Shown here piece after piece: positions 1 through 64,000 of a DNA stretch of 64,000 nucleotides. Positions within the stretch are counted from its first letter, which is position 1. Each line of letters begins with the position of its first letter. The stretch comes from Squalus acanthias (taxonomy: Eukaryota): the NCBI GenBank assembly GCA_030390025.1, contig CM059446.1:23498001-23562000 (forward strand). Reading direction: 5' to 3'. The notes beneath the pieces were generated by a model. That model was not told the DNA's origin. It saw nothing but the letters and a program-made list of their open reading frames with translations, and searched no databases. A program made the translations under genes and the position numbers.

Positions 1-59
1 CTGTCACCTGCCGGGTTGTCTTTGTTGTTTCTCTCAAGGTGTCGGCCATGGCTCCGTCA

Positions 60-295
60 GATGGTTGTGGGTTCCAGCCCCATTCTAGAAACTTGAGCAC
101 ATAATCTAGGCTGACACTTCAGTGCAGCACTGAGGGAGTGCTGCACTGACAGAGGCGCCGTCTTTTGGACGAGATGTTAAACTGAGTCCCCATTTTCCCT
201 CTCAGGTAGCCGTAAAAGATCCCACGGCACTATTTAAAGAGCAGGGAGTTCTCCTGGTGTCCTGGCCAATATTTATCCTTCAACCAACAGCACAA
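60..295 (+). mobile_element. Deu-domain tRNA-derived SINE (SacSINE1/AmnSINE1-like), 3'-truncated
   Basis: B-box-like GGGTTCCAGCCC, then Deu-domain text ...AAAAGATCCCACGGCACTATTTAAAGAGCAGGGAGTTCTCCTGGTGTCCTGGCCAATATTTATCC; matches the other copies in the window. Confidence 0.8.
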
Positions 296-355
296 ACAAA
301 AAACAGTAACTAGTTGCTTGGCTTGATTTCCTTTTGCTCTTTTTTTTTTGTTTAG

Positions 356-747
356 AATTCCAGGCTGCATTTTTTGTGGGACTTTCCAACAATTCAGAAA
401 CAAACAGGATTTTGAAGTTCGACCAGATCTTCCTGAACTACGGAGATGGCTATTCACTGGAAAAAGATTACTTCAAAGCTCCGCTCAAAGGCATCTATGT
501 GTTTGTGGTTACCATGGAGTTTGGCCATGGGCCTGGACTTGGTTATCTTTTGGTTGATGGCAACCACACAATCACGCTTCAGAATAGCAGAAAAAAGCAG
601 CAGCACAGCAGCCTGGTTTGGGGCTATGCCATCCTCGAGCTCAGTAAAGGACAGCACGTGTGGGTAGAGGTGACACAAGGGTTTGTAGTTCAACGGACTC
701 CGCCGGAGACAACATTTGGTGGATTTCTGTTATTTAAAACATCTTAA
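356..747 (+). CDS. MMRN2: Terminal coding exon, C1q/gC1q domain of a multimerin/EMILIN family protein (MMRN2-like)
   Basis: Poly-T tract and TTTAG acceptor at 351-355. Translation AAFFVGL..LKFDQIFLNYGDGY..FKAPLKGIYVF..LELSKGQHVWV..TTFGGFLLFKTS* has the C1q signature. Symbol inferred from the known convergent MMRN2-BMPR1A arrangement in vertebrates. Confidence 0.8.
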
Positions 748-1016
748 AGTTTCATTACCAGTCCTGAAAATAGAAGAACCTTAAGACTATTTTAACAGAT
801 TCACTGTTGGAGGTTTCCATCCAGGAACCACACTCTTGCTGAAGAGCTCCCTTTACATTGTCACACTATGCTCACTCACTATAAAAAGAGCTCCCCTGGG
901 TCTTACAGCTCATAGTACCCCAAGGTTGTGTCTATTCACGATCCCGTAGATGCATTACATTTGATTCAGAAATTACACCAATATGTTGTCCAATTTGGAC
1001 AATCTATTACAGTAAT

Positions 1017-1022
1017 AATAAA
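1017..1022 (+). terminator. Candidate polyadenylation signal for the MMRN2-like gene
   Basis: AATAAA about 270 nt after the stop codon; usage not demonstrable from sequence. Confidence 0.45.
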
Positions 1023-2219
1023 TTTTGAACTCTATTGTCTAATATTTACAGTAAGCATGATAGTAGCGCAGAACACCACTATTGCGCCAAAATCTTTGAT
1101 TTTACTATCTTAATCCATCATTGCACTCAGGAAAATTATACACGAGAATCTAGCTAAGCTTCCATTTCCAGAACCCTTGGTCTAACAGTGGGTGAACCTC
1201 ACTGAGACACCTCCTCCTATTGGTCTCACAGCAAACGCCATTATTTTGTACTTATGTACATTTCCACTTACCAGCCAGCTCCAAATCTGATCAACACACA
1301 GCTTTTTCTCCCTATTCATTTACAAAACAAGACATTAAATTCTAACAAAAGCCCAGCTTATTTTTTTTTTTTTAAACTGAAGCAGGAAATTCTTGACATA
1401 CTGTCCAACTAAGAAACATGACCATCGGCTGGGGTCCATCAATGTGTTGACCTAGAAGATTGGACCAACAAAGTTACACCATAAATCAAAAGCTTCCTCG
1501 ATGAGAAGTAATCGGAGGACAGAGGGGAGAAACTGTAACAAATGGGAAGAGTGAAAGCAGTTAGGTGGAGAGCAGGTGGGGGAGCTGGGAGTTTGGGGGA
1601 GTGGCAGTCAGAGAAGATAAGACTACAAAGCAATGGCCACAATGAGGGGAGATTCACACGGGGAGGGGGGCTGGTCAGGAAGGGTGCTAATTTTGTGTAT
1701 GTACTCAGCATGTAATGATTCCAAATTCAATCAGCTCTTTGCCCGAATATTATACGGTTTGTTAGATTTGCTTGATATACCTTGGAAGTTTAGAGAGAAA
1801 CTTTGCAGCACACTTCTTCAAGAGAAGAAATGGGTTATGCACCATCCAGGACTGAACGGATTGTACACAGTTTATGAAAGGAGGTTCGATTGACCAAGTG
1901 GCTTTATTTCATTCCCTTTCATATGAAGAGGCACCCTTGTTGATTCTATATCTGAAGAAAGAATAATTGGTTCAGTGAGGTGAATCAGCAGTATCAATGA
2001 GTGGGGAAGGATTTCCTGCATGGATTCAACTATAAATGTCATTGTTTTTAAAGATAAGAACAAGAACTCCGAAGCTGCAGCAATTAAACAAATCTTGGGT
2101 AGGGAACAGCCTGAAAAATATCATGGGAGTCGGCAAGTATGCCAGTGTAAAAAAAAAAAATCAGTAAAATCATTCATCCTTATTTTGATTGTTCCCCAGA
2201 TTTCTAAACTGGCACATGT

Positions 2220-5200
2220 TTTTATTTGTGTTATTGAATTCACCAAATTATATGTCATATTATGGGTGTTGCAGCAAATCCTTTGGGTCCCCACCGATAA
2301 CCACAGACCCGGCAGCAGTTACATAGTGCTGTGTACGATGACCCCTCCTAAAGAACAAGGGAAGAAAAACAAGCACAGCCGACAGAGCAATTGTGTACTA
2401 AAATAATGTTATTTACTTAAAAGTCAGATACAGGACATAATCTGTGTACACGATGTACCTCTTGCAAAGTAATCTGTGGTAAACTTAATAAGGCACCTTT
2501 TACCAGATGCAGTACAAAATAGGTTTATAAATCATTACACTTGGTTTAATGGTAATCATTTTGTTTACTTGCAATGACATAAGCATTAGAGTAACATTAC
2601 TGCTTTAAACCTTTGTTGTCTGTCCATTTGCTATGTACAAATATGCTAACTAAATGATTTCATAATATTCTGATTCATACTTTTGTCTATGCTACAATGA
2701 CACATTGATAGGGTGACGCTGGTCTGGCAGGTGGCAGATGGAAGTCTTCCTCCCTTTTCTTTAAATAAAATAAAGGCAGGCTGATTTGAGAAAAAAAGGC
2801 ACAATCATTAAAAACACTTTCTTTAAAACAAACTCCCTGACTTGCATGGTTTCCTTTGAAAGACAAGAGCATCCTTAATAGATGTGGACAGGGCACTGCA
2901 TTTCTCTCCCCCCCCCCCCCACCCCCACCCCAGATTTACAGAGCCTCTTTGTACCTCCACCACGACAATGCTGTACTCCTCTGTACTGACTCCTGCTCCT
3001 CTATGTACTGAATGCACCTCAACGAGGTGCAGGTGATGTTTTAAGAAAGGGAATGAGTGAAAATGATTACCTGTACCTATTGTACTAAAACAATGGATGA
3101 TCAGAGGGGGCTGGGTGAATGCAGGGACAGGCAGCGTTATTCAGCATTCTTTACACCAATCATTCATTATTCTATAGTGATTAAAAAGATTCAGCACTCT
3201 TGATGTGATTCCCTGCAGCAAGTTCAAAATGATAAAAAGCTGTTCCGACCCAACAAGAATGTTCTTGAAAAGGAACACATAACGATAAGACCGCAGATTT
3301 CAAAACATAAAAGTACAATGCACCAATGACATTGTGTTTCACATTTTCTTTCATATGGGACATGAAAAAAAATCTGAAATGCATCACCTGCAGTGCAATA
3401 TGTCAGAATTCACGGCCTACACAGGCTAACATAATGCAATGCACAGCAGTATTATTGATTGGGCAGGAGTCACAAAATCGCATCTCACTGATAAATACTC
3501 AAGAGGATACAAGCTTGCTTACTGGTACAGCATCTTTCACATTCAAGGTAAACATGACAACCAAGGAGTGCAGATGCCCGTCACTGTATACAACTGTGCA
3601 TGGTATGCAACTAAAACAATCCTGTTTATATGAATGGACCATACTGCATCTTCCTCACCCCTCCCTCCTCCCCCGTGGGAAAAAAGCCTCAAGCTCTACT
3701 TTGGCTATCATATTTACAAGAAAAGCTTGCAAGATTTCATCAGCTGTACTACACAAGATATAAACATTATGTTACATAACATCTTACAAGACTGTGGCAT
3801 CTGGGAACCTGGCACAAGTTAGACAGCCCCTATTAACAGGATTATTAATCGATCAATACATGAATATGGTTTGGAATTACTCAAATGAAATAAAATACAC
3901 AAGAGTTGGCATTACATAGTTTAAAATAAACCAGCACTTTGCACCACCATCATAGCTTCTTGTTTTCTTCTGGAACACAGTGAAGCTCACATTCACCTCC
4001 TGACAGTCACGATTAGTGTGGAGCAACAACAAAAAAAGAGCTTTAAAAAGGGAGGGAAAAAAACCCTCGAGCGGTTTTGTGGATTATGGAAATTGGTGGG
4101 ATTGCTCCGAGTCCTTGGCAGTGATATTCCATCCCCATGAAAATAAACACGTGCAATACCACTTAAGTTGTAGTTAGTGATAACTTGATGGAACAGAATT
4201 GAAACCAAATCAATACTGGCACTCAAATCTAAAGCATGGTAGCAGAACACATATTACATCAGCTGAAAGTCTGTCAGTGAAGAGATACAGGATTTCACTT
4301 GTGCCTGCAGTATGCGTGAGTAATAGCACTTTGCATTTGTGTAGGAAGAATTGTTAGAATACAAGGTCAGTAATCCCTCTCTCCGTCCGTCTGCCCCCGA
4401 GGAGATTAACCTAGCTGCAATTCAGACTCTTACCACACCACTATCACAGCACTCGCTGAAGTCTCAGCACTGGCTGACTTTCTGTGGGGACTTTAGCCAG
4501 ACTGACCAAGAAAAATTCTCTCTCTCTTTTGCCCCAGAGCAAATAGACACCCTGTGGCCTAAAATGGAACTCCTCGAATACTCTAGGGTTTCAAATAGCA
4601 AATATCGAAAACACTAAGTTATGATAGTGCTGTAACCAGAGGGACATAATTACTGCTGAATAGAAAACTGGGAGAACATAATTAACAAAAGTGTGAGAAT
4701 GACTGTTTCTCTAGTTCCTAGAAAACATACTGTTCTGTAAACCTTGGCGGCAACATTGTGTTTCAAACAGACAAGAATGAATCCCTTGACTGCCGATGTG
4801 CAATCAGAGCAGTGGAGCTAGCTGTGAACATAAAGAGTTCAGGGTTCAAGAGACGAAACCTCGTCATTGCATTTCATACCTGACGCCAGCAGAAGCGCAC
4901 TCTGTGTAGCTAGCGTTCACAAAGTTCTTGCAAATGCCAAAAAAAACTAGCCAATTTAACAAGACTTTGGGGGGTGGGGGAGGGAAATAATTGTCATGCC
5001 CTCATGGCTCATGAAGACAGGTGAAGGCAGATTTGTTCATCTGACCCCATTTACAGATAGCAGGTGGAAAAGTGACTATTAACCTCCCAGCAATAGCTTT
5101 TCAAATTCATTCAGAATTGAGGCTTTCACAGAAAGCACCATCTCCTGGCTGTGAGACACCATTCCTAGAGTTCCCAAGGTGCCAGCTATCATCATTCCAC

Positions 5201-5533
5201 TATGGGCCGCAAACAGAGCACGAAAAAGACAGCGACACATAGGAATCCCAAGGAAGTTTAAGATACTCCAACAGCATTAACTTACGCAGTCTTTTTTTCC
5301 CAGCATGTTGCTGTCCATTATGAAGTATGGCATAGAGGCTCATTATCAGAAGTCCTTTCTTCCCACTCTATGCCATGCATGAATCAGTTCTGACTTCAAA
5401 AGGTCATTATTAGCAGCCTATCTAGTGTGGTGTGTAGAAGGGATTGGGGCGAGTGAATGCCCGGCCCTCTAACTACACACCGGAAGTCCATGCCCCTCTT
5501 TGGGGCAATAATGTCATCTGTTTAGTGGCTTGA
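2220..5533 (-). other. BMPR1A: Probable long BMPR1A 3' UTR
   Basis: Follows the stop on -; no recognisable TEs; AU/TGTA-rich; minus-strand AATAAA (TTTATT on +) near 2222 and 1902; Pumilio-type TGTAAATA on - at 3711-3718. The distal end is a guess. Confidence 0.45.
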
Positions 5534-5758
<225 letters not shown>

Positions 5759-6324
5759 CTAACATTCAGAAGCAAGTTTCCTTAACAACTAAAAAAATAT
5801 ACAGGTTCAATTCCAAGTTAACTGAAGCTCATCATTTTTGTTTTACTCCTCCCCAATTAATTGCGTGCTCTACTTTGTTAAGATTTTGTGGTGCTGCAAA
5901 CTTCTCAGCCTCTGTGCCAGTCTAACTCACCAGCTGGCGGTGGAAGAAAGCAGCACGAGGTAACTCATCTAGCAGGTTCCAAGGAACTACTTAGCCTCCA
6001 AATGGAACTTGCTTTCACCTCTGCCCTTTCCAGCCCTGTTCAGCCAATGAGCAAATCTGTCCCACACCCTGATGCAATGTGTCAGTAATCTACTTCACAG
6101 TGCCAACTGGATTTCTTAAACTAGGTTAGCAATCTAAATAATGATACGGGTAGGATCCCTTGCTGTCTGGGTTGCTAATCTATATAAGCATACAAGCATG
6201 ATGACTTGGAGTTAGTATTCTATTTTACGACCCCTTGCTGATTAGGGTAATCTTCCGTTAATTTGTGCATGCATAACAGTTTGGTCATACTGTAAATTAG
6301 TTATTCCAATCACATTTCACAGTA

Positions 6325-6445
6325 AAACAGGGTTACGGACAAAAAGCGGGGATGTGGGACTAAGCACGACTGCTCTTTCTAGGAGCCAGCACAGGCACGA
6401 TGGGCCAAAAGGCCTCCTGCTGTGATGTAAGTTTCTATGATTCGA
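6325..6445 (+). mobile_element. CR1 LINE 3' tail fragment
   Basis: GGCACGATGGGCCAAAAGGCCTCCTGCTGTG..TTCTATGATTC resembles the tail at 45390-45454. Confidence 0.65.
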
Positions 6446-7130
6446 TAATATCGCCCCTCTTCTGACATCTGAGCTGGTGCTACAAACTATGAAATACGAG
6501 ATTCAGATCAAGCCGGCATGGATGCCTGATGTGAGAATCTGCTATCCTTTTGCGCCGAAAGGAAGTGTCAGCAGGACTCCACCTGAACACAGCCCAGTAG
6601 CTGAGGTGGGCCAGGCTTCACTGTAAACTCAGACGGATCTCATTTAGATATTAGCTCACCCAGGTGTTGGTGAATACTATGACTGCAGGGCCCGGAACAT
6701 AAAATAGCCTTCAGCTACTAATAAGCTAGATCACTCAGCCTATTGGCAGGTTTGTTGCCACGATGTTAGTTACACCAATGAGATGATAATCACCTACTCT
6801 CTCTTTTAAACCTGCCTATTTACAAATCCAAACTCATAATGATCATGAAATCTAAGTGTATGATATTTTTATGTTTTACTATAGCGCTCCAGAAATCACA
6901 AAATGAATTTCAGATTTCACGTGCACTGAGCTGTAAAATTTGATTTATTAAATTGCACCTTCATGCACATCTTTAGCTTCTAAATATAGGGATCCAACTT
7001 ACATACCAAACTTTATGATAACATTCAAAGAATTGAGTGATGTATTTCAGCTGTTGACTGTCAGTTGCATGGTCAGTCAAAGGAACTGCAGTGTCCTTAC
7101 AGGAATCACTAAAAAGCATGAAACACTCAC

Positions 7131-7261
7131 CTCATCACTGTTCCACCGGTTAGAAACTGTCGGACGAAGGCATTTAACACACGTCACTTCCCTCATATCC
7201 TCATAGGAGGGATCGTTTGGCACCATGTCATAATATGGCAACTGGTAGTCTTCTACAATAC
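7131..7261 (-). CDS. BMPR1A: BMPR1A kinase exon ([44 protein letters not shown])
   Basis: CAG acceptor, GTGAGT donor, 131 nt, in frame with neighbouring exons. Confidence 0.96.
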
Positions 7262-7304
7262 CTGCAGGAAAACAAAAATCAAATTAAAATCAGAAGTGGG
7301 AAAT

Positions 7305-7685
7305 TCCCTGATGACTTAGTGGGTAAATACACTACACACCACAAGGTTCCAGGCTTGATTCCTGGTCTGTGCTGAGTTAGCTAATCTAAATTAGGGCAGC
7401 AGTATGGTGCTATAATTTGCCTCAGTGCCTCAAGGCTAGTGGGGTGTAAAAGTAGCCAAGTTCTTGATTGTTATCCAGTGACCTATGTTGGAAACAGCAG
7501 TTATGTAGATAATGGGCCGCAGACAAGATTTTGCTAATTTGTGATGCCTTCCACAGTCAAATTGCCTGCTGTCACTCACTGTGTAGACTAATATATGAAG
7601 AATGGCTATTTCACCGAGGTATCATAGGGTAGCCAGCACCCTTGGGATTGCACTCCAGCAAGAGTTAGTGTCTGTAGAAAAGGGG
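7305..7685 (+). mobile_element. Old tRNA-derived SINE, family unnamed (copy 1 of 3)
   Basis: A/B-box-like head, then CTGTGCTGAGTTAGCTAATCT..GGTGCTATAATTTGCCTCAGTGCC..TATCCAGTGACC, shared with 16660-17000 and 59870-60150. Confidence 0.6.
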
Positions 7686-8531
7686 GAATTCAAAGTGGAA
7701 ACATTGGAGGAAGGAGCATGAGGCAACAACAGGACAAAAAAACCGAGAGAGGTTGGCACAGTAAACTCATGGGAAACTGTATAGAAAACACAAGTGGTGC
7801 AACATAATTAAACAAGCAACGCAATGATCAAGGCTGTTCATGAGTTCACGACATGGAGTTTAAGTGTCTTTATATGAAATATAGGCTAGTTCTAATTGGG
7901 CAAAGTACTTTAATTAACAAAAACATTTTTAAGGGAAATTGACAAGTGCTAGGTCCCATTAAGTTTCACCCCCAAGACAAATGCCAAAAGATATTATTCA
8001 CAAGAGACAAAATAGATATAGGTGTGGAGACCATTCAGAGCATCTTAACTCATCCATCTGTCTATATCTCTGTTTGTATCTATGTATAATTATATAAATG
8101 GAAATGTTGCATTAGTGTATGTTTTGTCAATCACATACCAGATATCACATATTGTTACAGATGAATAACAATTTTAAAAGAGAGAAAGAAAGCCAGTCAT
8201 TTAATGCCAGCTGCTTCTAACCTGGAGCCTGAAACTTTTAAGCATTTTCCAATCTGTACAGTCTCTTGCCAAACAATTAAACGCTGATTAACCTGAGGCA
8301 CTGTTTACTTGATAATTAGACTTTAAGGCCTTAGGGGATAGATCGACCTTTACAGCAGAATAATGCATTGCATGAACATATAAACAGCTCATCATTTGCC
8401 TTAGTGAGAAACATCACAGGAGCTCCAGTTACATTTGAAAATTCTGTCTGCAATCAATCCAACTGAGAAACGCGAGTGCTATCTGAATATTTCCTGTCAT
8501 ACACCATCTACAGGTGAATGCTGTAACATAC

Positions 8532-8707
8532 CTCCTGTAAGACAGCGACGTGACATCTCCCATATGACTAGGCCAAAGCTGTATATATCTGCCATCAAAT
8601 AAGCCTGGAATTGGTTCTTGTTGAGGCTCTCATCTAGTACCTCTGGTGCCATGTATCGCTTGGTGCCCACTCGTGTATTCAGTGGGATATCAACCTCATT
8701 TGTGTCA
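8532..8707 (-). CDS. BMPR1A: BMPR1A kinase exon ([58 protein letters not shown])
   Basis: CAG acceptor, GTATGT donor, 176 nt; activation segment GTKRYMAPE. Confidence 0.97.
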
Positions 8708-8822
8708 CTGTGAAGATAAGGCAATGAGCAGGAATTAGGAAGGAGCACTCAAAGCTAATGAAAATATCTTGAATTCATTTGGAAATTTTGAAGTTTGGAA
8801 AAAAAAAAATTCTCCGTTTCTC

Positions 8823-8862
8823 CTCATTCAGCCTAAGCCACCAACTCATTCAGCCTAAGCCA
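8823..8862. repeat. 18-bp direct duplication CTCATTCAGCCTAAGCCA x2
   Basis: Copies at 8823-8840 and 8845-8862. Confidence 0.85.
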
Positions 8863-9309
8863 AGTGGTAATGCTTTATGTGTGAGTCTAGACAGATGGTG
8901 CCAACCAGCTCTTGGTTTATGATGTGTGTAGAAATAAGAGACCCTACAAGGTGGATAAATGTATCTTTCCTCTTCATTTGGGCAATCATCACACACGCAT
9001 GTGTCTTGCCAAAGTAATGAAAATTTAGGAGGAGGTGACCCGAGCTGAGGAGCTCCAACCCCTGCAGTCAAGATAGTTCTGCTAAAGACAAGACCTGTGC
9101 ATTAACGAAATTTAAACAGAAATGTCTGGTAAATGCAGGAGTAGTCCATACAGTTGTTTTTACAAATTATGCGAATTCAAACCTAAAAAATCCCCAGGAA
9201 ATGAACGCAGAACAAGTGATACGATCTAAAACTCAACTTTGTCGGTCTCTGAATAATGCAGCGTCATATAAAATGAGAGAAAAATTTCCTGATTCAAATA
9301 AAACTGGGA

Positions 9310-9610
9310 AAAGAACATTGGAACAAGAGGAAGCCATTCAGCCCCTTGAGCCATTCAATTAGATTATGGCTGCTCTGTATCTTAACTCTATCTACCCAAC
9401 TTGGTTCAGTAACTCTCAATACCCTTGCCGAACAAAAATCTATCAATCTCAGTTTTGAAATTTTAAACTGATCTCCAGTCTCAACAGCTTTTTGGGGAAG
9501 AGAGTTCCAGAGCTCCACTACCCTTTGTGTGAAGAAATCCTTTATGACACCACCCCTGAATGGCCTAGCTCTAATTTTAAGGTTATGCCACCTTGTTCTG
9601 GACTCTCGCA
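9310..9610 (-). mobile_element. CR1 LINE 3' fragment
   Basis: Translates TRWHNLKI..FFTQRVVELWNSLPQ, the CR1 ORF2 C-terminus, plus 3' tail. Confidence 0.85.
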
Positions 9611-10554
9611 ACTTAGGAAGAAACCCTAAGGAGCCTAAGAACCATTCTTAGCTTCATGCCCAAATCAAATATGGCTGATCTACAACGGAGGCCTGCGAGA
9701 CAAAACTAACACCAGCAAGAACATGGATTCGCTTGTGAGAAGAACTACGTATTGGTTCAAGAGAGATCTCGATGGGCACTATTTTCAGGTAGCCTGTATG
9801 AAGCAAGATTCCAAAGGGATCCCCATTTCGGCCCCAAGATCAGTAGTTTATAGATGGCTATTACAGCAACATACACATGAATGGAACTGATGAAACTTGG
9901 GGTTAATCCCAATTCAACCAGTTACACAAAAATAAGACGTACAGGGTTTGGTGACTTGGTTGCTGACCATCCAGCAAATATTATAAGCCTTATTACTAGA
10001 CATTTTAATGCCGTTAATCAAGAAGTACCAACTATTATTGGCGTATGACCATGCTCTAGCAAAATAGTGTTCAATGCTATGCCATTGCTCTAAAGAAAAA
10101 GAGTCCTTCTCTCAGGTTAAGGATTGGACCCCTCTCCTAAACTACGAAAACAAAATCTGCCTGCAGACCATGGTGATGTTGGCCTCACTCATAACTAGTA
10201 TAACCAAAAGCCATGGTTAGTGCAGCCAGTCACAATGACTTTTACCTGTTCTGTGTAAAATTTCTATAGCATCTTGGGATAAGGGGAAATGAAGGAACAA
10301 GTGCAGAAACTTTGGTGTCCAGAAAAAAAGATAGGTCATCCAGGTCCAAGTAATTCTTAGGAAGTTTTGCGCACAGAAACCAACTTTTGCTGCAAACATG
10401 AGTTAAAAGTGGTGGGAGGAAGTACAAATTCTAACAGTCATGGTGAGCATTTCTATGGGTATACAAACCAACCAGGCTTGGCGAAATTCCTACAGTGTGT
10501 GATGAATTACTGAATGAAGGAGAGCAGTCATTTTCACCTACACAGTTAGCTTGA

Positions 10555-10690
10555 CTCACTTGGTAGCACTCTTGTCTCCAAGTCATAGGACTGTGGGTTC
10601 AAGCCCCACTACGGACCTGAGCACATAATCTAGGCTGACACCATAAGGAAATACTGAGTGTGCTGCACTTTTAGAAGTGTCTGTCTTAGG
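10555..10690 (+). mobile_element. Deu-SINE 5' fragment
   Basis: TGGTAGCACTCTTG..GGGTTCAAGCCCCAC..TGAGCACATAATCTAGGCTGACAC, matching the copy at 60-295. Confidence 0.7.
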
Positions 10691-11110
10691 AGGACAATCA
10701 TGTCTGTACCATAGATGTGCAGGTGACACTGCGTTGCTTTTGGATCAGTGGATGCAGTTTGAATTATTTTAAAATACTCTTGTATCAGGAAATTCAACAT
10801 TTTCAGAGTTTTAATTGGAGTAGTGTATGAGGATTGTGCAGAGTTTGGAAGGATGCTAATTCCCATTCAAAATGGGGCTACGCAAAGATAAAAGTGCTGC
10901 ATACAGACCCAATGTAGGACTCCGCTTATTCCCAACAAAAGTGGTGGTGGGAAGATTTTATAATTCCTTGTATGCTGCCAGATGTTTTGTATGGGCTGTG
11001 CATTTTGTCGCTATGTAAAATAATACCTGTATTACTTCAACCCAGTCCCTTAAGGTTACGATCAGAATAAACAAAGGTATTGCTTTTAGATTCAGGAGGT
11101 CATACATTAC

Positions 11111-11408
11111 CTGTTGAATTTCACAGTTAGGCCCAAGTCAGCAATGCTACAGGTTCCATTCTTTTTCACCAGGATGTTTTTGCTCTTTAGGTCGCGATGC
11201 GCAATAGCAGGCTTGCCTTGCGTGCCGTAGATTTCTGTGTGGAGGTGACAGAGACCGCTAGCAGCAGAATAGGCCAACTTTAGTAGGGCTTTGGTATCAA
11301 GCACAGTGCACTTCAGGTAGTCATACAGCGAGCCATTCTCATGGTAATCTGTAATCAGATACAACCATGTCGACGAGCCTTTGCCTTCAATGTCTGCAGC
11401 AATAAATC
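11111..11408 (-). CDS. BMPR1A: BMPR1A kinase exon (L45 loop, HRDLKSKN catalytic loop, DLG)
   Basis: CAG acceptor, GTAATG donor, 298 nt; [48 protein letters not shown]. Confidence 0.97.
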
Positions 11409-11968
11409 CTGGTAAAAATAAAATGGAAAGAGACAAAGTTTAGCACTTGGCTTCTCGCGTGATAGAACTAACTGTATGTCACCATATTCAAGTTGAAGAG
11501 TAAATACAAGCTGCTACATATTTATGGTAAAGAAGAAATCTTGGCGAAAAATGATTAAAAATGGGGAGAAGCAGGCAAGAGGAGTAAATACACTGCTTTT
11601 AAACAAGAACAGTAAACCATCTGGAATGGAATAAAATAACTTGCACTGATTTAAAAAAAAATATTTCATAACTGTACAGGAAAAGGAAAGCTCAACATGA
11701 CTCACTTTAACCATGCTACCTGTACAATAGTCAATAGCATGAATAAAGCTGCCGATAGTGATCAAACTCCACACAAGTACTCATTACCACAAAACACATT
11801 AATATTGCCTTGGATCCTTTCAGTGCACTTGGCAGCAGAATGAGATGGCCCCACCATTCTTCCACATCTGGTTAGAGGCATTGATGTTCATGCTGAAACT
11901 GACTGATCATAGGCCACCAAATTCCAGCACACGACCAACTCACACAGACAAATGGCTAGACAAGTGTT

Positions 11969-12266
11969 CAGAATCACAGAATCCCCACAGTGCAGATAGA
12001 GGCCATTTCGGCCCATCGAGCCTGCACCGACACATATCCCACCCTAGCCCCGTAACCCCACGTATTTAATCCCCCTAACACTAAGGGTCAATTTATCATA
12101 GCCAAATCAACCTAACCCGCACATCTTTGGACTGTGGGAGGAAACCGGAGCACCCGGAGGAAACCCACGCAGACACAGGGAGAATGTGCAAACTCCACAC
12201 AGACAGTCACCCGAGGCCGGATTCGAACCCGGGTCCCTGGTGCTGTGAGGCAACAGTGCTAACCAC
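11969..12266 (-). mobile_element. HE1-like V-SINE with CR1-type tail
   Basis: Minus strand reads GTGGTTAGCACTGTTGCCTCACAGCACCAGGGACCCGGGTTCGAATCC (A/B boxes), then V-domain TGTGGAGTTTGCACATTCTCCCTGTGTCTGCGTGGGTTTCCTCCGGGTGCTCCGGTTTCCTCCCACAGTCCAAAG. Confidence 0.85.
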
Positions 12267-12764
12267 GAGTGTTCGGCAGTTTGTTTTCTGAGGCAAGTTA
12301 TTTTAACACCAATCAAAAATACAATTATTTTTCATTCTTCCTTGCTACCCGCCTCCCGAGGTAAATTAAGACTAAAGGATTGACTTGGCTGTTGCTAAAC
12401 ACTGTGTTACTGAATATTGGGCCGCAGAATACTGGATTGTCACTGAAACTTGTGTCAGTTTATTTGAATTCAGTTAAATAATAAGGAACGTGCACCAGCA
12501 TTTTCCACTGTGTGCCAGTTTTTTTATGGATTTATTAAAACTAATACAGAAAAAACATTACTGATTATAGTCGTCACTCAGTAAACCTATTAGTAATAAC
12601 CAGATATAGTCGACATTGCACTTGGCCTGATGGAATGTGTAGGGCTGTAATTTTGTGATAACATTTTGGGTAAACCACGGTTTAGTTACAATAATGACTA
12701 ATGGATATCTTAGTAAAAATTACAAAGTCATGGACATATTTTATAACTACGCTACCTTTATCTC

Positions 12765-12976
12765 TCCCTCTGCCCTTCAGTTTTGCCCTGTCTACTTTTG
12801 CTTTTTGTCCTTCTCCACTTCGGTTTTTCTCTTCTGCTTCCCCTCTGTTTTCCTCCTGTCTTTTTCTCTCTCCCCTTCGCTTCAGTTTTCTTCTCACTCT
12901 GCACGACCACTTTTGGTTGTGTCTCTTTTTATTTCCCGGTTTCCTCTTGCCCCAGTGTTATTTTCTTTTTTTTTTT
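12765..12976. repeat. Pyrimidine-rich low-complexity tract
   Basis: Almost entirely C/T on +. Confidence 0.7.
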
Positions 12977-13380
12977 AACCTGTAGGTCTTTGCAATCACA
13001 GATAGGGTTGCCATCTCTGGTTTGACGTATTCCTGGAGATTTGATTGCATGGCATTTGATCATGTGACGTGGCTCATGTGATGCTTAAGCACATGACATT
13101 TGCCCATTGTTTGCAAATGTTATTGCATTTACCTTAGTTGAGTGTCTTAATATCACCAAGATCAAATAAAACATTTGACTTTTTGTTTTATTGTGAGATG
13201 AATAACATAATTTATAAATCAAAGAAAGAACACAAAACAGAAAGATTTACGGGTAAGTAATGTTTAAATAAAATCTACTTCTGTGATGTTTCTACTGTAC
13301 TGACCGCAATGAGAAACACCAAGTAAATCCCACTGATTCAACAAAAACATTATCGATATAAGTAACTTCTAATTAAAATG

Positions 13381-13657
13381 TCCAAAAATGTGCGGGTTAG
13401 GTTGATTTGGCTATGATAAATTGACCCTTAGTGTTAGGGGAGGGGGGGGTTAAATATGGGGATAGGATGGGATATGTTAGGGGGAATTAAATACGTGGGG
13501 TTACGGGGGTAGGGTGGGATATGTGTACTGTGGGGATTAAAGCAGGGACAGGGTACTGGATTTGAATGATCAGCCATGATCGTATTGAATGGTGGAGCAG
13601 GCTCGACGGGCCGAATGGCCTACTCCTGCTCCTAGATTCTATGTTTCTATGTTTCTA
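13381..13657 (+). mobile_element. HE1-like SINE 3' half joined to a CR1 3' tail
   Basis: Reverse complement of about 12030-12130, then GATCAGCCATGATCGTATTGAATGGTGGAGCAGGCTCGACGGGCCGAATGGCCTACTCCTGCTCC and (TTCTATGT)n. Confidence 0.8.
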
Positions 13658-13879
13658 TAAAGCTTTCGGACAATTTTATGACTTATTACAATACACAGCA
13701 AGTTATAAAAATAATAAATAAAACCAAAACCAAACCTAATTCAATTCACTGACTCCCACACCCCACCACTGAAGCCCAGCTTCAGGGAGGTGAGGCTCAG
13801 TCCTCAGAGAGAAACACCAAAGCTGCCTGACTCCCGGAACAAAACACATTTTACAGCAGCGCACATCACAGGCCGATAT

Positions 13880-14032
13880 GAACTCTCCTTCCCCAGTTTG
13901 TGTTTCTCTCTCCCTACACCAGTTTGTGTGTTTCTCTCTCTCTTTCTCCCTCCCCAGTTTGTGTTTCTAAGTTTGTGTTGCTCTCTCTCTCCCTCCCCAG
14001 TTTGTGTTTCCCTCCCTCAGTTGCTCTCTCAG
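13880..14032. repeat. Degenerate minisatellite (CCCCAGTTTGTGTTTCTCTCT-like unit)
   Basis: AGTTTGTG recurs about five times, separated by CT runs. Confidence 0.7.
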
Positions 14033-14770
14033 GACTCACAAAGTTTCCAGCCGATTTACATTGGCCCCAATGCTGTCATCCTCACAACGGGCAATGATGC
14101 AGTGTTTCCGAATAACTGGGAGACCAGAAGGGCTCAGACAACGCGGTTTGTTTGCAAGCCACGACAGCTGGGGTACTGCACTTGCAAGGAAGGTTCCTCC
14201 CGGATCGCCAGCAGCGGCGCTGGGGAGACCAACTGCCCATTCCGGTTGGGAAGCCTGATCACAGTAGGTACAAACAGGCAGCAGCATCAGGATTTGTTCT
14301 GCTGAAAGGAGGAGTTTCGCATGATTTATACAAACCCTCACCACTGCCCTATATGCCTTTTAAAACAATTATTAAAATCATGGATCCATGACTTCCCCGA
14401 CATAGGTACAGAGTAAGCTGCAACTGCTGTAGATTAAAGCCGTTTCATTCTCGAGCACTACAGGTCATTTTTGCCTTCAAAAATAAAAAGCTGATCTCTT
14501 TCACCTGCAGCTGGAAAGAGACAAAGTAACGAAAAACAAGTATAAAAATGATGGGGGAACATAATAGGAAACAAAATGGGGGGTGTGGGGAGAAGATGTA
14601 GCAAGAAAACAAACCAAGTATTTCACATTCTGTGCAGCAACTCCTACCCAGACGGCGAATTCGTATGACATCTCTCAGGAAAGCACAACAGCCAGTGAGA
14701 AATGCTGGCACAGAAATCAAATCTCCTCTGCAGCTTTCCAATAACGTTAACCTGTGTCTGACGTATACTA

Positions 14771-14986
<216 letters not shown>

Positions 14987-16659
14987 CTAGTTGGGGGGGG
15001 GTGGGGGAGAGAAAGAGAGTAAGAAAACAGAAGTTCATTATCGACAATACAATGGCAAAACACAAGAGCTCAAATTAATGTTCAAAAGTAATGGCTTTTC
15101 AATCCCTGCAAATACTAGGACTGGACCAGTTATTGGCAAGCAGCAGTAGCACTGGACTTAAGCAGAGTTCTGTACACTGCAGTGTGCAATCTTAGATTCA
15201 GTTGCATACATGTTTTACATAAGCTATAAATAACTAAAGGTATAAAAACAACTATCGAGGGGTTAAGTGCAAAGCCCCATGAACGTGGTATCCAAAAACT
15301 GTACCTTTTTTAAATCTCTTGCCTGTTTTGAGATTTAGTGATGTTCAATATATATATATATTTTAAACTGATTTTGTCTGAATTTACCTGGGATTTTTGG
15401 GATCCAATTTTGTCCTCACTGATACCTTTTTTTTTTAAAAAAAAAGCTAACAAAAAATAAAATTTGAAGAACCTTTTGAGTTTTAAATTGGCAATAAACA
15501 CTGACTTTAAAGATCCTTATTTATAGTACAACATTCCTACTGTTACCCACGTCTGTTAAAATAAGGGAATTGGGGAGGGGGGCATTTCAGAATTAGAAGT
15601 AAAATACCAGAGTAGTCATGACAAAAGTGCCTAAACAGATATATACACTACATGCATGACTGAGGCCCTAAAACATTGCTGCATTTCACAGCAGTGCATG
15701 AGGGTTACATTTACAGAGGAAGCCCTCCCACAGTGCTGTGAAAATCTTCATTTCAATGCATCAATCAGCCAGCTAGCTGGTTAGATATAGAGTAGGTATT
15801 TGGACAGGTACTGCTGGGATGTAATCTAATCAAGGAGTTTCAGATAACATGATAAACTGCAAAAGCAAAGCTTAACTGGTTTGTACATATCTAAGTTTGG
15901 ATTATATTGCTTCATGTTCATTCCTGGTACAGTAAAAAAAAAAGTTGTTTTATACAAGTTTCCATACAGTAGCTCAGCGTTCTGATGTTCACAACTGGCT
16001 ACGTAGCATCTCTGAATTGTCACCACTGTACCATTAGTTGGTAAAATAGGAAATGCTATATAATATTTCTCATTTGAAGTAACGACAGCTCTTGTTCATT
16101 CAGGAATACAACAAGAGAAATGATCTATTCTGTCCATCCCAGTTCCACAAAACAGCACACTTGTGATATCTGCATTTCGGAAGCTGACAGCGACAGCTGA
16201 GATTGCAACTCCACACCAAAAAGCACAAACAGCTGAGAGAGAGGGAGACCAAATATTGCAGCCGCATTCCAGGAAGAACATGACCCATTTTCCATTTAGT
16301 GCCTGCAGACCATGCAGCTTCATACTCAATAATCCATTCACAAAATGGATCCTGTGGAGACTTGCACCTACAAACAGTTTGGTTCTTCTCCAAATGCAGT
16401 AGCAAAATTCTAATGATAAACTGCTGTCAGGATTTGGAATTGAATTCTGTTCATTTCAATATGCTTTCTGTTTTTCTAGTGCAAGTGCAGTCCCTTGAAG
16501 ACCTGTCAGTTAGGTCCTTCTGGTTAGGAAGACCCTTTCAAATGATGTATTGGTGGATTCCTCTTTGGTCAGCTGCCATTAAACTTGGCTACACCAGTTC
16601 CCTCAATGGTTTAAAGGGTATATGTTTATTGTGGCGTATCATTTAGTCAACCAAAGCAG

Positions 16660-17000
16660 TATGGCGATAGGTTCAATCTCTGTACTGAAATAGTTAATCT
16701 CAGCCAGAGCGGTGGTGCTATAATTGGCCTCAGTGCCTCCAGGCTAGGGAAGAGAAAAATATGCAAGATTCTGCTTCTCATCACTATCCAGTAATCCCAG
16801 CTGCAAAAGCGTGCGTGTGCGTGAGTGTACACATGTGTAGGTTAGCTGAGAACAGAATCGGGCTCAAATGTGACACCCATGGTTGTACAATCCACCAATG
16901 GTCACTGTCACACATTACATGGCTAGATACCAGAGGCTGATGGCAGGTAGGAAACCATTTTCCATCATGAGTCTCTGCCTTCAGGAAACCCGAGACCACT
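16660..17000 (+). mobile_element. Old tRNA-derived SINE (same family as 7305-7685)
   Basis: GGTTCAATCTCTGTACTGAAATAGTTAATCTCAGCC..GGTGCTATAATTGGCCTCAGTGCC..ACTATCCAGT. Confidence 0.6.
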
Positions 17001-17222
17001 GGATTTAAATGCCATAACCGATATGTAGCAGTGGAAAGGATACCAATCCCTGCACATCTTAATATCAGCTGACCAAAGGTGGATTTACCAGATGCGTTAT
17101 TTTAGTAGGCCTTTCATAGCTGGGAGACTTGACATAGCAGCAAATGTTATATGTGTGAAAAAATTGGTTTTCTTTAAAAGATTCTTTCTGGGGCTACCAC
17201 TGTCCCTTACATCAGTGAAAAT

Positions 17223-17731
17223 TCAGCAGTCAAGGACATTCAGCCTCGGATCTGCGGGTAAGCGTTCTCCTTCGAGACACACGACAACGCAAAATCATCG
17301 AGCAGAAACTGATAGCCAAGTTCCGCACCCATGAGGACGGCCTCAACCGGGATCTTGGTTTCATGTCACGCTACATGACGTAGAGTCATCCAGACTCGAG
17401 TCGTCGTTGTCTTGTTCACAGATGTGATTTCCAGTTTTTAAAAAAAAGCAAAAAGCTTAACTGCAGACTGCAGCATTTGACACGTTGGACCCTCTGTGAC
17501 CCCACCTCATTGTCTTAGCTGTATTTTGCTGTGTCTTTGATGTAATGCCTTCCTGACTGATTGTATCTCTGCCGAGGTGTGATGGAGGGCAGTCAGAAAC
17601 ACATTGTTCTCTGTCTATATATGCTTTGCTGATTTGTATTCCCTCACTTTACCTGACGAAGGAGCAGCGCTCCGAAAGCTCGTGATTTCAAATAAAACTG
17701 TTGGACTATAACCTGGTGTTGTGCGACTTCT
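17223..17731 (+). mobile_element. Penelope-like element 3' fragment with 13-bp flanking direct repeat
   Basis: Encodes RKIIEQKLIAKFRTHEDGLNRDLGFMSRY (GIY-YIG C-terminal E..I..F.T...GLN motif); CATCAGTGAAAAT at 17210-17222 and 17732-17744; second copy at 62295-62785. Confidence 0.8.
17649..17685 (+). ncRNA. Minimal type I hammerhead ribozyme motif
   Basis: TTAC-CTGACGA-A-GGAGC(AGC)GCTCC-GAAA-GCT-C-GTGA: core boxes, stem II, palindromic AGCT stem III, short stem I. Confidence 0.65.
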
Positions 17732-18099
17732 CATCAGTGAAAATGTCTATGCTTTTCAGTCAGCTCAGTCTTCAATAGAGTATCTATGCCTTCAACTTTA
17801 TCGAAAAGAACGCTGTGGTTACAAGGCACTTTAGGATGAGAGTTCACATTTTGAACTTGTTACACATTCAGTTTCTAATTTCAACAATGCCACACAAGCA
17901 AAGGAGGGAAAATCAAAAGTTAACAATTGTTCTTGGGCTGCTCTTCTGAAGGTTGGCTAAAGAGTAGTTGGCAGAAGATTGAAAGTAGGTCTCCTGCCTG
18001 TTCACTCAGCCAAGGAAAGGTGGGTGATGGTGCAGGGGGGAAATTAATACTTGCTCTAAAACAGAAAATATGAATGACCTAGATTAATATACAGGTTAG

Positions 18100-18500
18100 A
18101 ATTTAAGAATTTTTAGGATCAGGAAAAGGCCAATAGGCCCAACAAAGTTGTACCTTTCTATAATTAAACCCCAGCTATGAGCCTTCTCACGACTCCTCAA
18201 TCCCTTCTCTCTTCACAAACGTATCTAATTTTTTCTCTAATCTATTGATAATCTCTAGTTCAATGGCCTTCCCTGGTATCTTATTCCACAAGCCTGTTAT
18301 CCTCTGGGAAATCTGACTTCCCTTTTTACTAGTAACAGCTTGATTTTTAACTTTACTCCCCTTTGAACTTTTCACTATGGTGAATTTATCTTGCTCGAGC
18401 TCCTTCATTATCTTGAAAAGTTCACTAATGGGTCATTATGAGGCCGCCGTGCTTCAAAAGAAAAAAGCCCAACTGCCTTCATCTTTCTTTAGAACTTGAA
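18100..18500 (-). mobile_element. Old CR1 LINE 3' fragment
   Basis: Translates SQRITGLWNKIPGKAIELEIINRLEKKLDTF, a diverged CR1 C-terminus. Confidence 0.6.
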
Positions 18501-18847
18501 TTTCTGATACCTAGAATCACCTTTGTTGCTCGCTTCTTTGCTCTCTCTCAAATTTTACTCTAAGCAAGGCTCACCAGATAACACAAAAGCTGCAGCTATT
18601 GCTAATTTGCCTCACAAGAGCAACACAAAAATGTTCAACCATTTTACTGAGTAGTTAAGAGCATATTAGTCTGAATAATTTGAACAGTTATGCAAACAAA
18701 GGCTCATTTGATAAATATTTCATTGTGTACCTATGTGACAATGCAGTGTTGAGTTGCTGTTCTCTATATTCTTACAATGTTACTGGGTTTATTTAGCACA
18801 TTGGCACCAATATACTGCAGGAAAAATTTCACTTGAACCAGAGAATT

Positions 18848-18983
18848 CCAATATGCTTTAACAGCAGACCGAAGCACTTTAATAGCATGCCAATGTGCTT
18901 TAATAGTGCACCATTGTGCTCCAATAGTGTACTGATTTGCTACAATAGTGTGCTACTGTGCTCCGAGAGCAGGCCGATGTACT
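18848..18983. repeat. 21-bp minisatellite, about 6.5 diverged units
   Basis: CCAATATGCTTTAACAGCAGA / CCGAAGCACTTTAATAGCATG / CCAATGTGCTTTAATAGTGCA / CCATTGTGCTCCAATAGTGTA / CTGATTTGCTACAATAGTGTG / CTACTGTGCTCCGAGAGCAGG. Confidence 0.8.
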
Positions 18984-19399
18984 TGAAACTCGAGTTTGGA
19001 AGTACAAAATCTTTGATCGAATTGTACTGCTGAGGCAATATGCTTTAATAAAATTCTAGTGACAACAACATACAAGGAGGATTGTTTGATGGATCTATAG
19101 TGATATGAAGGTCTAATTTGCTTTTTTATTAACTACTGGAATATTATATGGTTTGACAATGAATGTCAATATGAATAATGCCCCCCATATTGGTTATACC
19201 ATCTCCCCCACACATTCTGAGCTCACATTTTCCTTTGCTCTTTTGCAGTTGGTGACCCACTTAGTCCTTTATGAATTGACCTTTATTAGTTTTACTTAAT
19301 CTCATTTCAAATTATCAGACGTTATCGAAACAATTGTCACATTGTTCTGAGTATGTGAAACACGATATATAAATGCAAATTCTTTTTCTTTTTTTCTAA

Positions 19400-19800
19400 G
19401 GGAAACATTCAAACGTGGAGGAAGTCACAAAGCTGATCCCTAGTCCTAGAGGTCTGAGTTATGGGGGCAGAAATCTGGAGCAACTTGGGCTTTTTAGTCT
19501 TGAAAGGAGACATCTGAGAGGGGATCTTAGAGAGCGGTACAAGATCGTCAAGGTAAATCAGGAAAATTAAAATGAGATGCAAAAGTAGGAAGGGCCCACA
19601 GGTTCAAACCAGTAAAACGCAAATTTAGGACTGATATCAGGAAGCTTTACTTCACACACAAAGTGATCAACGCATGGAATGAACTTCGGGATAGAGTAGT
19701 AGAGGCAAAAACACTGGAATCATTTAAGAACCAATAGAATGCTGCAATGGGAGGAGGACTTTAGGGTATTTCTGTTAGATGAAATAAGAATGGCCTTCCT
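19400..19800 (+). mobile_element. Old CR1 LINE 3' fragment
   Basis: TTTAGTCTTGAAAGGAGACATCTGAGAGGGGATCT (FSLERRHLRGD) and TTCACACACAAAGTGATCAACGCATGGAAT (FTHKVINAWN). Confidence 0.65.
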
Positions 19801-20593
19801 CACCCATAATTATGACATCATAAAGTGGGCAATATGCAACCATTTTTGATCCCGTAACGAGCCTTTGTAATTTGTGCGATCATCAGCGGGAGGCTTGTAT
19901 ACTTTCTGTAACTGAAGATCTCTGAATGTTGATTTGTGTAGTTAGAACCTATCTTTTTGGTAACTATATACAGATTCACAATAGAATCGAAATAATAAAC
20001 TTGCTCATGTGTTGGGAGTTTAGTTCTCTGTTCCTTCAGATAGTTTTGTGAAAACTGGGGAAATATCTGACAGCTAGTTTGTCTCTTTGGAAAATAAATA
20101 CCTTACAGTTACAGGTAGGGGCAATTACTATCTGCTGTGTCCTGGGGTAGCAGGTAAGTTCCCGATTGCAGCTGAGGGTGAGGAGACACAGCGGGGGAGT
20201 GGGGGAAGTGGAAAAATAGAGAGCAGGTGTTTCTCCAACTAGGGAATGGGAGGTAAAAAGAAAGGGTGAGGCAGCTGAGGTCAACCTCATGCAAATTCTA
20301 ATGGCAAGATTGATAGAGGCCTAGAAGCAAACCTTTTTGTCTGGTAGGAGTTACAGATGGAAAAGCTATTTATTAAACAGGGCAAAAACAAAAACATTAG
20401 ACATCAAGCTGCCAGCTCAGCTATTCTGGGTCTGAGTCCTTGATATTTTGCATGTGGTAGGGTCCAAGGATTGCAAGATTCATATGGACAATAAATTGTC
20501 ATTTGGATAAGCTACAAATTACCTAGAGAACCAACTCAGTTTGCGACCGTTCAAGGGCATTAAAAGCTGAGTGTGTGTAAATTGTGCTCTTAC

Positions 20594-20732
20594 CAATAGA
20601 GGGAGCCCAGATCCACTACCGGAGCTCTGTGACTGGTCAATCAAGTCTTTCAGTGACTCGCCTGGCGGAATGAAGGCCACGTCCTGTTCAAGATCCCGGT
20701 TGTAGCGACGTCTGTCTGCCTGCCCCTTGTAC
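20594..20732 (-). CDS. BMPR1A: BMPR1A juxtamembrane/GS-domain exon ([46 protein letters not shown])
   Basis: TAG acceptor, GTAAGA donor, 139 nt; GS box [10 protein letters not shown]. Confidence 0.97.
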
Positions 20733-21064
20733 CTAAAAAATAGTTGGTATTCATCATCCTTTGTTATTCATTCACTTTTAGTATGCCACAAGCCAAGAAA
20801 GGGAAAAAAAAAACACTTCACAGGTAATAGAATAAAGTTCAGCTTTCAGAAAAACAATGGAATACCTGCTTACAAATAAACATCATTCTCCATTGTATTG
20901 CAACAACAAAAAGGAAACAAGATATTTGAAACAAGATTGAAGTACATATAATCACAAGAGAGATATTTTGAGCTGCACAGATCTTATATCTCCTGGGACT
21001 GGCACGAACTGGGAGGCTTTAAAGTGGAAATAAGTAAGAAAGAATAGAAGCTAGGAGGCAGATG

Positions 21065-21225
21065 AAGCTTCGGTTTAACATCTCATCCAAAAGAAGGCAC
21101 CTGCGGCTATGCAACACTCCCTGAGAACTGCACTGAAGTGTCAGCCTACATTATGTGCTCAAGTTTCTGCAGTGAGGCTTGAACCCATGACTTTCTAACT
21201 TAGAGGTGAGGGTGCTATCATTAAG
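21065..21225 (-). mobile_element. Deu-SINE 5' fragment
   Basis: GGTTTAACATCTCATCC..CTGCACTGAAGTGTCAGCCTACATTATGTGCTCAAG..TTGAACCC is the reverse complement of the 60-295 head. Confidence 0.7.
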
Positions 21226-21539
21226 CTAAGGCTGATAATTGTGAAAAATGCTAGATTAGAAAACGCCTACAAATACAATGTGCTAATCACCACTGGGTGA
21301 CACTGTTTCTTTAGAAAGTTTGTGATTGTATGACCATCTACTACTCTGCTGTACCTAAGGCCTCATTCAGGTCACACTTTCAGTTCTTTGCCAGATTGGG
21401 CACCAATCAGACTCCAATTAACCATAAGAGCACTGAAACACGCGAGAACGGAGATTTGTACAAAGAGGGTTAATTTCTTCCAACGAATGAGGAAGACCAA
21501 TCCTATGACTGGTATTGTAACATTCCTCTTCATTCCTTC

Positions 21540-22478
21540 AACATCATCCAAAAACACGACATCAGATTCCACATGTACGCTGATGACATCCAGCTCTACC
21601 TCACCACCACCTCTCTCAACCTCTCCACTGTCTCTAAATTGTCAGACTGCTTGTCTGACATTTAGTACTGGATGAGCAGAAATTTCCTCCAACTAAATAT
21701 TGGGAAAACTGAAGCCATTGTCTTTGGTCCCCGCCACAAACTCCGTTCCCTAGCCACCGACTCCATCCCTCTCCCTGGCAACTGTCTGAGGCTGAACCAG
21801 ATGGTTCACAACCTTGGTGTCGTATTTGACACTGAGATGAGCTTTCGACCACATTTCCGTGCCATCACCAAGACCGCCTACTTCCATCTCCGTAACATCA
21901 CCCTGACTCCGCCCCTGCCTCAGCTCATCTGTTGCTGAAACCCTCATCCATGCCTTTGTTACCTTAGACTTGACTATTCCAACACTCTCCTGGCCGGCCT
22001 CCCATCTTCCACCCTCCATAAACTTGAGCTCATCAAAACTCTGCTGCCCATTTCCTAACTTGCACAAGTCCCGTTCACCCATCACCTGTGCTTGCTGACC
22101 TTCATTGGCTCCCGGTCCGGCAACGCCTCAATTTTAAAATTCTCATCCTTGTTTTCAAATCCCTCCATGGCCTCACCCGTCCCGATCTCTGTAACCTCCT
22201 CCAATTCTGGCCTCTTACACATCCCCTATTTTAATTGCTCCACCAATGGCGGCCGTGTTTTCAGCTACCTAGGTCCTAAACTCTGCAATTCCCTCCCTAA
22301 ACCTCTCCTCCTTTAAAATGCTCCTTAAAACCTACCTCTTTGATCAAGCTTTTTGTCATCTGTCCTAATATCTCCTTGTGTGGCTCGGGGTCAAATTTTG
22401 TTTGATAACGCTCCTGTGAAGCACCTTGGGACATTTTACTATGTTAAAGGCGCTATATAAATGCAAATTGTTGTTGTT
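21540..22478 (+). mobile_element. L2-clade LINE 3' portion (RT YADD to 3' tail)
   Basis: FHMYADDIQLYL; WMSRNFLQLNIGKTE; HAFVT..DYSN; tail AAAGGCGCTATATAAATGCAAATTGTTGTTG. Confidence 0.88.
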
Positions 22479-23038
22479 CAACCTCTAGGTACAAACAAGA
22501 GTAAGCAGTGTACAAGCTGGTAGCGGGACTCTCATGACTTGCATTTTCAGGCCAGCTTGGAGCACTTACTATCCTGAACTGCAAGTGAAGACAGTAATGC
22601 TCCAGGCAGTTGCTCCACGGATGGCATTAGGAAAAACCCTGCAATTAATGACTTAAGAAATGGCCACCTCACAAGCATGGTAGGTTCTTGTCTTTCCTTG
22701 GTGTCCCACCCTGCCACAGAACAACTTCTTATATTTACATAGCACCTTTAACATAATAAAATGTCCCAAAAGGAATTACACCGCACTAACTGATTTGCTA
22801 CCCTTTGTTTATTAGTGGCTTTATCTATAGTTACGTTCTTAAAAGTAACCAACTGCCTAGACCAATGAAAATTTTTCTACATAAAAGGCTAAAACCCTAG
22901 GAACATCAACTAAAACTATAGATTTTGTATTAATGCAGCACTTAAAATGTAAAAATTTAAGAAATTGCCAATAGCTGGAACAAGTGAAACACGTGTGACT
23001 CTACTTTTCCCTTAAAATACACTCGAATCAGCTCTTAC

Positions 23039-23138
23039 CTGAAGTAGAAAGCAGTTGTGATTATAATCAGGACAAAGATGCAGACGATCAGCGAGATCAA
23101 CAGGCCTAACCGGTGGACATCACCCTCAAATAGCCCAT
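23039..23138 (-). CDS. BMPR1A: BMPR1A transmembrane exon (GLFEGDVHRLGLLISLIVCIFVLIIITTAFYFR)
   Basis: CAG acceptor, GTAAGA donor, 100 nt; hydrophobic helix; phases fit neighbours. Confidence 0.92.
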
Positions 23139-23919
23139 CTGTTTGCAAGGAAAGGTCATGTTAAAAAACATCAAAAAATAATGCATCAAATGCCACTGGG
23201 CACATCACCAATGCATGACAATCACAGCTGCAATGCCAAAATGCACATCACAAAATGCAAAAGATTTACCCAAGTTAATTTGACTCTAATTACAAGACAC
23301 CTTCTGATAGTGAGGAGGGTGTTCAGCAAAAAAAGTCCATAATGGCTCATGATCAGAACACGTAAATCAATGGCTAGAAGTGTATGGCAGAAATTAATCC
23401 TATTAAGAAAAAGGAAGTTTTATTAGTAAAATTAATAACTAGCACGATGGTCACTTTTTACTTGGAGGAAATATATATAATTTTTATTTTTCTTAGCTCG
23501 TACTACAGAATAGCTCTCCTACTAGAATTGTGTCATTCAGTTACTTATGCCAAAAACGTAAAATCTGCAGTATAAGTCTTGCATGTCAACTTTATGCATT
23601 ATAAATTCCTATGCCCACATTTACAAGGGAAACTGCCTATGTAAACCTCTATTGCTTTAATTACACTACCCTGCCAGTGGTGGAGCTGTAACATCCCAGT
23701 TTTGGATCTGCCAGCTCCTCGGCCTATAACACAGAGAAACTCCTATGACCCAACAACTCTTACTTCCCTGCTTCACAAATTGCTGTTAAGTTTTGCTATG
23801 TAACTGTTAAACATGATATAAAATCAAATTATCACACAATAAGGGTAGAGTATGACTTTAAAAGTGGGGCTGAATTACATCTGGGCACCTTGGTACAATT
23901 ATCCCCATTTCTAATACGA

Positions 23920-24045
23920 TAGCAAAATACTGCGGATGCTGGAAATCCAAAATAACAACAGAGAACGCTGGAAAAACTCAGCAGGCCAGGCAGCATCCGT
24001 GGAGAGAGAAACAGAGTTAACGTTTCAGGTCGAAGACCTTTTGTC
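23920..24045 (-). mobile_element. Penelope-associated repeat fragment with degenerate hammerhead
   Basis: Minus strand reads GACAAAAGGTCTTCGACCTGAAACGTTAACTCTGTTTCTCTCTCCACGGATGCTGCCTGGCCTGCTGAGTTTTTCCAGC; related to 62400-62485. Confidence 0.6.
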
Positions 24046-24755
24046 CCCATTTCTAACTTTGCTTCATCTGAACGCTACTCTTGGTCTTGACTCTCCATGT
24101 GCAATGCTCTGGGTAATCAGTTAATAGTATATGAATTGCTGTGCAAAAGTTTATTAGCAATATAATTTCAAGCTATTGAAGACAAGTAAACATGTAGAGA
24201 AATGTTACACTCATCACCCTTCAAATAAGGACTGGCCATGTGTTACCTATCACACTACTGCAAAGCCCATGTCACAGTGCTTCAGACAAATGCTGCAAGG
24301 ACAGCACAGACCACACACTTCGCAATAGTTCAGACGAACACAGAAAAACAAAAGTGATTCACTGCAGCAAAGATGAGCACAGAGCCAATGCAATTCATGT
24401 ATCACAATATTTCAGCTGAGTGCAGACTATGACAAAGCCAGTATAAATCATGGGCATCACCCCACTTTAAAAACAATGTGACAAATTGCACTAGTGCAGA
24501 CATACCAACGTTTCAGGCTAATTAACAGGTGAGGAAATTGAAACTGCCAAAAACCCTGAACCATAAAATTAACATAAGGCATCAGAAACACAAGTTTCAA
24601 ATGGAAGTTATCAATAATATTTTCCAAGTTAGATTTGAAATCTTACACATTTTCCCAATTAAAATACTGTACGAGTTAAGAATGTCAATTATGTCATTTT
24701 AATGAGACAGAAAAGTTCAGACATCCAGAAACTGCAAGCTCTATCTGCAGCTTAC

Positions 24756-24855
24756 CTGAAGTAGAAATTGGAGTAAGCGTTGGGTGCAAATCCTTGTTAC
24801 AGAAGTCGGTCTTGCAGCACTCAATAGTTCTTCGTTTTCTCACTTTTGTTGAATC
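24756..24855 (-). CDS. BMPR1A: BMPR1A ectodomain cysteine-box exon ([33 protein letters not shown])
   Basis: TAG acceptor, GTAAGC donor, 100 nt; CCxxxxCN box. Confidence 0.95.
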
Positions 24856-25144
24856 CTACAGGGGAAAAATAAAGTACCAGATCAATGATTTAAGTGCTTC
24901 CAAACCTTGGCACCAAATAACAAACATCTTGGTAAGTAACAGGTTATTTTAGATTTCAAGCTTAAAACTAAGATTTGAATTAATGTTTGACAGCTGCAGT
25001 AGTGTCAGATCTAACCATCCTGGTTAAGACATTCCTGGTAAGAATAGCGCGCCACTTAAATTAATTCCTATTACATCTTTCAAGAATACAGCATTTTCAA
25101 TTAAAAAAATGTTCTCTTCTTCCTTCAGATTAATTTCAGCATTT

Positions 25145-25495
25145 AAAAAAAATCATTTTTGGCATGTGGGAGTCGCTGGCAAGGCTGGCACTTATTGTTT
25201 TCAATAGTTGCCTTTGTACAGCTGGGTGGCTTGGTAGGCCACTTCAGAAGTGAGTTAAAAATCAACCATGGTGGTGTGGAACTGGAGTCACATTTAGGGA
25301 TGGCGTTTCCCTCCCTAAAGGACATTAGTGAACCAGTTGGGATTTTACGACAATCTGACAGCTTCAGTGAAAGGTCACCTTTACTGGTACCAGCTTTTTA
25401 TTTCCAGATTTTTTAAAAACTGAATTCTGTTATGGAGGAAATTGAACTCAAATTCTCTGGATTAATAGTCCATTAACATAACCACTACGCTATCA
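25145..25495 (-). mobile_element. tRNA-derived SINE (same family as 46310-46580)
   Basis: Minus strand head TAGCGTAGTGGTTATGTTAATGGACTATTAATCCAGAGAATTTGAGTTCAA; body resembles the 46310 copy. Confidence 0.55.
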
Positions 25496-25792
25496 CGTCA
25501 GTGTCTCTTTAAAAGATCAAAATGGTTAACACTTCAAAATTCTCCTAATCCATCCTAAGTGAATCCCAATCTAGCTTCGAGGGTGTACCTCCATACAGTT
25601 CCTCCTTCAGATATCAATGGCATTGCAACACAAAACAGAACCCATATACTTTCGCTAAACAGTCGACACTTATATCAGGCCCATGTATTCTGGCTTGCGT
25701 ACAACTGAGAAAATTTAAACCCAATTACAGAAGGCCTGACTGAGGTAATTTCTTATAATGCTTTCCCATTCTTTTCAATGAGGTCACCTTTA

Positions 25793-26562
25793 AATAACAA
25801 CTTGCACTTATATAACACCTTTATCATTGTAAAACATCCCAGGGCGTTTCACAGGAGTGATTATCTAACAAAATTTGACACTGAGCCAGATAAGGAGATA
25901 TTAGGACAGGTGACCAAAAGCTTGGTCAAAGAGGTAGGTTTAAAGGAGCGTCTTAAAAGGAGGAAAGAGAGGTAGAGAGGCGGAGAGGTTTAGGGAGGGA
26001 ATTCCAGAGCTTAAGGCTTAGGCAGCTGAAGGCACGACTGCCAATGGTGGAACGAAGAAAATCGGGGATGGGCAAGGACCAGAATTGAAGGAGCGCTGAG
26101 ATCGCGGAAGGTTGTAGGAGGTAACAGAGATCAGGAGAGGCGAGGCGAGGCCATGGAGGATTGGAAAACAAGGATGGGAATTTCAAAATCGAGATACTGC
26201 CGGAGTGGGAACCAATGTAGGTCAGCGAGCATAGGGGTGATGGGTGAAAGGGAGATGTGGGAAGTTCAGATACGGGCAGCAGAATTTTGGATTAGCTCAA
26301 GTTTATGGAGGGTGTTAGGTGGGAGGCTGGCTAGGAGAGCACTGGAATAGTCAAGTCTAGTCATAACAAAGGCATGAATGAGGGTTTCAGCAGCAGATGA
26401 GCTGAGGCAGGGGCTGAGATGGGCGATGTTTGGAGGTGGAAGTAGGCCACCTTGTTGATACAGAGGATATGGGGTCGGAAGCTCAGCTCAGGGTCAAACA
26501 GGACGCCAAGTTGCAAACCGTCTGGTTCAGCCTCAGACAGTTGCAGGGAGAGGGATGGAGTC
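25793..26562 (-). mobile_element. L2-clade LINE 3' fragment
   Basis: Reverse complement of the 21540-22478 family; GSRAFSCLSLKLWNSLP; tail at 25793-25825. Confidence 0.85.
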
Positions 26563-29093
26563 ATTCCTCGTTCATACCTCATTGATTCCTTCATAACAGT
26601 TTCTCGGTAAGGTGCTGAGGGAAGATGATCAAAATCTGGACTATGATCAATTATTGAGTACATTACATATACAAAAAGTCAATGTATCTGAAGAATTTAG
26701 GCACACAGGACAAAACAGAAATCTTTTGTAGAATGTGGAGAAAAGGTGATTATGAGATTCGTGGGAAACTTTTTTGACAAAGACAAGCAGATTGGAAGAG
26801 CCAGCCAGAAGTCGCAATATGCTGAGAAGAGGCAAGTGCTATATAGACAATCTGAGGAAAACAATCTTGCTGTTACATGTACCTTCTCAAAATACTTTCT
26901 GAATACTTTAAAATGAACCTCAACTTTGGAAGGCTAGCCTTGAGAAATCATTGACCAAGGTAAGAGCAGATTGAGATACTCTTACCAGTAATGCGCAGCA
27001 GCCATGGAAAGGCATTTGTAAACAATCATGTTGATGAAGAGTGGATAACACCAAGTACCATGTATGGACATTTTTTAAGCTTATCAATGAACCTCCATGG
27101 AAATGTTTGGTGTATGGATCTAGAACACTGTCCTTCGATTACTTGGATCCCAGTCCAGAATGACTGAATAAAGCTCTCCTCTCTCGCTGTGTGAAAATGT
27201 CTTACAGAAATTGGATTGGGGTAATCTATATCCAGTTTCTAGCATATATGAATCGACAGCACTAAACTTCTCACAAATTGTCACTAATCTGACAATCTCA
27301 GAGAGGTCACAGACATGGCTGATTCCTCAGCACTGGCAACAATCACTTTGACCACTATAATAAGCATAAGGATAATGGTCTTCCAACTTAATGTGGAATA
27401 ACCTATCTTAGTATATTCCACAACCCAAGTATCTGCAGTAACATTAATGCACTGTCAGATGCAGCTCACTACAGAAACTTGATTGAAAGAAGTGGTGGCA
27501 AATCTAGCAAAGTGTGTTCGTCCACAGCATGTGACATTGGGTGACTTACTGAATCTGCCAGAAGACTTCTGGAGTGGAGACCAGAATTAGATGTACAACT
27601 AACTCAGTTCCAATTATCCCTGAAAACTGGAGTGCCATTGTTGGCCACAATATGATACAGCGCACAAGTTTTTCCTTTTATAACCCCCGAGGACAAAATG
27701 AGTCTCCAACTCTTGAATGAGTGACTAGCATAGTCTTATTCATCTCTTCAGAGAAAATCTTATACAACTAAGCACTAATGAAGTGTCATCCTTCATTAGA
27801 CATATCTAATAGCCTAACTTGAACATGTGATGATTATACTACTAGATATACAAAACTGAGTTGATTACATCACACTACTGACTAGCTGGCATTGGAAGAT
27901 ACCTTTAGCCTTCCTGCACATGTTAAATCCAGATTTATTTGCCCATGAAAGTTCTAAATTTAGGTAATGTATTTTGAATGCCGATACATGATCCTAAGTA
28001 TTGATCAAGTAAGCTTGGTATTTCTTGATCTTTATTCCAAATCATTCTGGTAAAGTATCACCTTTTTCTAAAAGAATCCAGTTTCCTGGCCTCCATATCT
28101 GGAAACTGCAGCTCAGTGAAACCAGACTGAGCATATTTCTCTGTTCATAACAATACTGAGGCAATGTCAGAGGGTTCAACAGCTGCCTGGGCAAACAGCC
28201 CACATACAACCTTCTTTTGACATAACAGAAAGTAGTCAAGTTAGATACAGCAAAATGACTTTCCCCAAGCAAAATGATTCTGGATGCTGCAAGGAGACCA
28301 TTATCTAGAACGTAGAGACATAAGAATGTCCATAAATCTAGTACTAAATGTAGAGAAACTCATGGGTTACTAGGCTAAGCGCAATGACCATCCAGCTGAA
28401 ATGTGATGGCAATTCAAGGGAATATACCGCCCCTCCCCCCTCAATCTTGGTGTCCTTGCTGGTATTTATAGAGTGGACTCCTACCATAGCTAAACAAAAA
28501 CTGGGGCACTGAAGGGGATTATAAAGATGATTGAGAAGTGCTCATTTCTGAAATTATTTTAATTTTCTTTTTTGCTACTCACATTTAAAAGGGTTGTGAG
28601 AATCAATTCATGTTATATAAACTCAAAAGGATAAATTTTATTGAAAATTATGTTTTACACAGCAGCTTGCATTCATTGCTGAACTAAAGCATTTACAGTA
28701 AAATTATGCTTCTTTAAATTATCACATGAATCAATTAATTAAACTTTTTAAAAACATCTTTTAAAATAAATGTTTGAATACATCTCCAGCAAAAACTAAA
28801 GACATAAAAAATGGTCCATGAGCAAGCCATTTATTCTTTAATTTATTTGAGACTATATGAATTTAGTGCTGATGTCAAAGGAAACTTTTGGGGGTGCGGA
28901 AGAGGTGAGGGGTCAACGATATCATTGCATCAAGCAAAGGAATCATATGTGGAGACTTAAGGAAGATGTTCGTTGTATCTCTACTGAGGGGCAACGTGGG
29001 AATAAGAATCTCTACCTTAAGTGGATTGGGCACTATACTGCTTTTTCAATGTATTATACAGGGCACGCTGCTAGGTTCTAAAAATGAAACCTA

Positions 29094-29780
29094 GGGGGAG
29101 AAATTCGGTTGCTTTGCGCCTCCTGTTAGCGCCCTAAGAGGGCGCTAACGGGGCGCAAAGCAACTAGTGCCCAGGCGCGGCGCCGCCAATGCCTCCCGCG
29201 AAATTCAGCGGGAGGTTAGCAGCGCCAGTAACCATTAGCGCCCCACGGTGCTGCGCCACCAGCGATGATGTCATCGCCATGCGCAGCGCCTCGCCCGCTA
29301 TCTTCGGTAGCGCCCCCTGACTTACCGCCGTACACCATGTCTGACGGGGTCAGGGGGGCCTACCTGCGGCCGGGGCGGCACTAATTAAAGGCGAGGTGCC
29401 GGGTGGCCATTTTTGTTGCTGGCCGCCTGCCAGCACCTGCCTCTGTTGCCGTCCCTGGCCTCCTGAACACCCCCCCTGCTCCATGAGCCCGGCACTTCTC
29501 TTGTGTGCTGGGCTCTTTTGCCGGCACGCCGATCCCGGTGGCCCAGCTGGGCCCTGGGTCACACTGCGCAAGGCCCCTCCCCTTTAAGAAGGGGAGGAAG
29601 ACCTGCAATACTCTGGCGCGACGTGCCGCAGCGCCCCAAGAGGGAGGCGGGGCGCTTCCAGTAGCGCCCTGCTTCCCTCTTGGGGCGCTACCGATGAATT
29701 TCGGCCATGGGGGGGGCGCTAAAAGTAGCGCCCTGGGGAAGTTAGCGCCCCAAAGGGGACGCGACTCAATTTCCCCCCCC
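29094..29780 (+). mobile_element. GC-rich non-autonomous DNA transposon (PIF/Harbinger-type MITE), family A copy 1
   Basis: TIRs GGGGGAGAAATT / AATTTCCCCCCC; 3-bp TSD (CTA or TAG); similar to 49929-50483 and 51653-52306. Confidence 0.82.
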
Positions 29781-31606
29781 TAGAGTTTTCCTTCAATGAC
29801 AAAAGAATGCTTGTTTGATAGTCAACGTGAATGTGATTAAAATACAACATGGATACCGAACCTGCAGGGCAGAGGCACATACAAAAGTTTTGTGGCTTTG
29901 TTACATCATTTTAAATGATAAGTGATCAAAGTGGACTATATGAATTGAACCTACCTGCATCCTAGCTATATAAATGAGTGAACAGCTGAGTATCGCACTA
30001 TTTTTAAAAGTCATCATATAGGGTAAATGCCACCTCCTAATGATTCACATTTACTGTTCCATACCATATGCAGTATATGTACACCACATTGCTCAACAAA
30101 CTAATGTGCTGTCTTTAACGGCTTCACCACTGTTAGTAAGTTTGTCTCACTGTCTGATGTACAGTAGAACTATGGGGGTAGAATTTCCACAGGGTTCTCC
30201 CGATCTCCACCATAACTTCAAACAGATCAGCGGAAACCCCAAAGAAATGATGTGAACAGCTGTTATGTGGGAGATCTCTCCCATGTAGTGGTACAGTGCT
30301 GGCAATATATGTTCATGATCTATACATTCTTTAAAAATGACCATAATATAAAATATGGGACATGAGCATTGTAAAGAGAATACAAGGTGTTTGGGGTGCA
30401 CCCTTGCACATGGTCCCAGACTTTATTTTTGTGAATACTGTGTTCATCAAAATGAGGGTTATTTGTGATAGGGAATGGAACACTTTGCATCTTGGGTACC
30501 CATTGTAAGTATCATATGCTTTCAGGTTGTCAGACAGAGAATAAAACTGCTTCCTGTGGCCTCCCTGAGATTTAACAGCAGTTTAGTGCTATGGGCCCGT
30601 GTCCACTGGGACTGGCATTGGCCATACCTATTTCACGTAGGACTCTTACAGCCGACAGACAGAGGAGACTTTAATCCCATCAGTCTGGCTCCCATAGATG
30701 AAAGGCCAGTGTCGAACCCGCTGTGTCACCCAGTATCGTTTTTAAAAAAAAATTGTGGGTCCAATATGAGTAGAAAAAAATTGCTTACCGTTGCCTGGGT
30801 TCCAATGTAATGTTGTGCAGGTCATGAAGAAAAGTGAATTGAGAAAAATTAGTTATATGAATGTATTTATTCAAAATAACTCCATATTTTAGAATGATGT
30901 AACACTAACATGACGATTTTAATAAAATATAAATTACTGTCAGTTATTGTTTTCATTGCCGGAAGGTGGGATTTTCAGCTGTGGTTGGTGCTTTTTAAAA
31001 ACTAATGAAAAGAAATTGAACAGAAAGTGAGCATCACCTGCCAATGTAACTCCAATTTCTCTGAAGGACAGAGTTTGAGGCTTAAACCTTTGTACAACTT
31101 GCAGGCAGGGTCCTCCTGATCTAAACTCCAATAGGATGCAATCAGTTCTAAGTACTAGGCTAATGAAAAATTACAAGGTGTTTAGATGAACAGTGAGAAG
31201 CAATTTCTCTTTAGCTTGGTACCTGGAACTGATTGCATCCCACTAAGCACACAGTTTCGAGTTTTGAAACTGCCAACGCTTGATGTTGAAAATGAGTCAT
31301 AAAGGTGGAAAAGTGTTCCATTCCCTAGTAATCAGATCCCTTCCCTTGATGGGGAATGTGAGAAACTGTACTTGAACTATGTCCATACTTTAACCCTACA
31401 TTTTTGTGCCTCGAATAACTTAATATAATGAGTAATTTCTTCATGATTGTAGTTATTGATTTAGGATACAGACTGTCAACAGTAAATACTGACTCAGTTG
31501 ATGTTAGAGGGAAACTGGACAAATTCCTACTTCAGTATGCCGTGGACAGATTGAAAACAAAACTGTGAAATAGTTAGATTGGATCCTGAAAGAGGCTTTG
31601 GCTGAT

Positions 31607-32311
31607 AACAACAACTTGCCTATAGTGCCTTTATTGTAGCAAAACATCCCAAGGTGCTTCACATGAGCGATTATCAAACAAAATTTGACACAGAGCCTCA
31701 TAAGGAGATATTAGGACAGATGGTCAAAGAGGTAGGTTTTAAGCAACGTCTCAAAGGAGGTGAGAGAGGTAGAGAGGTTTGGGGAGGGAATTCCAGAGCT
31801 TAGGGCCGAGGCAGCTGAAGGCACAGCCACCAATGGTGGAGCGATGAAAATCCAGAATTGGAGGAGCACAGATATCTCGGAGGGTTGTAGGGCTGGAGAA
31901 GGTTACAGAGATAGGGAGGGGCGAGGCCATGGAGGGATTTGAAAACAAGGATGAGAATTTTTAATTTGAGGCGTTGCCGGACCTGAGCCAATGTAGGTCA
32001 GCGAGCACAGGGGTGATGGGTGAACAGGACAGTGCGAGTTAGGATAGGGGCAGCAGAGTTTCAGACAAGGTCAAGTTTATGGAGGGTGCAAGGTAAGAAG
32101 CCGGCCAGGAGAGCATTGGATTAGTCAAGTCTAGAGGTAATAAAGGCATGGATAAGCTGAGGCAGGGGTGGAGACAGGGTGTGTTACGGAGGTGGAAGTA
32201 GGCGTTGTTGGTGCTGGAGCTGATATGGGGTTGGAAGCTCATCTCAGGATCAAATAGGGTGCCACAGTTGCAAACAATCTGGTTCAGCCTCAGACAGTGG
32301 CCAGGGAGAGG
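31607..32311 (-). mobile_element. L2-clade LINE 3' fragment
   Basis: KILILVFKSLHGLAPPYL and GPKLWNSLP on -; same tail as the other L2 copies. Confidence 0.85.
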
Positions 32312-33589
32312 AAAATAAACTGGGTGGCTTTTCCTCGTTCCTATATGCTTATGATGAAAAACCTGCCCAGCACCTGGTATATCGAAAGTGCATATGATGT
32401 AAAGATTCCTGTCACTGCAAATCTGATTCCCAGAAACTAAAGAATCTCAGCTAACTGATATAGTGATGCAAATGGACAGAATCATGTATAGGGCAAGTAG
32501 TGGGCTGGTAGAATCCTGTGGTCTCTCAATATTGAAAATTTCTACACACTTTGCTGAGCCACTTGAGTTAGCCAAGCTGTCTTTACTCAAGTTGCTGAAA
32601 GGAAGTCATCAAAAACTTCTATTTGAGTGCTGGGATTAAAATTAGTTTCTTGCTGGAGTGTTTAAACAAGTCCAGCATTAGAGGAAACATTTCGTAGATA
32701 CTCAATGTGACCGAAGTATTTTTATTGAAGACCGAGAAGTCAATCCTTGGGGCATCCAAACTACTGCCTAGAGTAAAGATGCAGCTCATAAACTCTAGCT
32801 GTCTGGTCCATGAAGCGCTAGCACTTCAATCCTATTTGCACTTATATTCCTCACTCCACTGGTTTCTCCAGTTAGAATTTCACAAGCCTGAGGTTTGCTA
32901 AAGTTTTTCTCAGCTCTTTTCTGTCATTAATCCTATATCTGAACACCTAGATCTGTTATCAATTAACGGAATTTGAGATATATGCAAATTAATAGATGCA
33001 TTTATTTGGACTTAATTTACGCTCTGCGGGGCTTTATAGTGGACACCCAAGCGGCCCACAAAGACAAAGGTTTCAGACACTCCTGGTCTATCCAATAAAA
33101 AGCAAATCCTCCAATACATTAGCCATGATGGTCTTGAGGTTTGAGCTTAGTACAGTCATGAAGAATGAAGACCTGGGATTCTCTCTGTTGACTCAGAGCA
33201 AGGAAAGAGATCATACTTAGAAACAGAAATTAAAATTGAAGACTAATGAGATGTTATCCTCAAGACACAGGGAGGTAATTTTCTTGCTGAGGTATCAAAG
33301 AAAAATTAAGAGAGACCAAGAACTCGTACATTGGGCATTCCAATCGATTGTTGAAAAGATGAAACAAAAATAACCAACTATTAGCACAGTAGGTAGGAGA
33401 CATCTCACAAACTAGATGCAAAAATGTAATCTACCATTCAGCTGTACAGGTGTCAATGAACACTTAGCTGTCCATATGTGGAAGACTCAACACAAAGATG
33501 ATAATTTTAGAAGTGCTATGGAGCATAGAATGGCACTGCTGTAACAGCACCAGGTGAGGGAAGAGACTATACAGCACTGTAGCACTGAG

Positions 33590-33915
33590 AGAAGAAAGAA
33601 CTTGGGATTTATATTATGGCAATGAATTATTCTGAAATGCAGTTACTGTTGTTATGAAGGCAAACCTATCAGTCAATTTGTGCACAGCAAGATCCTTCAA
33701 ACAGCAAATGAGATAAATGATCAGTTAATCTGTTTTTGTGGCATTGGCCAAGAGATGAATGTCAGCCAGGACACCTGCACAACCCCTCTCCTCTTTTCAA
33801 ATAGTGCTACGGGTTCTTCCACCTGAACAGGCAGGTGGGGCCTCAATTTAATTTCTCTTCTGAAATACAGCACCTCCAACAATACAGCACTCCCTCAGTA
33901 CTGCAATGAAGTGTC
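33590..33915 (-). mobile_element. Deu-SINE, diverged
   Basis: CAATTTGTGCACAGCAAGATCC..GCCAGGACACC..AATAGTGC..CAGCACTCCCTCAGTACTGCA. Confidence 0.7.
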
Positions 33916-35074
33916 CGTACTAAGCATACTACAATAGTTTGCTGCACGGTATACAGCAGTGTGGTACTACTTTATACAGCAGCACACACAACATTATACT
34001 ACAATATAATGTATAGAATTAGATGGAAAACAGATGGTTAAGGGTGTAGAACCTGAGGTGGTTTGACTTCATTCAAGCCTCCAAGATTTTTATGAATGTC
34101 ATGTACATTGAGTGTGTGCAATATAGTGCGCAACAGTAAGCAAATTCCTTGTGATGGTTAGTGCAGATATTGAAGAAAAGTGAATTGTGAAAAATTTGAT
34201 GGCGAAATACATATATTTATTCACTTATTTTAGGCAAAATCTCCTTTCGGATTGTGCATTATATGGTAACCTTGCTTAAAAATAATGTTCACAATATTAT
34301 TTTTCAAGATGAGGATGCTAAAGCTCTAATAGTATGAGACGAGACAAAAATTAAAAACCTTTTTTACTGGGCTATAATCCTCTTGCATGTATTATAGTAA
34401 ATAGCAGAGCAAGCATCACACAGAAAACAGAGTTGGCTACAAAACAACAGAAAGGTTCAGATGACAACATCTGCTATATATCTATGTTGCTGTTTTTAAA
34501 ATATTTTAATTCAGACTGAAAAGTTAAATTGCAAATAGATGACAGACTCCTCTGAAACTCCAGCACTATTATACCATCTGACTCACTACAGTGATACCAA
34601 GTATCATAGGGAAATTGCATACCATATATGCATCACAATATACAAGACTTTTAACAGGGAACCACAAACTCCATATGCATTACAGTACACAAAGCACATC
34701 ACAGTTAATTGTGGCATGATTTATATTATTAAGGTGTTTGCTTTACAGTGCAAAACTCATTTTGACCTACAGAAAGTACCAATGAGATTTCCCCCCAATA
34801 AATGAACAATGTCATAAAAAATAAATTCTGCTGAAATACATATCATTAGTAACTTCAAACAATTAAAATTTCAGATTAATGTTTAATCATCAGTATCCCC
34901 TATTCAGTCTGGTGAAAGGTTGGTATCCCAATTATGGGCTTTCTCGCAACATTTTAAACTTTAATTCACAGCGAAAATAGTAGTTTCTATAAGCAGACCG
35001 AGTCTCCTCTGAACTGAGTGGGATAGTGTGCCATGGAACTAATGATTACCTCTCAACTACTGCACTAGAGACCA

Positions 35075-35806
35075 CATTTCCCGGTCCTCAGGAAATCCGG
35101 CAGCTGAAGGGAGGCGAGTACTGCAGGATCTAGCAGGTAAGTGCCTTACCAGCACTGCTTGTGGGCCAGGACGAGAAGGAGTGCTTTGCCCCGGCCCATC
35201 AAGCTACCTTGTTAACCTCTTCAGCGATCGGGCCCCCCACCCTGATGCCCTCCCCAGACTGTGATCTCCTTCTCACACCCGCCCCCCACCGCCCCCCCCA
35301 ACCATGTCTTCCCTGGACTACAATCTCCTTCCTGCCCTTCCACCCCACGTCTTCCCCGGCCTGCGATTTCCGTCCTGCACGCCCCATTCACGTCCTCTCC
35401 AGCCTGCACTCTTCCCATGCCCACCCCCCATGATCCTCTCCACTGCCAGCGCCACACCCCGCCCCCCCCGCCCACTCTCCTCCACGATCTTCTCCCCCCC
35501 CCCCCCCAACCCCAATCAATGCTCCCCCCCCCCCCGACCCATGAACTTTCCGGGAAACCTCATCAATATCCCCCACCCCAGACCCACAATCTCTCTAGAC
35601 TCCCCCCCCATTGATGTCGCCACCGACCTCTCCGCTCCCCAGCTGCGGCCTGGTGCCGCAGGCCTACCCGCCTGACAGCCAACTAAGCTCTCAATCTGCC
35701 TGGCTGTGGCTGGGAAATGGATTCGAAAAATGGTAAACAGGTCCTGCTGTTAAATTCGGCAGGCCCCAATCGCAAAACTGCACCCACCTCACAAATATCG
35801 TGGCCC
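35075..35806 (+). mobile_element. Partial MITE related to family B (40361-41129), with C-rich internal repeat
   Basis: GGAAATCCGGCAGCTGAAGG..CTGCAGGATCTAGCAGGTAAGTG parallels 40621-40675; C-rich GATC-containing array at 35230-35620; TIR-like AATATCGTGGCCC at the end. Confidence 0.5.
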
Positions 35807-37389
35807 AAGTGTCAATTCCAGGAACTAAACTGAACTAAAGGTAAAGAAAAGTCTGCAGTATATTTCCCACTCCAAAGAGCTGTCAATCAAGTTCAAAAAC
35901 ACAATGGAGTACACAGGCAAAGAATCATTTTTGTTCACAGATGAGATGTTCACAACTCATTCAAACCTTGCATATCTATTAATGCTCTGACCATGTATAA
36001 TTAACACCTAGAACAAATCTTCTTCCAAAACATATTCACCTTGTATATATGCCATAAAGAAAGATAATATAGAAGTCTCTCAAACCATTACAATTCATAC
36101 AGTTATGGAACTCACCTGCTAGATAGCTTTCCGAACAATGTGTTGATTAACAGTAGTCAAAGATTTCTTTCTATTTAGCAAACCAAAAACTAAAAGCTTT
36201 AAAAACATGAACCAGAGTATATCCAAGTATGATTAAGAAATAAGGAAGGCCCCCTGTACAGTACCTGGGAGAAGAATATAGATAGATTGTCTGAGTTATA
36301 TAAAAGGCCTGTCTTTCCCTAGTACAATACATATCATATGCACTTTGTAGGAAATTTTAACTTTTGCTTTTCATCTCAGTTTTCATCTACTATTAGAATA
36401 GTTAATTCACAGTGCAATCCATAGGGAGATACATTCTGTACTTCTGCGCAGGATCGAGCTTTTATTTTGGGAAGGGGAGGATGAGTGGGTGAGGGGCAGG
36501 AAGGGATATGGGATGGGGGACACATTTTGAAACAATGGGTTTATACAGTTTCTCTTTTTCAGAGAACCTTCACTGGATTGTTTAGGTCCAAATGACTGTA
36601 TCCAGGACAAAGTTACTCCACAGGTATGATTTGATGAACCATAGTGTAGTTTTTGACCAATTTTAGAGGTGCAATTCAGAAAAAGCAAATATCCAATTAT
36701 GGAAGTGTGCTTCTGAGAGAATCATATTTAAGTGGCTTGCTGCATAGGATCTCAGTCTAGTCCTGCTGGGCATTCTGTACCTTGAACAAATTACAGGAGT
36801 AAAGCTTTAGTACTGGCAAAGATATGACCAGCTATGAATTGGGCATCTTCCATCATTAATGAGTTGGTAAATTTCTTATCCTCGGGTGCCAGAATACAAA
36901 ACCTTGCTTATAGATTTGAAGGGAAGATGAGGTGGCAAGAATGGATTAGTCCAATTTAGTGATCAGAGTGCAGTGGATGATGTGTAGACAACCAATTGGA
37001 GGATAATCTGTATGCTTTTCAATTAGAGGTACTGTGAAAAATAAAAAAGTGACATAATGTAGATAACAGACTCTATGCAAAAGAAAACAATGAAGAGACT
37101 AAATAGTGACCTGTGTTAGGTTATGCTAACTCAATACAAACATTCATGTTCCTTAAAATATGGGGCAGGTCAGAACATTTTTAATCTTGCATTAACTTAA
37201 AAAAAAAAAGTAAAACTGAAAACAAAAAGGCATACAGGACTATTTTCTTGCAGATATGCCTATAGTTCCACAATTGAGTCACCAGGCTGGCTATTCACGA
37301 TAGCCAAAATTAAAATACAAGAGTGGTACATATTATAATACAATGCTATAGTAGATATTGAGATCCTTACTTTACAGTGTTGGTCTTAC

Positions 37390-37492
37390 CTTGCACTGGA
37401 AATCTGCTCCTTCTAACCTCATGCAGCCAGAGCCGAGGGTAATTTCTCCATTTTCATCCTCTTCAATAATGGCAAAACAGTTTCCATTTGTT
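37390..37492 (-). CDS. BMPR1A: BMPR1A ectodomain exon ([34 protein letters not shown])
   Basis: CAG acceptor, GTAAGA donor, 103 nt; retains the DFQC ligand-binding motif. Confidence 0.96.
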
Positions 37493-37726
37493 CTGCGTTA
37501 TAAAAATAATAAATTAGTAAGACTTGATGTGATATTTAGGTAAGCAAAATTAAGTGGATGTGTCAGTTTTATCAGTTAGCTTTCTAACTGCCACCTAATT
37601 TTGGTACTAATTGAACAAATTGAAAAATATAGACATACCATGTGCCTGGAGACACAGTTAGAGAATCAGCGCCAAATGTATGCGGAGGACAAGGATGACA
37701 GCTTCAGTATGTAGAAGAATTATTCT

Positions 37727-37748
37727 GGGGGGGGGGGGGGGGGGGGGG
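37727..37748. repeat. Poly-G tract (about 22 G)
   Basis: Directly visible. Confidence 0.9.
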
Positions 37749-37789
37749 AGAAGGAAAGAAAGTCAAGCATTTACAGGCTGAGAACTGGG

Positions 37790-40330
37790 AGGTCAACCTT
37801 CATATGCGCATGCATGTCACAAAGAGATTACCTCTCTTCAGTTGAACCTTCCTCCAAGAGGCATCCTTCATGTGGCTGGAATGATCCACACCAGATCATG
37901 CTTTCCTGGTAAGGCGGCATACATAGAGATCACCTCAATGTTTTGAGAGGTAATGATGTCACAGTGTGGGGGTGTATCCATTTATTCTTTTTCCCACCCT
38001 ATATATTATAAAATGGAAAGCCCTTATCCCTTGCTTGCTATCTATTTTGCCCACTAGTGCCCATAATGGGGTTGATGACCATCAAAGCCAAAGGAGCTGG
38101 TTGAGAAGGCGCGTGATACTTGAAAGATACTTTCCAGAAGATGACTACCAATGGTAGGTAAACTGTCTTTGGAAGATCACAGTCTCTGCATATCACTGGA
38201 GACGATCAAAGTCGTACAAGACTAGAGGGAGGAGAGGCCTTGAGAAGAGGATGCAATTACATCCAATAAAACTCACTGGGCAGTGAAGCCTAAGGTAAAA
38301 GTGTTTTATGGTGTTGTGATTAGGCAGCTGCTTAACAAATAACCTTGCTTTAAAGTTGTACGAGAAGTAACTGTGGATTGGGTGGAATGGCTTTCACAAT
38401 GCCTGCAAGCAAAGTGGTAACAGTGCAAAAGGCATTCTTATAGGCCATTGGGAAACCACAATTTTGTAATCAGTTTGCCCAATGTCCTGCAGCGGTAGGA
38501 GACAAATAGTTGACTAGGTTTGCAGAGGGATTCTGTACGGTTGGCAATAAGAAAACGCATCAAATTCTGACTGGTGAAGAAAGGGGGGAGGAACAGAAAT
38601 TAGTAATGATAATTTTTTTATTTAAATGAAAATGAGGCACCATTTGGGGCAAGAATCTCAGGAGCAGATGTACAGGGGAGCAGACAACATAAGGATACTT
38701 GACAACCAGTTTTTGTATTTGACTGACCCTGAGTGGATCCTCAATCAAGCACACCACTTGTTCATTAAAGTATTCCATGATGACTTTAGTAAAGGCTTCC
38801 AGCTGAAAAGCTCTCTGGTAGAAGAAATCACCAGAGCAAGTCTAGTGAAAGGCTACTTTCAAATGAGATGTGTCCTGTGCAAACATCTGATGCCCCCAAG
38901 TCTAAGCATCTCGGTTCATGCTCTGGAGGAATAGAATTTGCTTCCTGAATTTCTGCAGTACTGAAGCAACCTCAATGAATGTTCAAGAGGTGCAGAACAA
39001 GGGAGACTCTACTGGCACTATGGACCCAATAGGACTAACTTTTGCACACCCGTCCTGTTTCCAGTTGATAGCACCCAAGGAAAGATGCAGGACAAACTTG
39101 GTCGATTTGGAGTAATGGCTCAATCCTCAATTGAGATGTGTCTGTAGTGGATACATCTGGACTCTGTACAACCCTGGCATAAAAAACGAACAGCATCCTT
39201 CCTCATCTTCTAGTCCTGTCGAACTGGATCAGAAAGATACTGCAACAACATCCTTTCCTCTCAAATCTAATTCTGATTCCCAGCGGATGTAATTTGAGAT
39301 GTGACTTCTGGAGGGGGAATCAATACTGGCTGAGCAGCATTAGAATTCGTCACACTTGCCACCAGTTGGGGTATAAAACTATGTTACTATTCAGGGGAAG
39401 ACAAATCAGTAAAGGAAGACAAATCTCTAGCCCATGAAGATGAATTGGTTAGGGTAGTAGTAGGCAAACTAGATGAAGATCTGGTAGGTAGAAGCTGTAC
39501 AATTAGCTGCTTGAGTTGAATTGGTAGCAAGAGAATGTTTACACGCTAGAAACTATAAAACAGAGATGCCAGCTGCGAGAATGGAATATACGGAAGAGCT
39601 AAGTGAGGGAATTTCCCTTTGAAATGAATGTGTCCTTTGAAGAAGCTCTCCCAGCGTTGTGTTCTCAAATTGTTTAGTAATGTATGGAATTTCCTTTTGA
39701 TGACTTCAGAGAGTTTGAAATTAAATTGGGACTGAATGCCATTGATGCTGTTCTTTGGTCTGTACCAATGGGTTTGTGCTGAAAGGAACCCCACATCACT
39801 ACTCCATACAACAGTTAAGAGGCAAGCTGGATGGGTGAACTTGGGGAGTGGGAGCTGTATTGATAAAGGACAGACTTGGCATAGAAGTCGGAATCGGTAC
39901 CAGGACGGGGTTGGAGTCAGGTGTCGGAACAGAGCTGAGGATGGGGCCAGTGCTGAAAGTGGGCCGAATATAAAAGGCAGAAAGACAGTTGTTGAAGAAG
40001 ATTCCATTCTCAATGTCGCATTCTCCAATTCCAGTCTGCAGGAGAATCAGGTCACTGATTCCTCTTAAGACCTGCTAGATTTCAAAGGTTTGTGTTTAAG
40101 CAGGATGAGGTCATGAGACAAAGACTTGAAGAGCACAACAGTTCAGCGGTGCCTAATAAAGCAGTTACTGACAGGCGTTGGGTCACTACTGCTGGAAGCC
40201 AGGTGGACCTTACAAATCTTTGAAGCCTTGAATTATTTTGCTGAATTGGACTGTGTGCGTTCCCATAGAGAAGCTAAGGCACACATTACAGTTCACTATG
40301 TCATGACTCGCAGGTAGGCACTTTAACAGA
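37790..40330 (-). mobile_element. Decayed DIRS1-like (tyrosine-recombinase) retrotransposon
   Basis: Minus-strand pieces at 38200-38780 give FLPQMVPHFHLNKKIIITNFCSSP, RTESLCKPSQLFVSY, (A)HSTQSTVTS, IC*AAA*S..NTF, LDV, in the motif order of DIRS1 YR; many stops and frameshifts; outer limits uncertain. Confidence 0.6.
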
Positions 40331-40360
40331 GATCATACCTATCAGCCACAGAGAAAATTA

Positions 40361-41129
40361 GGCTGGAAATTTCCCCTTAAAAAAAAACCGGGTGGGTTTG
40401 GAGCATGGCGGTAGTTAAATTGTTAAAAATGGAATTCCCGACCTGATCGCGCCTCCAACCCGCCCACTTCTGGTTTTAACGGAGGCGGGATGGGGGCGGG
40501 CAGCCAACCCGTTCCCAGAGGGCGGTACCTTAATTTAAATATAGTAATGATGCTGGAAATCTCTTTTTTTCACCTCCATTTTGAATTTAACTACCTGTGG
40601 TCGGGTTTCACACAATTCGTGAAACCCGGCAGTTAAACCAAAGCAGGGACTACTGCATCCAGGAGGTAAGTGGCTTTATATCTACCTCCTGGATCCAGGG
40701 TCCCGACCTAACCCACCCCCCGTGGCCTTGATTGCCTCCCCAGGCACTCTCCCACCACCCCACCGATGATGCTGAGGCCGGTCACAATCCTCTGGTGGCT
40801 GGCCCCAATCCTCTCTAGCCCCTTGCCGATCCCCGGCCGAACACCCCCCGTCCCGCCCCTGTGATCCTCGACCCCCCCCCTCCCGATTCCTGGCCGACTC
40901 CAATCCCCGATCGACCCCGCCGCGATCCCCGACCTAGCCCTTACCGATCCCCAATCAAACTCCCCTTCCGACCCCCTGCCGATCCTCCAACCCCCTCCCA
41001 ATCCCCGTCTGACCCCACCCTGCCGATCACCGACCCCCACCCCCGGCGACCCCCCCGATCCCCGACCCGGACTCCGGGGTTTCCCGCCCGCCTTGGAGGT
41101 CTCCCGCCCCCGTTGAGAAAGTTCCGGCC
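40361..41129 (+). mobile_element. PIF/Harbinger-type MITE, family B
   Basis: TIRs GGCTGGAAATTTC / GAAAGTTCCGGCC; TTA TSD at 40358-40360 and 41130-41132; internal (CCCCGATC)-like array at 40820-41070. Confidence 0.8.
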
Positions 41130-42884
41130 TTAGATTGTCCTTCAGGAATATTTGATGCATGCAGAAGACATTTTGGAAAGGACACAGAGGTAAATATGAA
41201 GAAAAACACAAAAAAATCAGAAATCTCCTTAAAAGAACAATTTAATGGTCATGCAAAATATTCACAGAAGAGATATCAATCAGTCAAGCTGTTTGAGATA
41301 TTGACAGTGCGAGAGGTGGAAAGCAGTTTAAAACCCTTGCTGGGGGCGAGGGCGGAGGTGGCAGGATTTTGACTTTTATAATGTCTGTGACAGGGAGGAA
41401 AACACATGTACAAGGCCCCATAATGTGTCAGCACATCTCAAAAGAGCTCGGTGTGTTCCCTCCTCTCAGCATAGTGTGTGGCCCAGGGCAGAAAACTCCA
41501 CCAGCATGTGGAGGATGCAATCCGCTGAAGAACTTAAATTAGATTTCAAAAACTGACGGCTGCAATAAAAATGTCAATAAGACAATCATACTACACCTTT
41601 TTCAGGTGTAAGCTTTTCCATATACCTATCCATGTATTCAATTGTATTCATCCCGTCCCAACTTCTGTGACAGTTTCCCCCAATTTTTTAGTAGAAACAA
41701 AAAATGACTACAAAGCAACACGTTTAGTGCAACATAAAGATGTTTCATCTCCTATGCTGCTCAGTAGGTAAGCCACACCTCATACTATCAAGTATTGTGA
41801 AGCATACTCCCTCTCGGCTTCAAAATGTGCACGTCATAGCTCTAAAAATTCTGTAACTGGGATGTTAGTATAATCACTTGAACAGCCTACATAGTGAGGC
41901 TATTTATGTGACATTGCGTTAAGTGCCAGTGGGACAAATACACAGTTCGACTCCTCACCATATGCTCACAGCCATAGGTAAACTGATCCAGTAAACGAAC
42001 AATCAATCAATCAGACAGATCTATATTACCCATAGCGCAGTACACAGCAGGAGGGAGTGTGGCGCGGTTTCATTTACATTTATTGACTGGAGTTAATCTT
42101 GACCAAAGCAAGAATGGGAGTGAAAACTCAGGGGTATGCAAAATTTTATATTTAGTACAGTTGTATAGAATTATCAAAACTGTACAACTAAATACAAATT
42201 ATTATTATTGGAGAAAACCTGCCTTCACACCACAGGTCAGGCAAAGTCAGAGAATTTATGGAGAGATGGCTGCAGACTAAAGGTGGGCTGGGGTAAGGAT
42301 CATTAGACACAACTGCTGAGTTTTCGTTGTGGATTATTTAAAAATGCTATCAAGGAAGTTGTTGTTTAAGGATAGAGTAATATTTAAATAAAGGAATTAA
42401 TTCCAACTAGAAATGTGAGGACAGAAAAATGCCTTGTGTCTCTGAGGCAAATAAATAATGGGAGAAAGAACCAAAATATGCTGTAAATGCTTCAATAGGA
42501 AGGAATTAATTTTAAAACTATGAAGCATCCACTCTTATTTTTACTTGAACATATGATATTTTTATAATATGATGGAGGGTGCTGGGACTATCGACGTGAG
42601 GGGGGTGACAGTCTGGCAACATTTTAAAGTCGGCTTGGTGTTTTTTTTCTCCTGTGGACATTGACATGGTCGTGTGATCTCATGGCCCACGGTTAATTTT
42701 AAGCCCTACATGACATCAATGTTCAATAATGATACTATCAATTTAAACCATTTTCTGAATTTATTTGACATTATTTCAGTTTGTAAATATATAATTTAAA
42801 AGGAGAATTTTAATCATCAGCTTTTGGTAGTAGAACGGCAATTTTAGCAAGCAAAGGTACACCAGTCTTATAACAGTTAAACAT

Positions 42885-43240
42885 AACAAAAACTTGTATC
42901 TATATAGTGCCTTTAACAAAGTAACCATCCAAGACACAGAATGGACAGCGGGCAGGAGTAGAAGAAATAGGGGAGGTGAGGGAAGGCATGGTTAAACAGG
43001 AAGGTTTTGAGGAGGATTTCAAAGGTGATAAGTGATGTAGCAAGGAGGGCAACTTAGCGAGACAATTCCAGATTTTAGGGCTCTAACAACTGAAAGCTCT
43101 GTCACCAATGGTGGAATAGAAGATGGTCAGAATCAGAAGAACAGAGGGTGTGTGCCACAATGTTATAATGAAAGTGGGATATGTTACACTAAGGAGTTGT
43201 AGAATGAAGATGAGATATATAATCAAGACACTAAACCTTT
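42885..43240 (-). mobile_element. Old L2 3' fragment
   Basis: Tail ACTTGTATCTATATAGTGCCTTTAAC and STIGDRAFSC on -. Confidence 0.55.
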
Positions 43241-43751
43241 GCTCTACAACATTCTCTGCTAAACCTAAACAATTAAAAGGTGTAGCAGCGTTAGCATCCA
43301 GGTGACCCCCATGACACATGCAGTAGCTGGCCTGCTATATATGGAACACTGTCTCAACATTATCTGCAGACAACTACCAAAACAAAAGCACATTAAGCAA
43401 AAGTTAGGGATCTAAAACTAGATTTGCTGCTGCTTTAAGTTAAAATAATAAACGTCATTTGACATTACTTAAATGAAATTCATTGCCACAAGAGAAGACA
43501 CGACCACAGCATACTGAAAAACCTGTGCTATAAAAAGGGCTAAAACTGGCAAGTGACAATAGAAACATTTAAAACCATTTACTGAAGTTGTGAGGTAGCA
43601 GGAGTGCATTTTCAGTTCAGCAAAAGCTGTGACAACAGAACCACAGACCAGAGCTTCACCAATCATTAAAATGTGTGGCTACCAGGATCGTACCTATGAG
43701 CTTAAAGCGTAATTGCTCCACTTTTCTTCCCACTTGGTTAACACTGCATAG

Positions 43752-45454
43752 CTTTTCACTACTGTTCACTATGGAGAAGGACGATGTAGGCATAGAAATC
43801 AGGCAGGGGGATTGTGATATACTTGAACAAATTAGTATTGAGAGGGAGGAGGTACTAGCGGTTTTAGCAGGCTTAAAAGTGGATAAATCCCCAGGCCCAG
43901 ACGAGATGTATCCCAGGCTGCTGTGTGAGGCAAGGGAGGAGATTGCAGGGGCTCTGACACAAATTTTCAGATCCTCTCTGGCCACAGGGGAGGTGCCAGA
44001 GGACTGGAGGACAGCTAACGTAGTACCATTATTCAAGAAGGGTAGTAGGGATAAACCAGGGAATTACAGGCCAGTGAGCCTAACATCAGTGGTAGGGAAA
44101 TTATTGGAAAAAATTCTGAGGGACAGAATTAGTCTCCACTTGGAGAGGCAAGGATTAATCAAGGATAGTCAGCATGGCTTTGTCAGGGGGAGATCATGTC
44201 TAACCAATTTGATTGAATTTTTCGAGGGGCTGACTAGGTGCGTGGATGAGGGTAGTGCAGTTGATGTAGTATACATGGACTTCAGTAAGGCTTTTGACAA
44301 AGTCCCGCATGGGAGACTGGTCAAGAAGGTAAGAGCCCATGGGATTCAGGGCAATTTGGCACATTGGATCCAAAATTGGCTTAGTGGCAGGAGGCAGAGG
44401 GTGATGGTCGAAGGTTTTTGTGACTGGAAGCCTGCGTCCAGTGGTGTACCGCAGGGATCGGTACTGGGTCCTTTGCTGTTCGTAGTGTACATTAATGATT
44501 TAGATATGAATGTAGGAGGTATGATCAGTAAGTTTGCAGATGACACGAAAATTGGTGGAGTGGTAAATAGCGAGGAGGGAAGCCTCAGGCTACAGGACGA
44601 TATAGACGGGTTGGTCAGATGGGCAGAACACTGGCAAATGGAATTTAACCCTGAAATGTGTGAGGTGATGCATTTTGGGAGGACAAACAAGTCAAGGGAA
44701 TACACAATGAATGGTAGGACCCTAGGAAGGACAGAGGACCAGAGGGACCTTGGTGTGGATGTACATAGATCCCTGAAGGCAGCAGGACAGGTAGATAAGG
44801 TGGTTAAAAAGGCATATGGGATACCTGCCTTCATTAGCCGAGGCATAGAATATAAGAGCAGGGAGGTTATGATGGAGCTGTACAAAATGCTAGTTAGGCC
44901 ACAGCTGGAATACTGTGTGCAGTTCTGGTTGTCACACTATAGGAAGGATGTGATTGCATTAGAGAGGGTGCAGAGGAGATTCACCAGGATGTTACCTGGG
45001 CTGGAGCGCTTCAGCTATGAAGAGAGACTGGACAGGCTGGGGTTGTTTTCCTTCGAGCAGAGAAGGCTGAGGGGGGACCTGATTGAGGTGTCCAAAATTA
45101 TGAGGGGCATAGATAGGGTAGATAGAAAGGAACTTTTCCCCTTAGTAGAGGGGTCAATAACCAGGGGGCATAGTTTCAAGGTAAGGGACAGGAGGTTTAG
45201 AGGGGATTTGAGGAAAAACTTTTCACCCAGAGGGTGGTTGGACTCTGGAACTCACTGCCTGAAAGGGTGGTAGAGGCAGGAACCCTCACAACATTCAAGA
45301 AGCATTTAGATGAGCACTTGAAACGCCATAGCTTACAAGGCTACGGACCAAGTGTTGGAAAATGGGATTAGAATAGATAGGGCTTGATGGCCGGCGCGGA
45401 CACGATGGGCCGAAGGGCCTCTTTCTGTGCTGTATGACTCTATGACTACTCTAT
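43752..45454 (+). mobile_element. 5'-truncated CR1 LINE with an open RT domain and complete 3' tail
   Basis: ORF 43675-45273: KSPGPD, PGNYRPVSLTS, QHGF, DFSKAFDKVPH, GVPQGSVLGP, FADD; frameshift near 45215; tail CTGTATGACTCTATGACT. Confidence 0.95.
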
Positions 45455-45722
45455 AAACAGAGGGAAGATGTTCCAACTACACTTCTAAACATATGAAGTA
45501 ATGGACTTAGTCCTGGTGGACTGCAATATTTTAACTTTAATTTGCCCTGGCCTCAGTAATAAAACAAAATTATAAAAGTTTAATAGGAGCAATGCACTTG
45601 TCCATTCTATTAATGCTCATGACAAATACATCTTTCTTACTGTCTCACTTTACAGCTTTTGCATTGTGAAAACTGTTCAGTGTGCTTTTCTCCCACAATT
45701 GACAGACAGTGCAGTAACTCAC

Positions 45723-45861
45723 TTGCATGTATTGTTCCCTTCCTCAGTCGCACAGTGACCAGAACAGTAACAATGAAGCCTTGGCTCTGCATCTTCAGGT
45801 GCTACTGTGGCACCATTTGCCTTCATGCCTGTTCCCATAAGCATGCTGTCAGGATTCTGAC
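45723..45861 (-). CDS. BMPR1A: BMPR1A second coding exon ([46 protein letters not shown])
   Basis: AAG acceptor after a pyrimidine tract, GTGAGT donor, 139 nt; CYCSGHC..NNTC typical of ALK3; needs one more upstream exon (phase 1) for ATG and signal peptide. Confidence 0.93.
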
Positions 45862-46309
45862 CTTTACAGAGAAAGAATAAAAATAGTTATTAGGGTATTG
45901 TAATATTGTAAAAGTTAAATCAGTTAGCACATCAATTTTACACTTTTTTTTATAGATTACTGCCATGCTTTTCTTTCAGTGACAAGGTGGCATGGCATAA
46001 ACTAACAAAGTCTTCACTGTTGCAACCCATACTATTCGCATTGGGACATTTTTTTCTACATTAAAGGTGCTAAATAAATGGAAGCTGTTGTTGTTATTAA
46101 CAAAAGGCTCATTGCTGCTTACATCCTATATAACACTACCACTTATACCCTCGGCCCAAGTACTGGTGGTTATAGGTCTGTCACTAGTGGTGTAGTAACT
46201 CAAGGTTATGAATTAAGGGTAGCTCACAAGAAACATGATAGACAACATTAAATTGTATAGGTTGGTGTCACATTTTCCGATAATGCATTGGTATCAATAC
46301 ACTAAATAA

Positions 46310-46580
46310 GCCTCGGTAGCAACTGGACTAGCAACCCAGAGGTCATGAGTTCAAATCCTTGGCAAGTTAGGAAATTGAATTCAGTAATTTGTGGGCTGAC
46401 ACCAGAGAAAATGACCATGAAAGTTGCTGGATTGTTGTTTTAAAAAAACAAAACTGGAACCTGCCTTCTCTTCCGGTCTGGCTTATGTGACTCAGTCCCA
46501 CATTATGTGTTTGACTCTTAATGCCCACGGGGCAATTAGGGATGGGCAAGAAATGCTACCGGTGTCATCCAGAGAACAAA
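46310..46580 (+). mobile_element. tRNA-derived SINE with LINE-derived tail
   Basis: GGACTAGCAACCCAGAGGTCATGAGTTCAAATCC head; tail GGGCAATTAGGGATGGGCAAGAAATGCT. Confidence 0.55.
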
Positions 46581-47930
46581 TATGTAGAAAAGCCAAGTGA
46601 CAAGAATATAAAGGAAGTTCAATTGCTTCCATTGCATCAGGCCTTTCTCTAATTTCCAAACACAAGCACATTATCCTCGTGCTTAAGAAAGTTTAAGACT
46701 TTAATGACTAACTTTCCAAAGTATTCAAAGCAGCTTTCAAAATATTATACATACACGCACCAGACACACATAACTTGTAAGTACACACACACTAATAAAT
46801 GCACTTATTCAATGGAACATATCAGAGCACTGCTTTCTGAAGTCCTTGAAATCATTGCATGAAGTTTAAAAACCACACATATGTGGTCTCAACATTCTGG
46901 GCTATTGAGAGACAGGACATGGGACAAGTTAATCACAAACTAATTGCTTCCTTTCATTGTTAAATCGGAACTATTTTAGAATAATCACTTCCTCTAGGGC
47001 TCTTTGATTGCACTGGTAGATTATTTAAAAATGTCTTGTAGGACAAAGAAAAGGTTAGAATTTTGATGCAAAAGGTCCAATTAGTCAGTCATCACGATAG
47101 CTTGGGCCTTCCAAATCTACAACAGTGTGGGAGGTGATGTGGCTCCATCCATCTCCATTTTGGGGATGGTAACTGGATGAACAAACTTTAAAACATCAAT
47201 CAGTCTTGCAGAAACCAACTCCTAAATCTCTTCAAGCACAGAAATAGGGCAGCCGTCACTTTTCGTGTGATGAATCATCATCCATATTGAAATGAGATGA
47301 TTTGAAAATTGTATATTGATTGTTTTGGTGAGTTACCAATATCAGTGTTCCTGCCATGAGGATCTGTTAAGCAGAGGTTAGCCGCTTCCTCACAGGGAGG
47401 GAATAGCTGGAGATTGAATGCTTTGTGCATCTCCTACTAGCTGAGATCAGATTGCCCGGCGATGCAGTTAACTAGGGATACTGCAGAGAAGTTGAAGAAA
47501 GCTTCCATTATTCCTAGAGCATGACTGATATGGGTCTGGACCAACTAGGGACAGATATGACATAGGTCAACCAAAGCTATCAAAACAAAATTCAGCCACA
47601 TTAAAGCTCAAAGACTTGTTTGACACAGGTCCAGGCCTCTGTGAGGCTTCCTGGTCCACAATGTGACCACTTTTGTGCTATTAAATTCTTTTTATGAAGC
47701 AGCGGTTGCTTTATCTCTTTAATCCAGCATGCAGTGATTTGACTTTAAATTTCTGAATATGTTGAAAAATCCTCTAGAATTCTAATAATAACACAAAAAA
47801 TTGAAATGACTAAACTACTTCAAAATGAAGGTTTGCTTATTTGTGTATCTGTACAAGTTTGTGGCTAAAAGCTTAGCACTCGTAAGATATGAAGGTTCTA
47901 GTTAGAAAGATGTTACCAGCACAGATCTAA

Positions 47931-48124
47931 GAAAAGAAAGACTTGCATTTTATATCGCGCCTTTCATGACCACCGGACGTCTCAAAGCGCTTTACAGCCA
48001 ATGAAGTACTTTTGAAGTGGAGTCACTGTTGTAATGTGGGAAACGCGCAGCCAATTTGTGCACAGCAAGCTCCCACAAACAGCAATGTGAAAATGACCAG
48101 ATAATCTGTTTTTGTTATGTTGGT
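47931..48124 (-). mobile_element. Deu-SINE 3' portion
   Basis: GAAAGACTTGCATTTTATATCGCGCCTTTCATGACC..AAAGCGCTTTACAGCCAATGAAGTACTTTTGAAGTG..GCAGCCAATTTGTGCACAGCAAGCTCCCACAAAC. Confidence 0.8.
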
Positions 48125-49002
48125 CATATCAAAAGGAATCATATTCTGTATCCAGAACTGTGAAGCAAAACCACTTTGCACTGATGGTTCCACTGTACCG
48201 AAGGCCGGGCACACCCCAAACTCTCAGTTTGGCTTGTCGCTAGATTACCCTGTTTTACTAGTTCCTGATCAGCACCAAAGTAGAAGAGACCCACCTTTCA
48301 ATTTCACTCTGCATTTACATTGTATTCTTTGTATAGTGAAGGAGTGAGGATTGGTCGTGATATTTAATGTTGCTAAAATTTGTTACCCTATTTCTTAAAA
48401 GTTTACAAATGTATGACAGTGACACATTAGGATCCTGTCAAGTTGGTGAACTTTATGAATTATTTAAGGTGCAAAATGCCATGAACAAATGTAGTTATTT
48501 TTACTTAAGAGAAAGCTGTGCAATGAACAATCCTTTTATATATAAAAAATATTTTAAGCATTATCGTTTTGATCAGACAATTTGGTATACTTTTTGTTTG
48601 TTTACAACAAAACAACAGAGTGTTCTGAAGACATGGTTACAATTTGGTTTTACCCCATACTCTTGGTTCATGATGACACAAAAGGTGGTCTCCACAGGCA
48701 GACTCTTGTCCCCCATGAACTGGAACTTGTACACATTGCACGGAGAGCGAATTGGTTAGCTTCACATAGGATTAACAATTATCCGATACTCGACTTACAC
48801 ACTGGAAAAATGTGCAGAATGCCAAGCATACACTTCTGAAATCTCTGATGAGTCATAAAAAACCATGGTGACAGACCATGTATTTCAGGCTAAACTACAA
48901 ACAAATTTATTGCAAGACGCATATCTAAACAGAAGTGAACTAAATCAGCAGCAAAAAGCAATACTGTATTTAACTTCCACTGGTAATTTAAGTAGTTAAA
49001 AT

Positions 49003-49505
49003 AAGAGTGTTCTCAGGCCAACATCCCCAGCATCGAAGCTTTGACCACGCTCGATCAGCTCCGATGGACGGGTCACATCGTCCGCATGCCCGATACAAGA
49101 CTCCCAAAACAAGCGCTCTACTCGGAGCTCCGACACAGCAAGAGAGCCCCAGGTGGGCAGAGGAAACGCTTCAAGGACACCCTCAAAGCCTCCTTGAAAA
49201 AGTGCAACATCCCCACTGACACCTGGGAATCCCTGGCCCAAGACCGTACAAAGTGGAGGAGAAGCATCCGGGAAGGCGCCGAATACCTCGAGTCTCTTCG
49301 CCGGGAGCAAGCAGAAGCTAAGCGCAAACAGCGGAAGGAGCGCACGTCGACCCAAGCAATCCACCCACCTGCCCCTTCAACCACCGTCTGCCCCACCTGT
49401 GACAGAGACTGTAGGTCCCGCATTGGACTCTATCAGTCACCTGAGAACTCATTTTTAAAGTGGAAGCAAGTCATCTTCGGTTCCGAGGGACTGCCTAAGA
49501 AGAAG
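49003..49505 (+). mobile_element. RTE-clade LINE 3' fragment
   Basis: QLRWTGHIVRMPDTRLPKQALYSEL..RAPGGQRKRFKDTLKASL..WESLAQDRTKWR, CPTC..SRIGL zinc-finger-like end and (AAG)n tail. Confidence 0.88.
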
Positions 49506-49669
49506 CTGTTCATACAATTCTTAAGGTCCATGTTCAGAACCCTTTAACCCAAATTTGAATGACCAATTGAGGGTATTTAGCTCCATGAAATTCCTGTTTC
49601 ATCACTGATATAGAAGTAATCAAACTGAACAACTATACATAAGATATGGCGAAAAACTGTAGTATTACA

Positions 49670-50830
49670 TAGAAATTACAATACGGAAGCAGTCTGTTCA
49701 GCCCAAGCAGTCCCATATCGGTGTTTATCCTCCGTACATGCAGCAGAACTAAACCCATGTGCCCACTCTACTCCTATCTCTATTCCCCTTTCCGTCAACC
49801 ACATATCCAACCTATTCTTAAAAGTTGGAATGGGCTCTACTTTAATCACTAACTCCAGTAGTGCATTCCATAGTCCCACACTCCTCTGTGCAAAATAATT
49901 TCTCCTGGTCTCGGGCATAAAACGCTTAGGTGGAAAAATAACTAATTAGCACCCCCGTGGCCGAAATTCATCGGTAGCGCCCCAAGAGGGAAGCACTGCG
50001 GCACATCACGCCACGGTACTGCAGGCCTGCCTCCCCTTCTTTAAGGGGCGGGGCCTTGTGCAGCACGACCCGGGGCCCAGCTGGGCCACCAGGGATCGGA
50101 GTGCCGGCAAATGAGCCCGGCACTCAAGAGAACGGGGGCAGGTGCTGGCAGGCGGCCAGCAACAAAAATGGCCGCCTGGCACCTCGCCTTTAATTAGCGC
50201 CGCCCCGGCCGCTGGTAGGCCCCCCTGACCCCGTCGGACATAGCGTCCGGCGGTAAGTCAGGGGGCGCTACCGAAGATCACGGCCGGGGCGCTGCACATG
50301 GCGATGATGTCATCGCCGGCGGCGCAGCACCGCGGGGCGCTAACGGTTACCGCCGCCGTTAACCTTCCGTTGAATTTCGCGGGAGGCGTTGGCGGCCAGA
50401 GCCCGGGCGCTGGTTGCTTTGCGCCCCGTTAGCGCCCTCTTAGGGCGCTAACGGGAGGCGCAAAGCAACCGAATTTTTCCCCCTTACATTTAATCTTCTA
50501 TGTTCCCTCCTTCAAGACCTCTCAATCACTTGAAACAGTCTGCCTCTATCTGCTCTGTCCAATTCCTTCACAATTTTAAACAATTATCCAATCACCCATA
50601 ATTGAGTCTATTCTAATGAGAATAGTAACAATTTTTCAAATCTTTCTTTGTATTTGTATTTCCTCATACCAGGCAGCATCCTAGTGAATCTGTGCTATAT
50701 CGTCCCCATTTCCTCAACTTCCTTCATATAGTGTGCAGCCCTAAACTAAACATAACGCTCCAAGTGTGGTTTTACCACGGTTGGATATAGATTTGCCGTT
50801 ACATCTCAAATTTTATAATCATACCTAGTC
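49670..50830 (-). mobile_element. Old CR1 3' fragment split by MITE A copy 2
   Basis: RRNYFAQRSVGLWNAL..FKNRLD at 49676-49918; CR1-like text resumes after 50486. Confidence 0.6.
49929..50483 (-). mobile_element. Harbinger-type MITE family A copy 2 (inverted)
   Basis: Reverse complement of the 29094 copy with internal deletions; TTA TSD at 49926-49928 and 50484-50486. Confidence 0.85.
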
Positions 50831-51231
50831 ATAAAACACATAAAAATGCAGACCTGATCAAGGCAGTTCCTCCTAATTCAGATCAAAATGGATCTTTCAC
50901 AATAGGCAAGTGTTTTGAAGCAAACCTAAACTATTTCCCATCAGCCGGGTAATCAGTATGAATTATTTCTATTACTTGAGTGGCTCGAAAGTGAAAAAAA
51001 ACTCACCTCACTGTGTGGGAAATTGCTGATTACATCTGGTGTACTATCTCCCCTTCGTAAAAACACTATGGAGTGGGCAATGATGCCTCGCATTATCAGG
51101 TGTGGACACAAAGAACTGCAACTAGCCAGCGGCGCTCAGCGGGCCAAAAAGTGACCAACCAGTGCAATAAGCCATGGGAGTCTGATCACAAGACTCATTA
51201 TGCCCATGGGTATATTTAAATTAGGAATGAT

Positions 51232-51652
51232 GAAAGAAAGAAGAAAGACTTGCATTTATATAGCACCTTTCAGGATCTCAGGATGCCACAAAGCGTTTTA
51301 CAACCAATGAAGTACTTTGAAGTGTAGTCACTGTTGTAATGTAGGCAATGTGGCAGCCAATTTGCATAGAGCAAGGTCCCACAAACAGCAATGAAATAAA
51401 TGATCAGGTCATTTGTTTTAGCGGTCAGATGAGGGAAAATGTTGGCCAGGAAACCAGGATAACTCCCTTGCTCTTCTTCGAATAGTGCCAGGGATCTTTA
51501 ACGTCTACCTGAGAGGGCAGATAGGGCGGGGCCTTGGTTTAACGTCTGATCCGAAAGACAGCACCTCCAACAGATCAGGACTCCCTCAGTACTGCACCGG
51601 AGTGCCAGCTTAGATTCTGTGCTTAAGTCTCTGGAGTGGAACTTGAACCCAT
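51232..51652 (-). mobile_element. Near full-length Deu-SINE, head interrupted by MITE A copy 3
   Basis: From the (AAAG)n tail through the Deu domain to B-box TTGAACCC; head resumes at 52307-52330 (ATGACCATCTGACTACAGAAGG). Confidence 0.82.
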
Positions 51653-52306
51653 GGGGGGGGAAAATTCGGTTGATTTGCGCCTCCCGTTAGCGCCCCAGGC
51701 GCAAAGCAACTAGTGCCTGGGCGCGGCACTGCTAACGCCTCCCGTGAAATTCAGCGGGAGGTTAGCAGCGGTGGTAACCGTTAGCGTCCTGTGGTGCTGC
51801 GCCGCCGGATAGCACCCCCTGACTTACCGCCGGACGCTATGTCCGACAGGGTCAGGCTACCTGCGGCCGGGGCGGCGCAAATTAAAGGGAAGGTGTTGGG
51901 CGGCCATTTTTGCTGCTGGCCGCCTGCCAGCACCTGCCCGCTTTGCCGTCCCTGGCCTTCTGTGCAGCCCCCCCACGGGGTGCCGGCTGCGATCCGTGAG
52001 CCCGGCACTTCTCTCGAGTGCCGGGCTCTTTTGCTGGCACTCCGATCCCTGGTGGCCCAGCTGGGCCCTGGGTCGCGCTGCACTAGGCCCCTCCCCTTTA
52101 CTAAGGGGAGGAAAGCCTGCAGTACCGCGGCGCGACGCAGCGCGTGGCACTACGGCACATCGCGCCGCGATATTCACTCGCAGCGTCCCAAGAGGGAGGC
52201 GGGGCGCTTCCAGTAGCGCCCCGCCTCCCTCTTGGGGCACTACCGGTGAATTTCGGGCGCGGGGGGGGGCGCTAACTTTTTCGGGGCACGACCCAATTTT
52301 TCCCCC
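51653..52306 (+). mobile_element. Harbinger-type MITE family A copy 3
   Basis: TIRs GGGGGGGAAAATT / AATTTTTCCCCC; 3-bp TSD (CAT or ATG). Confidence 0.85.
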
Positions 52307-53844
52307 ATGACCATCTGACTACAGAAGGTTTACACTGTGCCACGGTTGATTGAGTGTCTGAGTGATGTCCCAGTCGCTGAGCTCCCATTTGGAATGGGTG
52401 CTTCAAGGGACAAAAGAAAAATTTTGATTGAGGGTGATCCTCTCCTTAATTATTTTCCCATGTTGTTTTGGCATTCACTAACCAAATCGTTCAAGATGAC
52501 TGAAGTTTAAAAAATATTTAATTGAGCTGACCTCGCAATATGGTGCAAGGGTAGCTCACTTGGGTGCAGGTTCCGGCATCACAAGTCACCACATACTATA
52601 AAAAAGCATCGTCTCCAGGTAGAATTGTATATTTGCTCCAACAACAAGCTCTCAAGACAAAGAAACAAAGGAAATCTCACCACAAACAGCAGCTGTGGCT
52701 TCAATGTAAAAATGTCCAAATGCAATGGCCTGCTTAGTACTGTATTCACATAAAAATATATCATATAGAAATATTTTATGGCACAGGATGATGCCCACGT
52801 CCCGTCACAGCATCATCCTGTCACATTTAGCTCTTGTCCCTCTCCACAGAGGAAAAATGTTTTTCAACGACTTTTTCCACAAATATTACATACCTTTAAT
52901 AACACAAAATTAAGAGTTAGACAAAATTAATATCAATCAAAACATGAAGTTACAAATTGATTTGAAACAGAAATAGCATGTGTTATTTTTTTTTAAAGGG
53001 AAGTGAATATGGAAGGTGTGGGCTGCTTGTGAAATTATGCTGATTCAGTAATAAATTAACTGAACCAATAGAAGTGCCTGTACAGGACCAGATACTAAAC
53101 TTTATGCTTACAGAATCTGTAAAAGAAGCTACTAATTTTAGCATGACATATATAATAATAGATTGTATTTCCCTCAAACAGAGTAACTTGGCTGAACCGT
53201 TGGCATATTTCATTTTTAATTAAACTCCTGACAGGCAGATCTAGCCCTACTAATGATACCACCTCAGCAAAGTCACTGAACCCAATCATCTGGCAAGCAC
53301 CAACTATGCAGACATCGTTCAACAAGCAGAAGCACAATGTTAACAATGTACAAGTGGTCCTTTATTACCATCAGATTCATGCCAGTTCACACATGATTAG
53401 TCAAGCACACTATTACAGACCTGATCAGAGAATTATCTTATCTGTTTGGATACCTGCCAGCATGTTTGGCAGCCCAAAAAGCCAAAGATGCATTTGGGGA
53501 CAGCCCCAGTAGAACTCCAACAGGAGCAGGTAACTGTTTGCATTAAGTTGTCAGAGAAACATCACTGTTACTGTTGTAATATCCCAACTTACTCCAGAGG
53601 TACACAATTACGACTGAGCTGATCGAGACGTCAATTCAAGGTGTTTTACTTTGCATTGTGATTGTCTTGCCAGAATAGAAGACCCATTCTATGGATTTTG
53701 TGGGCTGCTGGACTCAGCTCTGCCTCTGGCCCATTAAATGCTCAGAGTTGATTAGTGCACCTGGCTTCGTGACATCATAAATGTGAAGCAGCACTGTCGC
53801 TTGTAAATTCCCCTGCAGAGTAGTGCATTCTAAAAAGCTCTGTT

Positions 53845-54110
53845 GAGGGGTAGGCCATTTAAGACCGAGATGAGGAGGAATTTCTTCACTCAGAGGGTTG
53901 TGAATCTTTGGAATTCTCTGTCCCAGAGGGCTGTGGATGCTGAGTCTTTGAGTATATTCAAGGCTGAGATCGATAGATTTTTGGACTCTAGGGGAATCAA
54001 GGGCGGGAAAGTGGAGTTGAGGTCGATGATCAACCATGATCTTATTGAATGGCGGAGCAGGCTCGAGGGGCCGTATGGCCTACTCCTGATCCTATTTCTT
54101 ATGTTCTTGA
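53845..54110 (+). mobile_element. CR1 LINE 3' fragment
   Basis: RGRPFKTEMRRNFFTQRVVNLWNSLSQRAVDAESLSIFKAEIDRFL plus tail. Confidence 0.88.
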
Positions 54111-54949
54111 TGTGTGGAGAATGGAAAGAATGAATAGCAAGTTTTCTTGCAATAAAAAAAAGTTAGTTCCTGAATGTTAATTTTTTTTTGTTTGTTTCTT
54201 AATTCTGCTTAGTCTTTGCTCTCTGGCCCCATCCCAAACCGACTCTCTTCTGGGGACATCGTCCATCTCTGCTCTGATCCCCGATTCTACTTCCATCTGT
54301 TGGATGCTGCCTCAGCCAATAGCACCATAGCACCAGTTACCAACACTCTTTGTCTTCAAGCCTCACAGTAATTTATAGTTATTGCATTCAAAAATCTTAC
54401 TACTCCACTGCTGCTCACCTGGACATTGACTGCACTCTCATCATCCTCGCCGCTCGACTTGCTCCCCCTACACTCGGCCGCTCTTATGAAAGCCAAAGCA
54501 CTGAGGGATGAAACCAAACCACAAAAGCACCTGGTAGATTGGGCAACCATACTCTTGTCTCCATGGTTAAGGAACCAGGGGGTTGATAATCGCAATGTTG
54601 CTGTGGAGAGTCTCCAAAACCTCCAGGAACTGACACTACCCATGAGCTCAAAACAGCTTGCACTCAATGCAGCCACGAATGAACCCTCACACTAAGGCAG
54701 ACTACCTCAGGATTTCTGTCCACCAAACAACCCTGGGCCACTTCTCCCTATTGCATCCTCTGGATTACTGCCACTAACAGCCTGGATAATCGACATCCAA
54801 CAACTTCCAACTTCAAACCATCTGTCTGACAGCTGCTCAAAATCTTGCATTTTGCCCACTACATAGCCTCACAGCTCAATCTGAACTCTGCTGCATGACT
54901 CCAATCACTCAGACATCAGTAATCAATATATTCATAACTCTTAAGACAC

Positions 54950-55455
54950 TTCACAGAGGAAGAAACTCAACATTGAGCCTTTGTGGGAAAGTTAAATAAA
55001 GTGGCCGAAGGCTTATTTGAAGAGATGGCTATTAAGGATGCGTTTAAAATTAGCGAGAGTGGTGAGGTGGAGGGGTCTAAGAATGGAATTCTACACAGTA
55101 GGGCTAATATGATTAAAGGCTGTGCCGCCAATGATAGAATGGACAGAGGAGAAAAGGCCAGAGCTAGTAGACCCGAGGGGAGGCAAAACTAGAAGGAAGG
55201 ACAGTTGTAGGGCAGATAAACCCGTGGAGGATATGTAGTTGACAACAAAGGTTTTAAATTTGACGCTTTGAGTTTAGGGAGCCAGTGCAGGTCAGCGAGA
55301 TTGGGGTTAATGGGCGAGTGGGACTTGGTGCAGGACAGCATACAGGCAGTGGAATTTTGGAGAAATTGGAGTTTATGGACAGTGGAGGTCAGGACACAGT
55401 TAGGAGACATTGGAGAAATTGAGTTTAAAGATGGCAAAGCATGGATAAGAGTTAT
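54950..55455 (-). mobile_element. Old L2 fragment
   Basis: KLQFLQNSTA..HSPINPNLADLHWLP on -. Confidence 0.65.
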
Positions 55456-55974
55456 CTAGTGATCTCTGCTAGAAGGAACAAAAGCGGATGTTAGCAAAGG
55501 ACAAGATTGACTTGAGCTGTGAAGCAACACAAAGTCTCTTCCTGTCAATTGTCAAATAACTAGCCAATTATAAGCTATTTCACTATCCATTGCTTAGTTA
55601 CTGAATTATCTAGAGTCTTCGAACTACAACAACTTTCTTGAATTCCGTAGCTCCCTGAATCAGTTAAAACGGAAACAAAATGAGCGTTGAACAGTAGAAC
55701 CTATGGTCCACGTTTGATTCATGTGGTGCCACATAAAATAAGGCAATTTCTTAGTTTAAATGAAATTGGGAGACACCGTTTGAAAGAAAACTCGGATGAT
55801 GCCCAAGGACCATTTCATTTTCATGCCAAATCAATTAAGATTTATCTGCTGCACAACTGGCATATCTATCAATCACCAGATCTGGCTGGACCACTTCAAG
55901 CTCTACCATGCCTCATTCTCCTCTTCCAAAACCCCACACTACACCAGAATCATCCTATGCTAGGGTAATCCAGA

Positions 55975-57320
55975 GCGTAGGGAAAGGGTGATGCACAAGA
56001 GTGCCAGAGTCAGAGGAAGAGAGATTACATGGGGGTGGGGCTTGTAGGGCTGAAGGAGGTCACAGATATAGGGAGGTGTGGTCATGAAGGGATTTAAACA
56101 CGAGGATGAGAATTTTAAATTTAAGGAGTTGGGGACCGGGAGCCAACGTAGGTCAGTGAGGATAGGGGTGATGGGCAAGCAGGACTTGGTAGGGGATAGG
56201 ATATGGAGGAGCTGAAGTTTGTGGAGAGTAGAGGATGATAGGACGGCCAGGAGAGCATTGTAGTAGTCGACTTTGGAGACGACAAAGGCATGGATAAAGG
56301 CAGGTGGTTTGAGGTAGGAGCAGAGACAGGTGATGTTATGGAGTTTGATGCAGGTGATCTTTGTGATGGAGAGGATATGAAGTTGGAAGCTCAGCTTGGG
56401 GTGTAAGAGAACAACGAGATCGTGAACTGTGGTTCAGCCTGATACAATGGCCGGGGAGGGAGATGGAATTGGTAGCAAGAGTATGACGTTTGTAGCAGAG
56501 GCTGAAAACGATGGCATCAGTCTTCCCAACATTTAACTGGAGAAAATTGTGGCTTCTCCAAGACTGGATGCTGAACAAGTAGTCTGACAGCACACAAGCT
56601 GTGGAGGCAGGTGGTGGCGAGCTAGAGCTGGGTGTCATCAGCATATGTGGAAGCTGACCCCAGGTAGATGAGGAAGAGGAGATGGCTGAGGATAGATCCC
56701 TGGAAGGCTACAGAGGTAATAGTGCAGGGGCAGGAAGAAAAGCTATTGCTGTAGAAGCTCTGGCTGCAATCGAATGGGCAAGACTGAAACCAAGTGAAGG
56801 CAGTCCCACGGAGATGCATAACAGAGGAAAGGTGTCGCAGGAGGATGATGTGATCGACCGTGTCAAATGCTGCAAAGAGGTCGAGGAGGGATAATTCACC
56901 GGTCACAGACAATGCCATTTGTGACTTCAGTTGGGGCTGTTTGACTGCTGTGGCAAGGGTGGAAACCCGAGTGGAGAGATTAAAACAGGAAATTACAGGA
57001 AAGATGGTCATGGATTTAGGAGGTGTCAACACACTCTGTGTGGAGGAAAGGAAGGTTGGAGATGGTAATTCACAAGGACAGAGGGGTTAAGGGTGAGTTT
57101 TGTGAGTAGGGATGTCATCACTGGTTTTGAAAGCCAGGCAGTCAGTATCTGAGGAAAGGGAACCATTTAAAATGTTAGCGAGCAAGGGGGCCAGGAAGGA
57201 AAGTTAGGTGGGTAGCAGATTAGTGGGAATGGGGTTAATGGAGCAGGAGGTGGGTTTTATAGACAAGATGAGCTCCAGGAGAGCATGAGGGAAAATAGGA
57301 GAGAAACTAGAGATAAATAC
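55975..57320 (-). mobile_element. L2 LINE ORF2 fragment (RT), decayed
   Basis: LLDLFAAFDTVDHIILL, QGSIL, YADDTQL, FLQLNVGKT, PITPILTDLRWLP on -. Confidence 0.8.
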
Positions 57321-57389
57321 AAGGATAGGAGAGCATGGTGCAAGAGGAATCTATGTGACCTGACTTTTATCCCTGATTCAGAGTCTGAT

Positions 57390-58270
57390 TTAAGAACACA
57401 AGATCATAAGAAATAGGAACAGGAGTAGGCCATATGGCCGCTTGAGCCTGCTCCACCATTCAATAAGATCATGGCTGATCTTTGACCTCAACTGCACTTT
57501 CCCGCCCAATCTCCATATCCCTTGATTCCCTTAGAGTCCAAAAATCTATCTATCTCAGCCTTAAATATACTCAACGACTCAGCATCCACAGCCCTTTGGG
57601 GTAGAGAATTCCAAAGATTCACAACCCTCTGATTAAAGAAATTCCTCCTCATCTCAGTCCTAAATGGCCGACCCCTTATCCTGAGACTATGCCCCTTAGT
57701 TCTCGACTCTCCAGCCAGGGGAAACAGCCTCACAACATCTACCCTGTCAATCCCCCTCAGAATCTTATATGGTTCAATGAGATCACCTCTCATTCTTCTA
57801 AACTCCAGGGAGTATAGGCCCATTCTACTTAATCTCTCTTCAAAGGAAAACTCTCTCATCCCAGGAATCAATCTAGTATATCCTTCCTTAGGTACGGAGA
57901 CCAAAACTGTACACAGTGCTCCAGGTGTGGTCTCACCAAGGCCCTGTACAATTGCAGCAAGACTTCCTTGCTCTTGTACTCCAACCCCCTTGCAATAAAG
58001 GCCAACATGCCATTTGCCTTCCTAATTGCTTGCTGTACCTGCATGTTAATTTTGTGTTTTGTGTACAAGGACACCCAAATCCCTCTGAACACCAACATTT
58101 AATAGTTACTCACGATTTTAAAATTATTCTGTTTTTCTATTCTTCAAAGTGAATAACCTCACATTTCCCCATATTATACTTCATCTGCCACCTTCTTGCC
58201 CACTCCCTCTACCTACCTATATCCCTTTGCAGATTGTGTGTCCTCCTCACAGCTTACTTTCCCACCTAGC
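57390..58270 (-). mobile_element. CR1 LINE 3' fragment
   Basis: QVQQAIRKANGMLAFIARGLEYKSKEVLLQLYRALVRPHLEHCVQFWSPY; FFNQRVVNLWNSLPQ; tail. Confidence 0.9.
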
Positions 58271-59349
58271 TTTGTAAGTTAGATTTTATTTTAATATGGT
58301 GCCGCCCAAACAGAAATTCTGTTACAATTGTCGCAGGACCGAAGGTAAACGACATCTCTCCCATACCCCAGGCAAAATTACAGCAACTAGCAATTCTGAT
58401 TATTGTTTGTTGGTGTAAACATATAGAGTACGGATCAAAAGCAGATTTCCAAACTGTTCTGTCCAGTTCCACTAAGGAGCGCTGCACCATACTAGTTTTC
58501 AATAAGTCCGTGTAACATCACTGCGCTTACCATTACTACACTAAAATATTGGTTTCCTGCAAGTGATTAATGTTTTGTTCTGGTTTTTGAAATTGATGTA
58601 ATAAAAATGCTTGTATTGTCTCCAAGAGCTGTTGAGTATGTCGTATTCAGGAAGTGGCAGTGTGTGGAGAGAAATAAATTCCCCGGCAATCAGACGATGA
58701 CTTCCTGCATGAGCTTCCTGCAGTTAGAAACCCAACAGCGCAATGCATCGCTGCCAGCATTCAGCACAAATCTTTGGTTCATCCATAGTGTTCCTGTTGC
58801 TTGTTTTATTTTCAACAGAAACTGAAAGTCCAATTTCCACTGGACTTTGATGTTGGTTTACTCCTCAGTCAGCTAATGCCACTTAATGGGGATGTGGTTA
58901 ATAGGGCAATTTTCACCGACACTAACAGACTCACAGAAACTTAAAACCAAATTGTTATTTTTTTCCCACTGTGATTTGCGATCACCTGGGCAGGTTTGTT
59001 ATAAATCATAGTTTGTTCTCCCCATTCTTGCTTCTTTCAAAATAAAACAGCGAGTGTTGAGAGCTCAGATGACATCAATACAATTCTGGGTTTGTTTGGC
59101 AAAAATGGAGTTAACTGAGGAATAAATCTGGCACACCACAATTGTACTGATTAATAAATACTTGATTTTCAAATTGCATTGTTAAATACATTTGTGTAAT
59201 CTATACATATTATCTCATACAAGTTTTGTTACTTTTTGTATCACATTATTAAAATATATTCAAGGTCAAAAATAAGCGCTACTTTTTGGTGAAAACAAGA
59301 CTTCCCATATAGTTTGCCTTGTTTTACCGGTTTTATTGCCAATCTTCTA

Positions 59350-59795
59350 CATAGAAACAGGAGGAGGCCATTCAGCCCTTCGAGCCTGTTCCGTCATTCA
59401 ATTAGATCAGGGCTGAGTTGTATCTCAACTCCATTTACCCACCTTGGTTCCATATTCCTTAATACCCTTGCCTAATAAAAATGTTTAATTGACTCCTAGC
59501 CCACAGCTTTTTTGGGGGGGATGGGGGAGTTCCAGATTTCCACTCCCCTTTTTGTGACGAAGTGCTTCCTGACATCACCTCTGAACGGCCTGGCTCTAAT
59601 TTTAAGGTTATGCCCCCTTGTTCTGGACTCCCCCACCAGAGGAAATAGTTTCTCTCTATCTACCCTATCAAATCCTTTAATCATCTTAAACACCTCAACT
59701 AGATCATCCTTTAGTCTTCTATACGCAAGGGAATACAAGCCTAGTCTATGAGGCCTGTCCTCATAATTTAACCCTTTTAGCCCCAGTATCATTCT
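59350..59795 (-). mobile_element. CR1 LINE 3' fragment
   Basis: LGLYSLAYRRLKDDLVEVFKMIKGFDRVDREKLFPL..TRGHNLKI. Confidence 0.85.
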
Positions 59796-59869
59796 CCTCT
59801 CCCCTTGGTGCTGACTCCTTGCTGGAGTACAGTTTTGTGGGTGCTGTTCACCCTCGGGTATCTTGCCCA

Positions 59870-60150
59870 AATATCCATTACTTACACAAAGATTGGATGG
59901 TATTTTACCATCAGGTATCACAATCAAGCATCATCCTGTCCTCACATGATCTACACACAGGCACGGGGGATACTGGATAGTGATCAGAGCACGAATTCTG
60001 CCTAATTTTCCTCCCTAACCAAAGGGCGCTGAAGCCAATTGTGGTGCCCTTACTACTACGCCAGCTGATTTTCACATAGGCCAGGAATCAAACCTGGATT
60101 GTACAGCTCAGTTGCTCACTAGCTAACTTTGTTCAGTCAGCAGGTGATCC
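59870..60150 (-). mobile_element. Old tRNA-derived SINE (family of 7305-7685)
   Basis: ACTGGATAGTGATCAG..GGGCGCTGAAGCCAATTGTGGTGCCC is the reverse complement of the shared core. Confidence 0.55.
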
Positions 60151-62294
60151 CCAATTTCTTGTTAAGTTATCTTTTTCATTTCTCTTTCAAGTGGATCTCT
60201 CTTGCACCAAACACCAACCCAGGCAAGTGATCTGCTCACAAGGCTTTTTCAATGCTGTCCCAAAACCAATACTGCACTGCTCAGTGTAGAAGTATGAAAC
60301 TGCTGGCAAATGCTGGGTGGCTCAGTAGCAAAGTTCATAAAATCACCAGCTCCATCACGTGGTGAGTGTCCAAATGCTGCTGTGAACAGGCATTGAGGGG
60401 TAGACACAAGGAAGGAAAAGTGGAAAGCCAAGTCCAGGCACTCATATGCACTTCACCTTGAAGTACATGAGCTGTAGAGCAGCTTTGGTCACCCACTTTC
60501 TTGACTGAGCCACCAAGGTGCAACGGAACACTTGAAATTTGTAGCTCAATCTTCCTACAATCACCAGTAGTTGCAGCTTAACATCTCCAACTCATCTGAA
60601 AGCACCCTCCTTACCCTCAATGCAGAACCCCCATCACCCTTTAATTGAAAATCAGATCCGCTCTTGAAATTGTTCTTAATTCCAGTTACAACATATCTAG
60701 AATTTGAAAGGTCAGGCAATAGAAACCCCTCCCCTGGAGCTACTATTCAACCCCGAAACTCCCTCTACTGAGCAATAGTTCTTGAATAGCTTCAAACTCA
60801 CATTCACTCCCCAACACCCCCACCTCCTGGAACAGAAACAGCTCGACTGAACCAGAAGCCTTTCCCCCTCGCTGAGCAGACATTCAAGCACTGGACCGCA
60901 AGCCAACATTGATCCTCAACCTCACCTCCTACTGAGCAAAGATTTCCGGATTGGAGCAGAAACCCGCTCCCGGAACAGAAATGCTGGGTTTGGATCAAAC
61001 ACTTCGCATCCCAAAGAGCAAAATTTTGGGACATTATACACTCCCTACATTGAGCATAAATATCAGTATCGAACTGTAACTCCCCATTAGAGTTCTACAA
61101 TCTACTGAGCCGAGAGAGCACAAATGTTGCCCCGCACAGCACTGAACATCCCTCTCCCACATGGAATAGAAGTATCTAGAGTATACCTCAGCCCCATGTT
61201 AGATTTCTTCCCTCCTCTCCACCTCTGCTTTCCCTTTCCTCTTCCTTACCTCCTGCACCTCCCTACCTCTGCCCACCACACCTCTCTCCAATCTCTTGTT
61301 CTTGCCCCTTCCCTTTCACTGTGCTCCCACCTGCCTCCTTCCTCCCTCTTCTTGGTCCAAATCAATAATCCCTTGCCCTTGAACCCTGCTTGACCTGTAT
61401 ACTGAACTTGGTCTTGATTACCCAGCTGAAATGCCACAGGAGATCAACTAGTATATTTTAAAGAGAAAGCTTTAACTTTAAAGTAGAAAACAGTTGCAGC
61501 TGGCAAGTGGCAATAACCTAAATCACAGAGATGACCGCACAATTTCCTTTTCTCACTCTTCAACAACGAAAAACATTACACATTAAAAGCTTCCTGATTT
61601 GATGACCCAAATACTGATCAAAGTGAAGAACCAGTGATATAAATGTTATTTGCACTGCACTTGGAACAGCGCCATTGAATATGGCAAAATCCACTCATCA
61701 TATGGGATACTCAGATCTAAACCATCAGATTTAAGCGTTCAAATAGTCAAAACAAAAAGGAGACTGGATCTAAAATATCTGATTGAACAGCTAAAAAGCA
61801 AGATTCAGATTAACATGTTACAAGACATAGGGACCCTCTTGGAAACACTAAAACTCTTTCAATGTTGCTGAAGTGAAGGTCCCTAGTTTTATTTGAACAG
61901 AAAATCCATCATCTGTCATAATCTACTGGTAATTTTTGTTTATTGAAGAAAAGGCAGCTCTCTGGTGGCAAGTACTTATTCCAAGCAAATACCGCAGGTA
62001 TTTATTTACTACACCTCTACTATATACCAAAAGGAAAGTCAATGCAACTAAGTAGATGCACTGAAATGGGATCTCCTTAGTTGATGGCACTGAACCATGT
62101 CTGCCTCTCGTGACCATTCTGCATTTTTTTTTAAAAAGAGAACTCCTGGGAGCAAGAGAATAATATTTTCTGGTCTTTAAGTATTCCAAGAAAGACTATT
62201 TTGAAATAAAAGACTTATCAAAAGTATTTCCCATCTGACAGGAAATATTTTCCATTTTGTTACTGTAAAAACCAGAAACTTAACTGGACCAGCC

Positions 62295-62785
62295 ACACGA
62301 CAACGCAAAATCGTCGAGCAGAAACGGATAGCCAAGTTCCGCACCCATGAGGACGGCCTCAACTGGGATCTTGGGTTCATGTCACGCTACATGTAACCCC
62401 ACCTGACGTAGTGTCATCCAGACTCGAGTCAGGCTTGTTCTCTCTACACAGATGCGGCTGGACCTGCTGTGATTTCCAGCAAAAAAAGTTTTTTGTTTTC
62501 CATACAGACCCCAGCATCTGCCACATTGTCTTTGATGTAATGTTTTCCTGACTGACCTGTTTGGACACCATCCACACCTTTGATTGCCGTGATTATCTCT
62601 CTGCCGAGGTGTGATAAAGGGCAGTTAGAAAGATTAACTGTAATCATCTGGCAGTGTTCTCTATGACTATATATGCTGTGCCTATATGCATCTCTTCACT
62701 TCACCTGACGAAGGAGCAGCGCTCCGAAAGCTTGTGATTTCAAATAAAGCTGTTGGACTATAACCTGGTGTGGTGCGACTTCTCA
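62295..62785 (+). mobile_element. Penelope-like element 3' fragment, copy 2
   Basis: Same RKIVEQKRIAKFRTHEDGLNWDLGFMSRY coding end and same 3' terminus as 17223-17731. Confidence 0.8.
62701..62737 (+). ncRNA. Minimal type I hammerhead ribozyme motif
   Basis: TCAC-CTGACGA-A-GGAGC(AGC)GCTCC-GAAA-GCT-T-GTGA; perfect TCAC/GTGA stem I. Confidence 0.65.
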
Positions 62786-63344
62786 CATAAATACTGTGGC
62801 AACAAGAGCAGGTCAGAGGCTGGGTATTCTGCGGCGGGTGTCTCACCTTTTGACTCCCCAAAGCCTTTCCACCATCTACAAGGCACAAGTCAGGAGTGTG
62901 ATGGAATACTCTCCACTTGCCTGGATGAGTGCAGCTCCAACAACACTCAAGAAGCTCAACACCATCCAGCACAAAGCAGCCTGCTTGATTGGCACCCCAT
63001 CCACCACCTTAAACATTCACTCCCTCCACCACCGGCGTATCGTGGCTGCAGTGTGTACCATCTACAAGATGCACGGCAGCAACTCGCCAAGGCTTCTTCG
63101 GCAGCACCTCCCAAACCCACGACCTCTTCCACCTAGAAGGACAAGGGCAGCAGGCGCATGGGAACACCACCACCTCCAAGTTCCCCTCCAAGTCACACAC
63201 CATCCTAACTTGGAAGTATATCGCCGCTCCTTCATCATCGCTGGGTCAAAATCCTGGAACTCCCTCCCTAACAGTACTGTGGGAGTACCTTCACCACACG
63301 GACTGCAGCAGTTCAAGAAGGCGGCTCACCACCACCTTCTCAAG
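62786..63344 (+). mobile_element. LINE (CR1/L2 group, distinct family) ORF2 C-terminal fragment
   Basis: RAGQRLGILRR..TIYKAQVRSVMEYSPLAW..SLHHRR..SWNSLP..LQQFK; post-RT region. Confidence 0.8.
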
Positions 63345-64000
63345 AGCAGGGTGGATAAAGGGGAACCAGTGGATGTGGTGTATTTGGATTTCCAGAAGGC
63401 ATTCGATAAGGTGCCACATAAAAGGTTACTACACAAGATAAGAGCTCACGGGGTTGGGGGTAATATATTAGCATGGATAAAGGATTGGCTTACTAACAGA
63501 AAACAGAGAGTCAGGATAAATGGGTCATTTTCAGGTTGGCAAACTGTAACTAGTGGGGTGCCGCAGGGATCAGTACTGGGGCCTCAACTATTTACAATCT
63601 ATATTAATGACTTGGCTAAAGGGACTGAGTGTAATGTAGCCAAATTTGCTGATGATACAAAGATAGGTGGGAAAGCAAATTGTGTGGAGGACACAAAGAA
63701 TCTCCAAAGGGATATAGATAGGCTAAGTGAGTAGGCAAAAATCTGGCAGATGGAGTTTAATGTGGGAAAATGCGAGGTTATCCACTTTGGTACGAAAAAT
63801 AAAAAAGCAAATTATTATTTAAATGGGGAGAGATTACAAAATGCTGAGGTACAGAGGGATATGGGGGTCCTTGTACATGAATCACAAAGTTAGCATGCAG
63901 GTACAGCAAGTAATTAGGAAGGCAAATGGAGTGTTGGCCTTTATTGCAAAGGGAATGGAGTATAAAAGTAAGGAAGTCCTGTTACAACTGTACAGGGCGT
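63345..64000 (+). mobile_element. CR1 LINE RT fragment, runs off the window
   Basis: VDVVYLDFQKAFDKVPH, GVPQGSVLGP, FADDTK; premature TAG at 63732-63734. Confidence 0.92.

Follow-up and report, generated by a model that had tools for sequence, protein, structure and literature searches.

The L45 loop and a neighbouring N-lobe edge of BMPR1A are altered across cartilaginous fishes, with predicted effects on Smad docking and feedback

Introduction

The L45 loop of type I receptors is taught as identical in ALK3 (BMPR1A) and ALK6 (BMPR1B) and as the selector of R-Smads; in the accessible text of a review, the ALK3 and ALK6 loops are stated to show no amino acid difference (PMC6953019). The BMPR1A locus of the shark Squalus acanthias raises the question of what follows when a whole vertebrate class has fixed a receptor-specific variant of this loop. 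The window (the whole stretch of DNA analysed, 64,000 nucleotides) had been read in an initial annotation, made from its letters alone, as encoding a BMPR1A with four substitutions clustered in L45 and possibly with altered Smad coupling. Such substitutions are natural and viable and can be used for mapping the docking of R-Smads and inhibitory Smads on type I receptors. They also give a molecular point of contrast in BMP signalling, open to direct testing, between cartilaginous and bony vertebrates, and the BMPR1A of a shark or skate may behave unlike the mammalian receptor.

An intact BMPR1A gene in the window

Ten GT-AG coding exons with an open frame run from 45861 to 5534 on the minus strand (Table 1). 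The window yielded no signal-peptide (first coding) exon, even in the 18 kb above the first exon located, and the intron that follows it is probably longer than 18 kb. The GS box and ten ectodomain cysteines, described as intact in the initial annotation, were confirmed by the exon model and by a motif check, in which all nine motifs sought, including the G-loop, GS box and C-terminal motif, were present; the activation-loop arginine and all catalytic motifs are intact as well. The protein is identical to Heptranchias perlo BMPR1A at 498 of 500 aligned residues and shares 94-99% identity with other chondrichthyan BMPR1A proteins. Pfam PF01064, PF08515 and PF00069 (ectodomain, GS motif and Ser/Thr kinase) were found on P0128, a protein 99.6% identical to the window gene, and the full domain set of a BMPR1A orthologue (activin-receptor ectodomain, transmembrane helix, GS motif, Ser/Thr kinase) is present.

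In a midpoint-rooted tree of 50 rows, the window gene falls in the BMPR1A clade (support 100/100), separate from BMPR1B, of which chondrichthyans carry a distinct copy. The chondrichthyan BMPR1A clade (14 rows, 100/100) has short crown branches on a stem of length 0.27. Removal of both altered loops from the alignment leaves the shark protein firmly within the ALK3 clade. Among the best 120 matches of the exon search, the sole named chondrichthyan protein with an ordinary loop is a BMPR1B. A divergent extra paralogue or a pseudogene was rejected on the grounds of the intact frame and the tree; the window gene is an intact shark BMPR1A (ALK3).

Table 1. Positions of BMPR1A features and of a neighbouring exon in the window
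Feature	Position	Strand	Basis or remark
L45 (beta4-beta5) region, A294-W304	11365..11397	-	translated sequence and alignment
K297E	11388-11386	-	L45 region
T299K	11382-11380	-	L45 region
W302S	11373-11371	-	L45 region
Q304W	11367-11365	-	L45 region
beta3-alphaC edge, P264-S265-A266	14864..14872	-	F-T-T in mouse BMPR1A, bony-vertebrate BMPR1B and lamprey
Q239L in beta1, fixed in chondrichthyans	14945..14947	-	alignment
N287S in alphaC-beta4 loop, fixed in chondrichthyans	14801..14803	-	alignment
A384T directly after DLG motif, fixed in chondrichthyans	11125..11127	-	alignment
BMPR1A coding exon, ectodomain start	45723..45861	-	exon model
BMPR1A coding exon, ectodomain	37390..37492	-	exon model
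BMPR1A coding exon, ectodomain cysteine box	24756..24855	-	exon model
BMPR1A coding exon, transmembrane helix	23039..23138	-	exon model
BMPR1A coding exon, juxtamembrane region and GS box	20594..20732	-	exon model
BMPR1A coding exon, alphaGS2 to alphaC-beta4 loop (G-loop, VAVK)	14794..14986	-	exon model
BMPR1A coding exon, beta4 to DLG (L45 loop and catalytic loop)	11111..11408	-	GT-AG exon
BMPR1A coding exon, activation loop and APE	8532..8707	-	exon model
BMPR1A coding exon, C-lobe	7131..7261	-	exon model
BMPR1A last coding exon and stop codon	5534..5659	-	exon model
Terminal C1q-domain exon of a neighbour gene, tail-to-tail with BMPR1A	360..747	+	domain match

The L45 loop and companion changes in the N-lobe

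Residues are numbered here as in mouse BMPR1A (532 residues, catalytic lysine 261). From 11397 to 11359 the minus strand reads GCA GAC ATT GAA GGC AAA GGC TCG TCG ACA TGG TTG TAT, and the resulting L45 loop is IEGKGSSTW, as compared with the canonical IKGTGSWTQ of ALK3/6. The closest solved structure by sequence is that of human BMPR1B, with ADIKGTGSWTQLY at the loop, from which the shark differs by K>E, T>K, W>S and Q>W; ALK2 reads SDMTSRHSSTQLW. The four substitutions reported initially are real; their minus-strand codons lie in a GT-AG exon. A two-residue register shift by paired indels, which would place K and W each two positions later, is a less parsimonious account than five point changes. 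The cluster of four in L45 is confirmed; five more fixed N-lobe changes in the preceding exon (Q239L, F264P, T265S, T266A and N287S) had been overlooked. Three of them convert the canonical FFTT of the beta3-alphaC edge into FPSA. These five and the four in L45 make up the nine N-lobe changes considered below.

The shark protein shares with BMPR1A/ALK3 and BMPR1B/ALK6 the domain order, the ten ectodomain cysteines, the GS box and the catalytic motifs, and differs from vertebrate ALK3/6 in both loops and at Q239L, N287S and A384T. Departure from the canonical L45, identical in ALK3 and ALK6, lowers its status as a typical loop, not its orthology. Within chondrichthyans, the BMPR1A and BMPR1B loops differ at four or five positions.

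The likeness to ALK1 and ALK2, which are Smad1/5/8 receptors, is partial. S265, a basic residue at 299 and S301-S302-T303 are ALK1/2-like, and the ALK2-like SST pointed out in the initial annotation is confirmed by the last of these; S298 is added in stingrays, devil rays and sawfish. ALK2 differs from shark BMPR1A in M296, T297, H/N300, Q304, W306, S264, R266 and K269, and neither the kinase phylogeny nor the MTSR[H/N]SSTQ loop places the shark protein in the ALK1/2 group. The description "ALK2-like" applies to only part of the patch, E297 and W304 not being ALK2 residues. Gene conversion from ACVR1 was rejected, since ACVR1 lacks E297, W304 and P264 and both exons otherwise resemble ALK3.

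Distribution and origin

The exon search returned two clusters with the shark-type loop, of 51 and 4 members. Nineteen members were listed, and two lacking the kinase domain were dropped. All 17 remaining listed chondrichthyan BMPR1A kinase sequences have IE[G/S]KGSSTW (12 with G298, 5 with S298) and FPSAEEA, and all nine N-lobe changes occur in 17/17 aligned rows. Fourteen named species are represented among them: several orders of sharks, together with skates, rays, a sawfish and Callorhinchus. The initial suggestion of a change at the level of a lineage therefore extends to every cartilaginous fish sampled. Reads showing a canonical loop would have pointed to an assembly error; this was rejected, since the identical loop recurs in all 14 named species and is also encoded, within two full-length proteins, on Logan contigs of 2,941 and 4,428 bases. 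Because the gene spans more than 40 kb, these contigs appear to be spliced transcripts. Of four runs, one DNA run gave a contig that matches 10980-11557 without differences, and this run may be the source of the assembly itself. None of the runs listed as carrying the sequence is recorded as RNA, and the run search therefore does not bear on expression.

Ordinary L45 loops are found in lamprey and hagfish ALK3/6 and in coelacanth, lungfish and mammals. This distribution suggests that the loop change most likely arose once, before holocephalans and elasmobranchs diverged, a split dated to about 400 million years ago. The stingrays, devil rays and sawfish (P0123, P0124, P0125, P0132, P0134) add G298S, the ALK1/2 residue, which would represent a further step following the stem changes. 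Among chondrichthyan BMPR1A proteins, the mean N-lobe p-distance is 0.008 and the N-/C-lobe ratio is like that of sarcopterygians, which argues for ordinary purifying selection in a slow lineage. The low diversity matches the general slowdown of chondrichthyans. We propose a single origin of the changes on the chondrichthyan stem, followed by ordinary purifying selection.

Rarity and recurrence in other type I receptors

Among 149 representatives of distant type I receptors, 143 cover the kinase; in these 143, E297 and W304 are absent and P264 occurs in 3. Among 313 non-chondrichthyan ALK3/6 proteins with both motifs readable (redundant rows, not independent ones), P264, K299 and W304 occur in none and E297 in 1. 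The loop differs from the canonical form in 78 of the 313, mostly in ray-finned fishes, whose skeletons are bony; 22 have S302 and 22 carry at least three changes. The possibility, raised initially, that similar variation is common among ALK3 orthologues held in part: the loop does vary, but K299, W304 and P264 do not occur in this set. Zebrafish Bmpr1aa carries K297N, S301A and W302S, as do other ostariophysans and shad. F264S occurs with W302L in Pholidichthys, and F264 is altered without a W302 change in sticklebacks and in one cyprinid BMPR1B. The aligned sequences suggest that the patch is a recurrent site of change in BMPR1A and that the chondrichthyan form is the most extreme seen; the changes in ray-finned Bmpr1aa/1ab and in salamander BMPR1A are independent and milder.

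Several of these cases are observations in their own right. In ray-finned fish BMPR1A (P0236, P0010 and relatives), T266R together with W302F is widespread, and W302S also occurs. F264S, W302M and Q304H are present in 7/7 salamander BMPR1A proteins (P0115, P0520-P0525; Pleurodeles, Ambystoma, Lissotriton and others), and in the five printed the GS box reads SGSGLG, not SGSGSG, with loss of a phospho-acceptor serine. A single sequence of Syngnathus acus, BMPR1A-like P0223, appears to have independently acquired K297E and Q304R, a possible cross-strand charge pair.

Predicted arrangement of the altered residues

The Heptranchias protein was modelled with AlphaFold2 at a mean pLDDT of 75, with values of about 64-68 over residues 271-290; the best structural match of the model is BMPR1B 3MDY. 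In this model, residues 264-265 form the end of beta3, 293-298 beta4, 299-302 a turn and 303-310 beta5. Cross-strand pairing was taken from these strand ranges and the usual kinase register and topology, not from coordinates. On this basis F264 (beta3), Q304 (beta5) and K297 (beta4) would line up across the strands as a single row, on the outward-facing side of the N-lobe sheet. The row leads to the proposal that Q304W replaces the aromatic bulk lost through F264P and W302S. The co-changes in salamanders, Pholidichthys and pipefish appear to fit this reading, and the two teleost BMPR1B lineages with 264 changed alone would count against it. D295, next to the row, is kept in shark BMPR1A. Available passages on ALK2 describe the equivalent residue as bonding GS-helix arginines (PMC3481300), and according to those on ALK1, signalling depends on the equivalent L45 aspartate, which is predicted to contact SMAD1 (PMC10419700).

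Clustering of changes and paralogue controls

Sites conserved in sarcopterygian BMPR1A, BMPR1B and lamprey were used for counting. Chondrichthyan BMPR1A is changed at 9/72 such sites in the N-lobe, 5/160 in the C-lobe, 0/25 in the GS region and 2/37 in the ectodomain, with a post hoc Fisher p=0.013 for N-lobe against C-lobe. With a differently chosen site set, the N-lobe of BMPR1A is changed at 9/73 sites and that of chondrichthyan BMPR1B at 1/73 (p=0.017, post hoc); the C-lobes (6/162 and 3/162, respectively) show no significant difference. A single 9-residue stretch contains four of the 14 changes in the kinase domain (permutation P=0.043, post hoc), and the two best stretches together contain 7 of 14 (P=0.011, post hoc). 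Clustering in L45 modestly exceeds chance.

The other BMP-type receptors of these animals serve as controls. The L45 loop is ordinary in 18/18 chondrichthyan BMPR1B proteins and in 7/7 ACVR1 proteins, and therefore the R-Smads of sharks probably still read ordinary loops. In ACVR1, 3/74 N-lobe sites are changed, none in the L45 or beta3-alphaC loops. The edge altered in BMPR1A carries one fixed change in chondrichthyan BMPR1B, T266M, present in 18/18 proteins (P0404, P0405, P0499-P0513, P0114).

These counts bear on a strong rival explanation, according to which the patch is tolerant, the stem changes were mutually compensated and became entrenched, and signalling and regulation are essentially unchanged. 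We regard it as plausible, if somewhat doubtful. Its strength comes from the variation among fishes described above and from zebrafish dorsoventral patterning, for which the accessible text of one study reports that Bmpr1 kinase activity is dispensable (PMC8054026). The loop tip is described as disordered in ALK2 crystals in the available parts of two reports (PMC3481300, PMC7911104). Moreover, when the whole protein is considered the chondrichthyan stem is a long one, and the lungfish BMPR1A stem (0.28) is as long in the same tree. However, lungfish and coelacanth BMPR1A are changed at 5/232 and 1/232 conserved kinase sites, with none in these two loops, and the chondrichthyan changes are enriched in the N-lobe and only in the BMPR1A paralogue. 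Among them, too, a proline and a tryptophan were introduced and one charge was reversed, and P264, K299 and W304 are the residues absent from the 313 proteins, which speaks against mere tolerance of the patch.

Smad coupling

The explanation that we favour, to which we would give close to an even chance, is that shark BMPR1A is a Smad1/5/8 receptor whose docking patch has been remodelled and made more ALK2-like, with a predicted weakening of Smad6 feedback. The receptor would likely still phosphorylate Smad1/5/8, via the remodelled patch. The parts of this explanation differ in strength. The R-Smad class has very probably been kept, because sharks retain D295, I296, G300, S301 and T303 and have acquired no residue of the ALK4/5/7 type. 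The prediction that function has changed at the level of feedback or of docking strength is about evenly balanced; it is made because sharks differ at two of the four residues reported to govern Smad6 sensitivity (F264 and T265), and at one of these two they have the residue of ALK2. The ALK3/6 class is characterised by phosphorylation of Smad1/5/8 and by preferential inhibition through Smad6. The determinants of this sensitivity, reportedly identified by Goto in 2007, are said to be R238, F264, T265 and A269. Numbers 238, 264, 265 and 269 do correspond to R, F, T and A in mouse BMPR1A and differ in ALK2; sharks have kept R238 and A269.

The initial annotation left room for a change of R-Smad class, and one reading along this line is that the receptor has gained Smad2/3 phosphorylation, by a switch or by dual specificity, so that BMP input is partly turned into TGF-beta-type output. 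The L45 loop is presented as an accepted specificity determinant in the available sections of two sources (PMC6953019, PMC7175140), and K297E adds an acidic residue, the ALK5-type loop being acidic at the next position. The residues themselves argue the other way. ALK3/6 are separated from ALK4/5/7 by I/N296, G/D298, T/N299 and S/T301, and the shark has I, G or S, K and S. Three of the four BMP-class residues are thus retained (I296, G298 and S301), or two of four in the 5/17 sequences with S298. ALK5/4/7 (TGFBR1/ACVR1B/ACVR1C) have the kinase fold and S265 in common with shark BMPR1A, but their L45 residues N296, D298, N299 and T301 are matched at 0/4 positions, and ALK5-type receptors keep K297 and W302, both lost in the shark. 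With no Smad2/3-type residue gained, and with K299, S302, S265 and the S298 of rays resembling ALK2, a class switch is very unlikely.

A different proposal is that coupling to Smads has been weakened and that BMPR1A acts mainly as a ligand-binding partner in mixed complexes, R-Smads being phosphorylated by ACVR1 or BMPR1B. Such a division of labour exists in zebrafish gastrulae according to the accessible text of PMC8054026, and available passages of PMC10419700 report that ALK1 T265P, at the position equivalent to 297, lowers signalling. The unchanged BMPR1B and ACVR1 loops of sharks would agree with this proposal. Nevertheless, the catalytic motifs, activation-loop arginine and GS box are intact, no conserved GS site is changed, and the N-lobe is strongly conserved among chondrichthyans, as the p-distance given above indicates; we consider weakened coupling rather unlikely. 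Should the altered loop make no difference to signalling, the case shrinks to a note on tolerated variation.

Skeleton and literature

The initial annotation drew attention to the cartilaginous skeleton of this clade. In its fullest form, the argument would be that the Smad-docking face was rebuilt on the stem into a form absent from all other type I receptors examined, escaping Smad6 or shifting R-Smad preference, and that this change, shared by the whole clade and affecting the principal BMP receptor of the skeleton, contributed to a tessellated, largely boneless skeleton. The link to the skeleton is speculation, and this reading as a whole is quite unlikely; the recurrence of milder changes at this patch, in ray-finned fishes and in salamanders, weakens it.

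The chondrichthyan loop variant is apparently undescribed in the literature searched, in which no paper on the chondrichthyan BMPR1A loop was found; most subscription papers and supplements lay outside the scope of this search and may show the loop. In the accessible part of a receptor survey that includes the elephant shark, L45 is not mentioned (PMC5979292).

Other features of the window

A gene ending in a C1q-domain exon lies tail-to-tail with BMPR1A. This position is held in human by MMRN2, and the neighbour may be MMRN2-like. The exon shows weak similarity to a portion of a run-together gene model from hamster, one that takes in BMPR1A, and an Atlas search with it returned generic C1q clusters only. 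In a BMPR1A intron, a 546-residue ORF with a reverse transcriptase domain (Pfam RVT_1) occupies 43633-45273 on the plus strand and represents a LINE-type copy; fragments resembling a LINE-type ORF were also seen near 9300-9650, 57500-58000, 59500-59900 and 62750-63730.
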